From contig CADECG010000005.1 in NCBI GenBank assembly GCA_902825795.1, positions 1 to 50,783 of the forward strand: a DNA stretch of 50,783 nucleotides, given 5' to 3'. This stretch comes from an uncultured Bacteroidota bacterium (lineage in GTDB: Bacteria; Bacteroidota; Bacteroidia; Flavobacteriales_F; PHOS-HE28). Position numbers and translations under genes: made by a program. Shown piece by piece: positions 1 through 50,783 of this stretch. The first letter of the stretch is position 1. Each line of letters starts with the position of its first letter. The notes beneath the pieces are model-generated. The model ran no database searches. It was not told the DNA's origin and was given only the letters and a program-made list of their open reading frames with translations.

Positions 1-636
1 GATCATGATCCAGGGTTCACCAATGGGCACAGGACGCACGAAGCGGTTGAAGCCCAACAGCGAATCGCTCACCATGAAAAGGACCGCCCCCACGAACACC
101 ATCCAGAAGCTGCGGGAATAAGTACGCTGGTAGCGGAACCCGGCGGCAATGCCCATAAGCACGATACAGACACAATAGGCGATCACTGGAAGAAGGAGAT
201 CGGCTTCGACATACCGAGAGAGGTCGCTGGTGACAAGGAAACCGGCGACCACGACCAGGATCGCGATCACTCCGCCAAGTGCCAATCCATCCGTGCCGTC
301 GCTCTGGAAAATATTGTGTGCAAAGGCGACCGCGTAACACACATGGGCCAGCATGAATGCCGCAAGGCCCACCAGGAAATTGAAGCCATCGATGTAGACG
401 AACATCAACGCGATGTCGCCCACGAGCGAAAAGAAGAGCGCCGCCTGGATCAACAATGTGAAACGGTCACCGTAACGCTTGGTATTGAAGTAGAACCAAC
501 TGCCCAGGATCATCATCAGCAGCGGCTTGCAGATGTACTCGAGCCAGTGCAACTCGTTCATCTGGCCCGCCATCGCTCCAGCAGTAGCCGCTGCATATGC
601 AGCTCCATTCACAAAGGGGTTGCGCTTGATGTCCAT
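1..636 (-). CDS. Lysoplasmalogenase / YhhN family membrane protein (3' end runs off the window)
   Basis: Hand translation from ATG at 636: MDIKRNPF...ICKPLLM...FSLVGDIALMF...GLAAFMLAHVCY...PVIAYCVCIVLMG...GAVLFMVSDSLLGFNRF. The frame is open to position 1. It is absent from the ORF track because the stop lies outside the window. Confidence 0.85.
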   Translation of the reverse strand, partial: MDIKRNPFVNGAAYAAATAGAMAGQMNELHWLEYICKPLLMMILGSWFYFNTKRYGDRFTLLIQAALFFSLVGDIALMFVYIDGFNFLVGLAAFMLAHVCYAVAFAHNIFQSDGTDGLALGGVIAILVVVAGFLVTSDLSRYVEADLLLPVIAYCVCIVLMGIAAGFRYQRTYSRSFWMVFVGAVLFMVSDSLLGFNRFVRPVPIGEPWIMI

Positions 637-655
637 ATCCGGCGGGGCCGCCAAA

Positions 656-1198
656 TTAGACGGCGCTCGCTAGCGTCGTCCTGAATACCAATGCCTCCAC
701 CCCTCGGTGGATGGTGCGCTTCTCAACGCTCATCCCGTTGCGCTTGGCCACCGCTTGGCTTTTCACGTTCTCCGCATCTATTAGGGAGATGACCGTATGT
801 GAAAGCTGGTGCAGTCGTGCGAACTAGCGGCATGCGACCGCAGCTTCGGTGGCGAAACCCTTGCCCCACGCCGAGGGTAGCAGGTGATAGCCGATCTCCA
901 GTTCAGGAAGTCCATCAACAACTTGGGTCAGCAAGCCGATCATCCCAACCGGGCGCTCATCATCCAAGCGGACCACAGCATTCAAGCCGGAACCATCGTG
1001 GACGAACCGGTCCAGGGAACGCCGGATGAAAGCCGCGCAATCCGCCTCACTGCCGACCGTGAACGGCATGAAACGGATGGCCTCAGCGCTATTCAAATAA
1101 TCCATCCACCAAGCGCTGTCCTCCAGCACGGGCCTACGGAAACGCAGCCGTTCGGTACGAATACCTTCCATCGACGGCACCGGGAGCTTGATGGTCAT
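656..1198 (-). pseudogene. RimJ/RimL-type GNAT N-acetyltransferase interrupted by an in-frame TAG at 824-826
   Basis: N-terminal part (TERLRFR...EIGYHLLPSAWGKGFATEAA) stops at TAG. The same frame continues FARLHQLSHTVISLIDAENVKSQAVAKRNGMSVEK...SAV to TAA at 656-658, giving 180 codons in total. Confidence 0.8.
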
Positions 1199-1229
1199 GG
1201 GCGCAAAGGTGTGCTGCGCGGGCCAACGC

Positions 1230-1238
1230 TACATTCGC
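1230..1238 (+). promoter_or_regulatory. Bacteroidetes-type -7 box (TACATTCGC) for pheT
   Basis: TAnnTT(T/C)G-like motif in intergenic DNA upstream of the ATG. Confidence 0.6.
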
Positions 1239-1274
1239 CCGACTTTTTCCCGGCCTTATGTCGGGAACCACAAC

Positions 1275-3707
1275 ATGCGCATTTCCTGGAACTGGCTCAA
1301 GGCGTTGATCGATGCGGACATAACACCGCAAGCTGCTGCGGACGTGCTCACCAGCACTGGCTTGGAGGTGGAAAGCGTGGAGCCGGTGGAACCAGTTCGG
1401 GGTATGCTGGCCGGTGTGGTGGTCGGACATGTCCTGAAGCGCGAGAAGCATCCCGACGCCGACAGATTGAGCATTTGTTCAGTGGATCTTGGCAATGGTG
1501 TCCCGCTAGCGATCGTGTGCGGCGCCGCCAACGTTGCTGAAGGTCAGAAGGTGCTGGTGGCAACAGTGGGAAGCACGTTGCACATGGCCGATGGGAATAG
1601 CATAACCATCAAAAGGAGCAAGATCCGGGGCGCTGAGAGCAACGGCATGATCTGCGCCGAGGACGAACTCGGATTGGGTAAGGATCATGACGGCATTGTC
1701 GTACTCGACCCGAAAGCTGTTGCCGGAACACCGGCGGCGGATCACCTGCAGCTCACCAGCGATCATGTACTTGAGATCGGCCTCACGCCGAACCGTGCCG
1801 ATGCCATGAGCCATGTCGGCGTTGCGCGCGATCTGCTGGCAGCGCTCAACGTCCGCAATGGAAGCAAGTCCAAGGTGCTTTGGCCGGTTGTGGATGCCTT
1901 TGCGCAGGACGATGACGCGCGCCTTATTCCGGTGGAGGTCAGCGACCCACTTGCCTGCCCTCGATACGCAGGCGTTGCGCTCACCAATGTGAAAGTTGGT
2001 CCGTCCCCGGCATGGCTGCAGGAGCGGTTGAAGAGCATTGGGCTGAAGCCGATCAATAACGTTGTGGACGTCACGAACTACGTGCAGCACGAGATCGGGC
2101 AGCCCCTGCATGCATTCGATGCGGATCGGCTCAAGGGGGGGCGCGTCGTGGTGCGCAAAGCCGTTGAAGGGGAGCCCTTCGTTACGCTGGATAGCAAGGA
2201 GCGGAGGTTGAGTGCTGCCGATCTGGTGATCGCCGATGCAGAACATCCTGTGTGCATTGCTGGCGTGTTCGGTGGTGCTGAGAGCGGCGTATCGGGATCG
2301 ACGACGAGCGTATTCCTGGAAAGTGCATGCTTCGATGCTACGACGATCCGGCGCACTGCACGGAGGCATGGTTTGAATACTGATGCCTCATTCCGTTTTG
2401 AGCGCGGCGTCGATCCCGAGAACACGGTCTATGCATTGAAGCGGGCTGCATTGTTGCTGAAAGAAGTGGCGGGCGCCCGCATCAGTTCGGCCATCGTTGA
2501 TATCCATCCTGCTCCGCGTTCATGGTGCAGGGTTCAATTGTCCTTCGCGCATGTGGACTCGCTCATCGGCACTGCGCTTCCGAAGGAGAAGGTACTGAGC
2601 GTGTTGTCCGCTCTCGATTGCCGGATCGTCCGTTCGGATGCGGACGGCGTGGAAGTGGACGTGCCTCCATATCGTGTGGATGTGACACGACCAGCGGATC
2701 TGGTGGAGGAGATCGTTCGTATCATCGGCTTTGATCGCATCGCCATACCGGAGCGGTTGATGATGCCCGCATTGCAGGTGCCTGAAGTGACGTTGGATGG
2801 CGTCCAACGGCAGCTCGCCCTACACTTGAGCGCACGCGGGTTCCGTGAAGTGATGACGCCGTCGCTGGTCAACGGAGCGCTGGTGCTGAAGTCGGGAATT
2901 GTTCGGGAGGACTCGCTTGTGCGATTGCGCAATCCGTTGAGCGCTGAACTGGATGTGCTTCGACCCACCATGCTCTTTGGCTTGTTGCAAAGTGCTGCGC
3001 ACAACGCCGCGCGACAACAGCGCGACCTGCGTTTCTTCGAGAAGGGTCGGGTCTATTCGGTTGTTGACGGGAAGACCTTGGAGAAGGATCATACAGCGTT
3101 GCTGGTTACGGGAAGGCGCTGGCCTGAACGCTGGCGCACGAATGGCCGAAAGGTGGAGATGCTGGATGTGAAAGAAGAAGTTGAACTCATTCTGGAGCGG
3201 CTCCATATCGACACAGCGCATTTCGAAAATGCTGAACACGGAGGGCGTGGTCCGGTGATCGAAGTGCGGAGCAAGGATGGTCTTATGGGAGTGATCGGTG
3301 CCGTACCGGAGGACCAGTTGAAGGCATTCGACTTGTCGCAACCGGCGTACTACGCGGAGTTATACGATGAGGGCTGGGTGGCGGGCCTGCGGAAGCGGCA
3401 CATCTCTTATTCCGAGGTGTCGAAGTTCCCGGCCGTGCGCCGTGATCTGAGTTTGCTCCTGGATAGGGCAGTGAGCTTCGCGCAGTTGGAGAAGCTCGCT
3501 TTTCAGAGCGAGCGGAAACTGCTCCGTACGATCGATCTGTTCGACGTGTACGAGGGAGAAAAACTGCCTGCCGGGAAGAAGAGCTATGCGATCAGCTTCA
3601 TTCTACAAGATGCGGAGAAGACCTTGACCGATGATCAGGTTGAGAAGGCCATGGGTCGCATCCGCCAAACGTTCGAGAAAGAGGTCGGCGCGGAACTCCG
3701 CGGTTGA
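1275..3707 (+). CDS. pheT: Phenylalanine--tRNA ligase beta subunit
   Basis: MRISWNWLK start, tRNA-binding OB fold (HPDADRL, CGAANV), GLTPNRADAMSH, FERGVD, C-terminal FDX-ACB (SKFPAVRRDLS). Start placed at ATG 1275. Confidence 0.97.
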   Translation: MRISWNWLKALIDADITPQAAADVLTSTGLEVESVEPVEPVRGMLAGVVVGHVLKREKHPDADRLSICSVDLGNGVPLAIVCGAANVAEGQKVLVATVGSTLHMADGNSITIKRSKIRGAESNGMICAEDELGLGKDHDGIVVLDPKAVAGTPAADHLQLTSDHVLEIGLTPNRADAMSHVGVARDLLAALNVRNGSKSKVLWPVVDAFAQDDDARLIPVEVSDPLACPRYAGVALTNVKVGPSPAWLQERLKSIGLKPINNVVDVTNYVQHEIGQPLHAFDADRLKGGRVVVRKAVEGEPFVTLDSKERRLSAADLVIADAEHPVCIAGVFGGAESGVSGSTTSVFLESACFDATTIRRTARRHGLNTDASFRFERGVDPENTVYALKRAALLLKEVAGARISSAIVDIHPAPRSWCRVQLSFAHVDSLIGTALPKEKVLSVLSALDCRIVRSDADGVEVDVPPYRVDVTRPADLVEEIVRIIGFDRIAIPERLMMPALQVPEVTLDGVQRQLALHLSARGFREVMTPSLVNGALVLKSGIVREDSLVRLRNPLSAELDVLRPTMLFGLLQSAAHNAARQQRDLRFFEKGRVYSVVDGKTLEKDHTALLVTGRRWPERWRTNGRKVEMLDVKEEVELILERLHIDTAHFENAEHGGRGPVIEVRSKDGLMGVIGAVPEDQLKAFDLSQPAYYAELYDEGWVAGLRKRHISYSEVSKFPAVRRDLSLLLDRAVSFAQLEKLAFQSERKLLRTIDLFDVYEGEKLPAGKKSYAISFILQDAEKTLTDDQVEKAMGRIRQTFEKEVGAELRG

Positions 3708-3713
3708 GCGACA

Positions 3714-4241
3714 TCATTTCGCCCACCTGCGAATACTGGCCATTGCGGCCTCTCGCCCTTCAATGCTCACGACACGCGCCTTGTCCATCGGGTCGTAGTG
3801 GGTAAGCCAAGTGGTGAGAATGTCCTGTACACCTTTCGGCAGTTCTCGAACGTCGTCCACGTCCATGGTGAGCAGGCTCCGATCGATCGGCAAAGCGATG
3901 ATCTTGTCATCTCTTTCGTCGGCGTCGATCAGGTTGATGATACCGATCGGTTCCACTTCGAGCACGGTGCCGGTCGGAAGCGCAGGGCACAGCACGAAGA
4001 TGTCCAGCGCATCGCCGTCACCGCCCTCGGCCTTGTCCATCAACGTGCCCGGCACGTAGCCATAGTTGGCCGGGTAGGGCAGGAACTTGATGCGGCGTGG
4101 CGCGCCGTCACGCTTATTGACGGGGAAGGTCTTGGTCGCTGGGTCGTACTCGCGTTTGTCGCTGCTGCCCGCCGGGATCTCGATCACAGCATTCACATAT
4201 CCGTTCGCGCTGAATGCAGGGATGGCCTTGTAGTCGTTCAT
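3714..4241 (-). CDS. ppa: Family I soluble inorganic pyrophosphatase
   Basis: VIEIPAGS, YPANYGYVPGT, DGDALDIFVL, DERDDKIIA motifs. Start at MNDYK (4241) is inferred. Confidence 0.9.
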   Translation of the reverse strand: MNDYKAIPAFSANGYVNAVIEIPAGSSDKREYDPATKTFPVNKRDGAPRRIKFLPYPANYGYVPGTLMDKAEGGDGDALDIFVLCPALPTGTVLEVEPIGIINLIDADERDDKIIALPIDRSLLTMDVDDVRELPKGVQDILTTWLTHYDPMDKARVVSIEGREAAMASIRRWAK

Positions 4242-4293
4242 GGGTGTTGCACGATGCGAATGTGCAACACTGATCACGGAAAATGACCCGTGC

Positions 4294-5871
4294 TCAGCGC
4301 AAACTGTAGTTCAAACTGAGCAGCACGCCTGCGGCATGCGAACGCCGAGCGATATCGCCGGAGCTGAACGCGTTGAGCAACTGGCCCCGATAGCTCGGTT
4401 CGATGCCTATGGACCAAGCCGCATTGAACCGGTAGCGCACATAGGCGCGCGCCGTGTAGCCGAGCATGAGTGCACTGAACGGTTGGTCCGCAAGATCCGT
4501 GTACTCGGTCCATGCTGCGTTCGGCAGTGCGCCACGACGACCCGTAAGCAACCCGAAGTACGGGCCGCCGCGCACGCCAACGATCCACGGACCTTGTGTC
4601 AGGTGCGCATCAAGAAGAACGGGGATCTCCAAGTAGCACACGCTGTTCACATGGCTCCGTCCCTCGGCAGTGCGCGTGCTGGTGCTGATCGTGTCGGTGC
4701 TGCTATCGAGCACGGTTACCGTTGTGGTTACCTGTTGTGTGAGGTACGCGGTGTCGCCGCCTGTTGTGTCGATGCCCACAACGATGGTCACCGTCGTGTC
4801 GATGTAGTCCAAGAAGTAACTGTTCCGGTATTCCACGTCCGTGCGGAAGCGATCCTCAGAATTGAAGCGCTCCTTGTAGCAGGTGTAATGAACACCGAAG
4901 CCGATGCCGGTATTCCGGCCCAAGCGCATCATCTCAGCCCCGAACGTGGGCGTGGTGACAGAGGAGAGTGCATTGCCCCATTCGGCGCTGTTGCCTCCGG
5001 TGTACTTGGTTGCCGTGTTGTGGGCCCCACCCAACAAGCTGAATTCCAAAAACGGTTTCGTTCCGGTGGAGGCGGCCTGTTGCGGCGGCATTGTCGTGAG
5101 CAGCGTATCCTGTGCAACGCTCGCAATGGCATGCACCACCGTGGTATCCGAAGGGACCGGAGTTGTAAGGTCTATCGGTGGCACAGTCGCGCTCTCGGCT
5201 TGCTGCGCGTTCAAAGCGCTGCTTTGGGTCTTCGTCCCATGCTCCACCGGGGCTGTCTTGGTATCCGAGGCATTGGTTTCTTCAATGACATTCATCGGAT
5301 CGCCGATCACTGTATTCGGGACGTCTGCCACTGGTAAGACGTTGACCACTTCATTACCTATCGGAGTCTCAACAACAGCGATCCTTGGTAATTCCTCCGC
5401 GATCATGCCGCTCACGGCTTCGATCGGTGTTTCCGTCTTGGTCGATGACGGCGCTGGAACGAGGGGGCTCGACGAGGGCATGGCAGCCGCGTCAACGACC
5501 TTTCGCGCGTTGACGCCGGTTACTCCAGCCAACTCGTTTCCCTGGACAACAGTTGGGTCAACAGGGTCGTCGGTGCGAACGATCGCCGATGGCTCCTCTG
5601 TCTTCACAACCGACGTTGGACCTTCTGTCGGTTCCACAACTGTTCCGGTCGCTGCGACTTCCGCAGGTTGATGCACACTGGGCGCTACCCACCATATGAC
5701 ACCACCGACGAGCAATACGCCGACCGCGGCCAACGGCAGCCAGCCGATCCTGCGCTTGCGCCGTGTTTCCAGAGCGCGCTGCACGTCAGCCCAATGCGCT
5801 TCCTCGAACGGGAACTCGCGCTCGGCCAGCTTCCGCCGGCTCAGCTCATCGAAGTTGTCGGGTGTGTTCAT
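4294..5871 (-). CDS. Putative anti-sigma factor: short N-terminal domain, TM helix, long low-complexity linker, C-terminal outer-membrane beta-barrel
   Basis: RRKRR followed by a hydrophobic helix at about aa 42-62, a P/T/V/E/A-rich linker of about 210 aa, and a C-terminal amphipathic-strand region (YLEIPVLL...GVLLSLNYSLR). Overlaps the sigma gene by 4 nt. Confidence 0.7.
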   Translation of the reverse strand: MNTPDNFDELSRRKLAEREFPFEEAHWADVQRALETRRKRRIGWLPLAAVGVLLVGGVIWWVAPSVHQPAEVAATGTVVEPTEGPTSVVKTEEPSAIVRTDDPVDPTVVQGNELAGVTGVNARKVVDAAAMPSSSPLVPAPSSTKTETPIEAVSGMIAEELPRIAVVETPIGNEVVNVLPVADVPNTVIGDPMNVIEETNASDTKTAPVEHGTKTQSSALNAQQAESATVPPIDLTTPVPSDTTVVHAIASVAQDTLLTTMPPQQAASTGTKPFLEFSLLGGAHNTATKYTGGNSAEWGNALSSVTTPTFGAEMMRLGRNTGIGFGVHYTCYKERFNSEDRFRTDVEYRNSYFLDYIDTTVTIVVGIDTTGGDTAYLTQQVTTTVTVLDSSTDTISTSTRTAEGRSHVNSVCYLEIPVLLDAHLTQGPWIVGVRGGPYFGLLTGRRGALPNAAWTEYTDLADQPFSALMLGYTARAYVRYRFNAAWSIGIEPSYRGQLLNAFSSGDIARRSHAAGVLLSLNYSLR

Positions 5872-6428
5872 CGTAGTACGGCTTTACGTGTGCTGCTGCG
5901 TGCCAGCTCCGCGAGTGCACGTTGCAGAATGCCACGCGCATTATTGACATGCCATTTCGAAGTGCCTTCACTGATATCCAGCATCTCGGCTATTTCCTTG
6001 TGCGCGTGACCATCGATCGCGAACAGGTTGAAGACATTCCGGGACATCGGGGGCACTTGCAACAACAGATCGGCGAATGACTCAGCCTCCATGTTCCGCA
6101 GGTAGTCGTTCGCATCCGTTGCTTGGGCATCCTCCACTGCTTCATCCAACGATTCAACCGACTTGCGATGCTTTGAACTGCGGAAGGCGTCGATCACCGT
6201 ATTGATGATGATGCGTCGCGCCCATGGTTCGAACGGGACTTCCGGCCTGCGATCACCGATGCTATCCAGGATCTTCATGAATCCGGCGTTCATGCTCGAA
6301 ACCGCGTCCTGCTTATTGCGCTCATACCGGGAACACACCGACATCATCATGGGGTACAAGGCCTTGTACAACTCGTACTGGGCCTTGGCCTCCTTGCGGA
6401 TGCAGCGGTCGATGAGCGTGCGATCCAT
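5868..6428 (-). CDS. ECF-type RNA polymerase sigma-70 factor
   Basis: Region 2 (AQYELY, FEPWARRIIINTVID) and region 4 (VFNLFAIDGHAHKEIAEMLDISEGTSKWHVNNAR). Confidence 0.93.
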   Translation of the reverse strand: MDRTLIDRCIRKEAKAQYELYKALYPMMMSVCSRYERNKQDAVSSMNAGFMKILDSIGDRRPEVPFEPWARRIIINTVIDAFRSSKHRKSVESLDEAVEDAQATDANDYLRNMEAESFADLLLQVPPMSRNVFNLFAIDGHAHKEIAEMLDISEGTSKWHVNNARGILQRALAELARSSTRKAVLR

Positions 6429-6434
6429 TCGGTG

Positions 6435-6486
6435 CGATGTGACGAAGGGCCCCGACCAAGTCGGGACCCTTCCATCACGTACATCG
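6435..6486 (-). terminator. Stem-loop between the T9SS cargo gene and the ECF sigma gene (CCCGAC-caa-GTCGGG core)
   Basis: GAAGGG (6444-6449) pairs with CCCTTC (6467-6472), CCCGAC with GTCGGG (6451-6465), and CGATGT with ACATCG outside. No clear U-tract. Confidence 0.5.
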
Positions 6487-6490
6487 TTTA

Positions 6491-8383
6491 TCAGTTCGAC
6501 TTCACAAAGCGTTGACTGATCATCTGCTCACCGTTCGAGATGCGCAGCATGTACAGTCCGGAAGCCAGTTCACTTGTACCGATCACCATCTGGTTGCGGC
6601 CGCTTAACAACATGCGGCGCTCGGCCATTACCACCCTGCCATTCGCATCCACAATGGTGAGGTCAACATTCCCGCGGGTCGCATCACTCAGGGCAATGTT
6701 CAATTCATCCAAAGCGGGGTTCGGCCAGGTCGTAATGCCATCAGCGATGGAGTGATCCACCAAACCTTGACCGACCTGATTCTGCACATTTATCGTAAAG
6801 CCTTGTGTGCGTTGGCCGTTGCCACCGGTAAAGCCCGTGTACATGCCGTTGGCATCCACCGATACGGAGTCACAATGTGTGCTCGTGCAGCCCGCGCCGT
6901 CATCAATGGTGAGGCAGAGCGAGTACGGTCCGCCGTTCGCGTATTGGTGCGAGGGGAAAGCCGCAGTGCTCGATGTTCCGTCACCGAAGCTCCACAAGAA
7001 GCTGTACGTGCCACTGCCACCTGAACTCAGGTTCCAGATCCACAACTCGTTCGGGATGGGTTGCGGGTTGTTCAGGCTGTCGATCGTGAAGCCTTGCAGC
7101 ACCCAGAAGTCAGCAACGCAAGGGGTGTTGTTCGACCCAGCGCACACGCAGTTCGCGTCCCACATGTCATTCAATGTGTTCGGATCGCCATCGTCGCAGG
7201 CGGTACCCGGCATATCGGGGCCGTTCAACACGCCATTGCAATCGAACGGGTTCAGGAATACGCCCATGCACACACAGTTCGCGCTCCACAGGTCGTTGTA
7301 GGTGAGCGAGTCGCCATCGTTGCAGGCGGTGCCAGGCATGTTCGGTCCGAAGGGAATGCCCAAGCAATCGAGCGTGTTGTTCAAGGTGTCTTGGCAAATG
7401 CAGTTGGCCGTCCAGACCCCTGTGAAGATGGCACCATTCAAGGTGTCCGTGCACATCGTACCGGGCATGTTGGTGCCGTTCAGGAAGCCGAGACAATCCA
7501 CCGTTCCGTTGGTAACGCAGTTGCAGTTGATGTCCCAGGTACCCGTGAGAAGGATGCCACCGATGATGTCCGTGCAGGTAGTGCCGGGTAGATTGAGGCC
7601 ACCGGGAATCCCAAGACAATCATTGGCTACGCCGCCGCAAGTGAAATTGAGCACCACCGTTTCCAAGCCGGTGAATGAATAGCCAGTGGAATCCCACATC
7701 CAGGTCAAGCCACCATCGCAAGAGGCGTCGATCATTACCCAGCCTTGAACACTGTTCGTGGGTGAATAGGTGAAGGAGTATCCACAGTTGGCATCGGTAT
7801 AGATCACTGTGTCAAGAACGGGAACCGTCCACCAATCCATGATGTGTATGGGAGATGGACCGGTGCAGCCGGAAAGCAAACCGGTAACTGTAAGTACGTT
7901 CGGTCCACCAGCGTTACCAACACACACGCAGTTCGCATCCCACGTGTCGTTGAACGTGTTCGGGTCATTGTCCGAGCAGGCTGTGCCGGGCATGTTCGGG
8001 CCGTTGAGTTGCCCGAGGCAGTCGATCGGTCCGCCATTGCACGGCAGTGAGTATGTGCTGAAAACCGTGTCCATGAAGAATCCGAAAGAGGCGCTATCGT
8101 AGACACTAACGAATGCCCCGCCGCATTGGGTGCTCAATTGGATGATCGACGGAGATGTGGCAAGAGCGAGTTCGGTGGAGAAGGTGCATGTATTCGAGTC
8201 GACCACCAGATCAATGTTTATCACAGGCAGCGTACCAGGCATGGTGTGCACATTGACAACCTGTCCGGGATAGCATGGAGCCACCGTTCCTGAGATCATC
8301 CAGGTGTATGGTTGCTGGGCCATGGCGCTAACGGCAGTTATGGTGCCGAGGCTTAGCGTGAGTGAGCGGAGAATGGATCTCAT
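6491..8383 (-). CDS. T9SS type A cargo protein with Cys-rich repeats, PKD domain and CTD
   Basis: Signal peptide (...AVSAMAQQ), five DCxG...PGTxCxD...WxxNCxC repeats, PKD (YSFLWSFGDG, HQYANGGPYSLCLTI), CTD (WPNPALDELNI...SGLYMLRI...RFVK). Start uncertain (8383 or 8419). Confidence 0.85.
   Translation of the reverse strand: MRSILRSLTLSLGTITAVSAMAQQPYTWMISGTVAPCYPGQVVNVHTMPGTLPVINIDLVVDSNTCTFSTELALATSPSIIQLSTQCGGAFVSVYDSASFGFFMDTVFSTYSLPCNGGPIDCLGQLNGPNMPGTACSDNDPNTFNDTWDANCVCVGNAGGPNVLTVTGLLSGCTGPSPIHIMDWWTVPVLDTVIYTDANCGYSFTYSPTNSVQGWVMIDASCDGGLTWMWDSTGYSFTGLETVVLNFTCGGVANDCLGIPGGLNLPGTTCTDIIGGILLTGTWDINCNCVTNGTVDCLGFLNGTNMPGTMCTDTLNGAIFTGVWTANCICQDTLNNTLDCLGIPFGPNMPGTACNDGDSLTYNDLWSANCVCMGVFLNPFDCNGVLNGPDMPGTACDDGDPNTLNDMWDANCVCAGSNNTPCVADFWVLQGFTIDSLNNPQPIPNELWIWNLSSGGSGTYSFLWSFGDGTSSTAAFPSHQYANGGPYSLCLTIDDGAGCTSTHCDSVSVDANGMYTGFTGGNGQRTQGFTINVQNQVGQGLVDHSIADGITTWPNPALDELNIALSDATRGNVDLTIVDANGRVVMAERRMLLSGRNQMVIGTSELASGLYMLRISNGEQMISQRFVKSN
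7136..8023 (-). repeat. Five ~36-40 aa Cys-rich coding repeats (one at 7916-8023, four tandem at 7136-7621)
   Basis: Example unit: DCNGVLNGPDMPGTACDDGDPNTLNDMWDANCVCAG. Similarity is also visible at nucleotide level (gccgggcat..., gcagtt...). Confidence 0.9.
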
Positions 8384-8468
8384 GGATCGTTGGGTTTTCT
8401 GTTTTGCGTTCAACTCCATACACGGATGCTTCAGACTGGAGGTTGGGTCCACTTACACTTTTCGTCCC

Positions 8469-10493
8469 TCACCCGATCGACTTGTCGATCAACGTGTCAT
8501 CGGCTTCGTTGGGCAGGGTCACCCTCAGTTGCGGCGTCCGCTTCATTTCCTGCTCAATGCTCCAAACCGCATTGGGGTTGCGTGCCCATGCTCTTCGCGC
8601 TATTCCGTTGTTCACATCCCAGAGCAGCATGCTCTTCAACCGGCGGTCGCTGTCGGCACTTCCGTCCAGCACCATCCCGAAGCCGCCGTTGATCACTTCG
8701 CCCCAGCCCACGCCACCACCATTGTGCAAGCTGATCCATGTTGCGCCGCGGAAGGCATCGCCCACGAAATTCTGCACGGCCATGTCGGCCGTGAAGCGGC
8801 TTCCGTCGCGGATATTGCTTGTCTCGCGGTACGGGCTATCCGTTCCGCTCACATCATGGTGGTCGCGGCCCAGCACGATGGGTGCGCTGATGGTGCCCGC
8901 CCTGATCGCCGCGTTGAAAGCTTCCGCTATGCGGATCCGGCCTTCGCTATCGGCATACAGGATGCGCGCTTGGCTGCCCACAACGAGCTTGTTCTGTTTC
9001 GCGCTGCGGATCCAATGCAGGTTGTCGGCGGTCTGTTGCGCGATCTCGGTAGGCGCTTCCTTCAACATCGACTCCAGCACATCACCGGAAATACGATCGC
9101 TCGTTTCCAGATCCTTTGGATCGCCGCTGGTACATACCCACCGGAAAGGACCGAAGCCATGGTCGAAACACATCGGCCCCATGATGTCTTCCACATAGCT
9201 GGGGTACCTGAACTCTTCACCGTGCGTGCCGCCGATATCAGCGCCTGCGCGCTTGCTCTCCAACAGGAACGCGTTGCCGTAATCGAAGAAGTACATGCCT
9301 TGGGCGGCCAGCTTGTTCACTGCGGTCACGTGGCGCTTCAGCGTCTCTTGAACCTTTGTCTTGAACGTGACAGGGTCCGCTGCCATCAGCGCGTTGCTCT
9401 GCTCGTAACTCAGTCCCACAGGGTAGTATCCACCCGCCCAAGGGTTGTGCAAACTCGTTTGGTCGCTGCCGAGATCGACCTTGATGTTGCGTGCAGCCAA
9501 GCGCTCCCACAGGTCAACGATGTTCCCGAGGAAGGCGATGCTGTGCGGCTCGCCCTTCTTCTGCCAAGCGAGCGCTGCATCGATGCATGCATCCACATCT
9601 TCAATGACCTCATCCACCCAACCCTGACTTTGACGTTTGTGCGCTGCGGTCGCGTTCACTTCTGCGCAGATCGTTACAACCCCTGCGATATTGCCCGCCT
9701 TGGGTTGCGCGCCGCTCATGCCACCAAGGCCTGAAGTCACGAAAAGTTTGCCCTTCGTCCCCGGCTCCTTAAGCATCCGACATGCATTCAATACGGTGAT
9801 CGTGGTGCCATGCACGATCCCTTGCGGACCGATGTACATGTAGCTGCCTGCGGTCATCTGGCCGTATTGCGAAACGCCCAGCGCGTTCATGCGCTCCCAA
9901 TCGTCGGGCTTGCTGTAGTTGGGGATCACCATGCCGTTGGTCACCACTACGCGTGGCGCATCGGTGTGGCTGGGGAAGAGGCCGAGCGGATGGCCGCTGT
10001 ACATCACCAGTGTTTGCGTGTCGCTCATCTGGCTGAGGTACTGCATCGTCAGCCGGTACTGCGCCCAGTTCTGGAAAACGGCACCGTTGCCGCCGTAGGT
10101 GATCAGCTCATGCGGATGCTGCGCAACGGCCGGATCCAGGTTGTTCTGGATCATTAGCATGATGGCCGCAGCTTGCTTGCACTTGGCCGGGTACTCGTTG
10201 ATCGGCCGCGCACGCATCGGTTGCTCCGGGCGAAGTCGGTACATGTAAATGCGACCGAAGTCCTTCAACTCCTGCGCAAACTCTGGCGCCAGCACAGTGT
10301 GGTGCTTTGCTGGGAAGTACCGCAGCGCGTTGCGCAAGGCCAGCTTCTTGTCTTCAGCAGTAAGGATGTCCTTGCGCTTGGGGGCGTGGCTTACGGATGG
10401 GTCAAGCTGGTGGGTAGGAGGGAGGACATCGGGGATGCCTTCGAGAATGGTTTGGTAGAACGCCTCAGGGTCGGAAGCAACGGCTATGGACAT
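8469..10493 (-). CDS. hutU: Urocanate hydratase (long, 674-aa type)
   Basis: HELITYGGNG, GQMTAGSYMYIGPQGIVHGT, GLGGMSGAQPKA, SDQTSLHN, SLHNGGGVGWGEVINGG. Confidence 0.96.
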   Translation of the reverse strand: MSIAVASDPEAFYQTILEGIPDVLPPTHQLDPSVSHAPKRKDILTAEDKKLALRNALRYFPAKHHTVLAPEFAQELKDFGRIYMYRLRPEQPMRARPINEYPAKCKQAAAIMLMIQNNLDPAVAQHPHELITYGGNGAVFQNWAQYRLTMQYLSQMSDTQTLVMYSGHPLGLFPSHTDAPRVVVTNGMVIPNYSKPDDWERMNALGVSQYGQMTAGSYMYIGPQGIVHGTTITVLNACRMLKEPGTKGKLFVTSGLGGMSGAQPKAGNIAGVVTICAEVNATAAHKRQSQGWVDEVIEDVDACIDAALAWQKKGEPHSIAFLGNIVDLWERLAARNIKVDLGSDQTSLHNPWAGGYYPVGLSYEQSNALMAADPVTFKTKVQETLKRHVTAVNKLAAQGMYFFDYGNAFLLESKRAGADIGGTHGEEFRYPSYVEDIMGPMCFDHGFGPFRWVCTSGDPKDLETSDRISGDVLESMLKEAPTEIAQQTADNLHWIRSAKQNKLVVGSQARILYADSEGRIRIAEAFNAAIRAGTISAPIVLGRDHHDVSGTDSPYRETSNIRDGSRFTADMAVQNFVGDAFRGATWISLHNGGGVGWGEVINGGFGMVLDGSADSDRRLKSMLLWDVNNGIARRAWARNPNAVWSIEQEMKRTPQLRVTLPNEADDTLIDKSIG

Positions 10494-10517
10494 AGGGCGA
10501 AGATCGGCCTTGATGGT

Positions 10518-11945
10518 TCACCGCACTACCATCAACCGCTTCGATACCACGCCCGTTGGTGAGAAGACATGAAGAAGATAGGCCGCGACCGGGATCTCAA
10601 GAACGGAGACTTCCACCGAGCTACGCCCGCCCGCATTGCCGGATAGCACAACTCGTCCGAGGGCATCTGAAATCACCCATGGGCCAAGCTCGAGAGCACT
10701 GGCGATGGTCACGTTGTCGGATGCGGGGTTGGGGAAAACATGCACAACGTTCGATGTCCGCAGTTCGTCAATTCCGACATGGAAGTACTCGTGCGTGGAA
10801 ATTGTGCCGAGCGTGTCGCCCGAGATAACTGCACCCACCCAATAAGTACTATGACCTTCCTGGAATACCCCGTAACTAAATATTCTCAACCCGACTTCAG
10901 TATCGAATACGAGCGACATCGGATTGAAGCCAGATGAAAACAGCAGGACACAAGGGCTATCCAACGGCAAATAATAGCTGAACAGCATGAGGTTGAAGGC
11001 TGGGTCTGCGCTCACCTCGTAATGACCACTTGGCAAGAGTCGATGACGCACCACAGATCCAACGCTGAACGAATCGAAAGCAGTCGACCATGTTCCTAAC
11101 GGAGAAAGGAAATCTCCCGGACTGGTGACCATGGTCCTCAGCAGCGAATGATCATGCCGTACGGTCCAAGTGACCGGGCCATTGGAGTAGGTATGGTCAG
11201 CTTGCGACCACTGATCCAGATAACGATATGCTCCAAAAACAACGGAATCCTGATAGTCCGTGCGCGATAGAATTTGCAGTTGCCACCTTCTGCCACCGTA
11301 ATACCCACCACCACCTTCGAAATCTGTACTCACGTATTCGACAACATCCCCTGGATTGTAGCGATAGAAGTCCCCAACGCTTGGCACCAACGTTCCTAGG
11401 TCAGGACCATGCAGTCCTACCTGTATCTGCGACCCCATGCCACTTGACACCCATGAGATGATGCCGAATGACTTGCTCCAAATGATAGTATCAGCCGCCG
11501 CAGAGACGAACGTCTTGACCGAATCCACAACACCATGGATTATGGCACTACTAGCACCTATGATGCCGCCGCCGATAAATTGGCCGGGCATGAAGAGCCA
11601 CGTCGAGCCAAGGGGGGCCTTAGGATGTAGGACGAAGGTGAGTGTATCACTGAAGGTCCAGACATCGCTCACAAGCGTACACGTACGCATCAAGAATCGT
11701 GGTTCGTCGATTTTCAAGTTGCACGCTGGTAAGCAGGTCGGGCAGAGTTGAGCTCTCCTATTGAGTTGGAAGACTATGCTATCCGGACCTAACGTGTCGA
11801 TCTCGGTGATGAAGATCTGGTTGCTGATCGTATCCGAACCGTCGTTGGAGTAGTTGTATTTGTACACCGGGTTGAGCAACGCCCAGTCCTGCGCACTGGT
11901 GTTCAGCGCGAGGAGCAGACCAGTGGACAGGAGCGGTAGGCGCAT
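10518..11945 (-). CDS. T9SS type A cargo protein of unknown function
   Basis: Signal peptide MRLPLLSTGLLLALNTSAQ and CTD VFPNPASDNVTI...AYLLHV...KRLMVVR. A TACATTCG box at 11961-11968 supports the 11945 start. Confidence 0.8.
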   Translation of the reverse strand: MRLPLLSTGLLLALNTSAQDWALLNPVYKYNYSNDGSDTISNQIFITEIDTLGPDSIVFQLNRRAQLCPTCLPACNLKIDEPRFLMRTCTLVSDVWTFSDTLTFVLHPKAPLGSTWLFMPGQFIGGGIIGASSAIIHGVVDSVKTFVSAAADTIIWSKSFGIISWVSSGMGSQIQVGLHGPDLGTLVPSVGDFYRYNPGDVVEYVSTDFEGGGGYYGGRRWQLQILSRTDYQDSVVFGAYRYLDQWSQADHTYSNGPVTWTVRHDHSLLRTMVTSPGDFLSPLGTWSTAFDSFSVGSVVRHRLLPSGHYEVSADPAFNLMLFSYYLPLDSPCVLLFSSGFNPMSLVFDTEVGLRIFSYGVFQEGHSTYWVGAVISGDTLGTISTHEYFHVGIDELRTSNVVHVFPNPASDNVTIASALELGPWVISDALGRVVLSGNAGGRSSVEVSVLEIPVAAYLLHVFSPTGVVSKRLMVVR

Positions 11946-11995
11946 AGGCTTAGGGTTGAACGAATGTAGACCGCCCGGGACCGCCGCGCGCTGCC

Positions 11996-12259
<264 letters not shown>

Positions 12260-12358
12260 CTATCCACTAACGATCGTTGATGGACCGGTGGATGGATCGT
12301 GGAAAGCGCGCTGCAAGCCCCGGTAGTTTTGGATTCTGCTGTGAATAGCCCTTTTCCC

Positions 12359-13384
12359 ATGGACGTTGTTGGATCGTTGAAAACCGCTTTTGCGACGGGT
12401 TGCATCGCCCTGGTGCTGCCCTTGTTCGCGCAGAGTTCGCCGCCTGTGGAAAGCCCGGGTGGCGATCGGCTCACGGCCGAGGAGTACGTCGAACTGTGGA
12501 AGGGTGTGGCCGTGCAGAAGATGAAGGCGCACGGGATACCGGCCAGTATCACCCTTGCGCAAGGCCTGCTCGAAAGCGGTAACGGCAACAGTGAATTGGC
12601 GCGCGAGGCCAACAACCACTTCGGCATCAAGTGCACGCCCGATTGGAGCGGCGGCAAGGCCTACCACGACGACGATCGGAAGAACGATTGTTTCCGCAAG
12701 TACAAGGACGCCGCGGACAGCTACGAGGACCACAGCAAATTCCTGCAACGCTCCCGGTATGCTTCGCTCTTCGAGCTGAAGACCACCGACTACAAGGGCT
12801 GGGCGCACGGATTGAAGAAGGCGGGCTACGCCACCGACCCGGCGTATCCACGGAAATTGATCGAACTGATCGAGCGGTACGAACTCCACAAGTTGGACGA
12901 AGGGCAGGACATCAGTTTCAAGAAGCGCGAGGTGGCTGATGCGTCGAAGGGCGACGCTGGAACGCCATCGAAAAAGAAGAAGTCCAAGCCCTCGCGTGTC
13001 AGCGATGATGAGGTAACGGTGACGATCGGCAATGGTCGCAACGTTGAGAAGTTCGAAGGCCGCGTGAAGTTCACGCGGGCCAAGGCTGGCGATTCGATCA
13101 AGAAGATCGCTGAGGACATGGAGACCATGCCCGGTTGGGTAGCAGGTTGGAACGACTTGGACAAGGATGCGCGGTTGGAGGAAGGACAGGTGATCTACTT
13201 ATCGCCGAAGCTGAGCAAGAGCAAACGCACGGCAACACACGATGTGCGCGCTGGCGATACGCTCTGGACCATCAGCCAGACGTACGGCGTGAAACTCTCG
13301 AAGCTGTGCGCGTACAACGGCATGAAGCCGACGGATACGCTACGCACGGGCATGACCGTTCATCTGCGCAAGCCGAAGAAGTAG
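12359..13384 (+). CDS. Peptidoglycan glucosaminidase (GH73-like) with C-terminal LysM domain(s)
   Basis: GIPASITLAQGLLESG, NNHFGIKC, GYATDPAY, and LysM HDVRAGDTLWTISQTYGV. Start moved to MDVVG, which carries a signal-peptide-like N-terminus. Confidence 0.9.
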   Translation: MDVVGSLKTAFATGCIALVLPLFAQSSPPVESPGGDRLTAEEYVELWKGVAVQKMKAHGIPASITLAQGLLESGNGNSELAREANNHFGIKCTPDWSGGKAYHDDDRKNDCFRKYKDAADSYEDHSKFLQRSRYASLFELKTTDYKGWAHGLKKAGYATDPAYPRKLIELIERYELHKLDEGQDISFKKREVADASKGDAGTPSKKKKSKPSRVSDDEVTVTIGNGRNVEKFEGRVKFTRAKAGDSIKKIAEDMETMPGWVAGWNDLDKDARLEEGQVIYLSPKLSKSKRTATHDVRAGDTLWTISQTYGVKLSKLCAYNGMKPTDTLRTGMTVHLRKPKK

Positions 13385-13390
13385 GGCGGT

Positions 13391-13762
13391 TCAGTTGGCG
13401 CGCAACTTCACCAGCATCAATGCGCCGATGTTGCGCGCTCTGTCTTTGGCCAGTTCAACGTTCGGGCCGCTGTAGCGCTCGTCCAATGCCGCGTGGAAGT
13501 GGTGAAGCCAACGGTGCATGTGTTCAGCAGTGATCGCACGCTCGCGATCCAGGGCGAGGTGCTTCCCCATTACGTCGCTTTCGAAACCGCGCGCCCCGAA
13601 GAGCACCATTTCCCAGAACGCCGCGATGCGCGGTAAGTGTGATGGCAGATCCAAATGACGGAAGTGGTGCGCGAGCACTTCGTCTTTCAGCAGCTTGGCG
13701 TAGAAGACATCCACGAACAGGCGCACATCGTCCGGCGTGGTGATGTCCGGGGCGTTGCTCAT
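13391..13762 (-). CDS. Group III truncated hemoglobin
   Basis: DITTPDDVRLFVDVFY, HLPRIAAFW, MGKH, HRWL pattern in 123 aa. Confidence 0.88.
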   Translation of the reverse strand: MSNAPDITTPDDVRLFVDVFYAKLLKDEVLAHHFRHLDLPSHLPRIAAFWEMVLFGARGFESDVMGKHLALDRERAITAEHMHRWLHHFHAALDERYSGPNVELAKDRARNIGALMLVKLRAN

Positions 13763-16410
13763 GGTGTGGCGCCCATCAATGGAACAGCGGTCAAGGAGCC
13801 ATCAGGCGCACCCACCACCACTTCCACACTGCCGTCCTTGTTGATGTCGCCGACCGCGAAGTGCTTACCACCGGTCAGCGGCGTGCCGGGCAACGGGGCA
13901 CCAGTGCCATCGAACAACCACAAGTGCTCACCATTGGCGCAAGCCACGGCAATGCCGTAGCGGCTCTTGCCGATCGGTACAACGCGCGCGGGGCCTTCCA
14001 GTGTGCAGCCGCAGGCATGTGAGAACGATGAAGCCGGCGCTCCCTTCACGGTCAGCTTGTCCTCCAGTGTGCGAATGATCTCGGCCGAACCATCGCCATC
14101 CGGATCCCCGAGGGCAACAATGCCCGCTGATGCAGGTGTGAGTTCCTTGATCACCCCATCGATGGTGCCGCTCATTACGGAACCGCTGCTGTCCACCCAA
14201 ACGATGGCGCATGCACCGATGCTGATCCCCATGCGCACTTCGGCAACCGATGCGTTGTGAGGCAACTTCAGCTTGGCGGTGTGTCGTGGAGCACCCTTTC
14301 GATCGAGCAGCAACACATTCCCATTGTGATCGACCGCGAGGAGGTAGTCGTTGTTCTTCACGCGCAGATGCCGCACGGGTCCATCGCTCACGCTGGTCAT
14401 GCGGGTGGGCGCCCAGCCAACAACGGGCTTGCCATCGGGCATTACGTTCACTAGGCCCGCTTCCTCAGTGGGCACCAGAATGCGATAGTCCTTGTTGCCT
14501 TCGTAGTCGAACACGGCGAGCGGCCCGCTGGCCTTGTCCTTCACGGGCACTGGCCAGCCGTCCACATCTTTCCCGTTGCGATCGATCATGTAAATGCGAT
14601 GGGCCGTGTTGAAGAGCAGTTGCAGTTTGCCGTTCTTGAAGCGGTCCACCTGTTCCACTTCACCCATGATCGGTCCTTCGAGTTCGCGTCTCCACATCAC
14701 CTTACCGGTGCTGCTTACAGCGGTCAGGCCGTTGTCCGTGTCCTGTGCAAGTACGTAGCGCGTTCCGGTGGTGTGGTCATGCACCAAGTGCGGATGTGCT
14801 GCGATCGGTGCTCGCAGCGTGACCTTCCACAGTGATCGGCCCGCGACTTCCCCCGAGCTGATCGCGGAGGGGGCGCCGCCGTGCTGAAGACGGACATTGA
14901 TGTGGTGGAAGCCGTGCTGCCCGGGCGACAGTTGCAATGCGAACCCGGAGAATTGGGCGATCGCACTTTCGTAACTGTGCCACTGCGCTGTGCTCTCGGT
15001 ATTCAAGTGCTTCTTCATCCACGCACTGCTCGCGCCAATGTTGCACCAGTACGTTCGGCTTGTCTCGGCGGCAAGGCTTTCGAAGAAGGCTGACGCGCCC
15101 GCATCCGCAGCGAGCGAAGTGCCGTCCGTCCATGCATCGATGGAGCGTTCCAGAGCAGTACGGTCGTTCGCCATCACCACTTTGTCGCCGAGCATGCACC
15201 AACGCGCAGTGGTTATCGCATCGAAAGGTGCACCAAGCAGTCCGCTGAATGGTTCTTGTACCGGAAGAACATGGATCCGTACCGATCGGTATGTGGTGGT
15301 ATCGCATTCTTTACCACCGCATAGACCGAGCAGCGCTTTCTCTGCCGCGCCTGGATCGCCGGCTTGTAGGATCGCGTAGTCGGTGGTGGAAGTATCGCCT
15401 TGGATCGTTGTCGCAAAAGCCAAGGATCCTCGCACCCACTGGAACAACGCGTCCGCATGCAGCCCATCGCGTGGTTCGGCAATGCCTTGATCGGTGAGCC
15501 AGCGCTGTGCGTCGCTGATGTTCTGCACTTGCAGCAGATCGGTATTCGCCGGTAACACGCGCAAGACGCCGTTGTGGCCGATGCCTTGGCCACCAATGGC
15601 ACCAAGCGTCGCGTTGCTCGTTAATGGTATCAGCAAGCCGCACAATAGCAACGCGTCGGGCTTGCTGTGGATGTCGAGCGCGGCCCATCCTTCCGGCCAC
15701 GACAATGCCTCGGCCGTGGTGCGTTGCAGGTGCATGCCCAGAAGTCTGGAGAGCCGAGCGGGTTGAACGAGCAGATGTGCATCCGCGCCATCGCCCAATG
15801 TGCCGTGTGCTCGCGCGAAGGCGGTGTCGTTCACCAAGGAGCCACCGCTCTTCAGTTGCAACCAGGCTTCCTCGATCATGCCGGCATCGGAGCCCACCAG
15901 CAACAGGCCTTTTGTCCAAAGCACCGACACGGCATGCAGGTCCGGGGACGGTGTTGCTTCGAAAACTTCCTCGGGGTTGAATGTGCGTCCGGCAGCGTTG
16001 GAAGGGTTGCCGGTGATCACCCCGAGCAGCTGCGGCCACGGGGCTTCGCGGTCGTCGCTCGGGCCAGCGATCACGCCAAGCCAACCGGTGCTTTCCCCCC
16101 GCCGCAGCAGGGCGAACAGCGGTGGCTTTGCAGTGCTGGGCATCGTTACGCTTCTGAGCACACGGGCGACCAGCGAGTCCAATGCGAGTGCCCCCTTCCG
16201 ATCGCTAACGGCACCCCAGATCTGGCTTACGCCCGTGAAACCGGTCCATGCCTCACGGCCTCCGGTGAGTTCCAGGATCACCGCGCTTTCGCTCGGCACG
16301 GCGCTCCATGGGTCCGCGGTCTTCGATGCGGGCTTCAACCATTCGAAGAATGTCCATGCGGTGCCACCGGCAATACCTGCCAGAACGAGCCAAAGAATTG
16401 CGCGACGCAT
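13759..16410 (-). CDS. Large N-anchored envelope protein (DUF3352-like core plus C-terminal FG-GAP-like propeller)
   Basis: N-terminal signal anchor and C-terminal GDPDGDG / GDINKDG motifs, 883 aa. The DUF3352 call is from recalled similarity to rnhB-adjacent Bacteroidetes proteins. Confidence 0.55.
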   Translation of the reverse strand: MRRAILWLVLAGIAGGTAWTFFEWLKPASKTADPWSAVPSESAVILELTGGREAWTGFTGVSQIWGAVSDRKGALALDSLVARVLRSVTMPSTAKPPLFALLRRGESTGWLGVIAGPSDDREAPWPQLLGVITGNPSNAAGRTFNPEEVFEATPSPDLHAVSVLWTKGLLLVGSDAGMIEEAWLQLKSGGSLVNDTAFARAHGTLGDGADAHLLVQPARLSRLLGMHLQRTTAEALSWPEGWAALDIHSKPDALLLCGLLIPLTSNATLGAIGGQGIGHNGVLRVLPANTDLLQVQNISDAQRWLTDQGIAEPRDGLHADALFQWVRGSLAFATTIQGDTSTTDYAILQAGDPGAAEKALLGLCGGKECDTTTYRSVRIHVLPVQEPFSGLLGAPFDAITTARWCMLGDKVVMANDRTALERSIDAWTDGTSLAADAGASAFFESLAAETSRTYWCNIGASSAWMKKHLNTESTAQWHSYESAIAQFSGFALQLSPGQHGFHHINVRLQHGGAPSAISSGEVAGRSLWKVTLRAPIAAHPHLVHDHTTGTRYVLAQDTDNGLTAVSSTGKVMWRRELEGPIMGEVEQVDRFKNGKLQLLFNTAHRIYMIDRNGKDVDGWPVPVKDKASGPLAVFDYEGNKDYRILVPTEEAGLVNVMPDGKPVVGWAPTRMTSVSDGPVRHLRVKNNDYLLAVDHNGNVLLLDRKGAPRHTAKLKLPHNASVAEVRMGISIGACAIVWVDSSGSVMSGTIDGVIKELTPASAGIVALGDPDGDGSAEIIRTLEDKLTVKGAPASSFSHACGCTLEGPARVVPIGKSRYGIAVACANGEHLWLFDGTGAPLPGTPLTGGKHFAVGDINKDGSVEVVVGAPDGSLTAVPLMGATP

Positions 16411-16416
16411 TGCGCG

Positions 16417-16425
16417 ACGAAAGTA
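16417..16425 (-). promoter_or_regulatory. -7 box (TACTTTCGT) for the DUF3352-like/globin pair
   Basis: 6 nt from the ATG at 16410. Confidence 0.55.
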
Positions 16426-16487
16426 GGATCGCGTTCACCCCTGCTTTCCGCGTTGCGCACCACCTGTGCACACCGGTGTGTGAACGT

Positions 16488-17087
16488 TCACAGCAGGATC
16501 TCCGCGTGCGCTTTCACCTTGAACGATCGGCGGTGATGCGGCGTAGGGCCCATGCGCAGCAGCGCTGCGCGGTGCTCTTCCGTAGGGTAGCCTTTGTTCA
16601 CTGCCCAATTGAACTGTGGATGCTCTGCGTGCAGCCGCTGCATCAACTCATCCCGATGCGTTTTGGCCAACACACTGGCAGCGGCGATGCTCTTGAAACG
16701 GCCATCACCTTGCACGTGGCACACGTGTGCTATGCCGAAGTACGGCGTGAAACGGTGGCCATCAATGAGCAAAAGTCCCGGCGCCGTATTCAATCCATCG
16801 ATGGCCCGGTGCATGGCCATGAACGAGGCTTGCAGAATGTTGTACCGGTCGATCTCTTCGGGTGAGCACATGGCGACACACCAAGACACCGCATGCTTTT
16901 CAATAAGGGGCCGGAGTTTTTCCCGCCGTGCTTCGCTCAGTTGTTTGCTGTCGTTGAGGCCCGGTAAACGCACCCGGGCCGGTAGGATCACTGCGGCGGC
17001 AACAACCGGCCCGGCGAGGCAGCCTCGACCGGCTTCATCGCAACCGGCCTCAACTACGCCGACCATATGGTAGGGTGCCAACGCCAT
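16488..17087 (-). CDS. rnhB: Ribonuclease HII
   Basis: GCDEAGRGCLAGPVVAAAV, LNDSKQLS, LIDG, SIAAASVLAKTHRD, NKGYPT, HRRSF. Confidence 0.96.
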   Translation of the reverse strand: MALAPYHMVGVVEAGCDEAGRGCLAGPVVAAAVILPARVRLPGLNDSKQLSEARREKLRPLIEKHAVSWCVAMCSPEEIDRYNILQASFMAMHRAIDGLNTAPGLLLIDGHRFTPYFGIAHVCHVQGDGRFKSIAAASVLAKTHRDELMQRLHAEHPQFNWAVNKGYPTEEHRAALLRMGPTPHHRRSFKVKAHAEILL

Positions 17088-17093
17088 GCAGCT

Positions 17094-18230
17094 TCAGTGC
17101 TTCTGTTCCGCCATCATGCGTTCAAAGGAAGCCCACAGTTGTTGTGCTGTGTTGTCCCACGTGAACCGCTGCGCGCGGGTGATGCCGGCTTGCGCAAGCA
17201 TTGTCCGTATGGCGCCATCGTTCCGCAACTTGGCCAAACCGTTCGTGATACTCTCCACGTTGAACGGGTCGCAATAAACGGCCGCATCGCCCGCGACTTC
17301 CGGAAGGCTGCTGGCTTTGGCGGCCAGCACCGGCACGCCGCACTTCATGGCCTCCGCTACCGGGATACCGAAGCCTTCGAAGTAGCTGATGTATGCCAAC
17401 GCCAGCGCGCCACCGATCGCATTGCGCAAAGCGTCCTGCCCCAATCGACCGGTGAAGACCACGCGGTCTTTGTGTTGCACCTTGTCCCACGCTTCTTTCA
17501 TGCGCGCATCCCACCAGAACGCTTCGCCGACGATCACGAGTTTCAGCGGTGCGGCATCGCGTCGTACGAGCGCGTCGAAGGCGAGCAGAAGGCGCGCGAT
17601 GTTCTTGCGCGGCTGCAACGAACCCACACAGATGAAGTAGGGATCCCCGCCTGCAATAGCCGTGCGTGTGGCCAGTTGTTCTTCACCGCTGCACGGGGTG
17701 TACACGTCCGCCACGCCATTGTGCGCCACGTCGATCTTCTCCAGCGGAATGCCATAGCGCTCGTTGATGTCCTGCTTGCTGAAGTTGGACACTGTTACCA
17801 AGCGCGCTGCCTTCCGCGCAAAGCGCGGGAACCATTTCCGGTAATAATTGCTGTACGCGTGCGGAAGATCGGCGGGGTAGTGCTCGAAGTTGAGGTCGTG
17901 CATCACCGCCAATTGCGGAACATCAGTGCGAGTGCTCAGGTAGCCATCAGGACTGAGGAAAGCATCGACTTTCAACGTCTGGAGCAGCGAAGGAAGTCGG
18001 TATTCGAACCACAGCACGTAGAGCAATGGGTGCCGTGTGGGCGGCCATAGTACGTGTGCATGCACATTCGGCGCATAGATGAAACGCCGATCCGGTCGGC
18101 GGTCGAAGATGAAATGGAACTCATGTTCCGGGTGCTGTTGAACGATGCGAGAGAGTGTCTCATGCGCGAACCATCCGATGCCTTCCAGCTTATCGGACAA
18201 TAAAAGACGGGTGTTGACCGCTATGCGCAC
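17094..18230 (-). CDS. GT4 family glycosyltransferase
   Basis: GTG start RIAVNTRLLL, HDLNFEHYP, TVSNFSKQDI, VGSLQPRKN, FEGFGIPVAEAMKCGVPV. The ORF-track extension upstream is low-complexity repeat DNA. Confidence 0.92.
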   Translation of the reverse strand: MRIAVNTRLLLSDKLEGIGWFAHETLSRIVQQHPEHEFHFIFDRRPDRRFIYAPNVHAHVLWPPTRHPLLYVLWFEYRLPSLLQTLKVDAFLSPDGYLSTRTDVPQLAVMHDLNFEHYPADLPHAYSNYYRKWFPRFARKAARLVTVSNFSKQDINERYGIPLEKIDVAHNGVADVYTPCSGEEQLATRTAIAGGDPYFICVGSLQPRKNIARLLLAFDALVRRDAAPLKLVIVGEAFWWDARMKEAWDKVQHKDRVVFTGRLGQDALRNAIGGALALAYISYFEGFGIPVAEAMKCGVPVLAAKASSLPEVAGDAAVYCDPFNVESITNGLAKLRNDGAIRTMLAQAGITRAQRFTWDNTAQQLWASFERMMAEQKH

Positions 18231-18236
18231 GGGGCG

Positions 18237-18345
18237 GAAAGATGTGAAGACTTGAAGGGATGTGAAGATGTGATGAATGTGCGGATGTGGAGATGTGGAG
18301 CACTTCCGACCATTTTCACATCTCCCACATCTCCACATTTGCACA
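18237..18345. repeat. Quasi-periodic imperfect inverted repeat (GATGTG-type x6 / CACATC-type x3) between divergent GT4 and flippase genes
   Basis: GATGTG at 18241, 18259, 18267, 18284, 18292 and AATGTG at 18276. CACATC at 18317 and 18326, CACATT at 18334. Confidence 0.75.
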
Positions 18346-18350
18346 ACTTG

Positions 18351-18366
18351 TCCCGACGCGTCGGGA
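18351..18366. repeat. Perfect 16-bp palindrome TCCCGACGCGTCGGGA
   Basis: Read directly. It ends 8 nt before the flippase ATG. Confidence 0.8.
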
Positions 18367-18374
18367 TCATACCC

Positions 18375-19823
18375 ATGCGCCGCACCTTCCTTGCCAACCT
18401 AGCCCTGGTGCTGGTGCTCAACCTGCTGGTGAAGCCGTTCTATATCCTTGGCATCGATGCCGAGGTGCAGGAGCGGGTGGGAGTGGCGGTGTACGGTGGC
18501 TATGCCGCCTTGCTCAGTCTCAGCTTCCTGCTTAACATCCTTCTGGATCTTGGCATCACCAATTACAACACGCGCCACATCGCGCAGAACGAAGAAGCCT
18601 TGCAGCAGCGGCTCGGCGGGGTGCTGGGCGTTCGGTTGTTGCTTGTGCTGCTGTACGCGATCGTAACGCTGGTCGCGGGTCTTGTCCTTGGCTATGGCGC
18701 AGCCCAATTGGCCATGTTGGGGGTGCTTGTTTTCAATCAGGCGCTGGCCGCGACCATACTTTTCCTGCGCAGCAACCTAGCCGGTGCCCAGCGCTACGCA
18801 CAGGACAGCTTGTTGAGCGTGCTCGATAGGATCCTGCTGATCGCCATGTGCTCCTGGTTGTTGTGGGGCCGAGCCGACGATGTCCCGTTCAATATCGAAT
18901 GGTTCGTTCGGGCACAGACGATAGCATACGCGGTGGCTGCACTGGTGGCACTGATCATGGTGGTCCGCTTGGGGGCCAGTGCACGGTTGAAATGGCAGCC
19001 TGAGCTGATGACGCGGATCATGCGTGAGAGCTTTCCGTTCGCCTTGCTCATCCTGCTTATGACGATCTATTACCGCGTGGACACGCTGATGCTTGAGCGC
19101 ATGCTGCCGGACGGCGCGGCACAGGCAGGAACGTATGCGCAGGGCTTCCGCTTCTTCGAAGCGCTCAACATGCTGGGTTACTTGTTCGCTGGGTTGCTCT
19201 TACCCATGTTCAGCCGCATGCTGAAGGAGCGGGCCGATGTTGCGCCATTGGTGGGCGTTGGTTGGCGGCTTATGCTCAGCGGCTGCTTGGCAGTGGCTGT
19301 TGGCGGGGCATGGTGGGGTAGCGAGATCATGGGTCTGCGTTATGCCGATGCCTCGGATGGTGCCGTTCTTTCCTTCTCGATCCTCATGTGCTGCTTCACA
19401 GCGGTGGGCACTACGTACATCTTCGGCACTTTGCTTACTGCACGCGGCGATCTGCGCCTGCTCAACTGGATGGCGTTCGGTGGTATGGTGCTCAACGTGC
19501 TGTTGAATTTGTACATGATACCGCGCCATGGCGCACCCGGTGCGGCAATGGCCAGTCTGATCACCCAAGTGCTCACTGCTGCGGTGCAAGTGTTCATGGT
19601 GGTGCGCGTCTTCAACATGAAGCCAGGGGCGCGTCAGTTGTTAAGGGGTGCGGCTTATCTGCTTTCGATATCCGGCATTGCTTGGCTGTTGGATCGGCTG
19701 GCGTTGGGCACGGTGCCCATGCTGGCCCTCTATGCAGGCTGTGTTTGCATTCTGGCCTTCGCCACGGGTCTGGTGCGCCTGCCCCAATTGCACAGCCTTC
19801 TTCGACCTGTCGAGCGGCCATAG
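18375..19823 (+). CDS. Wzx-like oligosaccharide flippase / polysaccharide biosynthesis protein
   Basis: Multi-TM protein with LDLGITNYNTRHIA, FPFALLILLMTIYYRVDTLML and GAAMASLITQ. Confidence 0.85.
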   Translation: MRRTFLANLALVLVLNLLVKPFYILGIDAEVQERVGVAVYGGYAALLSLSFLLNILLDLGITNYNTRHIAQNEEALQQRLGGVLGVRLLLVLLYAIVTLVAGLVLGYGAAQLAMLGVLVFNQALAATILFLRSNLAGAQRYAQDSLLSVLDRILLIAMCSWLLWGRADDVPFNIEWFVRAQTIAYAVAALVALIMVVRLGASARLKWQPELMTRIMRESFPFALLILLMTIYYRVDTLMLERMLPDGAAQAGTYAQGFRFFEALNMLGYLFAGLLLPMFSRMLKERADVAPLVGVGWRLMLSGCLAVAVGGAWWGSEIMGLRYADASDGAVLSFSILMCCFTAVGTTYIFGTLLTARGDLRLLNWMAFGGMVLNVLLNLYMIPRHGAPGAAMASLITQVLTAAVQVFMVVRVFNMKPGARQLLRGAAYLLSISGIAWLLDRLALGTVPMLALYAGCVCILAFATGLVRLPQLHSLLRPVERP

Positions 19824-19871
19824 CCCTGCGGCCTTCTGTTTACTTTGCGCGCCCTCTTACCAGGCTTCTCC

Positions 19872-20894
19872 ATGACCACCGGAACGCGCGACAGCGCTGG
19901 GACTTCCTTCGACCTCGTACTCTTCCTTTGGGCACGGCGAAAGCTGATCATATGGATCACCTTGTTGGGCGCCGTCATCGGTATCGCCGCCTCGTTGATC
20001 ATCCGCAACCAGTACAAGAGCGAGGTGATCCTCTTTCCAGCGATCACCAACAGCGTTTCGAAAGCTTTGTTGAACGAGCAGAGCACCGGCCGGGACGACA
20101 TTCTGGCACTGGGCGATGAAGAGGACGCTGAGCAGCTGCTGCAAATGATACAGAGCGATCGGATACGCGATCGGGTCTGTGAGACGTACAACCTGGACAG
20201 CGTATACCGCATCGAACCCGATGATCCGCATCGCCGAACCAAGTTGGCCGAGGCGTACGACGATCATATCAAGTCCGAATACACCAAATTCGGTAGTGTT
20301 CGCGTCGAAGTACTGGATGAGAACCCGACCCGCGCCATGCACATCGCCAATGACATAGCGGCCTTGGTCGACACTGTTTGGACCGCCATGGCGCGTGAGC
20401 GCGCTGAGAAGGGTTTGAAACTGGTTACGGACAAAGTACACCAACTTGAAGATGCCATTCGCACCATCGACGATAGCATGAAAGTTTTACGGGGTCTGGG
20501 TGTTCACGACTACCATACGCAGACCGAGCGCTACAACGAATACATGGGTGCGGCTATCGTGAAAGGCGATCAACGCGCTATCAAGGAATTCGAAGAGCGG
20601 TTCAAGGTGCTTGCACAATACGGCGGTGCTTATGTCACCATGCAGGACCGCCAGTTCAACGAAGTGAAGCGATTGAGCATGATGCGCATGAAGATGGAAC
20701 AGGCCCAAGCCGATCTGGAAAGCGACATGCCCCACAAGTTCGTCGTGAACCGGGCGCAGGAAGCCGATAAGAAAAGCTACCCGATCCGCTGGTTGATCAC
20801 CGTGATGTGCATGGTGAGCGCATTCCTCTTTTCATTGGTGCTCATCGTCGTCCAAGAGAACGTGAAGAAGATCCGCGCTGCCCATGTCCGTTGA
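19872..20894 (+). CDS. Wzz/FepE-like chain-length determinant (copy 1)
   Basis: N-terminal TM, periplasmic coiled-coil, KKSYPIRWLI plus C-terminal TM. No kinase domain. Confidence 0.8.
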   Translation: MTTGTRDSAGTSFDLVLFLWARRKLIIWITLLGAVIGIAASLIIRNQYKSEVILFPAITNSVSKALLNEQSTGRDDILALGDEEDAEQLLQMIQSDRIRDRVCETYNLDSVYRIEPDDPHRRTKLAEAYDDHIKSEYTKFGSVRVEVLDENPTRAMHIANDIAALVDTVWTAMARERAEKGLKLVTDKVHQLEDAIRTIDDSMKVLRGLGVHDYHTQTERYNEYMGAAIVKGDQRAIKEFEERFKVLAQYGGAYVTMQDRQFNEVKRLSMMRMKMEQAQADLESDMPHKFVVNRAQEADKKSYPIRWLITVMCMVSAFLFSLVLIVVQENVKKIRAAHVR

Positions 20895-21816
20895 ACGCCC
20901 CTTCGAACGCTACTTCCAGTTGCTGCGCCGTAATTGGAAGTTGCTTGGTCTGGTCGCTGTGCTGGCGATCGTGATCACCATTATCCTGAGCGGCCCCATG
21001 TTCATCCGCCCGCGTTTCGTTTCGCGGGCAGTGGTGTACCCGGTGAACCTCACCAGCTATTCGATCGAAACGCGAACCGACCAGTTGTTGCAGCTGTTGG
21101 AGAGCAACAGCATCCGCGACAGCTTGATCGCGGTGTTCGAATTGCCCCGACACTATCGCTTGAAGCCAGGTGTGCCCGGCGCCAAATTCAGCTTGTACAA
21201 TGAGTTCAACGAGCGGGTCACCATTGGCAAGACACGTTTCGAGAGTGTGGAGATAGAGGTGGTCGACGAAAGTCCCGATACGGCCCAAGCGATCGTGAGC
21301 GAAATGCTCAACCAAGTGAATCTACTGGCCCGCAGGTTGCAGCGGGAGAAGTCATACGAAGTGCTGGCGATCGCAAGGCGTGCCATGACCCATGAGAAGG
21401 CCAAGCTGGACAGTGTTGAAGCCAAGCTCAAAGTGATGCGACAGGAGAGCGGACTGCTCGCCTACGAAAGCCAAACGGAGGAGCTGACCAAGGGCTACGT
21501 GCGCATGCTCACGCGGGGCGGGGGTGACCGCGCGAAAGTGGAGGCCATGATCGCCGAACTGCAGAAGACCGGGGGTGACTTCCGGCAACTGACCGAATTG
21601 AGCGATCTGTTCCGTGCGAACTACGATCGGTTGCTGAGCGAACATGAACGCGCCGTGAACGACGTGACCAAAGAACTCACGTATGTGAACGTGGTGGTGC
21701 ATCCGGAGGTGCCGGATCGGAAGATCTACCCCATACGGTGGTTGATCGTTGCCATCGGTACCGCGAGCGCGGTATTCCTGGCATTTGTGTTATTGCTCAT
21801 GCGCAAGCCCGACTGA
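20884..21816 (+). CDS. Wzz/FepE-like chain-length determinant (copy 2)
   Basis: Same layout as copy 1, with RKIYPIRWLI plus C-terminal TM. Confidence 0.8.
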   Translation: MSVERPFERYFQLLRRNWKLLGLVAVLAIVITIILSGPMFIRPRFVSRAVVYPVNLTSYSIETRTDQLLQLLESNSIRDSLIAVFELPRHYRLKPGVPGAKFSLYNEFNERVTIGKTRFESVEIEVVDESPDTAQAIVSEMLNQVNLLARRLQREKSYEVLAIARRAMTHEKAKLDSVEAKLKVMRQESGLLAYESQTEELTKGYVRMLTRGGGDRAKVEAMIAELQKTGGDFRQLTELSDLFRANYDRLLSEHERAVNDVTKELTYVNVVVHPEVPDRKIYPIRWLIVAIGTASAVFLAFVLLLMRKPD

Positions 21817-21819
21817 GCC

Positions 21820-23256
21820 ATGCTGCGGGCCTTGAAAGCGGATATGGTGCTTTGGGCTTGCCTTCTGTTCGTGGTGGTCAATGGGATCCTGGTGGGCAAT
21901 GAGGTCTACTGGCTGAGCGCGCTGCCGGCCGTGCTCCTCTGCGGCTGGGCGCTGGTAGCGCGTGTTGACCGGCTTATGTTGTTCGTCGTCTTTTGCACAC
22001 CTCTTTCCGTTAATCTCGAGGATCTCGGTGGTATTGGGATGTACCTCCCGACCGAGCCGCTCATGGTGGCCATCATGCTGCTCTTCTTCCTCAAACTCGC
22101 TATGGAGCGCAACGTGTTCGAAGCGGCGGTCTGGAAGCATCCTGTAACCTGGGCCATCTGCGCGCACTTGATCTGGATCGCCGTCTGCTGCATCCCCAGC
22201 ACCGATCCGTTGGTCTCGGTGAAGTTCCTTACAGCCCGCCTTTGGTTCGTAGTGGTGATGTACTTCGTTGCCACCAAACTCTTCGAGGACACAACGAACA
22301 TGCAACGCTTCTTCTGGCTGTATATGATCGCGCTGTCCATCGTGGTCGTGTACACCTTGGTGAACCACGCGCAACATGGTTTCGCGCAGGACCCTGCCCA
22401 CTGGGTGATGAGCCCGTTCTTCAAGGACCACACGAGCTACGGTGCCATCCTCGCCTTCATGATCCCGTTCGGCGTGGTGGCGGTGCGTATGCCCGGTTGG
22501 TCGCGCACGCGGAAGGGCGTGGCACTGCTGCTGCTCGTGCTGATCTCGGCTGGCCTCGTCTTTTCATACACCCGTGCAGCGTGGGTGAGCCTCGTGGCCG
22601 CCATCGGCGTTTTCCTCATCATGAAATGGCGTGTACCCGGCTGGCTCGTTGGCGCCGGGGCGGCGGCAACGCTCGTGGGCTATTTCATCTACCAGGACCA
22701 ACTGACGATGACCTTGGAGCGCAATCGCGACGAGAGCAGTGATGACCTGGCCGAGCACGTGAGTTCCATTGGTAACATCAGCAGCGATGCCAGCAACTTG
22801 GAACGCTTGAACCGTTGGAACAGCGCCGTGCGGATGTTCGCTGAACGACCTGTCTTCGGCTTCGGGCCGGGCACTTACATGTTCGAGTACGCACCCTTCC
22901 AAGCCTCCAGCGATCGTACGATCATCAGCACCAACTTCGGATCAGGGGGCAACGCGCACAGCGAGTACTTGGGACCGATGGCCGAGCAGGGGTTGTTGGG
23001 TATGCTACTGATGGTGATGCTGGTGGCCGTGGTATGCAACACCGCCGTGCGCCTTTGGTTGCGACTTCCACACGGTCTTGACCGCATGCTGGTGGGGGCA
23101 GCGTTCTTCGGTCTTGTGACCTACTACGTGCACGGTGTCCTGAACAACTACTTGGATACAGACAAGGCCAGTGTGCTCTTCTGGGGCAGCACCGCCATGA
23201 TCGTGGTGCTCGATATCCGGCACCCGAAGCGTACGGTGGACGAACGGACTACTTGA
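21820..23256 (+). CDS. O-antigen ligase / Wzy_C family membrane protein
   Basis: SYTRAAWV, SNLERLNRW, PVFGFGPGTY, NAHSEYL motifs in a multi-TM protein. Confidence 0.88.
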   Translation: MLRALKADMVLWACLLFVVVNGILVGNEVYWLSALPAVLLCGWALVARVDRLMLFVVFCTPLSVNLEDLGGIGMYLPTEPLMVAIMLLFFLKLAMERNVFEAAVWKHPVTWAICAHLIWIAVCCIPSTDPLVSVKFLTARLWFVVVMYFVATKLFEDTTNMQRFFWLYMIALSIVVVYTLVNHAQHGFAQDPAHWVMSPFFKDHTSYGAILAFMIPFGVVAVRMPGWSRTRKGVALLLLVLISAGLVFSYTRAAWVSLVAAIGVFLIMKWRVPGWLVGAGAAATLVGYFIYQDQLTMTLERNRDESSDDLAEHVSSIGNISSDASNLERLNRWNSAVRMFAERPVFGFGPGTYMFEYAPFQASSDRTIISTNFGSGGNAHSEYLGPMAEQGLLGMLLMVMLVAVVCNTAVRLWLRLPHGLDRMLVGAAFFGLVTYYVHGVLNNYLDTDKASVLFWGSTAMIVVLDIRHPKRTVDERTT

Positions 23257-24469
23257 ACTTGCAGGTCAGCAACGCGATATCGTCCAAGTACGGACGGCCG
23301 CTGCGATGTGCTTCGAATTTTCCCGTGATCGCCGTATTCACGGCCAAGGCACCGGTGGATGAGAAGTCGCGCAGGGCGGCCAAAAGGTGCGCGGTACCGA
23401 AGGGCTCCTCATGCGCATCCTCTTGTTCCACCAAACCATCGGTGTAGCACAATAGTGTGCAGCCCCGTGGGAGTTCGGCCGTGCCACTTTTCAGGAAGGG
23501 AAGGGTGGGCATCATGCCCAAGCCGATCCCGCCTTCGGTGAGTTCACGGGCCGAAGAGCCGGTCGTTAGGATGGGTGCATTGTGTCCGGCGTTCACGTAC
23601 TTGATCGTGCGCGACCGCAGATCGCATTCAGCGATGAAGAGCGTTATGAAGCGCTCGCCACGTGCGTTGCTGAACACTTTGTGGTTCAGGTCGTGCACCA
23701 TGCTCTCCAGTGTTTCGCCCTCGGCGTATTGCACCAGTGCCCGCAACGTTGCTTGGAAGTTGCTCATGAGCAACGAAGCCGCGATCCCCTTGCCGCTCAC
23801 GTCGGCCACGCACAACACCACACGGTCCTTGTCCTGGCGGATCACGTCGTAGTAATCGCCGCCCACTTGCCGGTGCGGCTGGTACCACGCCGCGCATTCC
23901 AGCAGATCATCGTTGGGCAGCTCGTTGGGGATGAGCATGCCCTGCATCTCGGCGGCCAGTTCCAGTTCCCGGCGGTCGCGTTCCTGCTGCAAGGCCAGCT
24001 TGCCCATGCGCTTGTTCTCCATGGCCACCACGATCAGGTTCGTGAGGGTCTGTATGAAGTTCAGGTGCTTCACCGTTGGGCTCATGCGCTGGCTCTCCTC
24101 GTCGATATCGCCCACCAGCAATAGCGCGAGCGGTTGCTCCCGGTGGAAGACCGGCACGGCCAGATCGAAGCCGCTCAACCCTTGGATGTCGATCAACGAG
24201 ATATCGGTGAACTGTCCGAACAGATGTTCAGCGTCCAGTTCGGTCTCGGATGGCGTTGTGCCGAAGGCAAGGATCCGCTCCCAGCCCTGCACACGCTTGA
24301 ACAACATGAGCCGTGTGATACCCAACTGCTCTTGCATGATGCTCTCATACAACTGCAAGAGCTCCGACGTGCCCAGGTTGTTGTTGATCGCCTTGGTAAC
24401 ATCCAGCAAGGCCTTCAGCTGGAACTCTTTCAAGTTCAACCGTTCGGAGATGCGGTCCAAGCGCGTCAT
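23249..24469 (-). CDS. SpoIIE/RsbU-type PP2C phosphatase with N-terminal GAF-like region
   Basis: ELELAAEMQ, VGGDYYD, ADVSGKGIAA, NAGHNAP, YTDGLVE, DDIALL. Confidence 0.9.
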   Translation of the reverse strand: MTRLDRISERLNLKEFQLKALLDVTKAINNNLGTSELLQLYESIMQEQLGITRLMLFKRVQGWERILAFGTTPSETELDAEHLFGQFTDISLIDIQGLSGFDLAVPVFHREQPLALLLVGDIDEESQRMSPTVKHLNFIQTLTNLIVVAMENKRMGKLALQQERDRRELELAAEMQGMLIPNELPNDDLLECAAWYQPHRQVGGDYYDVIRQDKDRVVLCVADVSGKGIAASLLMSNFQATLRALVQYAEGETLESMVHDLNHKVFSNARGERFITLFIAECDLRSRTIKYVNAGHNAPILTTGSSARELTEGGIGLGMMPTLPFLKSGTAELPRGCTLLCYTDGLVEQEDAHEEPFGTAHLLAALRDFSSTGALAVNTAITGKFEAHRSGRPYLDDIALLTCKFK

Positions 24470-24470
24470 G

Positions 24471-25391
24471 TCACAACCCCAGTTTGGCAAAGACTTCCGG
24501 CAGGCGACGGATCAAGGCGATCTCCCTGAATTTCTGACGCGCTTCCACCGCTGGTGAACCGAGCCAATTGCCGCCATCAGCGGAGTTCATGGGTGCGCTT
24601 TGTCCGAGGATCGTGGTGTTATTGCCCAAGGTGATCTTGGGTGGGCAAGCGCTCTGGCCCCACATGGTGCAATGGTCGCCGAGCGTGGTGGCACCGGCCA
24701 CCGACACTTGTGCGGCCAGCAGGCAGTGCTTGCCGATCACCACATCGTGCGCGATGTGCACCATGTTGTCCAGCTTGGTGCCAGCCCCGATGCGTGTTTC
24801 GCTACTGATCCCACGGTCCACCACACAGCCGCCGCCGATCTCCACGTCGTCCTCGATCACTACACTGCCGCACGGCGGCATCTTCTCGTGGCCGCTCGGC
24901 CTCTTTTTGTAGTAGAAACCGTCGCAGCCGATCACACTGTTCGCGTGGATGATCACGCGGTCGCCGATGGTCGTGTTCTCGTAGATCACCACGCCGGGCA
25001 TGATCAAGCAACCGGCCCCCACGGTAACGTTCGCGCCGAATACCACATTCGGGTGGATCTCGCTGCCCTCACCGATCACCGGCGTATCACTGCCCCACGC
25101 GCGGCGCGGCATGAAGTGGCGCACCAACTTGTTGTACTCGCTGCACGGATCGCTGCACACGATCAACGCCTTGCCCTCCGGGGCTTCCACTTCCTTGTTG
25201 ATGAGGATGGTGGTGGCGGCGCTCTCCAATGCCTTGCGGTAGTATTTCTCGTGGTCCACGAAGATCAGATCGCCTTCGCGCACGCGGTTCATCTCATTGA
25301 TGCCCGTAACAAGGCGTTGTGCGTTGCCGATCACGCGCCCGTCTATCATCCGCGCCACATCGGCGGCGGTCATGGGTTGCTTCAGGTCCAT
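24471..25391 (-). CDS. lpxD: Second LpxD-like hexapeptide-repeat acyltransferase
   Basis: LpxD N-domain (DLIFVDHEKY), GCDGFYYKK, IEDDVEIG, KLDNMVHIAHDVVIG. 306 aa, a paralogue of the 32649-33668 gene. Confidence 0.8.
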   Translation of the reverse strand: MDLKQPMTAADVARMIDGRVIGNAQRLVTGINEMNRVREGDLIFVDHEKYYRKALESAATTILINKEVEAPEGKALIVCSDPCSEYNKLVRHFMPRRAWGSDTPVIGEGSEIHPNVVFGANVTVGAGCLIMPGVVIYENTTIGDRVIIHANSVIGCDGFYYKKRPSGHEKMPPCGSVVIEDDVEIGGGCVVDRGISSETRIGAGTKLDNMVHIAHDVVIGKHCLLAAQVSVAGATTLGDHCTMWGQSACPPKITLGNNTTILGQSAPMNSADGGNWLGSPAVEARQKFREIALIRRLPEVFAKLGL

Positions 25392-25447
25392 CTGCCACCG
25401 CCCCGACTATTGCCCTGGCGGCTTGGCGCTAAAGGTATCCGCGCGTG

Positions 25448-25485
25448 AAAAAGGACGAAGCCCCATGGCAACACCACAGGGCTTC
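25448..25485 (-). terminator. Intrinsic terminator after efp
   Basis: Minus strand reads GAAGCCCTGTGG-TGTTG-CCATGGGGCTTC followed by GTCCTTTTT. Confidence 0.7.
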
Positions 25486-25527
25486 AATGCATTGGAACAT
25501 GTCTCCGGCGCCACCGGCGTCATGGCC

Positions 25528-26103
25528 TTACGAGCGCTTCACCTCCTTCACACGGTCCAGGTATTCGCCGCTCTCGGTGTCGATGCGCACCACGGTGCCG
25601 GCTTCCACGAAGAGGGGCACCATGATGCTGTGACCGGTCTCCAACTTGGCGGCCTTCATCACCTTGTTGGCGGTGTCGCCCTTCACAGCGTGTTCGGTGC
25701 TGGTGACCGTCAATTCAACCTGCTTGGGAGGGCGCGCGAAAATGGCCACATCGCTCTCGAAGCCGATCTGCATGATCATCTCTTCCTTCATGAATCCCAT
25801 GGCATCGCCCAACAGGGTGGCGGGCACATACAATTGCTCGAAGGTGGTGGGGTTCATCAGCACCAGATTGTCGCCTTCGCGGTAGAGGTATTGCAGTTCG
25901 TGAACCTCCACGCGCAGCACCTCGATCACCTCACCACTGCGGAAACGGTTCTCGATCTGTTTGCCGTTGCGCAATACGCGCATTTTGCCTTGGAAGAAAG
26001 CGCGCAGGTTACCGGGCGTACGGTGCTGCCATTCCATCATCTGGCAGATGTCGCCGTTGAAGCGGATGTAGGTGCCTACGCTGATGTCGTTGGTATTGGC
26101 CAT
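25528..26103 (-). CDS. efp: Translation elongation factor P (PGNLR loop variant)
   Basis: MANTNDI..., HRTPGNLRAF, MQYLY-like LQYLYREG, LETGHSIMVPLFV, IRIDT-like VRIDTESGEYLDRV. 191 aa. Confidence 0.95.
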   Translation of the reverse strand: MANTNDISVGTYIRFNGDICQMMEWQHRTPGNLRAFFQGKMRVLRNGKQIENRFRSGEVIEVLRVEVHELQYLYREGDNLVLMNPTTFEQLYVPATLLGDAMGFMKEEMIMQIGFESDVAIFARPPKQVELTVTSTEHAVKGDTANKVMKAAKLETGHSIMVPLFVEAGTVVRIDTESGEYLDRVKEVKRS

Positions 26104-26127
26104 GGGAGAGGGTTCTTTTTCGAGGCG

Positions 26128-26136
26128 GCGAAAGTA
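26128..26136 (-). promoter_or_regulatory. -7 box (TACTTTCGC) for efp
   Basis: Intergenic, 24 nt from the ATG. Confidence 0.6.
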
Positions 26137-26184
26137 GCCCGTTCCGACACTACGGCAATTCCGGGGGAAGTCAGGGAAGGAAGT

Positions 26185-26271
26185 AGTCGTGAGTTGGGAG
26201 TCGTGAGTGAATGCAGCAAATACCGCTGGCCGAGAAACAAACCGGCCAACCACGACTCTCAACTTTCGACT
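26185..26271. repeat. Nested imperfect inverted repeat upstream of efp
   Basis: AGTCGTGAGTTGGGAGTCGTG (26185-26205) vs CACGACTCTCAACTTTCGACT (26251-26271), enclosing a TGGCCG...CGGCCA hairpin. Confidence 0.7.
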
Positions 26272-26951
26272 CATCCAGCCGTAACCACTAGCGACTCCGG
26301 GGTGTAGTGCCCGCCCTCGAATTCGATCTCGGGCTCTTGCAGGCGTTCGGTGTGGATGGTGTTGAATCCATTGGTACGGAGCACGGCTTCCCACTCGGCT
26401 TGGTCGTATTTGGTGAAACCATAGCGGGTGAAGGCCATGGTTTCCATGGTGGCCTTGGTGCGCAATGCGGCAACGAATTGCCCGCCGGGCTTGAGCACGC
26501 GCTTCACTTCGCGGAGATGGGTGGCGGGGTCTTCCCAGAAGTACACCACGTTGATGCAGTAAACCCGGTCGAAGGATGCATCGGCAAAGGGCATGCGATC
26601 GCTGCTGCCGAAGTGCAATGCCAGCGTTCCGTGCTTCACCAATTCCGTGTTACGGGTTTTGGCTTCTTTCATCATCGCTAAGCTGAAGTCGAGGCCTGTC
26701 AGCTTCAGGTCCTTGGCTTTCGCGGCTAGTTCAGGGAAGAACAGCCCATTGCCGAAGCCGATCTCCAGTACGCTCATGCCATCGCGTAATTGCAGTGCGC
26801 GCCATGTTGCTTCATAGAGGTAGCGGTTGGCGGCGTTCATGCGCTCACCAACCTTCTTCGCCATCATGCCGCTGGGTTGGCGCAATTGAGCCGCCATCAT
26901 CTTCGGTGTGGGGCCTTTGAACAATAGGCGCAGGAAGTCGGGTAGCCTCAT
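26271..26951 (-). CDS. Class I SAM-dependent methyltransferase
   Basis: VLEIGFGNG, GLDFS, MPFADASFDRVYCINVVYFW, RVLKPGG. The 26951 start overlaps the upstream stop by 4 nt. Confidence 0.9.
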   Translation of the reverse strand: MRLPDFLRLLFKGPTPKMMAAQLRQPSGMMAKKVGERMNAANRYLYEATWRALQLRDGMSVLEIGFGNGLFFPELAAKAKDLKLTGLDFSLAMMKEAKTRNTELVKHGTLALHFGSSDRMPFADASFDRVYCINVVYFWEDPATHLREVKRVLKPGGQFVAALRTKATMETMAFTRYGFTKYDQAEWEAVLRTNGFNTIHTERLQEPEIEFEGGHYTPESLVVTAG

Positions 26952-27439
26952 TCGGATAGTTGTTCCACAGCAGTGATGTATTCCGCGCCGCGTTTCTCGG
27001 CGAACACGTCCAGGGTCAGCGAGACAGCTCCTTGCAACATCAATCCCAGCCCGAGGCCCTTCCAGAAACCGTCGGTAGAGGTGAGCATGAGCAGCGCGAT
27101 GCCAGCGAGTATGAACACGATCTCCGTCCACTTGATCGCTGTGAAACTCTTCATCACCTTCTCCATCCGTGGGAGCTCTGCTGCGCGATAGGCTTTAGCG
27201 TCTTGTGCTATTTGGGCGTTCAGCGCAGCCACTTGTTTGTCGGTGCGCGAATAGACCGTTCCCCCAACGGTCATCTGTATGAGGCCGATGACGATCAGCG
27301 GCACCGCCATGCCTTTCACAAAGGGCTCGTTCCATTTCATCCAAGCGAACACCGCGAAGGCGATGGCGGCCAGACCGATGGTGAGGAAGAGCAGGCTTTC
27401 CGCCTTCTCCGCCCGGAAGTAGGTTTCAATGTGCGTCAT
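26948..27439 (-). CDS. Hypothetical membrane protein (about 4 TM)
   Basis: 163-aa ORF with typical codon usage and hydrophobic segments, coupled to the methyltransferase gene. Confidence 0.75.
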   Translation of the reverse strand: MTHIETYFRAEKAESLLFLTIGLAAIAFAVFAWMKWNEPFVKGMAVPLIVIGLIQMTVGGTVYSRTDKQVAALNAQIAQDAKAYRAAELPRMEKVMKSFTAIKWTEIVFILAGIALLMLTSTDGFWKGLGLGLMLQGAVSLTLDVFAEKRGAEYITAVEQLSE

Positions 27440-27519
27440 GTGACGAAAGTGATGAACGTGTAGAGAATGGGGTGATGTTGGTCACCTCTTGTTCGCATGC
27501 TGGTCCTATTTTCGCCCCG

Positions 27520-27891
27520 ATGCGTGGTGCTGCCCAACTCGTGCTATTGGCCCTGTACATCGGCCAACTGCTGGCCCCCGCGATCATCATTGCCGACTTC
27601 ATTGTTGATCGCGAACGTATCGAACGTGACCTCTGCGTGCAACGCGAACGCGCTGCGGAGGTGCGCACATGCCACGGCGAGTGCCACATGGTGAAGCAAT
27701 TGCGTGCAGCTGAGGATGCCGCCGCGCAACACGCGCCACCTGCATTGCCTATAAAGGTGCAGCCGGAATGGTTCGTTGATCGTGCTGATGAGCCTGTCTT
27801 CGGCGAAAGCATCGATCTGCAGTGGCCACGCATTGCGCAAGCGTTGCCCTCCGGTGTGCGCGCTGCCGCTGAGCCGGTGCCTTGGGGTTGA
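27520..27891 (+). CDS. Small secreted or anchored protein with LC-x12-CxGxC motif, first gene of a metal cassette
   Basis: RDLCVQRERAAEVRTCHGECHMVKQL. A TATTTTCG box at 27507-27514 lies directly before the ATG. Confidence 0.7.
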   Translation: MRGAAQLVLLALYIGQLLAPAIIIADFIVDRERIERDLCVQRERAAEVRTCHGECHMVKQLRAAEDAAAQHAPPALPIKVQPEWFVDRADEPVFGESIDLQWPRIAQALPSGVRAAAEPVPWG

Positions 27892-27942
27892 GACGGACAG
27901 CGGCCCACGTGGCCGCTTGGTTCCAAGTCTTTAACCCAACAC

Positions 27943-28896
27943 ATGAAACGAACACTTTTCGCAGTGGTGGCCGTATGGCTATCACTGCAAACCTGGGCGT
28001 GCGACGTGTGCGGCATCTACCTCAATGTGCTGCCGCAGGACCGTACGCACCAGTTCAGTCTCTTCTACAGGATGCGCACGCTTTCGGGAAGCTTTGCTCC
28101 GGAAGGTGTGGTCAAACACGGTGATGAGCATGCCGCCCACGGCGAAGCCGCTGAGGTGAGCGAGCTTTTCCAAGTCGTGGACCTGCGTGCCGATCTGCGC
28201 ATCCGTCAGCGCTGGTCGCTGTTGCTGAGCATTCCGATGGTGAACACATACCAGAGCGTCAACGGTTTCCGCACCGCTGACCTGTACGGCATGGGCGACC
28301 CCATGTTGATCGGCCGCTACCAGTTGGTGAACACCAGGAACGGATCCGACGAGCAACGCGCCGTACACCGTTTGCTGGTGGGCGGCGGCTTGAAATTTCC
28401 GCTCGGCAAGGATGACCTTGCATACAACGGCAACGAAGTGGGCAATGATCTGCAGCCCGGTACCGGAACGTGGGATGTGCTTGCCACGCTGGAGTACGCT
28501 GTGCGCAAGGGTCGGAACGGTCTGGCCATGAGCAACGTGGTCCGCATCAACGGCGTCCATGAAAGCGGATACCGTTTCGGTCATGGGCTCAACAGCACCA
28601 TGGAAGTGTTCCGGATCTGGTCGCTTGGTGCAGCGCAGGTTGCTCCATCCATCGGTGGATATGGTGAATTCACACAGGTGGATGAACAGGACGGGTCGAG
28701 CATTGCGAGTACGGGCGGCAACACCCTTTTCACGCACGCCGGCGCTCGCGTATGGTGGCGATCGTGGATGCTCACCGGTGCTTGGCAGTACGCCATTGTC
28801 AACGATATCGGAAGCGCCATGGTGCCCAACAACGACCGGCTGGTCGTTGGTCTCACATTTCTATTGAACAACAACACAAAAAACAACACGAAATGA
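27943..28896 (+). CDS. Outer-membrane beta-barrel (transporter-like) with N-terminal CxxC and His-rich loop
   Basis: Signal peptide followed by ACDVCG, KHGDEHAAHGE, GMGDPML, GGGLKFPLG, LQPGTGTWD. Confidence 0.7.
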   Translation: MKRTLFAVVAVWLSLQTWACDVCGIYLNVLPQDRTHQFSLFYRMRTLSGSFAPEGVVKHGDEHAAHGEAAEVSELFQVVDLRADLRIRQRWSLLLSIPMVNTYQSVNGFRTADLYGMGDPMLIGRYQLVNTRNGSDEQRAVHRLLVGGGLKFPLGKDDLAYNGNEVGNDLQPGTGTWDVLATLEYAVRKGRNGLAMSNVVRINGVHESGYRFGHGLNSTMEVFRIWSLGAAQVAPSIGGYGEFTQVDEQDGSSIASTGGNTLFTHAGARVWWRSWMLTGAWQYAIVNDIGSAMVPNNDRLVVGLTFLLNNNTKNNTK

Positions 28897-29657
28897 ACAC
28901 AAAGAACATCAGCGTGCTCCTCGCAGCACTTCTGCTCGGCAGCACTTCATGCAAGAAAGACGAAGATGAACCGGATGACCATGATCACGGCGGTACTGCG
29001 GCAACGGCCACGGTCGAAATGGAATTCGGGTTCCACTACGGCGTGAACGACTTTGACATGAATGCAACCTATTCCGATGGCGCAGCACATGCCGTGCAGT
29101 TCAGCGCGATCAAGTTCTACATCAGCGACATCCACTTGGTGGACGACGGAGGAGGCGAAGTGGCCGAGTTCCACGATACCTACTTGCTGCTCGACGGCGC
29201 TACGCCGGAAGTGACGCATACGCTCGGCGATGTCACTGGCCTGCATATCCATGAAGCGCACTTCAGCCTTGGGTTGGACAGTGCGACCAACCATGCCGAT
29301 CCCACACTGGCTGCGGCACCGCTCAACGACCCGAGCATGCACTGGGCATGGAACCCTGCCGCCGGTTACAAGTTTCTATTGGTGGAAGGCCGCGTCGACG
29401 ATGATGGCGATGGTGTTGTTGATGCGGGCGATCCCACATTCACATATCACTGCGCCACTGACGCGTTACTCGGGGAGGATGAGGTCGAATACCACGCCGA
29501 CATCACCGCTGGTGCCACGCTCAGCAAACACATCGAGGTGAAAGTGGACGTGCTGATGACCGGTATCGACGCGCTTGCCACACCCATGGGCATGGGTGGC
29601 GAGGCCGTGAACATTGCACTGATGCAGAACCTCGCTACCGCGATCACGGTTGACTGA
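28893..29657 (+). CDS. mbnP: MbnP family copper-binding lipoprotein
   Basis: Lipobox (GSTS-C), DDHDHGG, KFYISDI, GLDSATNHADP, MHWAWNPAAGYKF. ATGA overlap with the upstream gene. Confidence 0.8.
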   Translation: MNTKNISVLLAALLLGSTSCKKDEDEPDDHDHGGTAATATVEMEFGFHYGVNDFDMNATYSDGAAHAVQFSAIKFYISDIHLVDDGGGEVAEFHDTYLLLDGATPEVTHTLGDVTGLHIHEAHFSLGLDSATNHADPTLAAAPLNDPSMHWAWNPAAGYKFLLVEGRVDDDGDGVVDAGDPTFTYHCATDALLGEDEVEYHADITAGATLSKHIEVKVDVLMTGIDALATPMGMGGEAVNIALMQNLATAITVD

Positions 29658-29676
29658 GGCGTGAACGACCGAATGC

Positions 29677-29709
29677 AGAGGGCTCCGAAAGGGGCCCTTT
29701 GTTTTTGTT
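29677..29709 (+). terminator. Intrinsic, probably bidirectional, terminator between mbnP and the ABC ATPase gene
   Basis: AGAGGGCTCC-GAAA-GGGGCCCTTT followed by GTTTTTGTT. Confidence 0.8.
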
Positions 29710-30329
29710 CACTTCCACCTCTCGACTTCCACGGCCTGCGCACACAATGCAGTTTCGGCCGCCTGCCTATTGCTGGCCACCAGCAGCGTGCGCTGATCCA
29801 CATGCGCGGAGAGCAATTGCTGGAACCACGCGGCACCCGCTGCATCAAGGTTGCTCGTCGGCTCGTCGAGCAATAGTAGGGGGGTGTCGCTGACAATGGC
29901 GAGCGCAAGTTTCAAGCGCTGTTTCATACCGCTGCTGAAGTTCCGCACCGGCTTGTCCAAGTGCTGATCGAGCATCGCTATTTGCGCCAAGGATCGTGCG
30001 TCCACACCTGATCGAAGAGGCTTGAAGCGCGCGTGGAAACCGATGGCTTCATCCAGGCTCAGATCCTCGTAGAGGTTGAGATAGGGTGCTGCGATGCTCA
30101 CATGGCGGTAAACCCGTTCTTGACCCGTCGCTTGGCCGTTCAACTCGTGCGCGATCGTTCCTTTGGTGAGGGTGAGCGCGCCGGCCACGCATTGCAACAA
30201 CGTGCTTTTGCCACTACCGTTCGGGCCGAGTATGGCTGTGCGACTGCCGCTCTCGAACGTGTACGACAGGTCACGGAACACCGTTTCGCGACCGAAGGAC
30301 TTGGTGGCTGCTTGCAGGTGTATCCGCAT
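29709..30329 (-). CDS. Orphan ABC ATP-binding protein (atypical Q-loop and H-loop)
   Basis: GPNGSGKST, FSSGMKQR, LLLDEPTSNLD. H-loop reads VASN. No permease gene in the window. Confidence 0.9.
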   Translation of the reverse strand: MRIHLQAATKSFGRETVFRDLSYTFESGSRTAILGPNGSGKSTLLQCVAGALTLTKGTIAHELNGQATGQERVYRHVSIAAPYLNLYEDLSLDEAIGFHARFKPLRSGVDARSLAQIAMLDQHLDKPVRNFSSGMKQRLKLALAIVSDTPLLLLDEPTSNLDAAGAAWFQQLLSAHVDQRTLLVASNRQAAETALCAQAVEVERWK

Positions 30330-30384
30330 TCCGGAGGGAGCACTAAGTCGGCTTCGACGGACTCAGGGTGACAGCACTATAAAA

Positions 30385-31167
30385 TCACTCCGCCAGCCCG
30401 CGCATAATGCCCTTCGGACTGTTGTTGATGAAGTCGAGGATGATACCGCGCTCGGGGCTGCGGGGCATGCTCTGTTCCACGCTTTGTATGGCGCGGTCAA
30501 CGTTGGTGTTGCGCACGAAGATCTCGCGGTAGATGTCCTCGATGCGGGCCACAGCCTCATCGCTGTAGCCGCGGCGACGCAGACCCACCACGTTCACGCC
30601 GATGTAGCTGAGCGGCTCCCGTGCTGCCTTCACGAAAGGCGGTACGTTCTTACGCACCAGCGATGCACCCGCAATGAAGCTGTGCGCGCCGATGTGGATG
30701 AATTGCTGCACGGCCACGTTGCCTTCCAGTATGGCCCAGTCGTCGATAGTGACATGGCCGGCAAGGTTCACGCTATTGGCGATCACCACATTGTTGCCCA
30801 AAATGCAATCGTGCGCCAAGTGCACGTACGCCATCAGCAGACTGTTGCTGCCCACAGCGGTCTTTTCGCGATCGGCAGTGCCGCGGTTGATGGTGACACA
30901 CTCGCGCACCGTTGTACCGTCACCGACCTCGGCAGTTGTCTTCTCTCCACTGAATTTCAGGTCCTGCGGTATGGCACCGATGACCGCACCGGGGAAAATG
31001 CGGCACTTCTTGCCGATGCGTGTGCCATCCATCAGTACCGCGCTCGGGCCGATCCATGATCCTTCGCCCACCTCAACGTCGCCCTGCACGGTGGCGAATG
31101 GTTCGATCGTCACATCCTTGCCGATGCGCGCATCGGGGTGTACGTACGCCAGCTTGCTGATGCTCAT
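30385..31167 (-). CDS. lpxA: UDP-N-acetylglucosamine O-acyltransferase
   Basis: Hexapeptide repeats, IPQDLKF, ECVTINRGT, AYVHLAHDC, LAGHV. Confidence 0.95.
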   Translation of the reverse strand: MSISKLAYVHPDARIGKDVTIEPFATVQGDVEVGEGSWIGPSAVLMDGTRIGKKCRIFPGAVIGAIPQDLKFSGEKTTAEVGDGTTVRECVTINRGTADREKTAVGSNSLLMAYVHLAHDCILGNNVVIANSVNLAGHVTIDDWAILEGNVAVQQFIHIGAHSFIAGASLVRKNVPPFVKAAREPLSYIGVNVVGLRRRGYSDEAVARIEDIYREIFVRNTNVDRAIQSVEQSMPRSPERGIILDFINNSPKGIMRGLAE

Positions 31168-32612
31168 GCTTCAACGTTTGCTTTCCGCGCAGACTCGGTC
31201 GGTGCTTTATCGCGCGCGATCTGCGCCATCATTTCGGCTTCCACAGCGGGTTGCCCACCCACGTACGCAACACCCTTCATATGCACGATCCCACGGCGGA
31301 TCGGTGTCATCAGCTCCAAGCGGAACACCAGCGTGTCGCCCGGTACCACTTTTCGCTTGAAGCGCACGCCGTCGATCTTCAGGAAGTAAGTGGTGTAGTT
31401 CTCAGGGTCTTCCACCTTGCTCAGTGCGAAAATGCCCCCCACTTGTGCCATGGCTTCAAGCTGTAGAACGCCGGGCATCACGGGGTTGCCGGGGAAGTGG
31501 CCGGTGAATTGGGGTTCGTTCATCGTTACGTTCTTCACGCCAACAATGGTGTCGCCCGTGATCTCCATGATCTTGTCGATCAGCAGGAACGGGTAACGGT
31601 GCGGCAGCATGCGACTGATCGCATTGACGTCGTAGAGCGGCTCCTTGGTAACGTCGTAGTAGAATCCGGCTGCCTTGCGCTCTTCGCGCATCATCTCCTT
31701 GATGCGCTTAGCGAAGCTGGTGTTGCCGAAGTGACCCGGCCGCGCGGCGAGGATGTGCCCTTTGATCGGGCGGCCCACCAGAGCCAGATCACCCACGATA
31801 TCGAGCAGCTTGTGGCGCGCGGGTTCGTTGAAGAATTTCAGGTCGGTGGTGTTCAGCACGCCATTGCGACGGATCTCCACTTCTTCGTATGGGCGGCCCA
31901 ATGTCTTGGCCAGGTCCTTCAGCTGATCCTTGGTAGTGCCTTCACGATCCTCCAGCACAATGGCGTTGTTGAGGTCGCCGCCTTTGATGAGACGTGCTTT
32001 GGCCAATTGCGTCAACTCGCGCAGGAAGACGAACGTGCTGCACGGTGCGATCTCGTCGTTGAATGCCTCTGCCCGGTAGCTGCTTGCGTGTTGGGTACCA
32101 AGGACGGGGCTGTTGTAATCCACCATCACGGTAAGGCGCAGCTCGCCCGCAGGTGTGGGTACACCCAGCATTTCGGTTCCCTTCTCCTTCGTCTCGAACC
32201 AGATCGGCTCTTTCAGGACGTACCAATCGCGCGCGGCGTTCTGTTCTTCCAATCCAACACTTTCAATGGCCAGCACGAAGGGTAGTGCGCTGCCGTCCAT
32301 GATGGGTACTTCGGGGCCGCTCAGTTGCAGCAAGCAGTTGTCGACGCCCAATGCGTACAGCGCTGCCAGCACATGCTCGGTCGTGTTCACACGTACCTCG
32401 CCTTTACCCAACGTGGTGCCGCGTTCAGTGCTCACCACCAAGTCCGCATCGGCGGCGATAATGGGCTCGCCTTCAATGTCGGTGCGCTGGAATTTGTAGC
32501 CGTGGCCGATGGGGGCCGGGCGAAGTGTCAGTGTAACAGGCTCGCCGGTGTGCAGTCCAACGCCTTTCACCGTGGCGCTGCCTTTCAGCGTGTGTTGCTT
32601 GTCTGGGTTCAT
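31164..32612 (-). CDS. lpxC/fabZ: Bifunctional LpxC deacetylase / FabZ dehydratase
   Basis: GVGLHTG, TTEHVLAAL, RHKLLDIVGDLAL, followed by LPHRYPFLLID and GHFPGNPVMPGVLQLEAMAQ. Confidence 0.96.
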   Translation of the reverse strand: MNPDKQHTLKGSATVKGVGLHTGEPVTLTLRPAPIGHGYKFQRTDIEGEPIIAADADLVVSTERGTTLGKGEVRVNTTEHVLAALYALGVDNCLLQLSGPEVPIMDGSALPFVLAIESVGLEEQNAARDWYVLKEPIWFETKEKGTEMLGVPTPAGELRLTVMVDYNSPVLGTQHASSYRAEAFNDEIAPCSTFVFLRELTQLAKARLIKGGDLNNAIVLEDREGTTKDQLKDLAKTLGRPYEEVEIRRNGVLNTTDLKFFNEPARHKLLDIVGDLALVGRPIKGHILAARPGHFGNTSFAKRIKEMMREERKAAGFYYDVTKEPLYDVNAISRMLPHRYPFLLIDKIMEITGDTIVGVKNVTMNEPQFTGHFPGNPVMPGVLQLEAMAQVGGIFALSKVEDPENYTTYFLKIDGVRFKRKVVPGDTLVFRLELMTPIRRGIVHMKGVAYVGGQPAVEAEMMAQIARDKAPTESARKANVEA

Positions 32613-32624
32613 GAGGATCTGTGG

Positions 32625-32644
32625 GGGCCGACGAGCGTCGGCCC
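32625..32644. repeat. Hairpin GGGCCGACG-AG-CGTCGGCCC between lpxD and lpxC/fabZ
   Basis: Perfect 9-bp arms read directly. Confidence 0.7.
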
Positions 32645-32648
32645 GTGC

Positions 32649-33668
32649 TTAGGGATCGATCTCGTCGAGCTTCTTCTTCAGGTCGGGCAAATTGCGGAAG
32701 ACAACATAGCTGCGTTTGTAGTCCCCGATGTTGAAGGCAGGACTTCCCTGCACAGTGGCCCCGACTTCCGTAATGCTGTGACCAACGCCGCTCTGTGCCG
32801 CGATCTTCACTTGGTCGGCGATGATGAGGTGCCCGACGATACCCACTTGCCCACCGATCATGCAGTACTTGCCGATCTTGGTGCTGCCCGCAATGCCTGT
32901 CTGCGATGCGATCACGGTGTGCGCACCGATCTCAACGTTGTGGCCGACCTGGATCAGGTTGTCCAGCTTAACGCCTTTGCGGATCACGGTACTTCCCATG
33001 GTCGCGCGGTCGATGGTGGTGTTGGCGCCGATCTCCACATCGTCCTCGATCACCACGTTGCCCACCTGCGGCATCTTCTCGTAAACGCCTTTCGCATCGG
33101 TAGTGAAGCCGAAACCGTCGGCCCCGATGATCACGCCACTGTGGATGATGCAATCAGCCCCGATCACACAGCGGTTGTACACCTGAACACCGCTATGGAT
33201 CCGCGTGTTCTTGCCGATGTGGACCCCGTCGCCGATGGTGCAGTGCGGAAAGATCTTAACGCCATCCTCGATCACCGCACCATCGCCGATGTAGGTGAAG
33301 GCGCCCACGTAAGCGCCGCTGGCCACCTTGGCCTTAGGGCTCACGAAGCTCGGTTGTTCAATACCCTTCTTGTTGTATTGCAGGTCCTCGTTCATCTTCA
33401 GCAACCGGCTGAAGCATGCACGTGGATCCGTAACCCGGATCAGCGTTAGCCGCTTGGGTAATTGCTGCGAAGGCTGGAAGTCGCGCTCAACGACCGCGAT
33501 GCTCGCACCGGTGGAATAGAGGAACTCGGTGTACTTCGGATTGGCCAGAAACGTGAGGGTACCCGCCTTGCCCTCCTCGATCTTGGCGAGGTCGCTTACC
33601 AATACCTGTGCGTCGCCATCCACCTCGCCATCGAGGAGTTCTGCTATTTGGCTCGCACTGAACTGCAT
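32649..33668 (-). CDS. lpxD: UDP-3-O-acylglucosamine N-acyltransferase
   Basis: TFLANPKY, IGADGFGF, IGANTTIDR, KLDNLIQVGHNVEIG, GGQVGIVGH. Confidence 0.96.
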   Translation of the reverse strand: MQFSASQIAELLDGEVDGDAQVLVSDLAKIEEGKAGTLTFLANPKYTEFLYSTGASIAVVERDFQPSQQLPKRLTLIRVTDPRACFSRLLKMNEDLQYNKKGIEQPSFVSPKAKVASGAYVGAFTYIGDGAVIEDGVKIFPHCTIGDGVHIGKNTRIHSGVQVYNRCVIGADCIIHSGVIIGADGFGFTTDAKGVYEKMPQVGNVVIEDDVEIGANTTIDRATMGSTVIRKGVKLDNLIQVGHNVEIGAHTVIASQTGIAGSTKIGKYCMIGGQVGIVGHLIIADQVKIAAQSGVGHSITEVGATVQGSPAFNIGDYKRSYVVFRNLPDLKKKLDEIDP

Positions 33669-33698
33669 GCTATCGCGCTATCGCCCTTGCGGGCGGCG

Positions 33699-33707
33699 GC
33701 GAAGATA
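33699..33707 (-). promoter_or_regulatory. -7 box (TATCTTCGC) for the lpxD-lpxC/fabZ-lpxA-ABC operon
   Basis: Intergenic, 30 nt from the lpxD ATG. Confidence 0.6.
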
Positions 33708-33736
33708 GGCCGATGGTCCAGAGCGAATAGTGCGCC

Positions 33737-34021
33737 TTACGGCACCACACCGAACAGGAACATGAGAGCCATTATCCCACACAGGATCCCCCATTTGATC
33801 CGTTCTCTTTCCATGCTCGGCTTCCTTGGCGTAAACCAATTTGGTAGCCTTGGATGACGTGCTCGCAACTCTTGCCCCTGGTCGAACATCCTACTGGCCT
33901 GCCAAAAGGATAGCCTGACCATGATCCAATGCACCGGTATGAGAACGGCGACCAACATGAGCCGGAACAGCAAATCGGCCCAATCGATGTCGATTGGTTG
34001 CCATTCGAGCAAAATCTGCAT
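33737..34021 (-). CDS. Small hypothetical membrane protein (2 TM)
   Basis: 94-aa ORF from MQILLEW with two hydrophobic stretches, filling the gap between the His-rich gene and the lpxD promoter. Confidence 0.5.
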   Translation of the reverse strand: MQILLEWQPIDIDWADLLFRLMLVAVLIPVHWIMVRLSFWQASRMFDQGQELRARHPRLPNWFTPRKPSMERERIKWGILCGIMALMFLFGVVP

Positions 34022-34046
34022 CGTGATGGAAGGGTAGCACCCGAGG

Positions 34047-34520
34047 TCAGTGCACCTCGACCTCCACGGTCTTCTCGACAACCCGCGCGCTATCGCTCAT
34101 CTCCACCTTCACCTCCATCTGGTCGCCGTTGCGCTTCACGTTCACCGTTCCACCGTCCACAGTGATCGTGGTGTCGCCTTGGAAATTGGATGCCTTCAGC
34201 CCGTCGATGATCGTATGCACTTCGGTGTCGCCGTGGTGCTCGCCGTGTCCGTGGCCGTGTCCTTCGCCATGTCCGCCTTTGCAACACGCTTTGCCTTCGC
34301 CATGGGCCTCTCCATGCCCGCCTTTGCAGCATGAACCGCCCTTCTTGCATTCTTCTTTCGTGCAGCCTTCGCCGTGCGCGCAAGTAGCATTGCCATGGCA
34401 GCTGGCTACTCTGCCACACTCACCCTTGCCGCAGTGCCCGCCACAGCTACGCCCTATCAAAAAGCCCCCGATGGCGAACAGGAGACCGAACACGAGGATC
34501 TTTATCCAAGGGGAATTCAT
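34047..34520 (-). CDS. Membrane-anchored Cys/His/Gly-rich putative metal-binding protein
   Basis: N-terminal TM, then 11 Cys and 11 His in about 75 aa, then a beta-rich tail. TAGCTTCG box upstream. Confidence 0.75.
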   Translation of the reverse strand: MNSPWIKILVFGLLFAIGGFLIGRSCGGHCGKGECGRVASCHGNATCAHGEGCTKEECKKGGSCCKGGHGEAHGEGKACCKGGHGEGHGHGHGEHHGDTEVHTIIDGLKASNFQGDTTITVDGGTVNVKRNGDQMEVKVEMSDSARVVEKTVEVEVH

Positions 34521-34602
34521 GATGTGTGGATGTTTGAGGCGAAGCTATGTGCAGAAAGGAGAGGATGGGGATGGGGCTGCACCGTCCCCGCTCAATGGTT
34601 GT

Positions 34603-35373
34603 TCACCTCCTCACAATGTTCGTACTGTTCGCTTGGGCGGTGGGTGTAACCACCAGGTCGTTGATACATACATGCGACGGGAGGGTGGCCACGTAGTGCA
34701 CAATGTCCGCTATGTCTTCAGCGCGCAATGGGTCGAAGCCTTGATACACTTGCTTCGCGCGGTCTTCGTCGCCGCCGAAGCGCACTACGCTGAATTCCGT
34801 TTCGGCGGCACCGGGAGCGATCTGCGTCACCTTGACGCCGTGTTCCAACAAGTCGATGCGCATGGCCTTGGTCAGTGCATCCACCGCGAATTTGCTGGCG
34901 CAGTACACATTGCCTTTGGCGTAGACCTCTTTGCCCGCCGTGCTGCCGATATTGATGATGTGTCCGCTCTTGCGCAGGATCATCCCCGGTATCACCGCGC
35001 GGCTCACGTTCAACAGGCCTTTCACATTGGTATCGAGCATGCGGTCCCAATCATCCGTGCTGCCTTCCTGCAACGGCGCTAAGCCCGCAGCAAGTCCGGC
35101 ATTGTTCAGCAGCACATCGATCGTGTCCCACTTCGGAGGAAGTCCAGCGATCGCAGTATCAACCGCCGCCCGATCTCGCACGTCGAAACACAGCACGTAC
35201 GACACATGACCTCGCTCTACGGTGCCGTGCAAGCCCTCGAGTTCGCGCTGCAACGCATCGAGCCGATCGCGCCTTCGACCGGTGATGATGACGCGCCAAC
35301 CTTCGGCAGCAAAGCGGCGGGCACTGGCTTCGCCGAAACCGCTGGTCGCGCCTGTGATGAGGATGGTCTTCAT
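34603..35373 (-). CDS. Classical SDR oxidoreductase (YdfG-like)
   Basis: ITGATSGFG, NNAG, INIGS, YCASK, GAAETEFS. Confidence 0.92.
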   Translation of the reverse strand: MKTILITGATSGFGEASARRFAAEGWRVIITGRRRDRLDALQRELEGLHGTVERGHVSYVLCFDVRDRAAVDTAIAGLPPKWDTIDVLLNNAGLAAGLAPLQEGSTDDWDRMLDTNVKGLLNVSRAVIPGMILRKSGHIINIGSTAGKEVYAKGNVYCASKFAVDALTKAMRIDLLEHGVKVTQIAPGAAETEFSVVRFGGDEDRAKQVYQGFDPLRAEDIADIVHYVATLPSHVCINDLVVTPTAQANSTNIVRR

Positions 35374-35441
35374 GGAGCAGTGATGAATTCAGGCCGCCAA
35401 GTTGCACAGGCGAACGCTCGCTTCCAGATCCGGCATATAAC

Positions 35442-35472
35442 ACGAACGTCCCGAACAAGTCGGGACGTTCGT
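35442..35472 (-). terminator. Perfect 13-bp hairpin after the small T9SS gene
   Basis: ACGAACGTCCCGA-ACAAG-TCGGGACGTTCGT, starting 17 nt downstream of the stop codon. Confidence 0.75.
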
Positions 35473-35489
35473 CAAAAAGCAATTCGGGA

Positions 35490-36134
35490 TCAGCCCTTTA
35501 CCACACGGCGCACAGCGGTGCCGTTGTTGGTGAACACTTGTACCACGTAGATGCCTGCGGGTAGCGCTGCAACATCAATGGCCATTTGCGTGTTGCCGGC
35601 AACGTTCAGCGCTACACGTCCGGCCATGTCCACTACCTGCACGCTCAGTACGGTGCTGTTACCGCTGGTAACGGTAAGGAGGTCCTGCACAGGGTTGGGC
35701 AGCAATTGCACTTGCACCAGCGCCGCTTCTTCCTCGATGCCCACTGCGCAGCCGTTGGACGGAGCATTGGTGTAATCGAACACCACGCTCGCGCACTGGA
35801 TGATGGTGTTGCCCGTGCCTTGGTCGAGCACCAACGAAGCGTCCGTGGTGTAGATCGTGTTGTTGTCCCCGGCCACGCCCAAGAAGGTTTTCGCGGAAAC
35901 GGTATTGTCATCGCCCGTGATGGACACAATGGCGCCGTTCTCGATGGCGATGGTGTTGCCTGTGCCCGCGAAGGTGGGCGAGGCGCCGGGGCATACCCAG
36001 AAGGCTTCGTTGTTGGCCGATACGAGAGGACCTGCCGTGGTGATGACAGTGCTCAACGATGCAATGGCGAGGTTGCACTGTGCACTAGCACCGGCAACAA
36101 GCATGGCTGAAAAGAGGGTAGCGGTTGTTCTCAT
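35490..36134 (-). CDS. Small T9SS type A cargo protein with GxxNT[IV] repeats
   Basis: Signal peptide ...GASAQ, repeats GTGNTI/GDDNTV/GDNNTI/GTGNTI, CTD LLPNPVQDLL...AGIYVVQV...RRVVKG. Confidence 0.85.
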   Translation of the reverse strand: MRTTATLFSAMLVAGASAQCNLAIASLSTVITTAGPLVSANNEAFWVCPGASPTFAGTGNTIAIENGAIVSITGDDNTVSAKTFLGVAGDNNTIYTTDASLVLDQGTGNTIIQCASVVFDYTNAPSNGCAVGIEEEAALVQVQLLPNPVQDLLTVTSGNSTVLSVQVVDMAGRVALNVAGNTQMAIDVAALPAGIYVVQVFTNNGTAVRRVVKG

Positions 36135-36306
36135 GTGCGTTGGTTTGTTCCGCCAAAGTAGCACAGGTGTGATCGTCCGCACCGCTCGGTCCAACCAACC
36201 GTCACGTGCAGAGCACGCGTTCTGTTTCCCGCGGATGCAGCCGTACGGATCGGAACTCGCGCCGTGTCAGTGCTCGCGCTTGGCGGCACGTTGATGGAGC
36301 AAACTG

Positions 36307-36987
36307 CTATGTGGTGCTAGGGAGCACATCCACCGGCTCCTGCTTCGTTAGCGCGAACAGCGCTTCCATGCGTGCATAGTTCTTTATGACCGCGATGGTG
36401 AGGAAGGCCAATGGTATTTCGATCACACCGGCTACGATGTACACCACGGTATTGGCCGATATCTCCTCGATGGAGTCAGCGGATATGCCCGTCCTTAAAG
36501 CGATCTGGCCTACGACGGCGCTAATGACCCATACCGCCCACCACCAGCCCACAAGGCCATATGGAACTGCTTGATGCGGCAGGCTTTTCTCCTGCAAGTA
36601 GCTTGCGGTGCGCTCGCACAGTTCCCGCATGATCTGATAGGGCCTGAACCAATTCAGGATGGGCACGAACCAACTACCTGCGGCCCAACCTTCCGGGTAT
36701 CTGAGGTTGTGCGATCGTAAGTGCAGATTGAAATAGGCCCGCCTGAACCACTGGATGAAGAAGACGGCCGAGACGATGTATGCCGCCATAGCCAACAACC
36801 CGGTCACCATCTCCCGCGTATCGTTCGCGCTGATGGTTTCTTCATCGGGCATTTCCATACCTGACATGTCCGACAGCAGGTCGTACTGCATTATGCTCGA
36901 ACCCAACGATAGCATTTGGGTGAGCAACACGATCCAGATCAGTGTGATCGCATTCTTCGCTCGTTGGGCATTCGGCCTCAGGTCCAT
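36307..36987 (-). CDS. DUF4328-like membrane protein
   Basis: FFIQWFRRAYFNL, WAAGSWFVPILNWFRPYQIMREL, GWWWAVW. Confidence 0.8.
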   Translation of the reverse strand: MDLRPNAQRAKNAITLIWIVLLTQMLSLGSSIMQYDLLSDMSGMEMPDEETISANDTREMVTGLLAMAAYIVSAVFFIQWFRRAYFNLHLRSHNLRYPEGWAAGSWFVPILNWFRPYQIMRELCERTASYLQEKSLPHQAVPYGLVGWWWAVWVISAVVGQIALRTGISADSIEEISANTVVYIVAGVIEIPLAFLTIAVIKNYARMEALFALTKQEPVDVLPSTT

Positions 36988-37029
36988 GGGTTCAGTTCAA
37001 TTGCATCCGGTGCATCATCTTGCTGTTGC

Positions 37030-38274
37030 TCAGGTCAACCCCCTCGGCCAAGCCAAGTACCATTTCTCCACGGGCGTGCTCAGCGCGGCGATCCCTAAGT
37101 TGTCGCTCGCCTCGGCTATGTCGCGCACGGTGCCGTCTTTGTACAGCAGTTCAATGCGGTCCGTGGCCGTGTCGTAGGCATTGTTGACGATACGCCCGGT
37201 GAGTACGAAGTGTTCGGCTTGATCGGCCGGAACGCCCAGTTGTTTGGCGACTGCCGTGCGTTTGGGCGAGACTTCATCAGCAGGCCATGGGTTGCTTTGC
37301 AAGGCTATCTTGAACGTGCGCCGCTGAACGATATCGCTGCACAACTTGCCGAGCGACTTGTCACGATGTTCGGCCCACACTTTCACCGCTCCCATGATGT
37401 CGTGATCGTCCAAGCGCAGGAAGTCCTTCAGCACCTCGGGATCGCGGAAGTCGTCGCGACCGTGTGGTTTGGATAAGAAGCGCTGCAGAGCGGGTGAAGC
37501 GAAGAGCGGCTCGCCACCTGCGACCAATGTCTTTGCCCGCTTCAGCGCTTCCACCAGCATCACCTCGGCGCTCACCACGGTCTTGTGCAGGTATACCTGC
37601 CAGTACATCAGGCGCCGCGCTACAATGAACTTCTCGATGCTGTAGATCGCTTTCTCCTCTACCACCAGTCGGCTCTTGCGCGTGTCGAGGCTGGCGTCGT
37701 GCACCACCTCCAGCATTTTGATGATGCGGTCGCCACCGATCACCCCTTCGCTTACGCCGGTGTAGAAGCTGTCGCGGTTCAAGTAATCCATGCGGTCAAC
37801 ATCCAATTGGCTGCTCACCAACTGGTGCAGGAAGTGCTTGGGGTGCTGGTCGCGGAAAATGGCCAGACCGGTCGTTAGCGCGCCATCGAGTTCGTTATTC
37901 AACGCATCCATCACCAAGGCGCTGACCTCCTCGTGGTCGATGCCATCCACCAAGCTGCTCTCCAGCGCGTGACTGAACGGCCCGTGACCGACATCGTGCA
38001 GCAGGATGGCGATGGCAGCGCCTTGGGCTTCATCATCGGTGACCGCGTGTCCCTTGCTGCGCAGCGTTTCAATGGCCTGGCCCATCAAGTGCATGGCACC
38101 CAACGCATGGTGGAAGCGCGTGTGTAAGGCGCCTGGGTAGACCAAATGCGAAAGGCCCAACTGCTTGATGTACCGCAACCGCTGGAACCAAGGATGATCG
38201 ATGAGCCGCAACACCGTGGCATCGGGCACGGTGATGAACCCATAGATGGGGTCGTTGAGGATCTTGCGGCGCAT
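37030..38274 (-). CDS. HD-domain phosphohydrolase (dNTP triphosphohydrolase / SAMHD1-like)
   Basis: NDPIYGFI, QRLRYIKQLG, HTRFHHALG, LLHDVGHGPFSH, LDVDRMDYLNRD, LMYWQVYLHK. Confidence 0.92.
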   Translation of the reverse strand: MRRKILNDPIYGFITVPDATVLRLIDHPWFQRLRYIKQLGLSHLVYPGALHTRFHHALGAMHLMGQAIETLRSKGHAVTDDEAQGAAIAILLHDVGHGPFSHALESSLVDGIDHEEVSALVMDALNNELDGALTTGLAIFRDQHPKHFLHQLVSSQLDVDRMDYLNRDSFYTGVSEGVIGGDRIIKMLEVVHDASLDTRKSRLVVEEKAIYSIEKFIVARRLMYWQVYLHKTVVSAEVMLVEALKRAKTLVAGGEPLFASPALQRFLSKPHGRDDFRDPEVLKDFLRLDDHDIMGAVKVWAEHRDKSLGKLCSDIVQRRTFKIALQSNPWPADEVSPKRTAVAKQLGVPADQAEHFVLTGRIVNNAYDTATDRIELLYKDGTVRDIAEASDNLGIAALSTPVEKWYLAWPRGLT

Positions 38275-38284
38275 GCTTCAGAGT

Positions 38285-38296
38285 CCCGACGTCGGG
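38285..38296. repeat. Perfect palindrome CCCGACGTCGGG just upstream of the HD gene start
   Basis: Read directly, 10 nt from the ATG. Confidence 0.7.
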
Positions 38297-38437
38297 GGCG
38301 GGGCGAAGATGGCGAAGCCGGTCCGTCGGTTCCACGCCCTCTACCTTCACCCCCCCGCAGACCAGAACCACCAATTGTGCGTTCCTGCTTCTCACCAGTA
38401 CGGGCGCATCATGATGCGCCCACCAACAACTTCAACC

Positions 38438-39988
38438 ATGAGTGTTTCCATCCTGTGGGCCGACGACGAGATCGATCTCCTGCGCCCACACGTATTGTTC
38501 TTGCAAGAGAAAGGTTACACTGTGGATACCGTGAACAACGGCATCGACGCGGTGGAGAAGGTGAAAGGGAAGGAATACGGGGCTATACTGCTCGATGAGA
38601 ACATGCCCGGCCTCACGGGTCTCGAGACGCTCACGAAGATCAAAGCCTTCGCCCCGCAAACGCCCGTGGTGATGATCACCAAGAGCGAGGAAGAGCACAT
38701 CATGGAGGATGCGATCGGCAGCAAGATCAGCGATTACCTGATCAAGCCCGTGAACCCGAACCAGATCCTGCTGGCGCTCAAGAAGCACATCGATGGACGG
38801 CGGTTGGTGAGCGAGAAAACGAACACCGACTACCAGCGGCAGTTCGGACAGTTGAGCATGCGCATCAGCGACCGGCTTACGGTGCAGGAATGGAAGGAAC
38901 TGTATAGCGACCTGATCCGGTGGGAACTTGAACTGCAAGGCAGCCAGGACCCCGGCATGGCCGAGATCCTGCGCAGCCAATGGAAGGAAGCGAACGACGT
39001 GTTCAGCCGCTACGTGGGCGACCGCTACGTGGATTGGGTGAACGGCAAAGGCCAGGACATCCCGTTGCAGAGCCACCAGCTCTTCCGTACGAAAGTCGCC
39101 CCGCACCTCAAGGACGGCCAACCGCTCTTCATGGTGCTCATCGACAACCTGCGCTTGGATCAATGGCGCATCCTGGAGCCCATCCTCAACCAGTACTACC
39201 GCACCGTGGAGCAGGACGTGTTCTTCAGCATCCTGCCCACAGCAACGCAATACGCACGCAACGCGCTCTTCGCCGGAGTGATGCCGAGCGAGATCGAAAA
39301 GCGTTTCCCGGGAAAGTGGATCGGTGAGGAGGAGGAGGGCAGCAAGAACGCGCACGAAGAAGAGTTCCTCGGCGATCAGTTGAAGCGCTTAGGCAAGAAC
39401 ATCAAGTTCAGTTACCATAAGATCACGAATCTGGCTGCCGGCCGCAAACTGGCCGATACGCTGGACAACTTGATGGGCAATGGCCTTAACGCCATCGTCT
39501 ACAATTTCGTCGATATGCTCAGCCATGCGCGCACCGAGATGGAGGTGATCCGGGAACTGGCCGAGGACGAAGCGGCATACCGTAGCATCACCAAAAGTTG
39601 GTTCGAGCATAGCCCGTTGTTCGACATCCTGAAGGGGATCGCAGAACGCGGTGGGCGCGTGGTGATCTGCACAGACCATGGCACCGTGCGTGTTACCGAA
39701 CCCAGCAAAGTGGTGGGCGATCGCAACACCACCAGCAACCTGCGCTACAAGCACGGAAAGAACCTCACCTACGAGCCGCGCGATGTCCTGGCGATCAAGG
39801 ATCCAGCCAAGGCCTTCCTACCCCGCACCAACGTCAGCGCGGTGTATGTCTTCACAAAGAAGGACTTCTACTTCGTGTATCCCAACAACTACAACCACTT
39901 CGTTAACTACTACCGCAACACTTTCCAGCACGGTGGCATCAGCATGGAGGAGATGATGGTGCCCGTGGCGTATTTGACGCCGAGGTAG
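38438..39988 (+). CDS. porX: Response regulator PorX (receiver plus PglZ alkaline-phosphatase-like domain)
   Basis: ILWADDE, LLDENMPG, ITKSEEE, YLIKPVNP, then LIDNLR, ILPTATQYARN, DMLSH, TDHG, HGG. 516 aa. Confidence 0.93.
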   Translation: MSVSILWADDEIDLLRPHVLFLQEKGYTVDTVNNGIDAVEKVKGKEYGAILLDENMPGLTGLETLTKIKAFAPQTPVVMITKSEEEHIMEDAIGSKISDYLIKPVNPNQILLALKKHIDGRRLVSEKTNTDYQRQFGQLSMRISDRLTVQEWKELYSDLIRWELELQGSQDPGMAEILRSQWKEANDVFSRYVGDRYVDWVNGKGQDIPLQSHQLFRTKVAPHLKDGQPLFMVLIDNLRLDQWRILEPILNQYYRTVEQDVFFSILPTATQYARNALFAGVMPSEIEKRFPGKWIGEEEEGSKNAHEEEFLGDQLKRLGKNIKFSYHKITNLAAGRKLADTLDNLMGNGLNAIVYNFVDMLSHARTEMEVIRELAEDEAAYRSITKSWFEHSPLFDILKGIAERGGRVVICTDHGTVRVTEPSKVVGDRNTTSNLRYKHGKNLTYEPRDVLAIKDPAKAFLPRTNVSAVYVFTKKDFYFVYPNNYNHFVNYYRNTFQHGGISMEEMMVPVAYLTPR

Positions 39989-40006
39989 CACCACGTTTCT
40001 CGCCGT

Positions 40007-40288
40007 TCAGTCAAGCGGATCATCGTTGCGGTCGCCCTGGTTTTGTTCCTTAGAAACTTTCGGCCACCGCCATGCGCCGATCAATGCGATGATACCAATC
40101 AACAAAGCTTCCCCCCACGAAAAGATCCGAGTATGGGAATATCGCCAGCTACGGCCCAGGACAATCTGTTCGGAGTTGAAGAGATAGACCGCGACAGCAA
40201 GCATTGACGATCCCAAGGTCACCAGTACCCATCGGAAGGCGCGGTCCTGTGCTCGCTCTTGTCGCTGATTCTCCTTTCTCCAATTCAT
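40007..40288 (-). CDS. Small hypothetical membrane protein (2 TM) between porX and tsaE
   Basis: 93-aa ORF from MNWRKEN with two hydrophobic helices and its own TACTTTGG box at 40303-40310. Confidence 0.55.
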   Translation of the reverse strand: MNWRKENQRQERAQDRAFRWVLVTLGSSMLAVAVYLFNSEQIVLGRSWRYSHTRIFSWGEALLIGIIALIGAWRWPKVSKEQNQGDRNDDPLD

Positions 40289-40440
40289 GGTCTTAAATCG
40301 CTCCAAAGTACCCGTTATGTTCCGGGTGTTGATCCGGCTCTTGGGGAACCCAGCGCGGCAGTTCGACAGCGACTTTTTTCCGACGTGTCTATTCCTGATG
40401 AAGCTGGGCAGTGGCACCGCGCAACGATCTTCGCGGCCTA

Positions 40441-40854
40441 ATGCCCTACCGCCTTTCCTCTCCTGATCAAGCGACCGTGATTGCCGGTCAGATCCTCCGC
40501 GACTTCCCCGAAGCCCGCGTCTTCGCCCTGCGCGGCGAACTCGGCGCTGGTAAGACCACATTGATCAAAGGCTTCTGCCAAGCGCTGGGTGTGAAGGACA
40601 GCACCAGCAGCCCCAGCTTCGCCATTGTGAACGAGTACTGGAGCACCGAGCACGGCCCCGTGTACCACTTCGACCTGTACCGTCTGCGCGATGCGCGTGA
40701 ATTGGAGGGCATCGGCTTCACGGAGTACGTGGACAGCGATGCCTACTGCTTCGTGGAATGGCCTGAACTGGCCGCCGACCTGCTGCCGCCCGGTACGGTC
40801 TTCATCGACATGGCGATCAACGGGGAGGAGCGTATCTTGACCCTCCGATCATGA
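40441..40854 (+). CDS. tsaE: tRNA threonylcarbamoyladenosine biosynthesis ATPase TsaE
   Basis: GELGAGKTT, SSPSF, YHFDLYRL, VEWPE. Confidence 0.95.
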   Translation: MPYRLSSPDQATVIAGQILRDFPEARVFALRGELGAGKTTLIKGFCQALGVKDSTSSPSFAIVNEYWSTEHGPVYHFDLYRLRDARELEGIGFTEYVDSDAYCFVEWPELAADLLPPGTVFIDMAINGEERILTLRS

Positions 40855-42071
40855 CGGCCCACAGCGAGATCATCAGGCAGTTGGCGAGTGAAATGGCCAT
40901 GCTCCCACAGGAGCAGGCTGTCGCCACGCAACGCAAGAAGCAGAATCTGTACATCGGCATTCCCAAGGAGGTCGCCTTCCAGGAGCATCGGGTGCCGCTG
41001 ACCCCGGCCGCAGTGGCCGTGCTTACCGGTCGTGGCCACGATGTGGTGGTGGAGCGGGGTGCTGGCAAGGCCGTGCAGTTCCAGGACAGCGATTACACCG
41101 AGGCCGGTGCCATGCTGGTGGACAGCCCGCTGGAAGTGTTCAAGGCCGATATCATCCTGAAGGTTGCTCCGGCCAGCAGCGCCGAGATCGAGATGTTGCG
41201 GCCCAAGCAGTTGCTTATTTCCGCATTGCAGCTCACTGTGCAACCGCAGGATGCGCTGAAGTTGATGATGAAGAAGCGCGTGCACGCCGTGGCGTGGGAC
41301 TTCATCAAGGACCGGCAGGGCATTTACACGATCATACGCGCCATGGGGGAGATCGCGGGCAACACGTCGATCCTCATTGCCAGCGAGTACATGGGCACCG
41401 ACAAGGGCGGCCCGGGCCTGATGCTCGGCGGCATTAGCGGTGTGGCTCCGGCTGAAGTCGTGATCCTGGGTGCTGGTACAGTTGGCGAGTTCGCCACACG
41501 TGCCGCGTTGGGTCTTGGTGCAAGCGTGAAGGTGTTCGACAAGAGCATTTACCGGTTGCGGCGCATGCAGAGCGATCTGGCCACGCGCATCTACACCAGT
41601 GTGATCCAGCCCGATGAACTGAAACATGCGCTGACAAAAGCCGACGTGGTGATCGGTGCCTTACGCCCGGAGCATGGACGCACACCCATGGTGGTGACCA
41701 GCGATATGGTGCGCGATATGAAGACCGGTGCCGTGATCGTGGATGTGAGCATCGATCGCGGCGGCTGCTTCGAGACCAGTCGCGTTACTACGCACACCGA
41801 TCCGGTGTTCAAGGAATACGGTGTGATCCACTACTGCGTGCCCAACATCGCCAGCCGCGTGCCACGCACCGCCAGCTATGCGCTCAGCAACATCTTCAGC
41901 CCCATGCTCCTGAGCATGGGCGATGGCGGCGGCTTCGAAGAACTGATCAAGAAGGACCTCGGCTTGCGCCACGGCGTGTACTTGTACAATGGCTCCCTTA
42001 CCAGCGAGGTCCTCAGCGAGGCCTTCAAGCTGGAGTACAAGGACCTCAATATGCTGCTGGCGGCATTCTGA
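40851..42071 (+). CDS. ald: Alanine dehydrogenase / PNT-alpha family NAD-binding protein (catalytic residues atypical)
   Basis: IGIPKE, EHRVPLTP, MGEIAG, GAGTVG, DVSIDRGGCFE, YCVPN. KVAP and ALQL replace the canonical KVKEP and FLHL. Confidence 0.8.
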   Translation: MTAHSEIIRQLASEMAMLPQEQAVATQRKKQNLYIGIPKEVAFQEHRVPLTPAAVAVLTGRGHDVVVERGAGKAVQFQDSDYTEAGAMLVDSPLEVFKADIILKVAPASSAEIEMLRPKQLLISALQLTVQPQDALKLMMKKRVHAVAWDFIKDRQGIYTIIRAMGEIAGNTSILIASEYMGTDKGGPGLMLGGISGVAPAEVVILGAGTVGEFATRAALGLGASVKVFDKSIYRLRRMQSDLATRIYTSVIQPDELKHALTKADVVIGALRPEHGRTPMVVTSDMVRDMKTGAVIVDVSIDRGGCFETSRVTTHTDPVFKEYGVIHYCVPNIASRVPRTASYALSNIFSPMLLSMGDGGGFEELIKKDLGLRHGVYLYNGSLTSEVLSEAFKLEYKDLNMLLAAF

Positions 42072-42186
42072 AAAGAGCGTCGGCTTTTCGTAGCTCTTCC
42101 GCTCATCACGGCCACAACCCTGCACCACCCACGGCCTAAATGCCTGATGGCGTAACTGCTCAACTGCTTCACTGCAACACCACTGC

Positions 42187-42570
42187 ATGAACCTCGCCCG
42201 CCGCATCCGTCTCTTCATCATCGGCCTGCTCATCGGTGGTGTGGCCGCATGGTTCTTCTTTGGTGAGCGCATCACAAGCGGTGCATGGATGCCCGAGGCC
42301 CGCATCAAGCTCCGCTTGAAGGAGACTTTGGTGAAGAGCACGCCGGAGGCCAGCAGTTCCATAGCCAACTGGCCGACCACCATCGATAGTGTGCGCGCAA
42401 GCGTTGCCAATGGCGAAGTGATCCTGAAGGAAACGCGGCGTCACGGAGATAGTCTCACCTACACAGTGGATGTTGCACTGGCCGGTAAACCCGCGCGGTT
42501 GAAGGTGCTGGTGTTGGAGGACTTCCGCATTGACAGCATGGCAACGCTGGTGGGGATAGCGCAGCGATAG
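42187..42570 (+). CDS. Hypothetical N-anchored protein (DUF4258-like)
   Basis: N-terminal TM, WMPEARI, then a small alpha/beta domain. The family call rests on recalled porX-tsaE-ald neighbourhoods. Confidence 0.55.
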   Translation: MNLARRIRLFIIGLLIGGVAAWFFFGERITSGAWMPEARIKLRLKETLVKSTPEASSSIANWPTTIDSVRASVANGEVILKETRRHGDSLTYTVDVALAGKPARLKVLVLEDFRIDSMATLVGIAQR

Positions 42571-42608
42571 AACCGAACAAGCGTCCGTGGTACGAGCCCG
42601 AGTCGCGG

Positions 42609-43811
42609 CTACGCTTTCCTCCGCTTGCGCTCCAGCGCGATCAATGTGAGTTCCCGACCGCTCTGTCCACGCGCACTGGTGTTCTCCGCAGCGCGCCTTA
42701 GCAGGTAAGGCATCACTTCGCGCACGGGACCGTAAGGCACATACTTCGCCACGCGGTAACCAGCGGCGGCCATATTGAAGCTCAGGTTATCGCTCATGCC
42801 GAGCAGTTGTGCGAAACAGATGCGGTCATCGTTGCGGGCGATGGAGCGTTCGCCCATGAGTTTGGCCATGAGCAACGTACTGTCCTCATTGTGGGTGCCC
42901 ACCACCACGCTGATGCGATCGATGTGCGCGGCCGTGAAGCGCAGCGCTTCGTCGTAGTCCCTGTCCACGGATGCTTTGTCGGCGTGTATCGGATCGCGGT
43001 AGCCGAGTTCAGCGGCACGCGCCCGTTCTTTTTCCATGTATGCGCCACGCACGAGCTTCACCCCAAGGATGTACTGGTCTTGTTCGGCTTTCGCGAAGCT
43101 GCTCTTGAGGAAGTCAAGACGGTCGTGCCGGTAGTGCTGCACGGTGTTGTAGACGATGGCGCGGGTGCGATTGTGCTGCGCCATCATGCGATCGGTGATG
43201 TCGTCGATGGCGGGCTGCATCCAGCTTTCTTCCGCGTCCACAAGTATGCGCACGTTCGCACGAGCTGCGGCTTGGCAGATCGTTTCCATGCGCTTCACCA
43301 CACGCAGCCATTCTTCGCGTTCGGTGTTGCTCAGCACGCGGCCATCGCTCATGCGCGCCCAAATGTCCAAGCGCCCGATCCCCGTCGGCTTGAAGACGCA
43401 GAAGGGGATATCGGTGCGCTGCTGGGCAATGCCGATGGTGCGCACCGTTTCTTCCACGGTATGGTCGAGCGCGGCTTCATCACCGTCTTTGCCTTCCACG
43501 CTGTAATCGAGGATGGTGCCAACGCCGCTCTTGGCCAAACGGGCGGCGGCCCCTAGACTTTCCTCGATCGTTTCGCCACCACAGAACTGGCTGAAGATGG
43601 TGCCCTTGATGAGGCCCTTCACCGGCAGGTACAGGTTCAATGCGAACTGCGTGAGCTTGCCCCCGATACCACTGACCGTTGGGTTGCCTATGACCTTGAA
43701 CAGCCAGTAGGCTCGCCAGAGTTCGGCGTTGCTCTTGTGCGCGAACGCCGTGCGCGTATCGCGCAGATCAGGAAGTTGCTGTGGTGGGGCGCCAGTGGCC
43801 GGTGGTGGCAT
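42609..43811 (-). CDS. Monofunctional proline dehydrogenase
   Basis: QFCGGET, ILDYSVEG, VDAEESW, YNTVQHY, KLVRGAYMEKER, GTHN, QLLGMSD, KYVPYG, YLLRRAAEN. Confidence 0.93.
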   Translation of the reverse strand: MPPPATGAPPQQLPDLRDTRTAFAHKSNAELWRAYWLFKVIGNPTVSGIGGKLTQFALNLYLPVKGLIKGTIFSQFCGGETIEESLGAAARLAKSGVGTILDYSVEGKDGDEAALDHTVEETVRTIGIAQQRTDIPFCVFKPTGIGRLDIWARMSDGRVLSNTEREEWLRVVKRMETICQAAARANVRILVDAEESWMQPAIDDITDRMMAQHNRTRAIVYNTVQHYRHDRLDFLKSSFAKAEQDQYILGVKLVRGAYMEKERARAAELGYRDPIHADKASVDRDYDEALRFTAAHIDRISVVVGTHNEDSTLLMAKLMGERSIARNDDRICFAQLLGMSDNLSFNMAAAGYRVAKYVPYGPVREVMPYLLRRAAENTSARGQSGRELTLIALERKRRKA

Positions 43812-43853
43812 CGGGTTCCTTTCCTTTGAACGCTGCCCACCTGCTGGGGGCGG

Positions 43854-43862
43854 CCAAATGTA
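43854..43862 (-). promoter_or_regulatory. Canonical -7 box (TACATTTGG) for proline dehydrogenase
   Basis: Exact TAnnTTTG match in the 56-bp gap between the divergent proline dehydrogenase and aroB genes. Confidence 0.6.
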
Positions 43863-43867
43863 GAAGC

Positions 43868-44986
43868 ATGCCGAAACGCGCAAGAGCCGTTGAACTGTGG
43901 GCCGCCGAACACCCCGTGTACGTGGGTGCAGGCAGCTTGGCAGCGCTCGGTGCGCGGTTGAAGCAGGAGCCTGATGGCGTCCGCGTCTTCGTGCTCGGCG
44001 ATGAGAACACCTTGCGACTTTGTCTTCCGGAGTTGCTCGGACAACTGGATGGATTGCGCAATTCAAGCACCATCGAGGTGCCCAGCGGCGAACAGTCCAA
44101 GAGCCTGGAGACCTGTCGCGCTGTATGGGAGCATTTGCTCACGGCGGAGGCCGACCGCAGCGCGGTGCTCTTGAACCTCGGCGGTGGAGTGGTGACGGAT
44201 CTCGGTGGCTTCATCGCAGGTGCGTACAAACGCGGTATACGCTGCGTGCATGTGCCCACCACGCTTATGGGCATGTGCGATGCGGCGATCGGTGGCAAGA
44301 GCGGTATCGACCTCGGTGGCGTGAAGAACGCCGTTGGCTCCTTCGAGCCGCCGATGGGCGTGTATGTGCACGTTCCCTTCCTGCGCACCTTGGGCAAACG
44401 CGAGCTGTTGAACGGTGTTGCCGAAATGATCAAGCATGGACTTGCGTTGGATGCTGACCACTGGAACGATGTGCGCACTGCCCCCCTGCACGACATGGAT
44501 GCTTTGGCCGGATTGATCCTGCGCAGTATCGCACTGAAGGCGGAAGTGGTTACCAAGGACATGCACGAGCACGGCGATCGGAAGAAGCTCAACTTCGGTC
44601 ATACCATCGGCCACGCGTTGGAAGCGCATAGCTGGGAAAGCGGCCAACGCACATTGTTGCACGGCGAGGCCGTGGCGTTGGGCATGATCGCCGAAAGCTG
44701 GCTCAGTTGGAAACGCGGGCTGCTCGATCGCGCCAGCATGGAGAAGATCTCAGAGCATATCCTCTCGCTTTACAAGCCCTATCCGCTCATGGCTTCCGAT
44801 CATCACCGCATTGTGGCCTTGATGCGCAATGACAAGAAGAACCGTGAAGGCGGCATCCGTATCACCTTGCTCAAGAGCATCGGCGAAGCCGTCGTGGATG
44901 TAGAGGTGAGTTCCACCCAATTGAGCGAAGCCATCGAGCACTACCGTCACCTCGTCGCGCACAATGCCCTCCATAACCGTACGTAA
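43868..44986 (+). CDS. aroB: 3-dehydroquinate synthase
   Basis: GEQSKS, LGGGVVTDLGGF, YKRGI, VPTTL, AIGGKSG, EMIKH, LNFGHTIGHALE, LHGEAVALG. Confidence 0.95.
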   Translation: MPKRARAVELWAAEHPVYVGAGSLAALGARLKQEPDGVRVFVLGDENTLRLCLPELLGQLDGLRNSSTIEVPSGEQSKSLETCRAVWEHLLTAEADRSAVLLNLGGGVVTDLGGFIAGAYKRGIRCVHVPTTLMGMCDAAIGGKSGIDLGGVKNAVGSFEPPMGVYVHVPFLRTLGKRELLNGVAEMIKHGLALDADHWNDVRTAPLHDMDALAGLILRSIALKAEVVTKDMHEHGDRKKLNFGHTIGHALEAHSWESGQRTLLHGEAVALGMIAESWLSWKRGLLDRASMEKISEHILSLYKPYPLMASDHHRIVALMRNDKKNREGGIRITLLKSIGEAVVDVEVSSTQLSEAIEHYRHLVAHNALHNRT

Positions 44987-46271
44987 GCCCACCGACCGGA
45001 TCAACATGCTCGTTGCGTTGCCGCGCAGCAAGAGCGTTGCCGCGCGCGCGGCCATCATTGCCAGTATGGCGGTGCCGCTGGGCCCGCGCAAGATGGATGA
45101 GGACGAACCCTTCGAACTGAAGAATTTTCCCACGAGCGACGACAGCGCAACATTGAAGCGGCTGCTCGACGAACGCCCGCACGTAATGCATTGCGGTATG
45201 GGCGGTACTACGTTCCGTTTTCTGCTGGCGTGGGCTGCCATCCGTGATGGTGAGGAACACATCCTCACCGGCGATGCGCGATTGTTGGAGCGACCGCATC
45301 AGGAGTTGGTGGATGCCCTGCGCCAACTCGGCGCCGATATTGAACACGTGCCCGAGGGCTACCGCGTGCGCGGCCGCAAGCTGTCGGGGGGTGAGGTGAC
45401 GATGGACACGCCCGCGAGCAGCCAGTTCATCAGCGCGCTCATGATGATCGGGCCGATGATGGAGAACGGGATCCTGATCCACTGGCACGGCCCGCCGCTT
45501 TCCGAGCCGTACGTCATGATGACGATGATCATTATGAAGCAGTTCAATGCCGATAGTAACATGGGCTTCCACCCGCAACGGCATGTAGGAGCGGAGAGCG
45601 GGGGCTATGCGCTGCCCGAGGAGCCGTTCAGTATACCCACCGACTGGAGCGCCGCCTCATTCATCTACCAGATCATTGCCACGTCACCCGGTGCGCGTGC
45701 CACGCTGAACCACCTGGATCAGGAGAGCTATCAAGGCGATGAAGCCATCCGCTATTTGCTGAAGGACGAAGTGGAAACCGCTGACTGGGTGGATGATGGG
45801 ATCGGACCCGAAACGCTGTACACTACGCTTGTGCATCGCGCGCTACGGCCCGTGCGTGAAGGCCAGTATGCCTTCGACCTTACCTACACGCCCGACATCT
45901 TTCCCATGCTCGCCATTACGCAGGCCATGTTGGGCCGCAGCGCGCGCTTCACCGGGCTCGATACCCTGCCGCTGAAAGAGAGCGATCGGATCGCGGGCAT
46001 CAGCGATGCGCTGGGCCAACTCCGCATTCCCTGCACATCAGGACCGGGTTGGTTCGAATTGGCTTCGAGCACCGAGTTGATCGCTGCCTTGGCCGACCGT
46101 GCATTCACCTTCAACCCGCGTGGCGATCACCGAATGGCCATGGCCTTGGCTCCGCTCTCGTTGGTCTGCGAACAGGTCACCATCGAAGACCCCGGGGTGG
46201 TAACCAAAAGCTACCCGGGCTTTTGGGAAGACATCGAGAAGGCCGGATTCCGGTTGGAGCGGAAGGAGTGA
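44964..46271 (+). CDS. aroA: 3-phosphoshikimate 1-carboxyvinyltransferase (EPSP synthase)
   Basis: PRSKS, GTTFRFL, SSQFISAL, DWSAAS, KESDRI, DHRMAMA, KSYPGFW. Confidence 0.92.
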   Translation: MPSITVRKPTDRINMLVALPRSKSVAARAAIIASMAVPLGPRKMDEDEPFELKNFPTSDDSATLKRLLDERPHVMHCGMGGTTFRFLLAWAAIRDGEEHILTGDARLLERPHQELVDALRQLGADIEHVPEGYRVRGRKLSGGEVTMDTPASSQFISALMMIGPMMENGILIHWHGPPLSEPYVMMTMIIMKQFNADSNMGFHPQRHVGAESGGYALPEEPFSIPTDWSAASFIYQIIATSPGARATLNHLDQESYQGDEAIRYLLKDEVETADWVDDGIGPETLYTTLVHRALRPVREGQYAFDLTYTPDIFPMLAITQAMLGRSARFTGLDTLPLKESDRIAGISDALGQLRIPCTSGPGWFELASSTELIAALADRAFTFNPRGDHRMAMALAPLSLVCEQVTIEDPGVVTKSYPGFWEDIEKAGFRLERKE

Positions 46272-46277
46272 CCGTCA

Positions 46278-48695
46278 CTATTTCACGACCCTTGCCGTGC
46301 GCTGTTCACCGGCCGCATCAACAATGATCATGTACACACCCGGCGCTGCGCCGGACAGGTCGAGCCGATAGGATGCGCTGCTGTTCGCCCACGTCCAAAC
46401 GCCAAGCACGCGGCCGCCGATGTCCATCAAGCGCACGGTTGCGGCTCCTTCCACAGAGGTTGCCGTCGGCTGCAGCAACACTGTGCCATCGGCTTCCTTG
46501 ACAATGGCTTGCTCGGTTCGAGGTTGCGTGGGCGAGAGCAGGAAGAGCGGATCACTGAAGCGCACCAAGTAGGCATCGAAGCCACCACCGCCATAGTTGG
46601 GTTGATGACAGCCCGGCGTGGTGATGGTCTGAGCCCGGGTATCGCCGCCCAGTAGCACAATGCTGTTCCGCGCCGCGCAACGCGCCCACATCCAATTGGT
46701 GTTGCTATTGAAGTACGTTCCCCATATGCGGGCGCCAGCAGTAGTGAAACGCGTGAGGAAGGCCGAAGCACTATTCGTGAGGGTTGGCTGTACACCATCA
46801 GCTGTTGCAATGCCCGTTGGCGATCCAGTGAAACCCGATACATAGATACGCCCCGTATAGCCGATCGCAATGTCCTCGCACCAGTCCTGGTCCGCGCCGC
46901 CGTAGTACGTGCCCCACTCGCGCAAGCCATAGTTGTCGATCTTGGCAAGCATGCCATCGCCCGCGGTGGAAGTTCCGTTATAGCTCGCATCGTGGCTGCC
47001 CGCCGTGGCAATGCCCGATGAGGACAGCGTACCGCCACAGATGTAAATGCGTCCCGTGGATGGTTCCGCCAGACAGGCTATCATAAAGTCGTCGGCGGCG
47101 CCACCGTAGTAGGTGCCCCACGATTTCGCGCCCAAGCCGCTGTACTTCACCAAGTAGCCATCTGTGCCACCGCTTTTGGTGGGTTTGTGCGTGCCGCTGG
47201 TCGCAATGCCCGAGGGTGATGCGGTAGTGCCCACCAGATAGATGAACGTTCCATCGTTGCTGGTGCCCACGCCGCTGTCCGCCTGGCTACCGCCCATGTA
47301 TGTGGCCCACTGGCGCACGCCGCTCGGACTCAACTTCGCAACGAAGGCATCGCCGTTACCGCCGTAGGATATGTCGGCAGCGCCAGCACTGGCAATGCCC
47401 GTGAGGCTTTCAGTAGTGCCCACGATCACAGGGTATCCGGCACCATCGCACTGCACATCGCGGGCATAGTCGCTTCCTGTGCCGCCATAGTACGTGCCCC
47501 ATTGCCGAACGCCATTGGTATTGAACTTCACCAGGAAGCCATCGCTAGCGGAGCTCTTGTTGGGTTGATGTGAACCCGCCGTGGCGATGCCCGTGGTGCT
47601 GCTGGTGCTGCCGCAGATGTAGATGTTCGCGCTGGCGTCGGTCGTTACGGAAGTCGAGAGGTCGCCGCTCGAGCCACCCATGTAGGTGCCCCAGAGCCGC
47701 ACACCGGCTGCATCGAATTTCACCAACATGGCATCCGATCCACCGAGCAACGTGGTCTGGTGCGCGCCGCTGGTGGCAATGGCCGCAACGGACTGTGCAT
47801 TGCCGCTGGCCAACGAGTTGCCGTTCACATCAATGGCCACGCCTTGGAAGTTGTCCAGACCTTCGGCGCCGTACATCGTGCTCCACATGACCGTGGGCAC
47901 CGGGTCGATCACCAGTGTTGCGTTCGCGCGCGCCACAAAACCATCCGCCGGGGCGAAGCCGATCGTGCCATCGGTGTTGCGCGTCCACTTCACCGGAGCG
48001 CTTTTGCGTTCGTGGCCCACCTCGTGCCAACTCGCTGGCAGCGTTTCAACCAATTCGCCGAAGGCCGTGTTGAAGACGAGCACACCACGCTCGTCCAACG
48101 TGGCGCCGGCGCCGCTGTGCCGCATGCGGATGGCGCTCATGTCGGCGCCGGGATGCACCACGAAGTCGTACTCCATTGACGCGGTGCCCTCGCTCAGCTG
48201 AAAACGCACATCGATGCCTGGGACGATGTCCAGGTATTCCACCGTGCGGAAGTGTTGCACGTTCACGGCGCCGGCCTCGGGCGTACCCTGGGTGTAGTAG
48301 TTGAAGTGATCGTTGAAGGGGTCGCTTGCTACGATGCGCGTGTCGGGCGAAGCACCGACGAAGGAGATGTCGATACGATGGAACCGGTAGGTGCGCTCTG
48401 CGGGCATCGGCCGGTCATGCGCCGCGTTGATCATGAGCAGTGTTTCCTCCGCTTGCTCTTCCACCACCCACGTGTCGTAGCTGAAGCCATCATCGAGCAG
48501 TTGCACATTGAGGCCCGGGCCGTTCAGCAGGTAGCGCACATGCGGCACGGGTTTGCCCAGCTGATCGTGTAGTTGGCCTTTGTTCTCGATAAAGCCTGTT
48601 GTGTGCGCGATGGGGAGATCCTCCGCGGTCTGCGCTGTGGCGCGGATGGGCAGGATACCGATCAGCAGAAGGGAAGTGGTGATGAATGCACGCAT
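46278..48695 (-). CDS. T9SS cargo with FIENKGQ N-terminal domain and seven SBBP beta-propeller repeats
   Basis: Signal peptide, FIENKGQ, YDFVVHPGAD...I, seven W[SGA]T[MY]x repeats about 60 aa apart, CTD ...PGVYMIIV...ARVVK. Confidence 0.85.
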   Translation of the reverse strand: MRAFITTSLLLIGILPIRATAQTAEDLPIAHTTGFIENKGQLHDQLGKPVPHVRYLLNGPGLNVQLLDDGFSYDTWVVEEQAEETLLMINAAHDRPMPAERTYRFHRIDISFVGASPDTRIVASDPFNDHFNYYTQGTPEAGAVNVQHFRTVEYLDIVPGIDVRFQLSEGTASMEYDFVVHPGADMSAIRMRHSGAGATLDERGVLVFNTAFGELVETLPASWHEVGHERKSAPVKWTRNTDGTIGFAPADGFVARANATLVIDPVPTVMWSTMYGAEGLDNFQGVAIDVNGNSLASGNAQSVAAIATSGAHQTTLLGGSDAMLVKFDAAGVRLWGTYMGGSSGDLSTSVTTDASANIYICGSTSSTTGIATAGSHQPNKSSASDGFLVKFNTNGVRQWGTYYGGTGSDYARDVQCDGAGYPVIVGTTESLTGIASAGAADISYGGNGDAFVAKLSPSGVRQWATYMGGSQADSGVGTSNDGTFIYLVGTTASPSGIATSGTHKPTKSGGTDGYLVKYSGLGAKSWGTYYGGAADDFMIACLAEPSTGRIYICGGTLSSSGIATAGSHDASYNGTSTAGDGMLAKIDNYGLREWGTYYGGADQDWCEDIAIGYTGRIYVSGFTGSPTGIATADGVQPTLTNSASAFLTRFTTAGARIWGTYFNSNTNWMWARCAARNSIVLLGGDTRAQTITTPGCHQPNYGGGGFDAYLVRFSDPLFLLSPTQPRTEQAIVKEADGTVLLQPTATSVEGAATVRLMDIGGRVLGVWTWANSSASYRLDLSGAAPGVYMIIVDAAGEQRTARVVK

Positions 48696-48871
48696 GGTGA
48701 GGTGGAGTTGGTCGGGTTCTCGAGGGCCGAACGAAGTAATCCGTGTGCGCGGTGCGAAGGGCGGACGATCGAGGGAACGGCAATAGGATCGATCCAACGT
48801 ATTTGGAGCGCAGGCAAGACTCAGTGGTGAACACCTTCCCCCGCCCGTACATTCGGCGCAAAGCCCTGTGC

Positions 48872-50783
48872 ATGCCACGCCTGCTCCTGATCATCACCCT
48901 CTTCTTCGCCTCGCTGTTCGCTGTCGTGCACTTCAGTGCCGTTCCCACAGTGGATAGCGGCAGCCCAATGGGCAACGGCAGCGCTGATGACCCCAACGGT
49001 TTGGTCGCTTGGAACCACGAGCGCACCATGGATCCCGCGACCGGTCTCGTGCCCGCCGACATCCGCCGAAAGGAACTCGCTTTCGCCGCAACACTGCCGA
49101 ACCGCGGTGAGGCCAAAGGCCTCAATTGGACATGGCGCGGTCCGCGCAACCGTGGTGGTCGCACGCGTGCCGTGTTGGTGGATCGTACCAACGACCAAGT
49201 GCTCGTGGCCGGAAGTGTTACCGGTGGTCTATGGCGCAGCGCCGATGGCGGTACCACATGGACGCGGACCAGTCCTAACGATGCCATGGCGGGGATCAGC
49301 AGCTTGGCACAGGACCCGCGCACGGGGCACGAGAACGAATGGTATGCGGGCACCGGCGAGAACTACGGTGTGGTGAGCGGCACCAGTTTCAGTGCGCTGC
49401 TGGCCGGTGACGGCATCTTCAAGAGCACCGATGGCGGACAGAGCTGGACACACTTGACCAGCACGATCGCGGGCGATCATCAGGTGTACAACCGGAAGGG
49501 CAGTTTCAAGCAGGTGAACAGCCTAGTGGTGGACCCTACGCGCAACGACAGCGATGTGGTGCTCGCGGCGGTCTTCGATGGCATCTTCCGCAGCAACGAC
49601 GGTGGTGCCTCGTGGCATGCTGTGCTCGGTCTGGATACCACCAGCACACAAACATCCTTGTACACCGAAGTGCGGGTGACCACCACGGGCGTGTACTACG
49701 CCGCGATCGGCAACACCACGGCGAGCGAAGGCTTCTGGCGCAGCACCGATGGCCTCAACTGGGTGGAGATCTCACCGGTCGGCTTCACCGCCAATCTGGA
49801 GCGGACGGTGTTGGCCATTGACCCCAGCAACGAGAACACGGTCTACTTCTTCAGTGAAACACCCGCTGCCGGTGTGCACGGCCACTCACTGTGGAAGTAC
49901 AGCTATGTGAGCGGCGACGGCACCGGCGCCGGTGGCGTGTGGACGAACCGCAGCAGCAATCTGCCCAACGGTTCCTGTACCGGTTATTTCACGTTCGACT
50001 TCGGGTACATCAACACGCAGACGAGCTACGATATGTCGATCGGTGTGCACCCTGCCGATACCAATGTGCTCTTTATCGGCGGCACCAACTTGTGGCGCAG
50101 CACCAACGCATTCCGTTCTCCGGACAGCACCGCGTGGGTGGGAGGGTACCGTTGCAACACCGCAGACCCGAAGAGCTATGTGTACCCGAACCACCACCCG
50201 GACCAGCACTGGGTAACCTTCAGCCCCACGAACCCCAACATGCTGTACACCGGCAGCGATGGGGGCGTACACCGCACCAACGATTGCCTCGCGGACAGCG
50301 TGTCGTGGACGGACCTCAACACCACCTACATCAGCAGCCAGTTCTACACGGTACACATTACCGACAACGGCACCGACAACAAGATCCTCGGCGGCTTGCA
50401 GGACAACGGAATGTTTTTGGCGCTCGACGACCAGCCGAACCAGGATTGGAAATACGTTCATCAGGATGATGGCGCGTACGGCGCGTTGCCACAGGGCAAT
50501 GGCAACTGGATCCTCACCAGCAGCCAGCAAGGACGGCTCTACAAGAAGTCGGTGGATGCGAATGGCACCATAACCGGTTACGAACGCATCGACCCCGACG
50601 GCGCGAGCGGTTACAACTTCATCAATCCGTTGGTGCTTGATCCATGGAACAACAACCGCATCTACTGGCCTTCCGCCAACAAGGTGTGGACGCGCAACGA
50701 CCTTGACACGATCTCCGTGACCGATAACTGGTACACCGCATCGACGACCGGTTGGACCAACATCACCGAAGCACAGTTGCCCA
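48872..50783 (+). CDS. Secreted BNR/Asp-box beta-propeller protein (VPS10/GH74-like), 3' truncated by the window
   Basis: Hand translation MPRLLLIITLFF...WRGPRNRGGRTRA...GGLWRSADGGTTW...KSTDGGQSW...RSNDGGASW...HPDQH...GSDGGV...GGLQDNG. The frame appears open to the window end and is absent from the ORF track. Confidence 0.85.
   Translation, partial: MPRLLLIITLFFASLFAVVHFSAVPTVDSGSPMGNGSADDPNGLVAWNHERTMDPATGLVPADIRRKELAFAATLPNRGEAKGLNWTWRGPRNRGGRTRAVLVDRTNDQVLVAGSVTGGLWRSADGGTTWTRTSPNDAMAGISSLAQDPRTGHENEWYAGTGENYGVVSGTSFSALLAGDGIFKSTDGGQSWTHLTSTIAGDHQVYNRKGSFKQVNSLVVDPTRNDSDVVLAAVFDGIFRSNDGGASWHAVLGLDTTSTQTSLYTEVRVTTTGVYYAAIGNTTASEGFWRSTDGLNWVEISPVGFTANLERTVLAIDPSNENTVYFFSETPAAGVHGHSLWKYSYVSGDGTGAGGVWTNRSSNLPNGSCTGYFTFDFGYINTQTSYDMSIGVHPADTNVLFIGGTNLWRSTNAFRSPDSTAWVGGYRCNTADPKSYVYPNHHPDQHWVTFSPTNPNMLYTGSDGGVHRTNDCLADSVSWTDLNTTYISSQFYTVHITDNGTDNKILGGLQDNGMFLALDDQPNQDWKYVHQDDGAYGALPQGNGNWILTSSQQGRLYKKSVDANGTITGYERIDPDGASGYNFINPLVLDPWNNNRIYWPSANKVWTRNDLDTISVTDNWYTASTTGWTNITEAQLP

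Follow-up and report, generated by a model that had tools for sequence, protein, structure and literature searches.

The locus studied here raises the question of what a protein with the fold of alanine dehydrogenase (Ald) does once the residues needed for alanine turnover are gone. Lys75 and His96 are core catalytic and pyruvate-binding residues of Ald. An open reading frame (ORF) encoding 406 residues on the forward strand (40851..42071) of contig CADECG010000005.1 from an uncultured Bacteroidota bacterium had been read in an earlier note as an Ald homolog lacking both. The 50,783 nucleotides analyzed are referred to as the window. Public records name the protein 'alanine dehydrogenase'. We asked whether that name can be right and, if not, what the protein is likely to be.

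Fold, family scores and active-site residues

The ORF encodes a protein of the AlaDH/PNT superfamily (PF05222 and PF01262). Both Pfam domains scored above their gathering thresholds, with AlaDh_PNT_N covering residues 36–169 (116.5 bits) and AlaDh_PNT_C covering residues 174–385 (214.7 bits). An AF2 model (pLDDT 85) retrieved AlaDH structures as its best PDB matches (TM 0.77–0.86), followed by PntA dI, and the protein shares the two-domain fold and about 36% identity with solved Ald structures such as M. tuberculosis Ald (Rv2780, PDB 2vhw/2vhx). It differs from Ald, however, in belonging to a separate clade, in bearing an N-terminal extension and in scoring below the equivalog cut-off: TIGR00518 (L-alanine dehydrogenase) gave 315.3 bits against a curated cut-off of 391.85, whereas canonical Bacteroidota Ald proteins reached 460–554 bits. 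The score for TIGR00561 (pntA) was 123.1 bits, compared with a cut-off of 444.4.

Residues were mapped by aligning the protein with M. tuberculosis Ald in HMMER (2vhw/2voe, E = 1.5e-73). The substitutions proposed in the earlier note on the basis of a hand alignment were recovered: Lys75 corresponds to Ala106 (41166–41168) and Glu76 to Pro107, so that A106-P107 (41166..41171, forward strand, as are all features of the ORF) occupies the catalytic and pyruvate-binding positions and the motif reads K-V-A-P-A instead of K-V-K-E-P, while Gln127 (41229..41231) stands at the position of the catalytic His96. The HMMER alignment has just one gap, 1 residue long, ahead of the KV motif. Further exchanges relative to Ald were Lys10 to Ala, Leu130 to Ile, Pro132 to Ala, Ser134 to Gly and Pro302 to Ala; the canonical Ald invariants missing from the protein are K10, K75, E76, H96, L130, P132 and P302.

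Other parts of the Ald site were retained. Arg15 aligned with Arg47 (40989–40991) within E45-H46-R47 (40983..40991), a segment that provides the equivalents of Glu13 and Arg15 and is also kept in PntA-like proteins. The Rossmann dinucleotide-binding motif G207-A-G-T-V-G212 is encoded at 41469..41486, and the acidic residue D230 at the end of β2 (41538..41540), a determinant of NAD over NADP, corresponds to Ald Asp198 and forms part of F-D230-K. I-D-R-G-G was found as well, D302 (41754..41756) corresponds to Ald Asp270, and an equivalent of Asn300 is present. The earlier statement that Arg15, GAGTVG, the Asp of FDK and IDxGG are kept was thus confirmed, and with GAGTVG and Asp230 in place the Rossmann NAD(H) site is, judging by its sequence, intact. 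The idea that the kept residues are only those common to PntA dI was not supported (Fisher p = 0.056), and many Ald-specific residues that are absent in PntA are kept too (D270, T281, P286, the H295-equivalent, V298 and T308).

The N-terminal extension comprises residues 1–33 (40851..40949), close to the approximately 30 residues given before. Homologs conserve it, canonical Ald and ADLP-CoAT proteins (see below) do not have it, and it was modelled as two low-confidence helices. Within it lies a P19-Q20-E21 motif (40905..40913), the glutamate of which is conserved in 99% of a tsaE-linked sub-clade and in 84% of the wider clade of extension-bearing proteins.

Conservation and distribution

When the query was compared with 120 close homologs, position 106 was Ala in 114 and Gly in 7 sequences, and position 127 was Gln in 121/121. 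Because both positions are fixed across these homologs, a sequencing error or chance can be excluded. Among 80 named orthologs, the Lys75 site was occupied by A, E, S or D and never by K (0/80); with the query included, Ala was found in 65/81 sequences, and the His96 site held Q in 66, H in 11, N in 2 and A in 2. The tsaE-linked sub-clade showed no variation at R47, D302 (81/81), N332, H327, G207 and G209, whereas G212 was kept in 74/81 and D230 in 79/81 sequences.

The extension-bearing proteins group together in a single clade (SH-like support 98). Lysine was absent from the Lys75 site in 52 of 53 diverse representatives, the site being occupied by A, E, S, T, N, L, M, I, D, Q, G, Y or C. 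Across this wider clade, conservation of D270 falls to 66% and that of the second glycine of GxGxxG to 70%, and some diverse members lack the GxGxxG glycines or the NAD-specificity Asp. Comparison with Ald and PntA proteins upheld the loss of Lys and His and gave an Ald-type placement. Since His96 is kept in many relatives, including 11 of the 80 close orthologs, the loss of histidine is secondary. A relation between the residue at this position and tsaE adjacency was considered and dismissed, as 9 of the 11 His-type orthologs are also tsaE-adjacent.

Of 121 genomes of the class, 115 carry exactly one gene of the tsaE-linked sub-clade, and canonical Ald and the Ald-like gene occur together in many genomes (e.g., G021 and G134). 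The loss of lysine is a clade-wide trait, and the gene belongs to a core family of the class, nearly universal in Bacteroidota, and is no single-genome oddity. The source genome, which is 93.5% complete, contains no canonical Ald elsewhere, a point that the earlier note had proposed to check. The same note had recorded the lack of pntB in the window; PntB (PF02233) was found neither there nor in the whole 93.5%-complete genome.

The porX–tsaE neighbourhood

The start codon of the Ald-like ORF overlaps the stop codon of tsaE in the sequence ATGA (40851–40854). The tsaE gene (40411..40854, forward strand) encodes a UbK-family P-loop ATPase/kinase (TIGR00150 114.8 bits, cut-off 60.1) and lies in conserved synteny. 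Upstream, porX (38438..39988, forward strand), its start set at the Met before SVSILWADDE, encodes a CheY receiver and a PglZ domain (NF052313 813.7 bits, cut-off 300). An HD-domain protein encoded divergently from porX (37030..38274, reverse strand) is part of the conserved neighbourhood as well. An ORF of no assigned function also neighbours the Ald-like gene.

Related loci were searched with a 12-sequence alignment of Ald-like proteins. The tsaE gene was located directly upstream of the Ald-like gene in 59/76 loci, and porX upstream of it in 52/74. Genes for signalling and tRNA modification surround the Ald-like gene, and no metabolic gene consistently adjoins it. Relatives from the extension clade that keep His adjoin unrelated genes (SpoU methylase, SdhB-like, LigA). 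Three genomes keep PorX without the Ald-like gene, and P. gingivalis has the order porX-ubK1-imm17, likewise without an Ald-like gene. This strongly conserved synteny is the basis for a possible coupling of the Ald-like protein to TsaE and PorX. Conserved gene order may also mean co-expression, not physical interaction.

Membership of a defence system, an idea suggested by the PglZ, HD and TIR links, was abandoned since no PADLOC matches were obtained. A promoter and terminator scan, which does not cover Bacteroidota promoters, yielded counts at shuffle level. Literature searches turned up nothing on a link between Ald and T9SS, or on Fjoh_2908, which by its position after porX (Fjoh_2906) and Fjoh_2907 is the presumed ortholog in Flavobacterium johnsoniae UW101.

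Comparison with the Thermus ADLP

The idea of a Lys-less, Ald-derived NAD sensor already has a published precedent. A 2025 preprint describes ADLP of Thermus thermophilus (TT_C1082), an inactive, Lys-less Ald homolog that acts as an NAD+ sensor for a neighbouring enzyme: it binds NAD+, inhibits the product of the adjacent gene, and showed zero activity on the 20 amino acids tested, an inactivity that the Lys-to-Ala swap alone is held to explain. ADLP is hexameric, AlaDH-fold proteins giving stable hexamers, and in its clade A, S, G, D or T stands in place of the lysine (bioRxiv 10.1101/2025.10.31.685773).

The protein studied here shares with ADLP the AlaDH fold, the replacement of the catalytic Lys by Ala and the retained NAD-binding residues. 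Both families occur as paralogs beside canonical Ald in many genomes, and both genes are tightly linked to a conserved neighbour. The conserved neighbour differs, however, being an AcetylCoA_hydro-family CoA transferase in the case of ADLP and tsaE/porX in the case of the Ald-like gene, and the P-Q-E N-terminal extension of about 30 residues is unlike ADLP. In our comparison, ADLP was represented by CoAT-adjacent proteins from Bacteroidota genomes and not by TT_C1082 itself. These ADLP-CoAT proteins keep H96, L130, Q271 and P302, whereas the Ald-like clade has lost H96, L130 and P302 and shows a weakened Q271, so that its pocket has decayed further than in the ADLP type, the tested Thermus member of which is inactive.

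We also considered whether the protein belongs to an ADLP-CoAT system, and discarded this assignment. No ADLP-type CoA transferase was found near the gene or in the genome apart from a marginal PF13336 match (24.8 bits), whereas genuine ADLP-CoAT pairs score >225 bits; true pairs occur separately in other Bacteroidota genomes and represent a different, short, His-retaining group. In a maximum-likelihood (ML) tree, the Bacteroidota clade was nested among the Lys-less/ADLP-CoAT proteins (SH-aLRT 89–94), but an AU test was also compatible with a separate branch (p = 0.44). A common origin with ADLP is thus not established. The idea of Ald-derived pseudoenzymes reading the NAD+/NADH ratio was introduced by this single Thermus preprint, and our data suggest that another, far more widespread lineage works in a similar way with a different partner.

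Functional interpretation

The product of the ORF is, on present sequence evidence, very probably not an alanine dehydrogenase. This agrees with the earlier note, which had doubted that it is a working Ald: the protein fails TIGR00518, belongs to a Lys-less clade, has lost at least seven Ald invariants, comes from a family that co-exists with canonical Ald and has a precedent in ADLP. As the NAD fold is kept, the alanine residues are lost and the porX–tsaE operon is conserved, we consider the protein to be, rather probably, a non-catalytic NAD(H)-binding regulator (a pseudo-dehydrogenase). The earlier proposal of an NAD(H) sensor or adaptor, or of a different enzyme, is consistent with the data as far as computation goes; its tie to PorX and TsaE is one of synteny.

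By analogy with the Thermus ADLP, the Ald-like protein would bind NAD+/NADH without amino-acid turnover and would pass the redox state on to a protein partner. The partner would most plausibly be TsaE/UbK, the product of the presumably co-transcribed gene, or PorX. Because the CoA transferase known as partner of ADLP is missing from the genome, naming TsaE/UbK or PorX is a guess, and we put it forward only tentatively. The further step, in which the NAD+/NADH-loaded state would control TsaE/UbK or PorX and the protein would supply the PorX pathway with a redox input so far missing, is speculative and, as it stands, unlikely. Since the gene keeps its place beside tsaE (UbK)/porX in most Bacteroidia and UbK1 phosphorylates PorX in P. 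gingivalis (PMC13241743), the locus nevertheless offers a testable candidate for a signal acting upstream of the regulator of type IX secretion, the inputs of which have so far been poorly understood. If the redox-input reading were true, most Bacteroidia would link their cellular energy or redox state with gliding and type IX secretion, or else with the t6A modification of tRNA.

Another possibility, to which we assign a distinctly smaller chance than to a regulator, is that the protein is a working NAD-dependent oxidoreductase with a substrate other than alanine or pyruvate. A new site would then be formed from Ala106, Pro107, Gln127, Val/Ile162, Ala334, the P-Q-E motif, Arg238, Arg373 and Tyr377. 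The invariance of R47, D302, N332, H327 and the whole NAD site in the tsaE-linked sub-clade, together with the constraint on positions 106 and 127, would fit such an enzyme, as would the clade-specific invariant residues (E21, S124, E213, R238, S250, R373 and Y377) and the status of a core single-copy gene, which a housekeeping enzyme would have. None of these clade-specific invariant residues, however, is a Lys or His able to stand in for those lost. In the extension clade at large, the residues at the Lys75 and His96 positions vary freely and conservation of D270 and of the second glycine declines, a pattern unlike that of a conserved catalytic centre. Moreover, the best-studied Lys-less relative, the Thermus ADLP, was inactive on amino acids, and a consistently adjacent metabolic gene is absent.

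It is improbable, though less so than genuine Ald activity, that the protein serves as a nucleotide-independent structural or scaffolding subunit, for instance as an oligomer on which TsaE/TsaBD or PorX would assemble. The stable hexamers of AlaDH-fold proteins, including ADLP, and the diverse extension-clade members devoid of the GxGxxG glycines or the NAD-specificity Asp could be explained in this way, but the sub-clade of the query itself keeps G207, G209, G212 and D230, which speaks for selection on nucleotide binding.

That the routine annotation is right and the protein is a genuine Ald with a non-canonical active site seems very improbable. The name in public records, the identity and structural similarity to solved Ald structures and the lack of another Ald in the genome speak for it; against it stand the score below the equivalog cut-off, the missing K75, E76, H96 and further Ald-invariant residues, the attribution of ADLP inactivity to the Lys-to-Ala exchange alone and the presence of a canonical Ald in many carrier genomes. 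Thousands of Bacteroidota database entries give this core gene the name 'alanine dehydrogenase', and metabolic reconstructions based on names would wrongly assign a link between alanine, pyruvate and ammonia, as in the source genome, which is without a canonical Ald.

A stand-alone transhydrogenase dI-type subunit donating hydride to an NADP(H)-binding partner domain can practically be dismissed: PntA dI, the second-best structural match, has the same fold, likewise without the Ald Lys and His (K-V-x-x-P at the site), and binds NAD(H) without them, but the Ald-like protein has no membrane domain, no PntB in its genome and weak pntA scores, keeps the Ald-specific residues listed above, and is placed by the tree with Ald-type proteins, far from PntA-like sequences.

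Loss of catalytic residues in the Ald-like protein

The Ald-like ORF (40851..42071, + strand, 406 aa) matched both AlaDH/PNT domains of Pfam with high scores. Its score with TIGR00518, the NCBIfam alanine dehydrogenase equivalog, was 315.3 bits and thus below the curated cut-off of 391.85, and its scores with the NCBIfam pntA models fell far under their cut-offs. When aligned by HMMER with M. tuberculosis Ald (2vhw; E 1.5e-73), the protein had Ala106, Pro107 and Gln127 at the positions of Lys75, Glu76 and His96, exactly as a hand alignment in the earlier note had proposed, with Arg47 opposite Arg15 and Asp302 opposite Asp270. The features described there as kept were all present: besides Arg15, these were the GAGTVG motif (residues 207-212), Asp230 and IDxGG (I-D-R-G-G). 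Among 120 close homologs and the query, position 106 was Ala in 114/121 and Gly in 7/121, while position 127 was Gln in 121/121. Because the same residues recur in these homologs, the comparison indicates that the substitutions are not errors.

To compare the pocket, we chose columns with a conservation of 90% or more among canonical Ald proteins and read them in the other groups. The tsaE-linked sub-clade of the query lacked K10, K75, E76, H96, L130, P132 and P302 (M. tuberculosis numbering), and S134 and Q271 were weakened; judged by sequence, the Ala/pyruvate pocket is lost. The Rossmann motif, D198, D266, D270, N300 and many structural residues were kept, and the NAD site is under selection. 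Signature residues of the sub-clade were E21, S124, E213, R238, S250, R373 and Y377 (query numbering). The earlier note had considered that other Lys or His residues might lie in the active site, but sequence comparison found none both invariant in and specific to the sub-clade, and therefore none that could replace K75 or H96. The protein has the Ald fold: AlaDH structures topped the Foldseek ranking with TM 0.77-0.86, ahead of transhydrogenase dI in second place. The AF2 model was confident in the core (pLDDT 85, pTM 0.79), with the N-terminal extension forming two low-confidence helices.

Distribution of the family

The Ald-like ORF is a family member and no oddity. A word-index search returned at least 8000 homologs, and an exhaustive search of representatives yielded 12,516 relatives at E <= 0.001. 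The N-terminal extension of about 30 aa noticed earlier proved to mark a whole clade: in a tree of 136 representatives, proteins of about 400 aa with a 25-35-aa extension formed one group (53 rows, SH-like support 98), apart from the canonical K-E-H clade and several short non-canonical lineages. Across this extension clade the Lys75 site held A, E, S, T, N, L, M, I, D, Q, G, Y or C, with Lys in 1/53, and the His96 site mostly Q, N or H. Other short Ald-like lineages without Lys75 and/or His96 were seen among representatives P0161-P0269 of this tree; besides ADLP (see below) and the extension clade, signatures include G-A-H, Q-A-A, M-P-M, Y-G-S and D-G-S. It seems that the catalytic pair was lost repeatedly, or that many functions within the Ald family await characterisation.

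When named genomes were scanned, 80 orthologs came to light, in Flavobacteriales, Sphingobacteriales (Pedobacter, Mucilaginibacter, Sphingobacterium), Chitinophaga, Lentimicrobium and Marinifilum. With the query included, the Lys75 site was A in 65, E in 7, S in 6, D in 3 and K in 0, and the His96 site Q in 66, H in 11, N in 2 and A in 2. E45, R47, D302, N332, G207 and G209 were invariant, and D230 occurred in 79/81. The gene is core and single-copy, a census with a sub-clade profile finding one copy in 115/121 genomes of the class (82/86 genera). Of the six genomes without it, two measure 0.5 Mb, one 1.3 Mb and two 2.0-2.3 Mb; the sixth is a fragmented assembly that has PorX and TsaE at the edge of a contig. 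Canonical Ald (460-554 bits) co-occurs with the sub-clade protein (313-355 bits) in many genomes, and the two are therefore not redundant.

Relation to ADLP

TT_C1082 ('ADLP') of Thermus thermophilus is an Ald homolog with Ala replacing the catalytic Lys; it is inactive on alanine, pyruvate and the other 19 amino acids, binds NAD+ and, when NAD+-bound, inhibits the CoA transferase (CoAT) encoded beside it (bioRxiv 10.1101/2025.10.31.685773). The Lys site in its clade is A, S, G, D or T, and ADLP-CoAT pairs are known in Ignavibacteria and Roseiflexus (same preprint). We found such pairs in several Bacteroidota genomes (loci L117, L118, L119, L121, L123, L125, L127), which extends this distribution. 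These proteins are short, carry A/S/G-P-H signatures and each adjoin an AcetylCoA_hydro-family transferase. They keep H96, L130, Q271 and P302, whereas the query's sub-clade lacks H96, L130 and P302 and has Q271 weakened; they also lack the extension with its P-Q-E motif that the Ald-like ORF carries, and the gene neighbour is CoAT rather than tsaE/porX.

With PntA-like proteins as the root, an ML tree put canonical Ald at the base and united all the Lys-less proteins (SH-aLRT 89-94), with support of 99 for the extension clade and 100 for the tsaE-linked sub-clade, which has a long stem. Common descent of the extension clade with ADLP is no more than plausible, since an AU test did not reject independent branching (p = 0.44). 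An Ald-derived NAD-sensing pseudoenzyme is already known as a kind from one preprint (bioRxiv 10.1101/2025.10.31.685773); what sets the Bacteroidota lineage apart is its P-Q-E extension, the extent of pocket loss, the genomic partner and the distribution (core to the class). We found no paper on any member of this lineage, among them the genes that follow porX in F. johnsoniae.

Genomic neighbourhood

The ATG of the Ald-like ORF shares ATGA with the stop of the upstream tsaE (TIGR00150, 115 bits), and porX (NF052313, 814 bits) also lies upstream. The linkage is operon-like: of the 76 loci (among 80) with enough sequence, 59 have tsaE as the immediate upstream neighbour in the same orientation. 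Several others have tsaE about 1 kb further upstream, separated by a single gene. For porX, an upstream position was seen in 52/74. The 127-aa ORF downstream (42187-42570, +), without a match in Pfam, NCBIfam or PADLOC, is outside the conserved unit, since a homolog occurred in only 6/80 loci.

Proteins of the TsaE family function as UbK kinases; in P. gingivalis, UbK1, whose gene lies downstream of porX, phosphorylates PorX (PMC13241743). The array of a divergent HD-domain gene, porX and tsaE (37030-40854) is kept in loci L035-L114 from Flavobacteriales, Sphingobacteriales, Chitinophagales and some Bacteroidales, so that the published porX-ubK1 linkage of P. gingivalis is a phylum-wide feature. 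Within this array the HD protein, which combines HD and HD_assoc_2 and belongs to no curated family, is unstudied.

A further group has a homologous extension (L-x-[PT]-x-E), keeps the His and neighbours a SpoU methylase, an SdhB-like subunit or LigA. At loci L120, L122, L124, L126, L128, L131 and L132, such relatives are immediately preceded, in the same orientation, by a gene for a SpoU/TrmH-type RNA 2'-O-methyltransferase; after tsaE, this is the second RNA-modification gene as upstream neighbour, which may be coincidence.

Proposed role

By analogy with ADLP, the Ald-like protein would bind NAD+/NADH without catalysis and might pass the NAD+/NADH state to a partner, the first candidate being the putatively co-transcribed TsaE. 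Against strict dependence, porX-ubK1-imm17 of P. gingivalis comes without an Ald-like gene, and three genomes keep PorX with the Ald-like gene absent. The main rival to such non-catalytic sensing is that the protein works as an oxidoreductase on a new substrate; in its favour, R47, D302, N332 and H327 are invariant within the sub-clade and A106/Q127 fairly constrained. A transhydrogenase role is ruled out because the 93.5%-complete genome has no PntB.

The absence of pntB noted for the window indeed extends to the whole genome, in which we found neither PntB/PntAB transhydrogenase nor AcetylCoA_hydro-type CoA transferase. A search for canonical alanine dehydrogenase, suggested in the earlier note, likewise found none in this genome, leaving the Ald-like ORF as its only Ald-type protein; two weak PF01262 matches (C43:23075-23377 and C84:3997-4338) scored about 24-25 bits. 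Outside the window, representative P0270 is a 561-aa AlaDH-fold protein with a TIR domain (PF13676, 95.9 bits) between AlaDh_PNT_N and AlaDh_PNT_C. Since TIR domains consume NAD+, this protein too hints at a reuse of AlaDH-like scaffolds for signalling linked to NAD.
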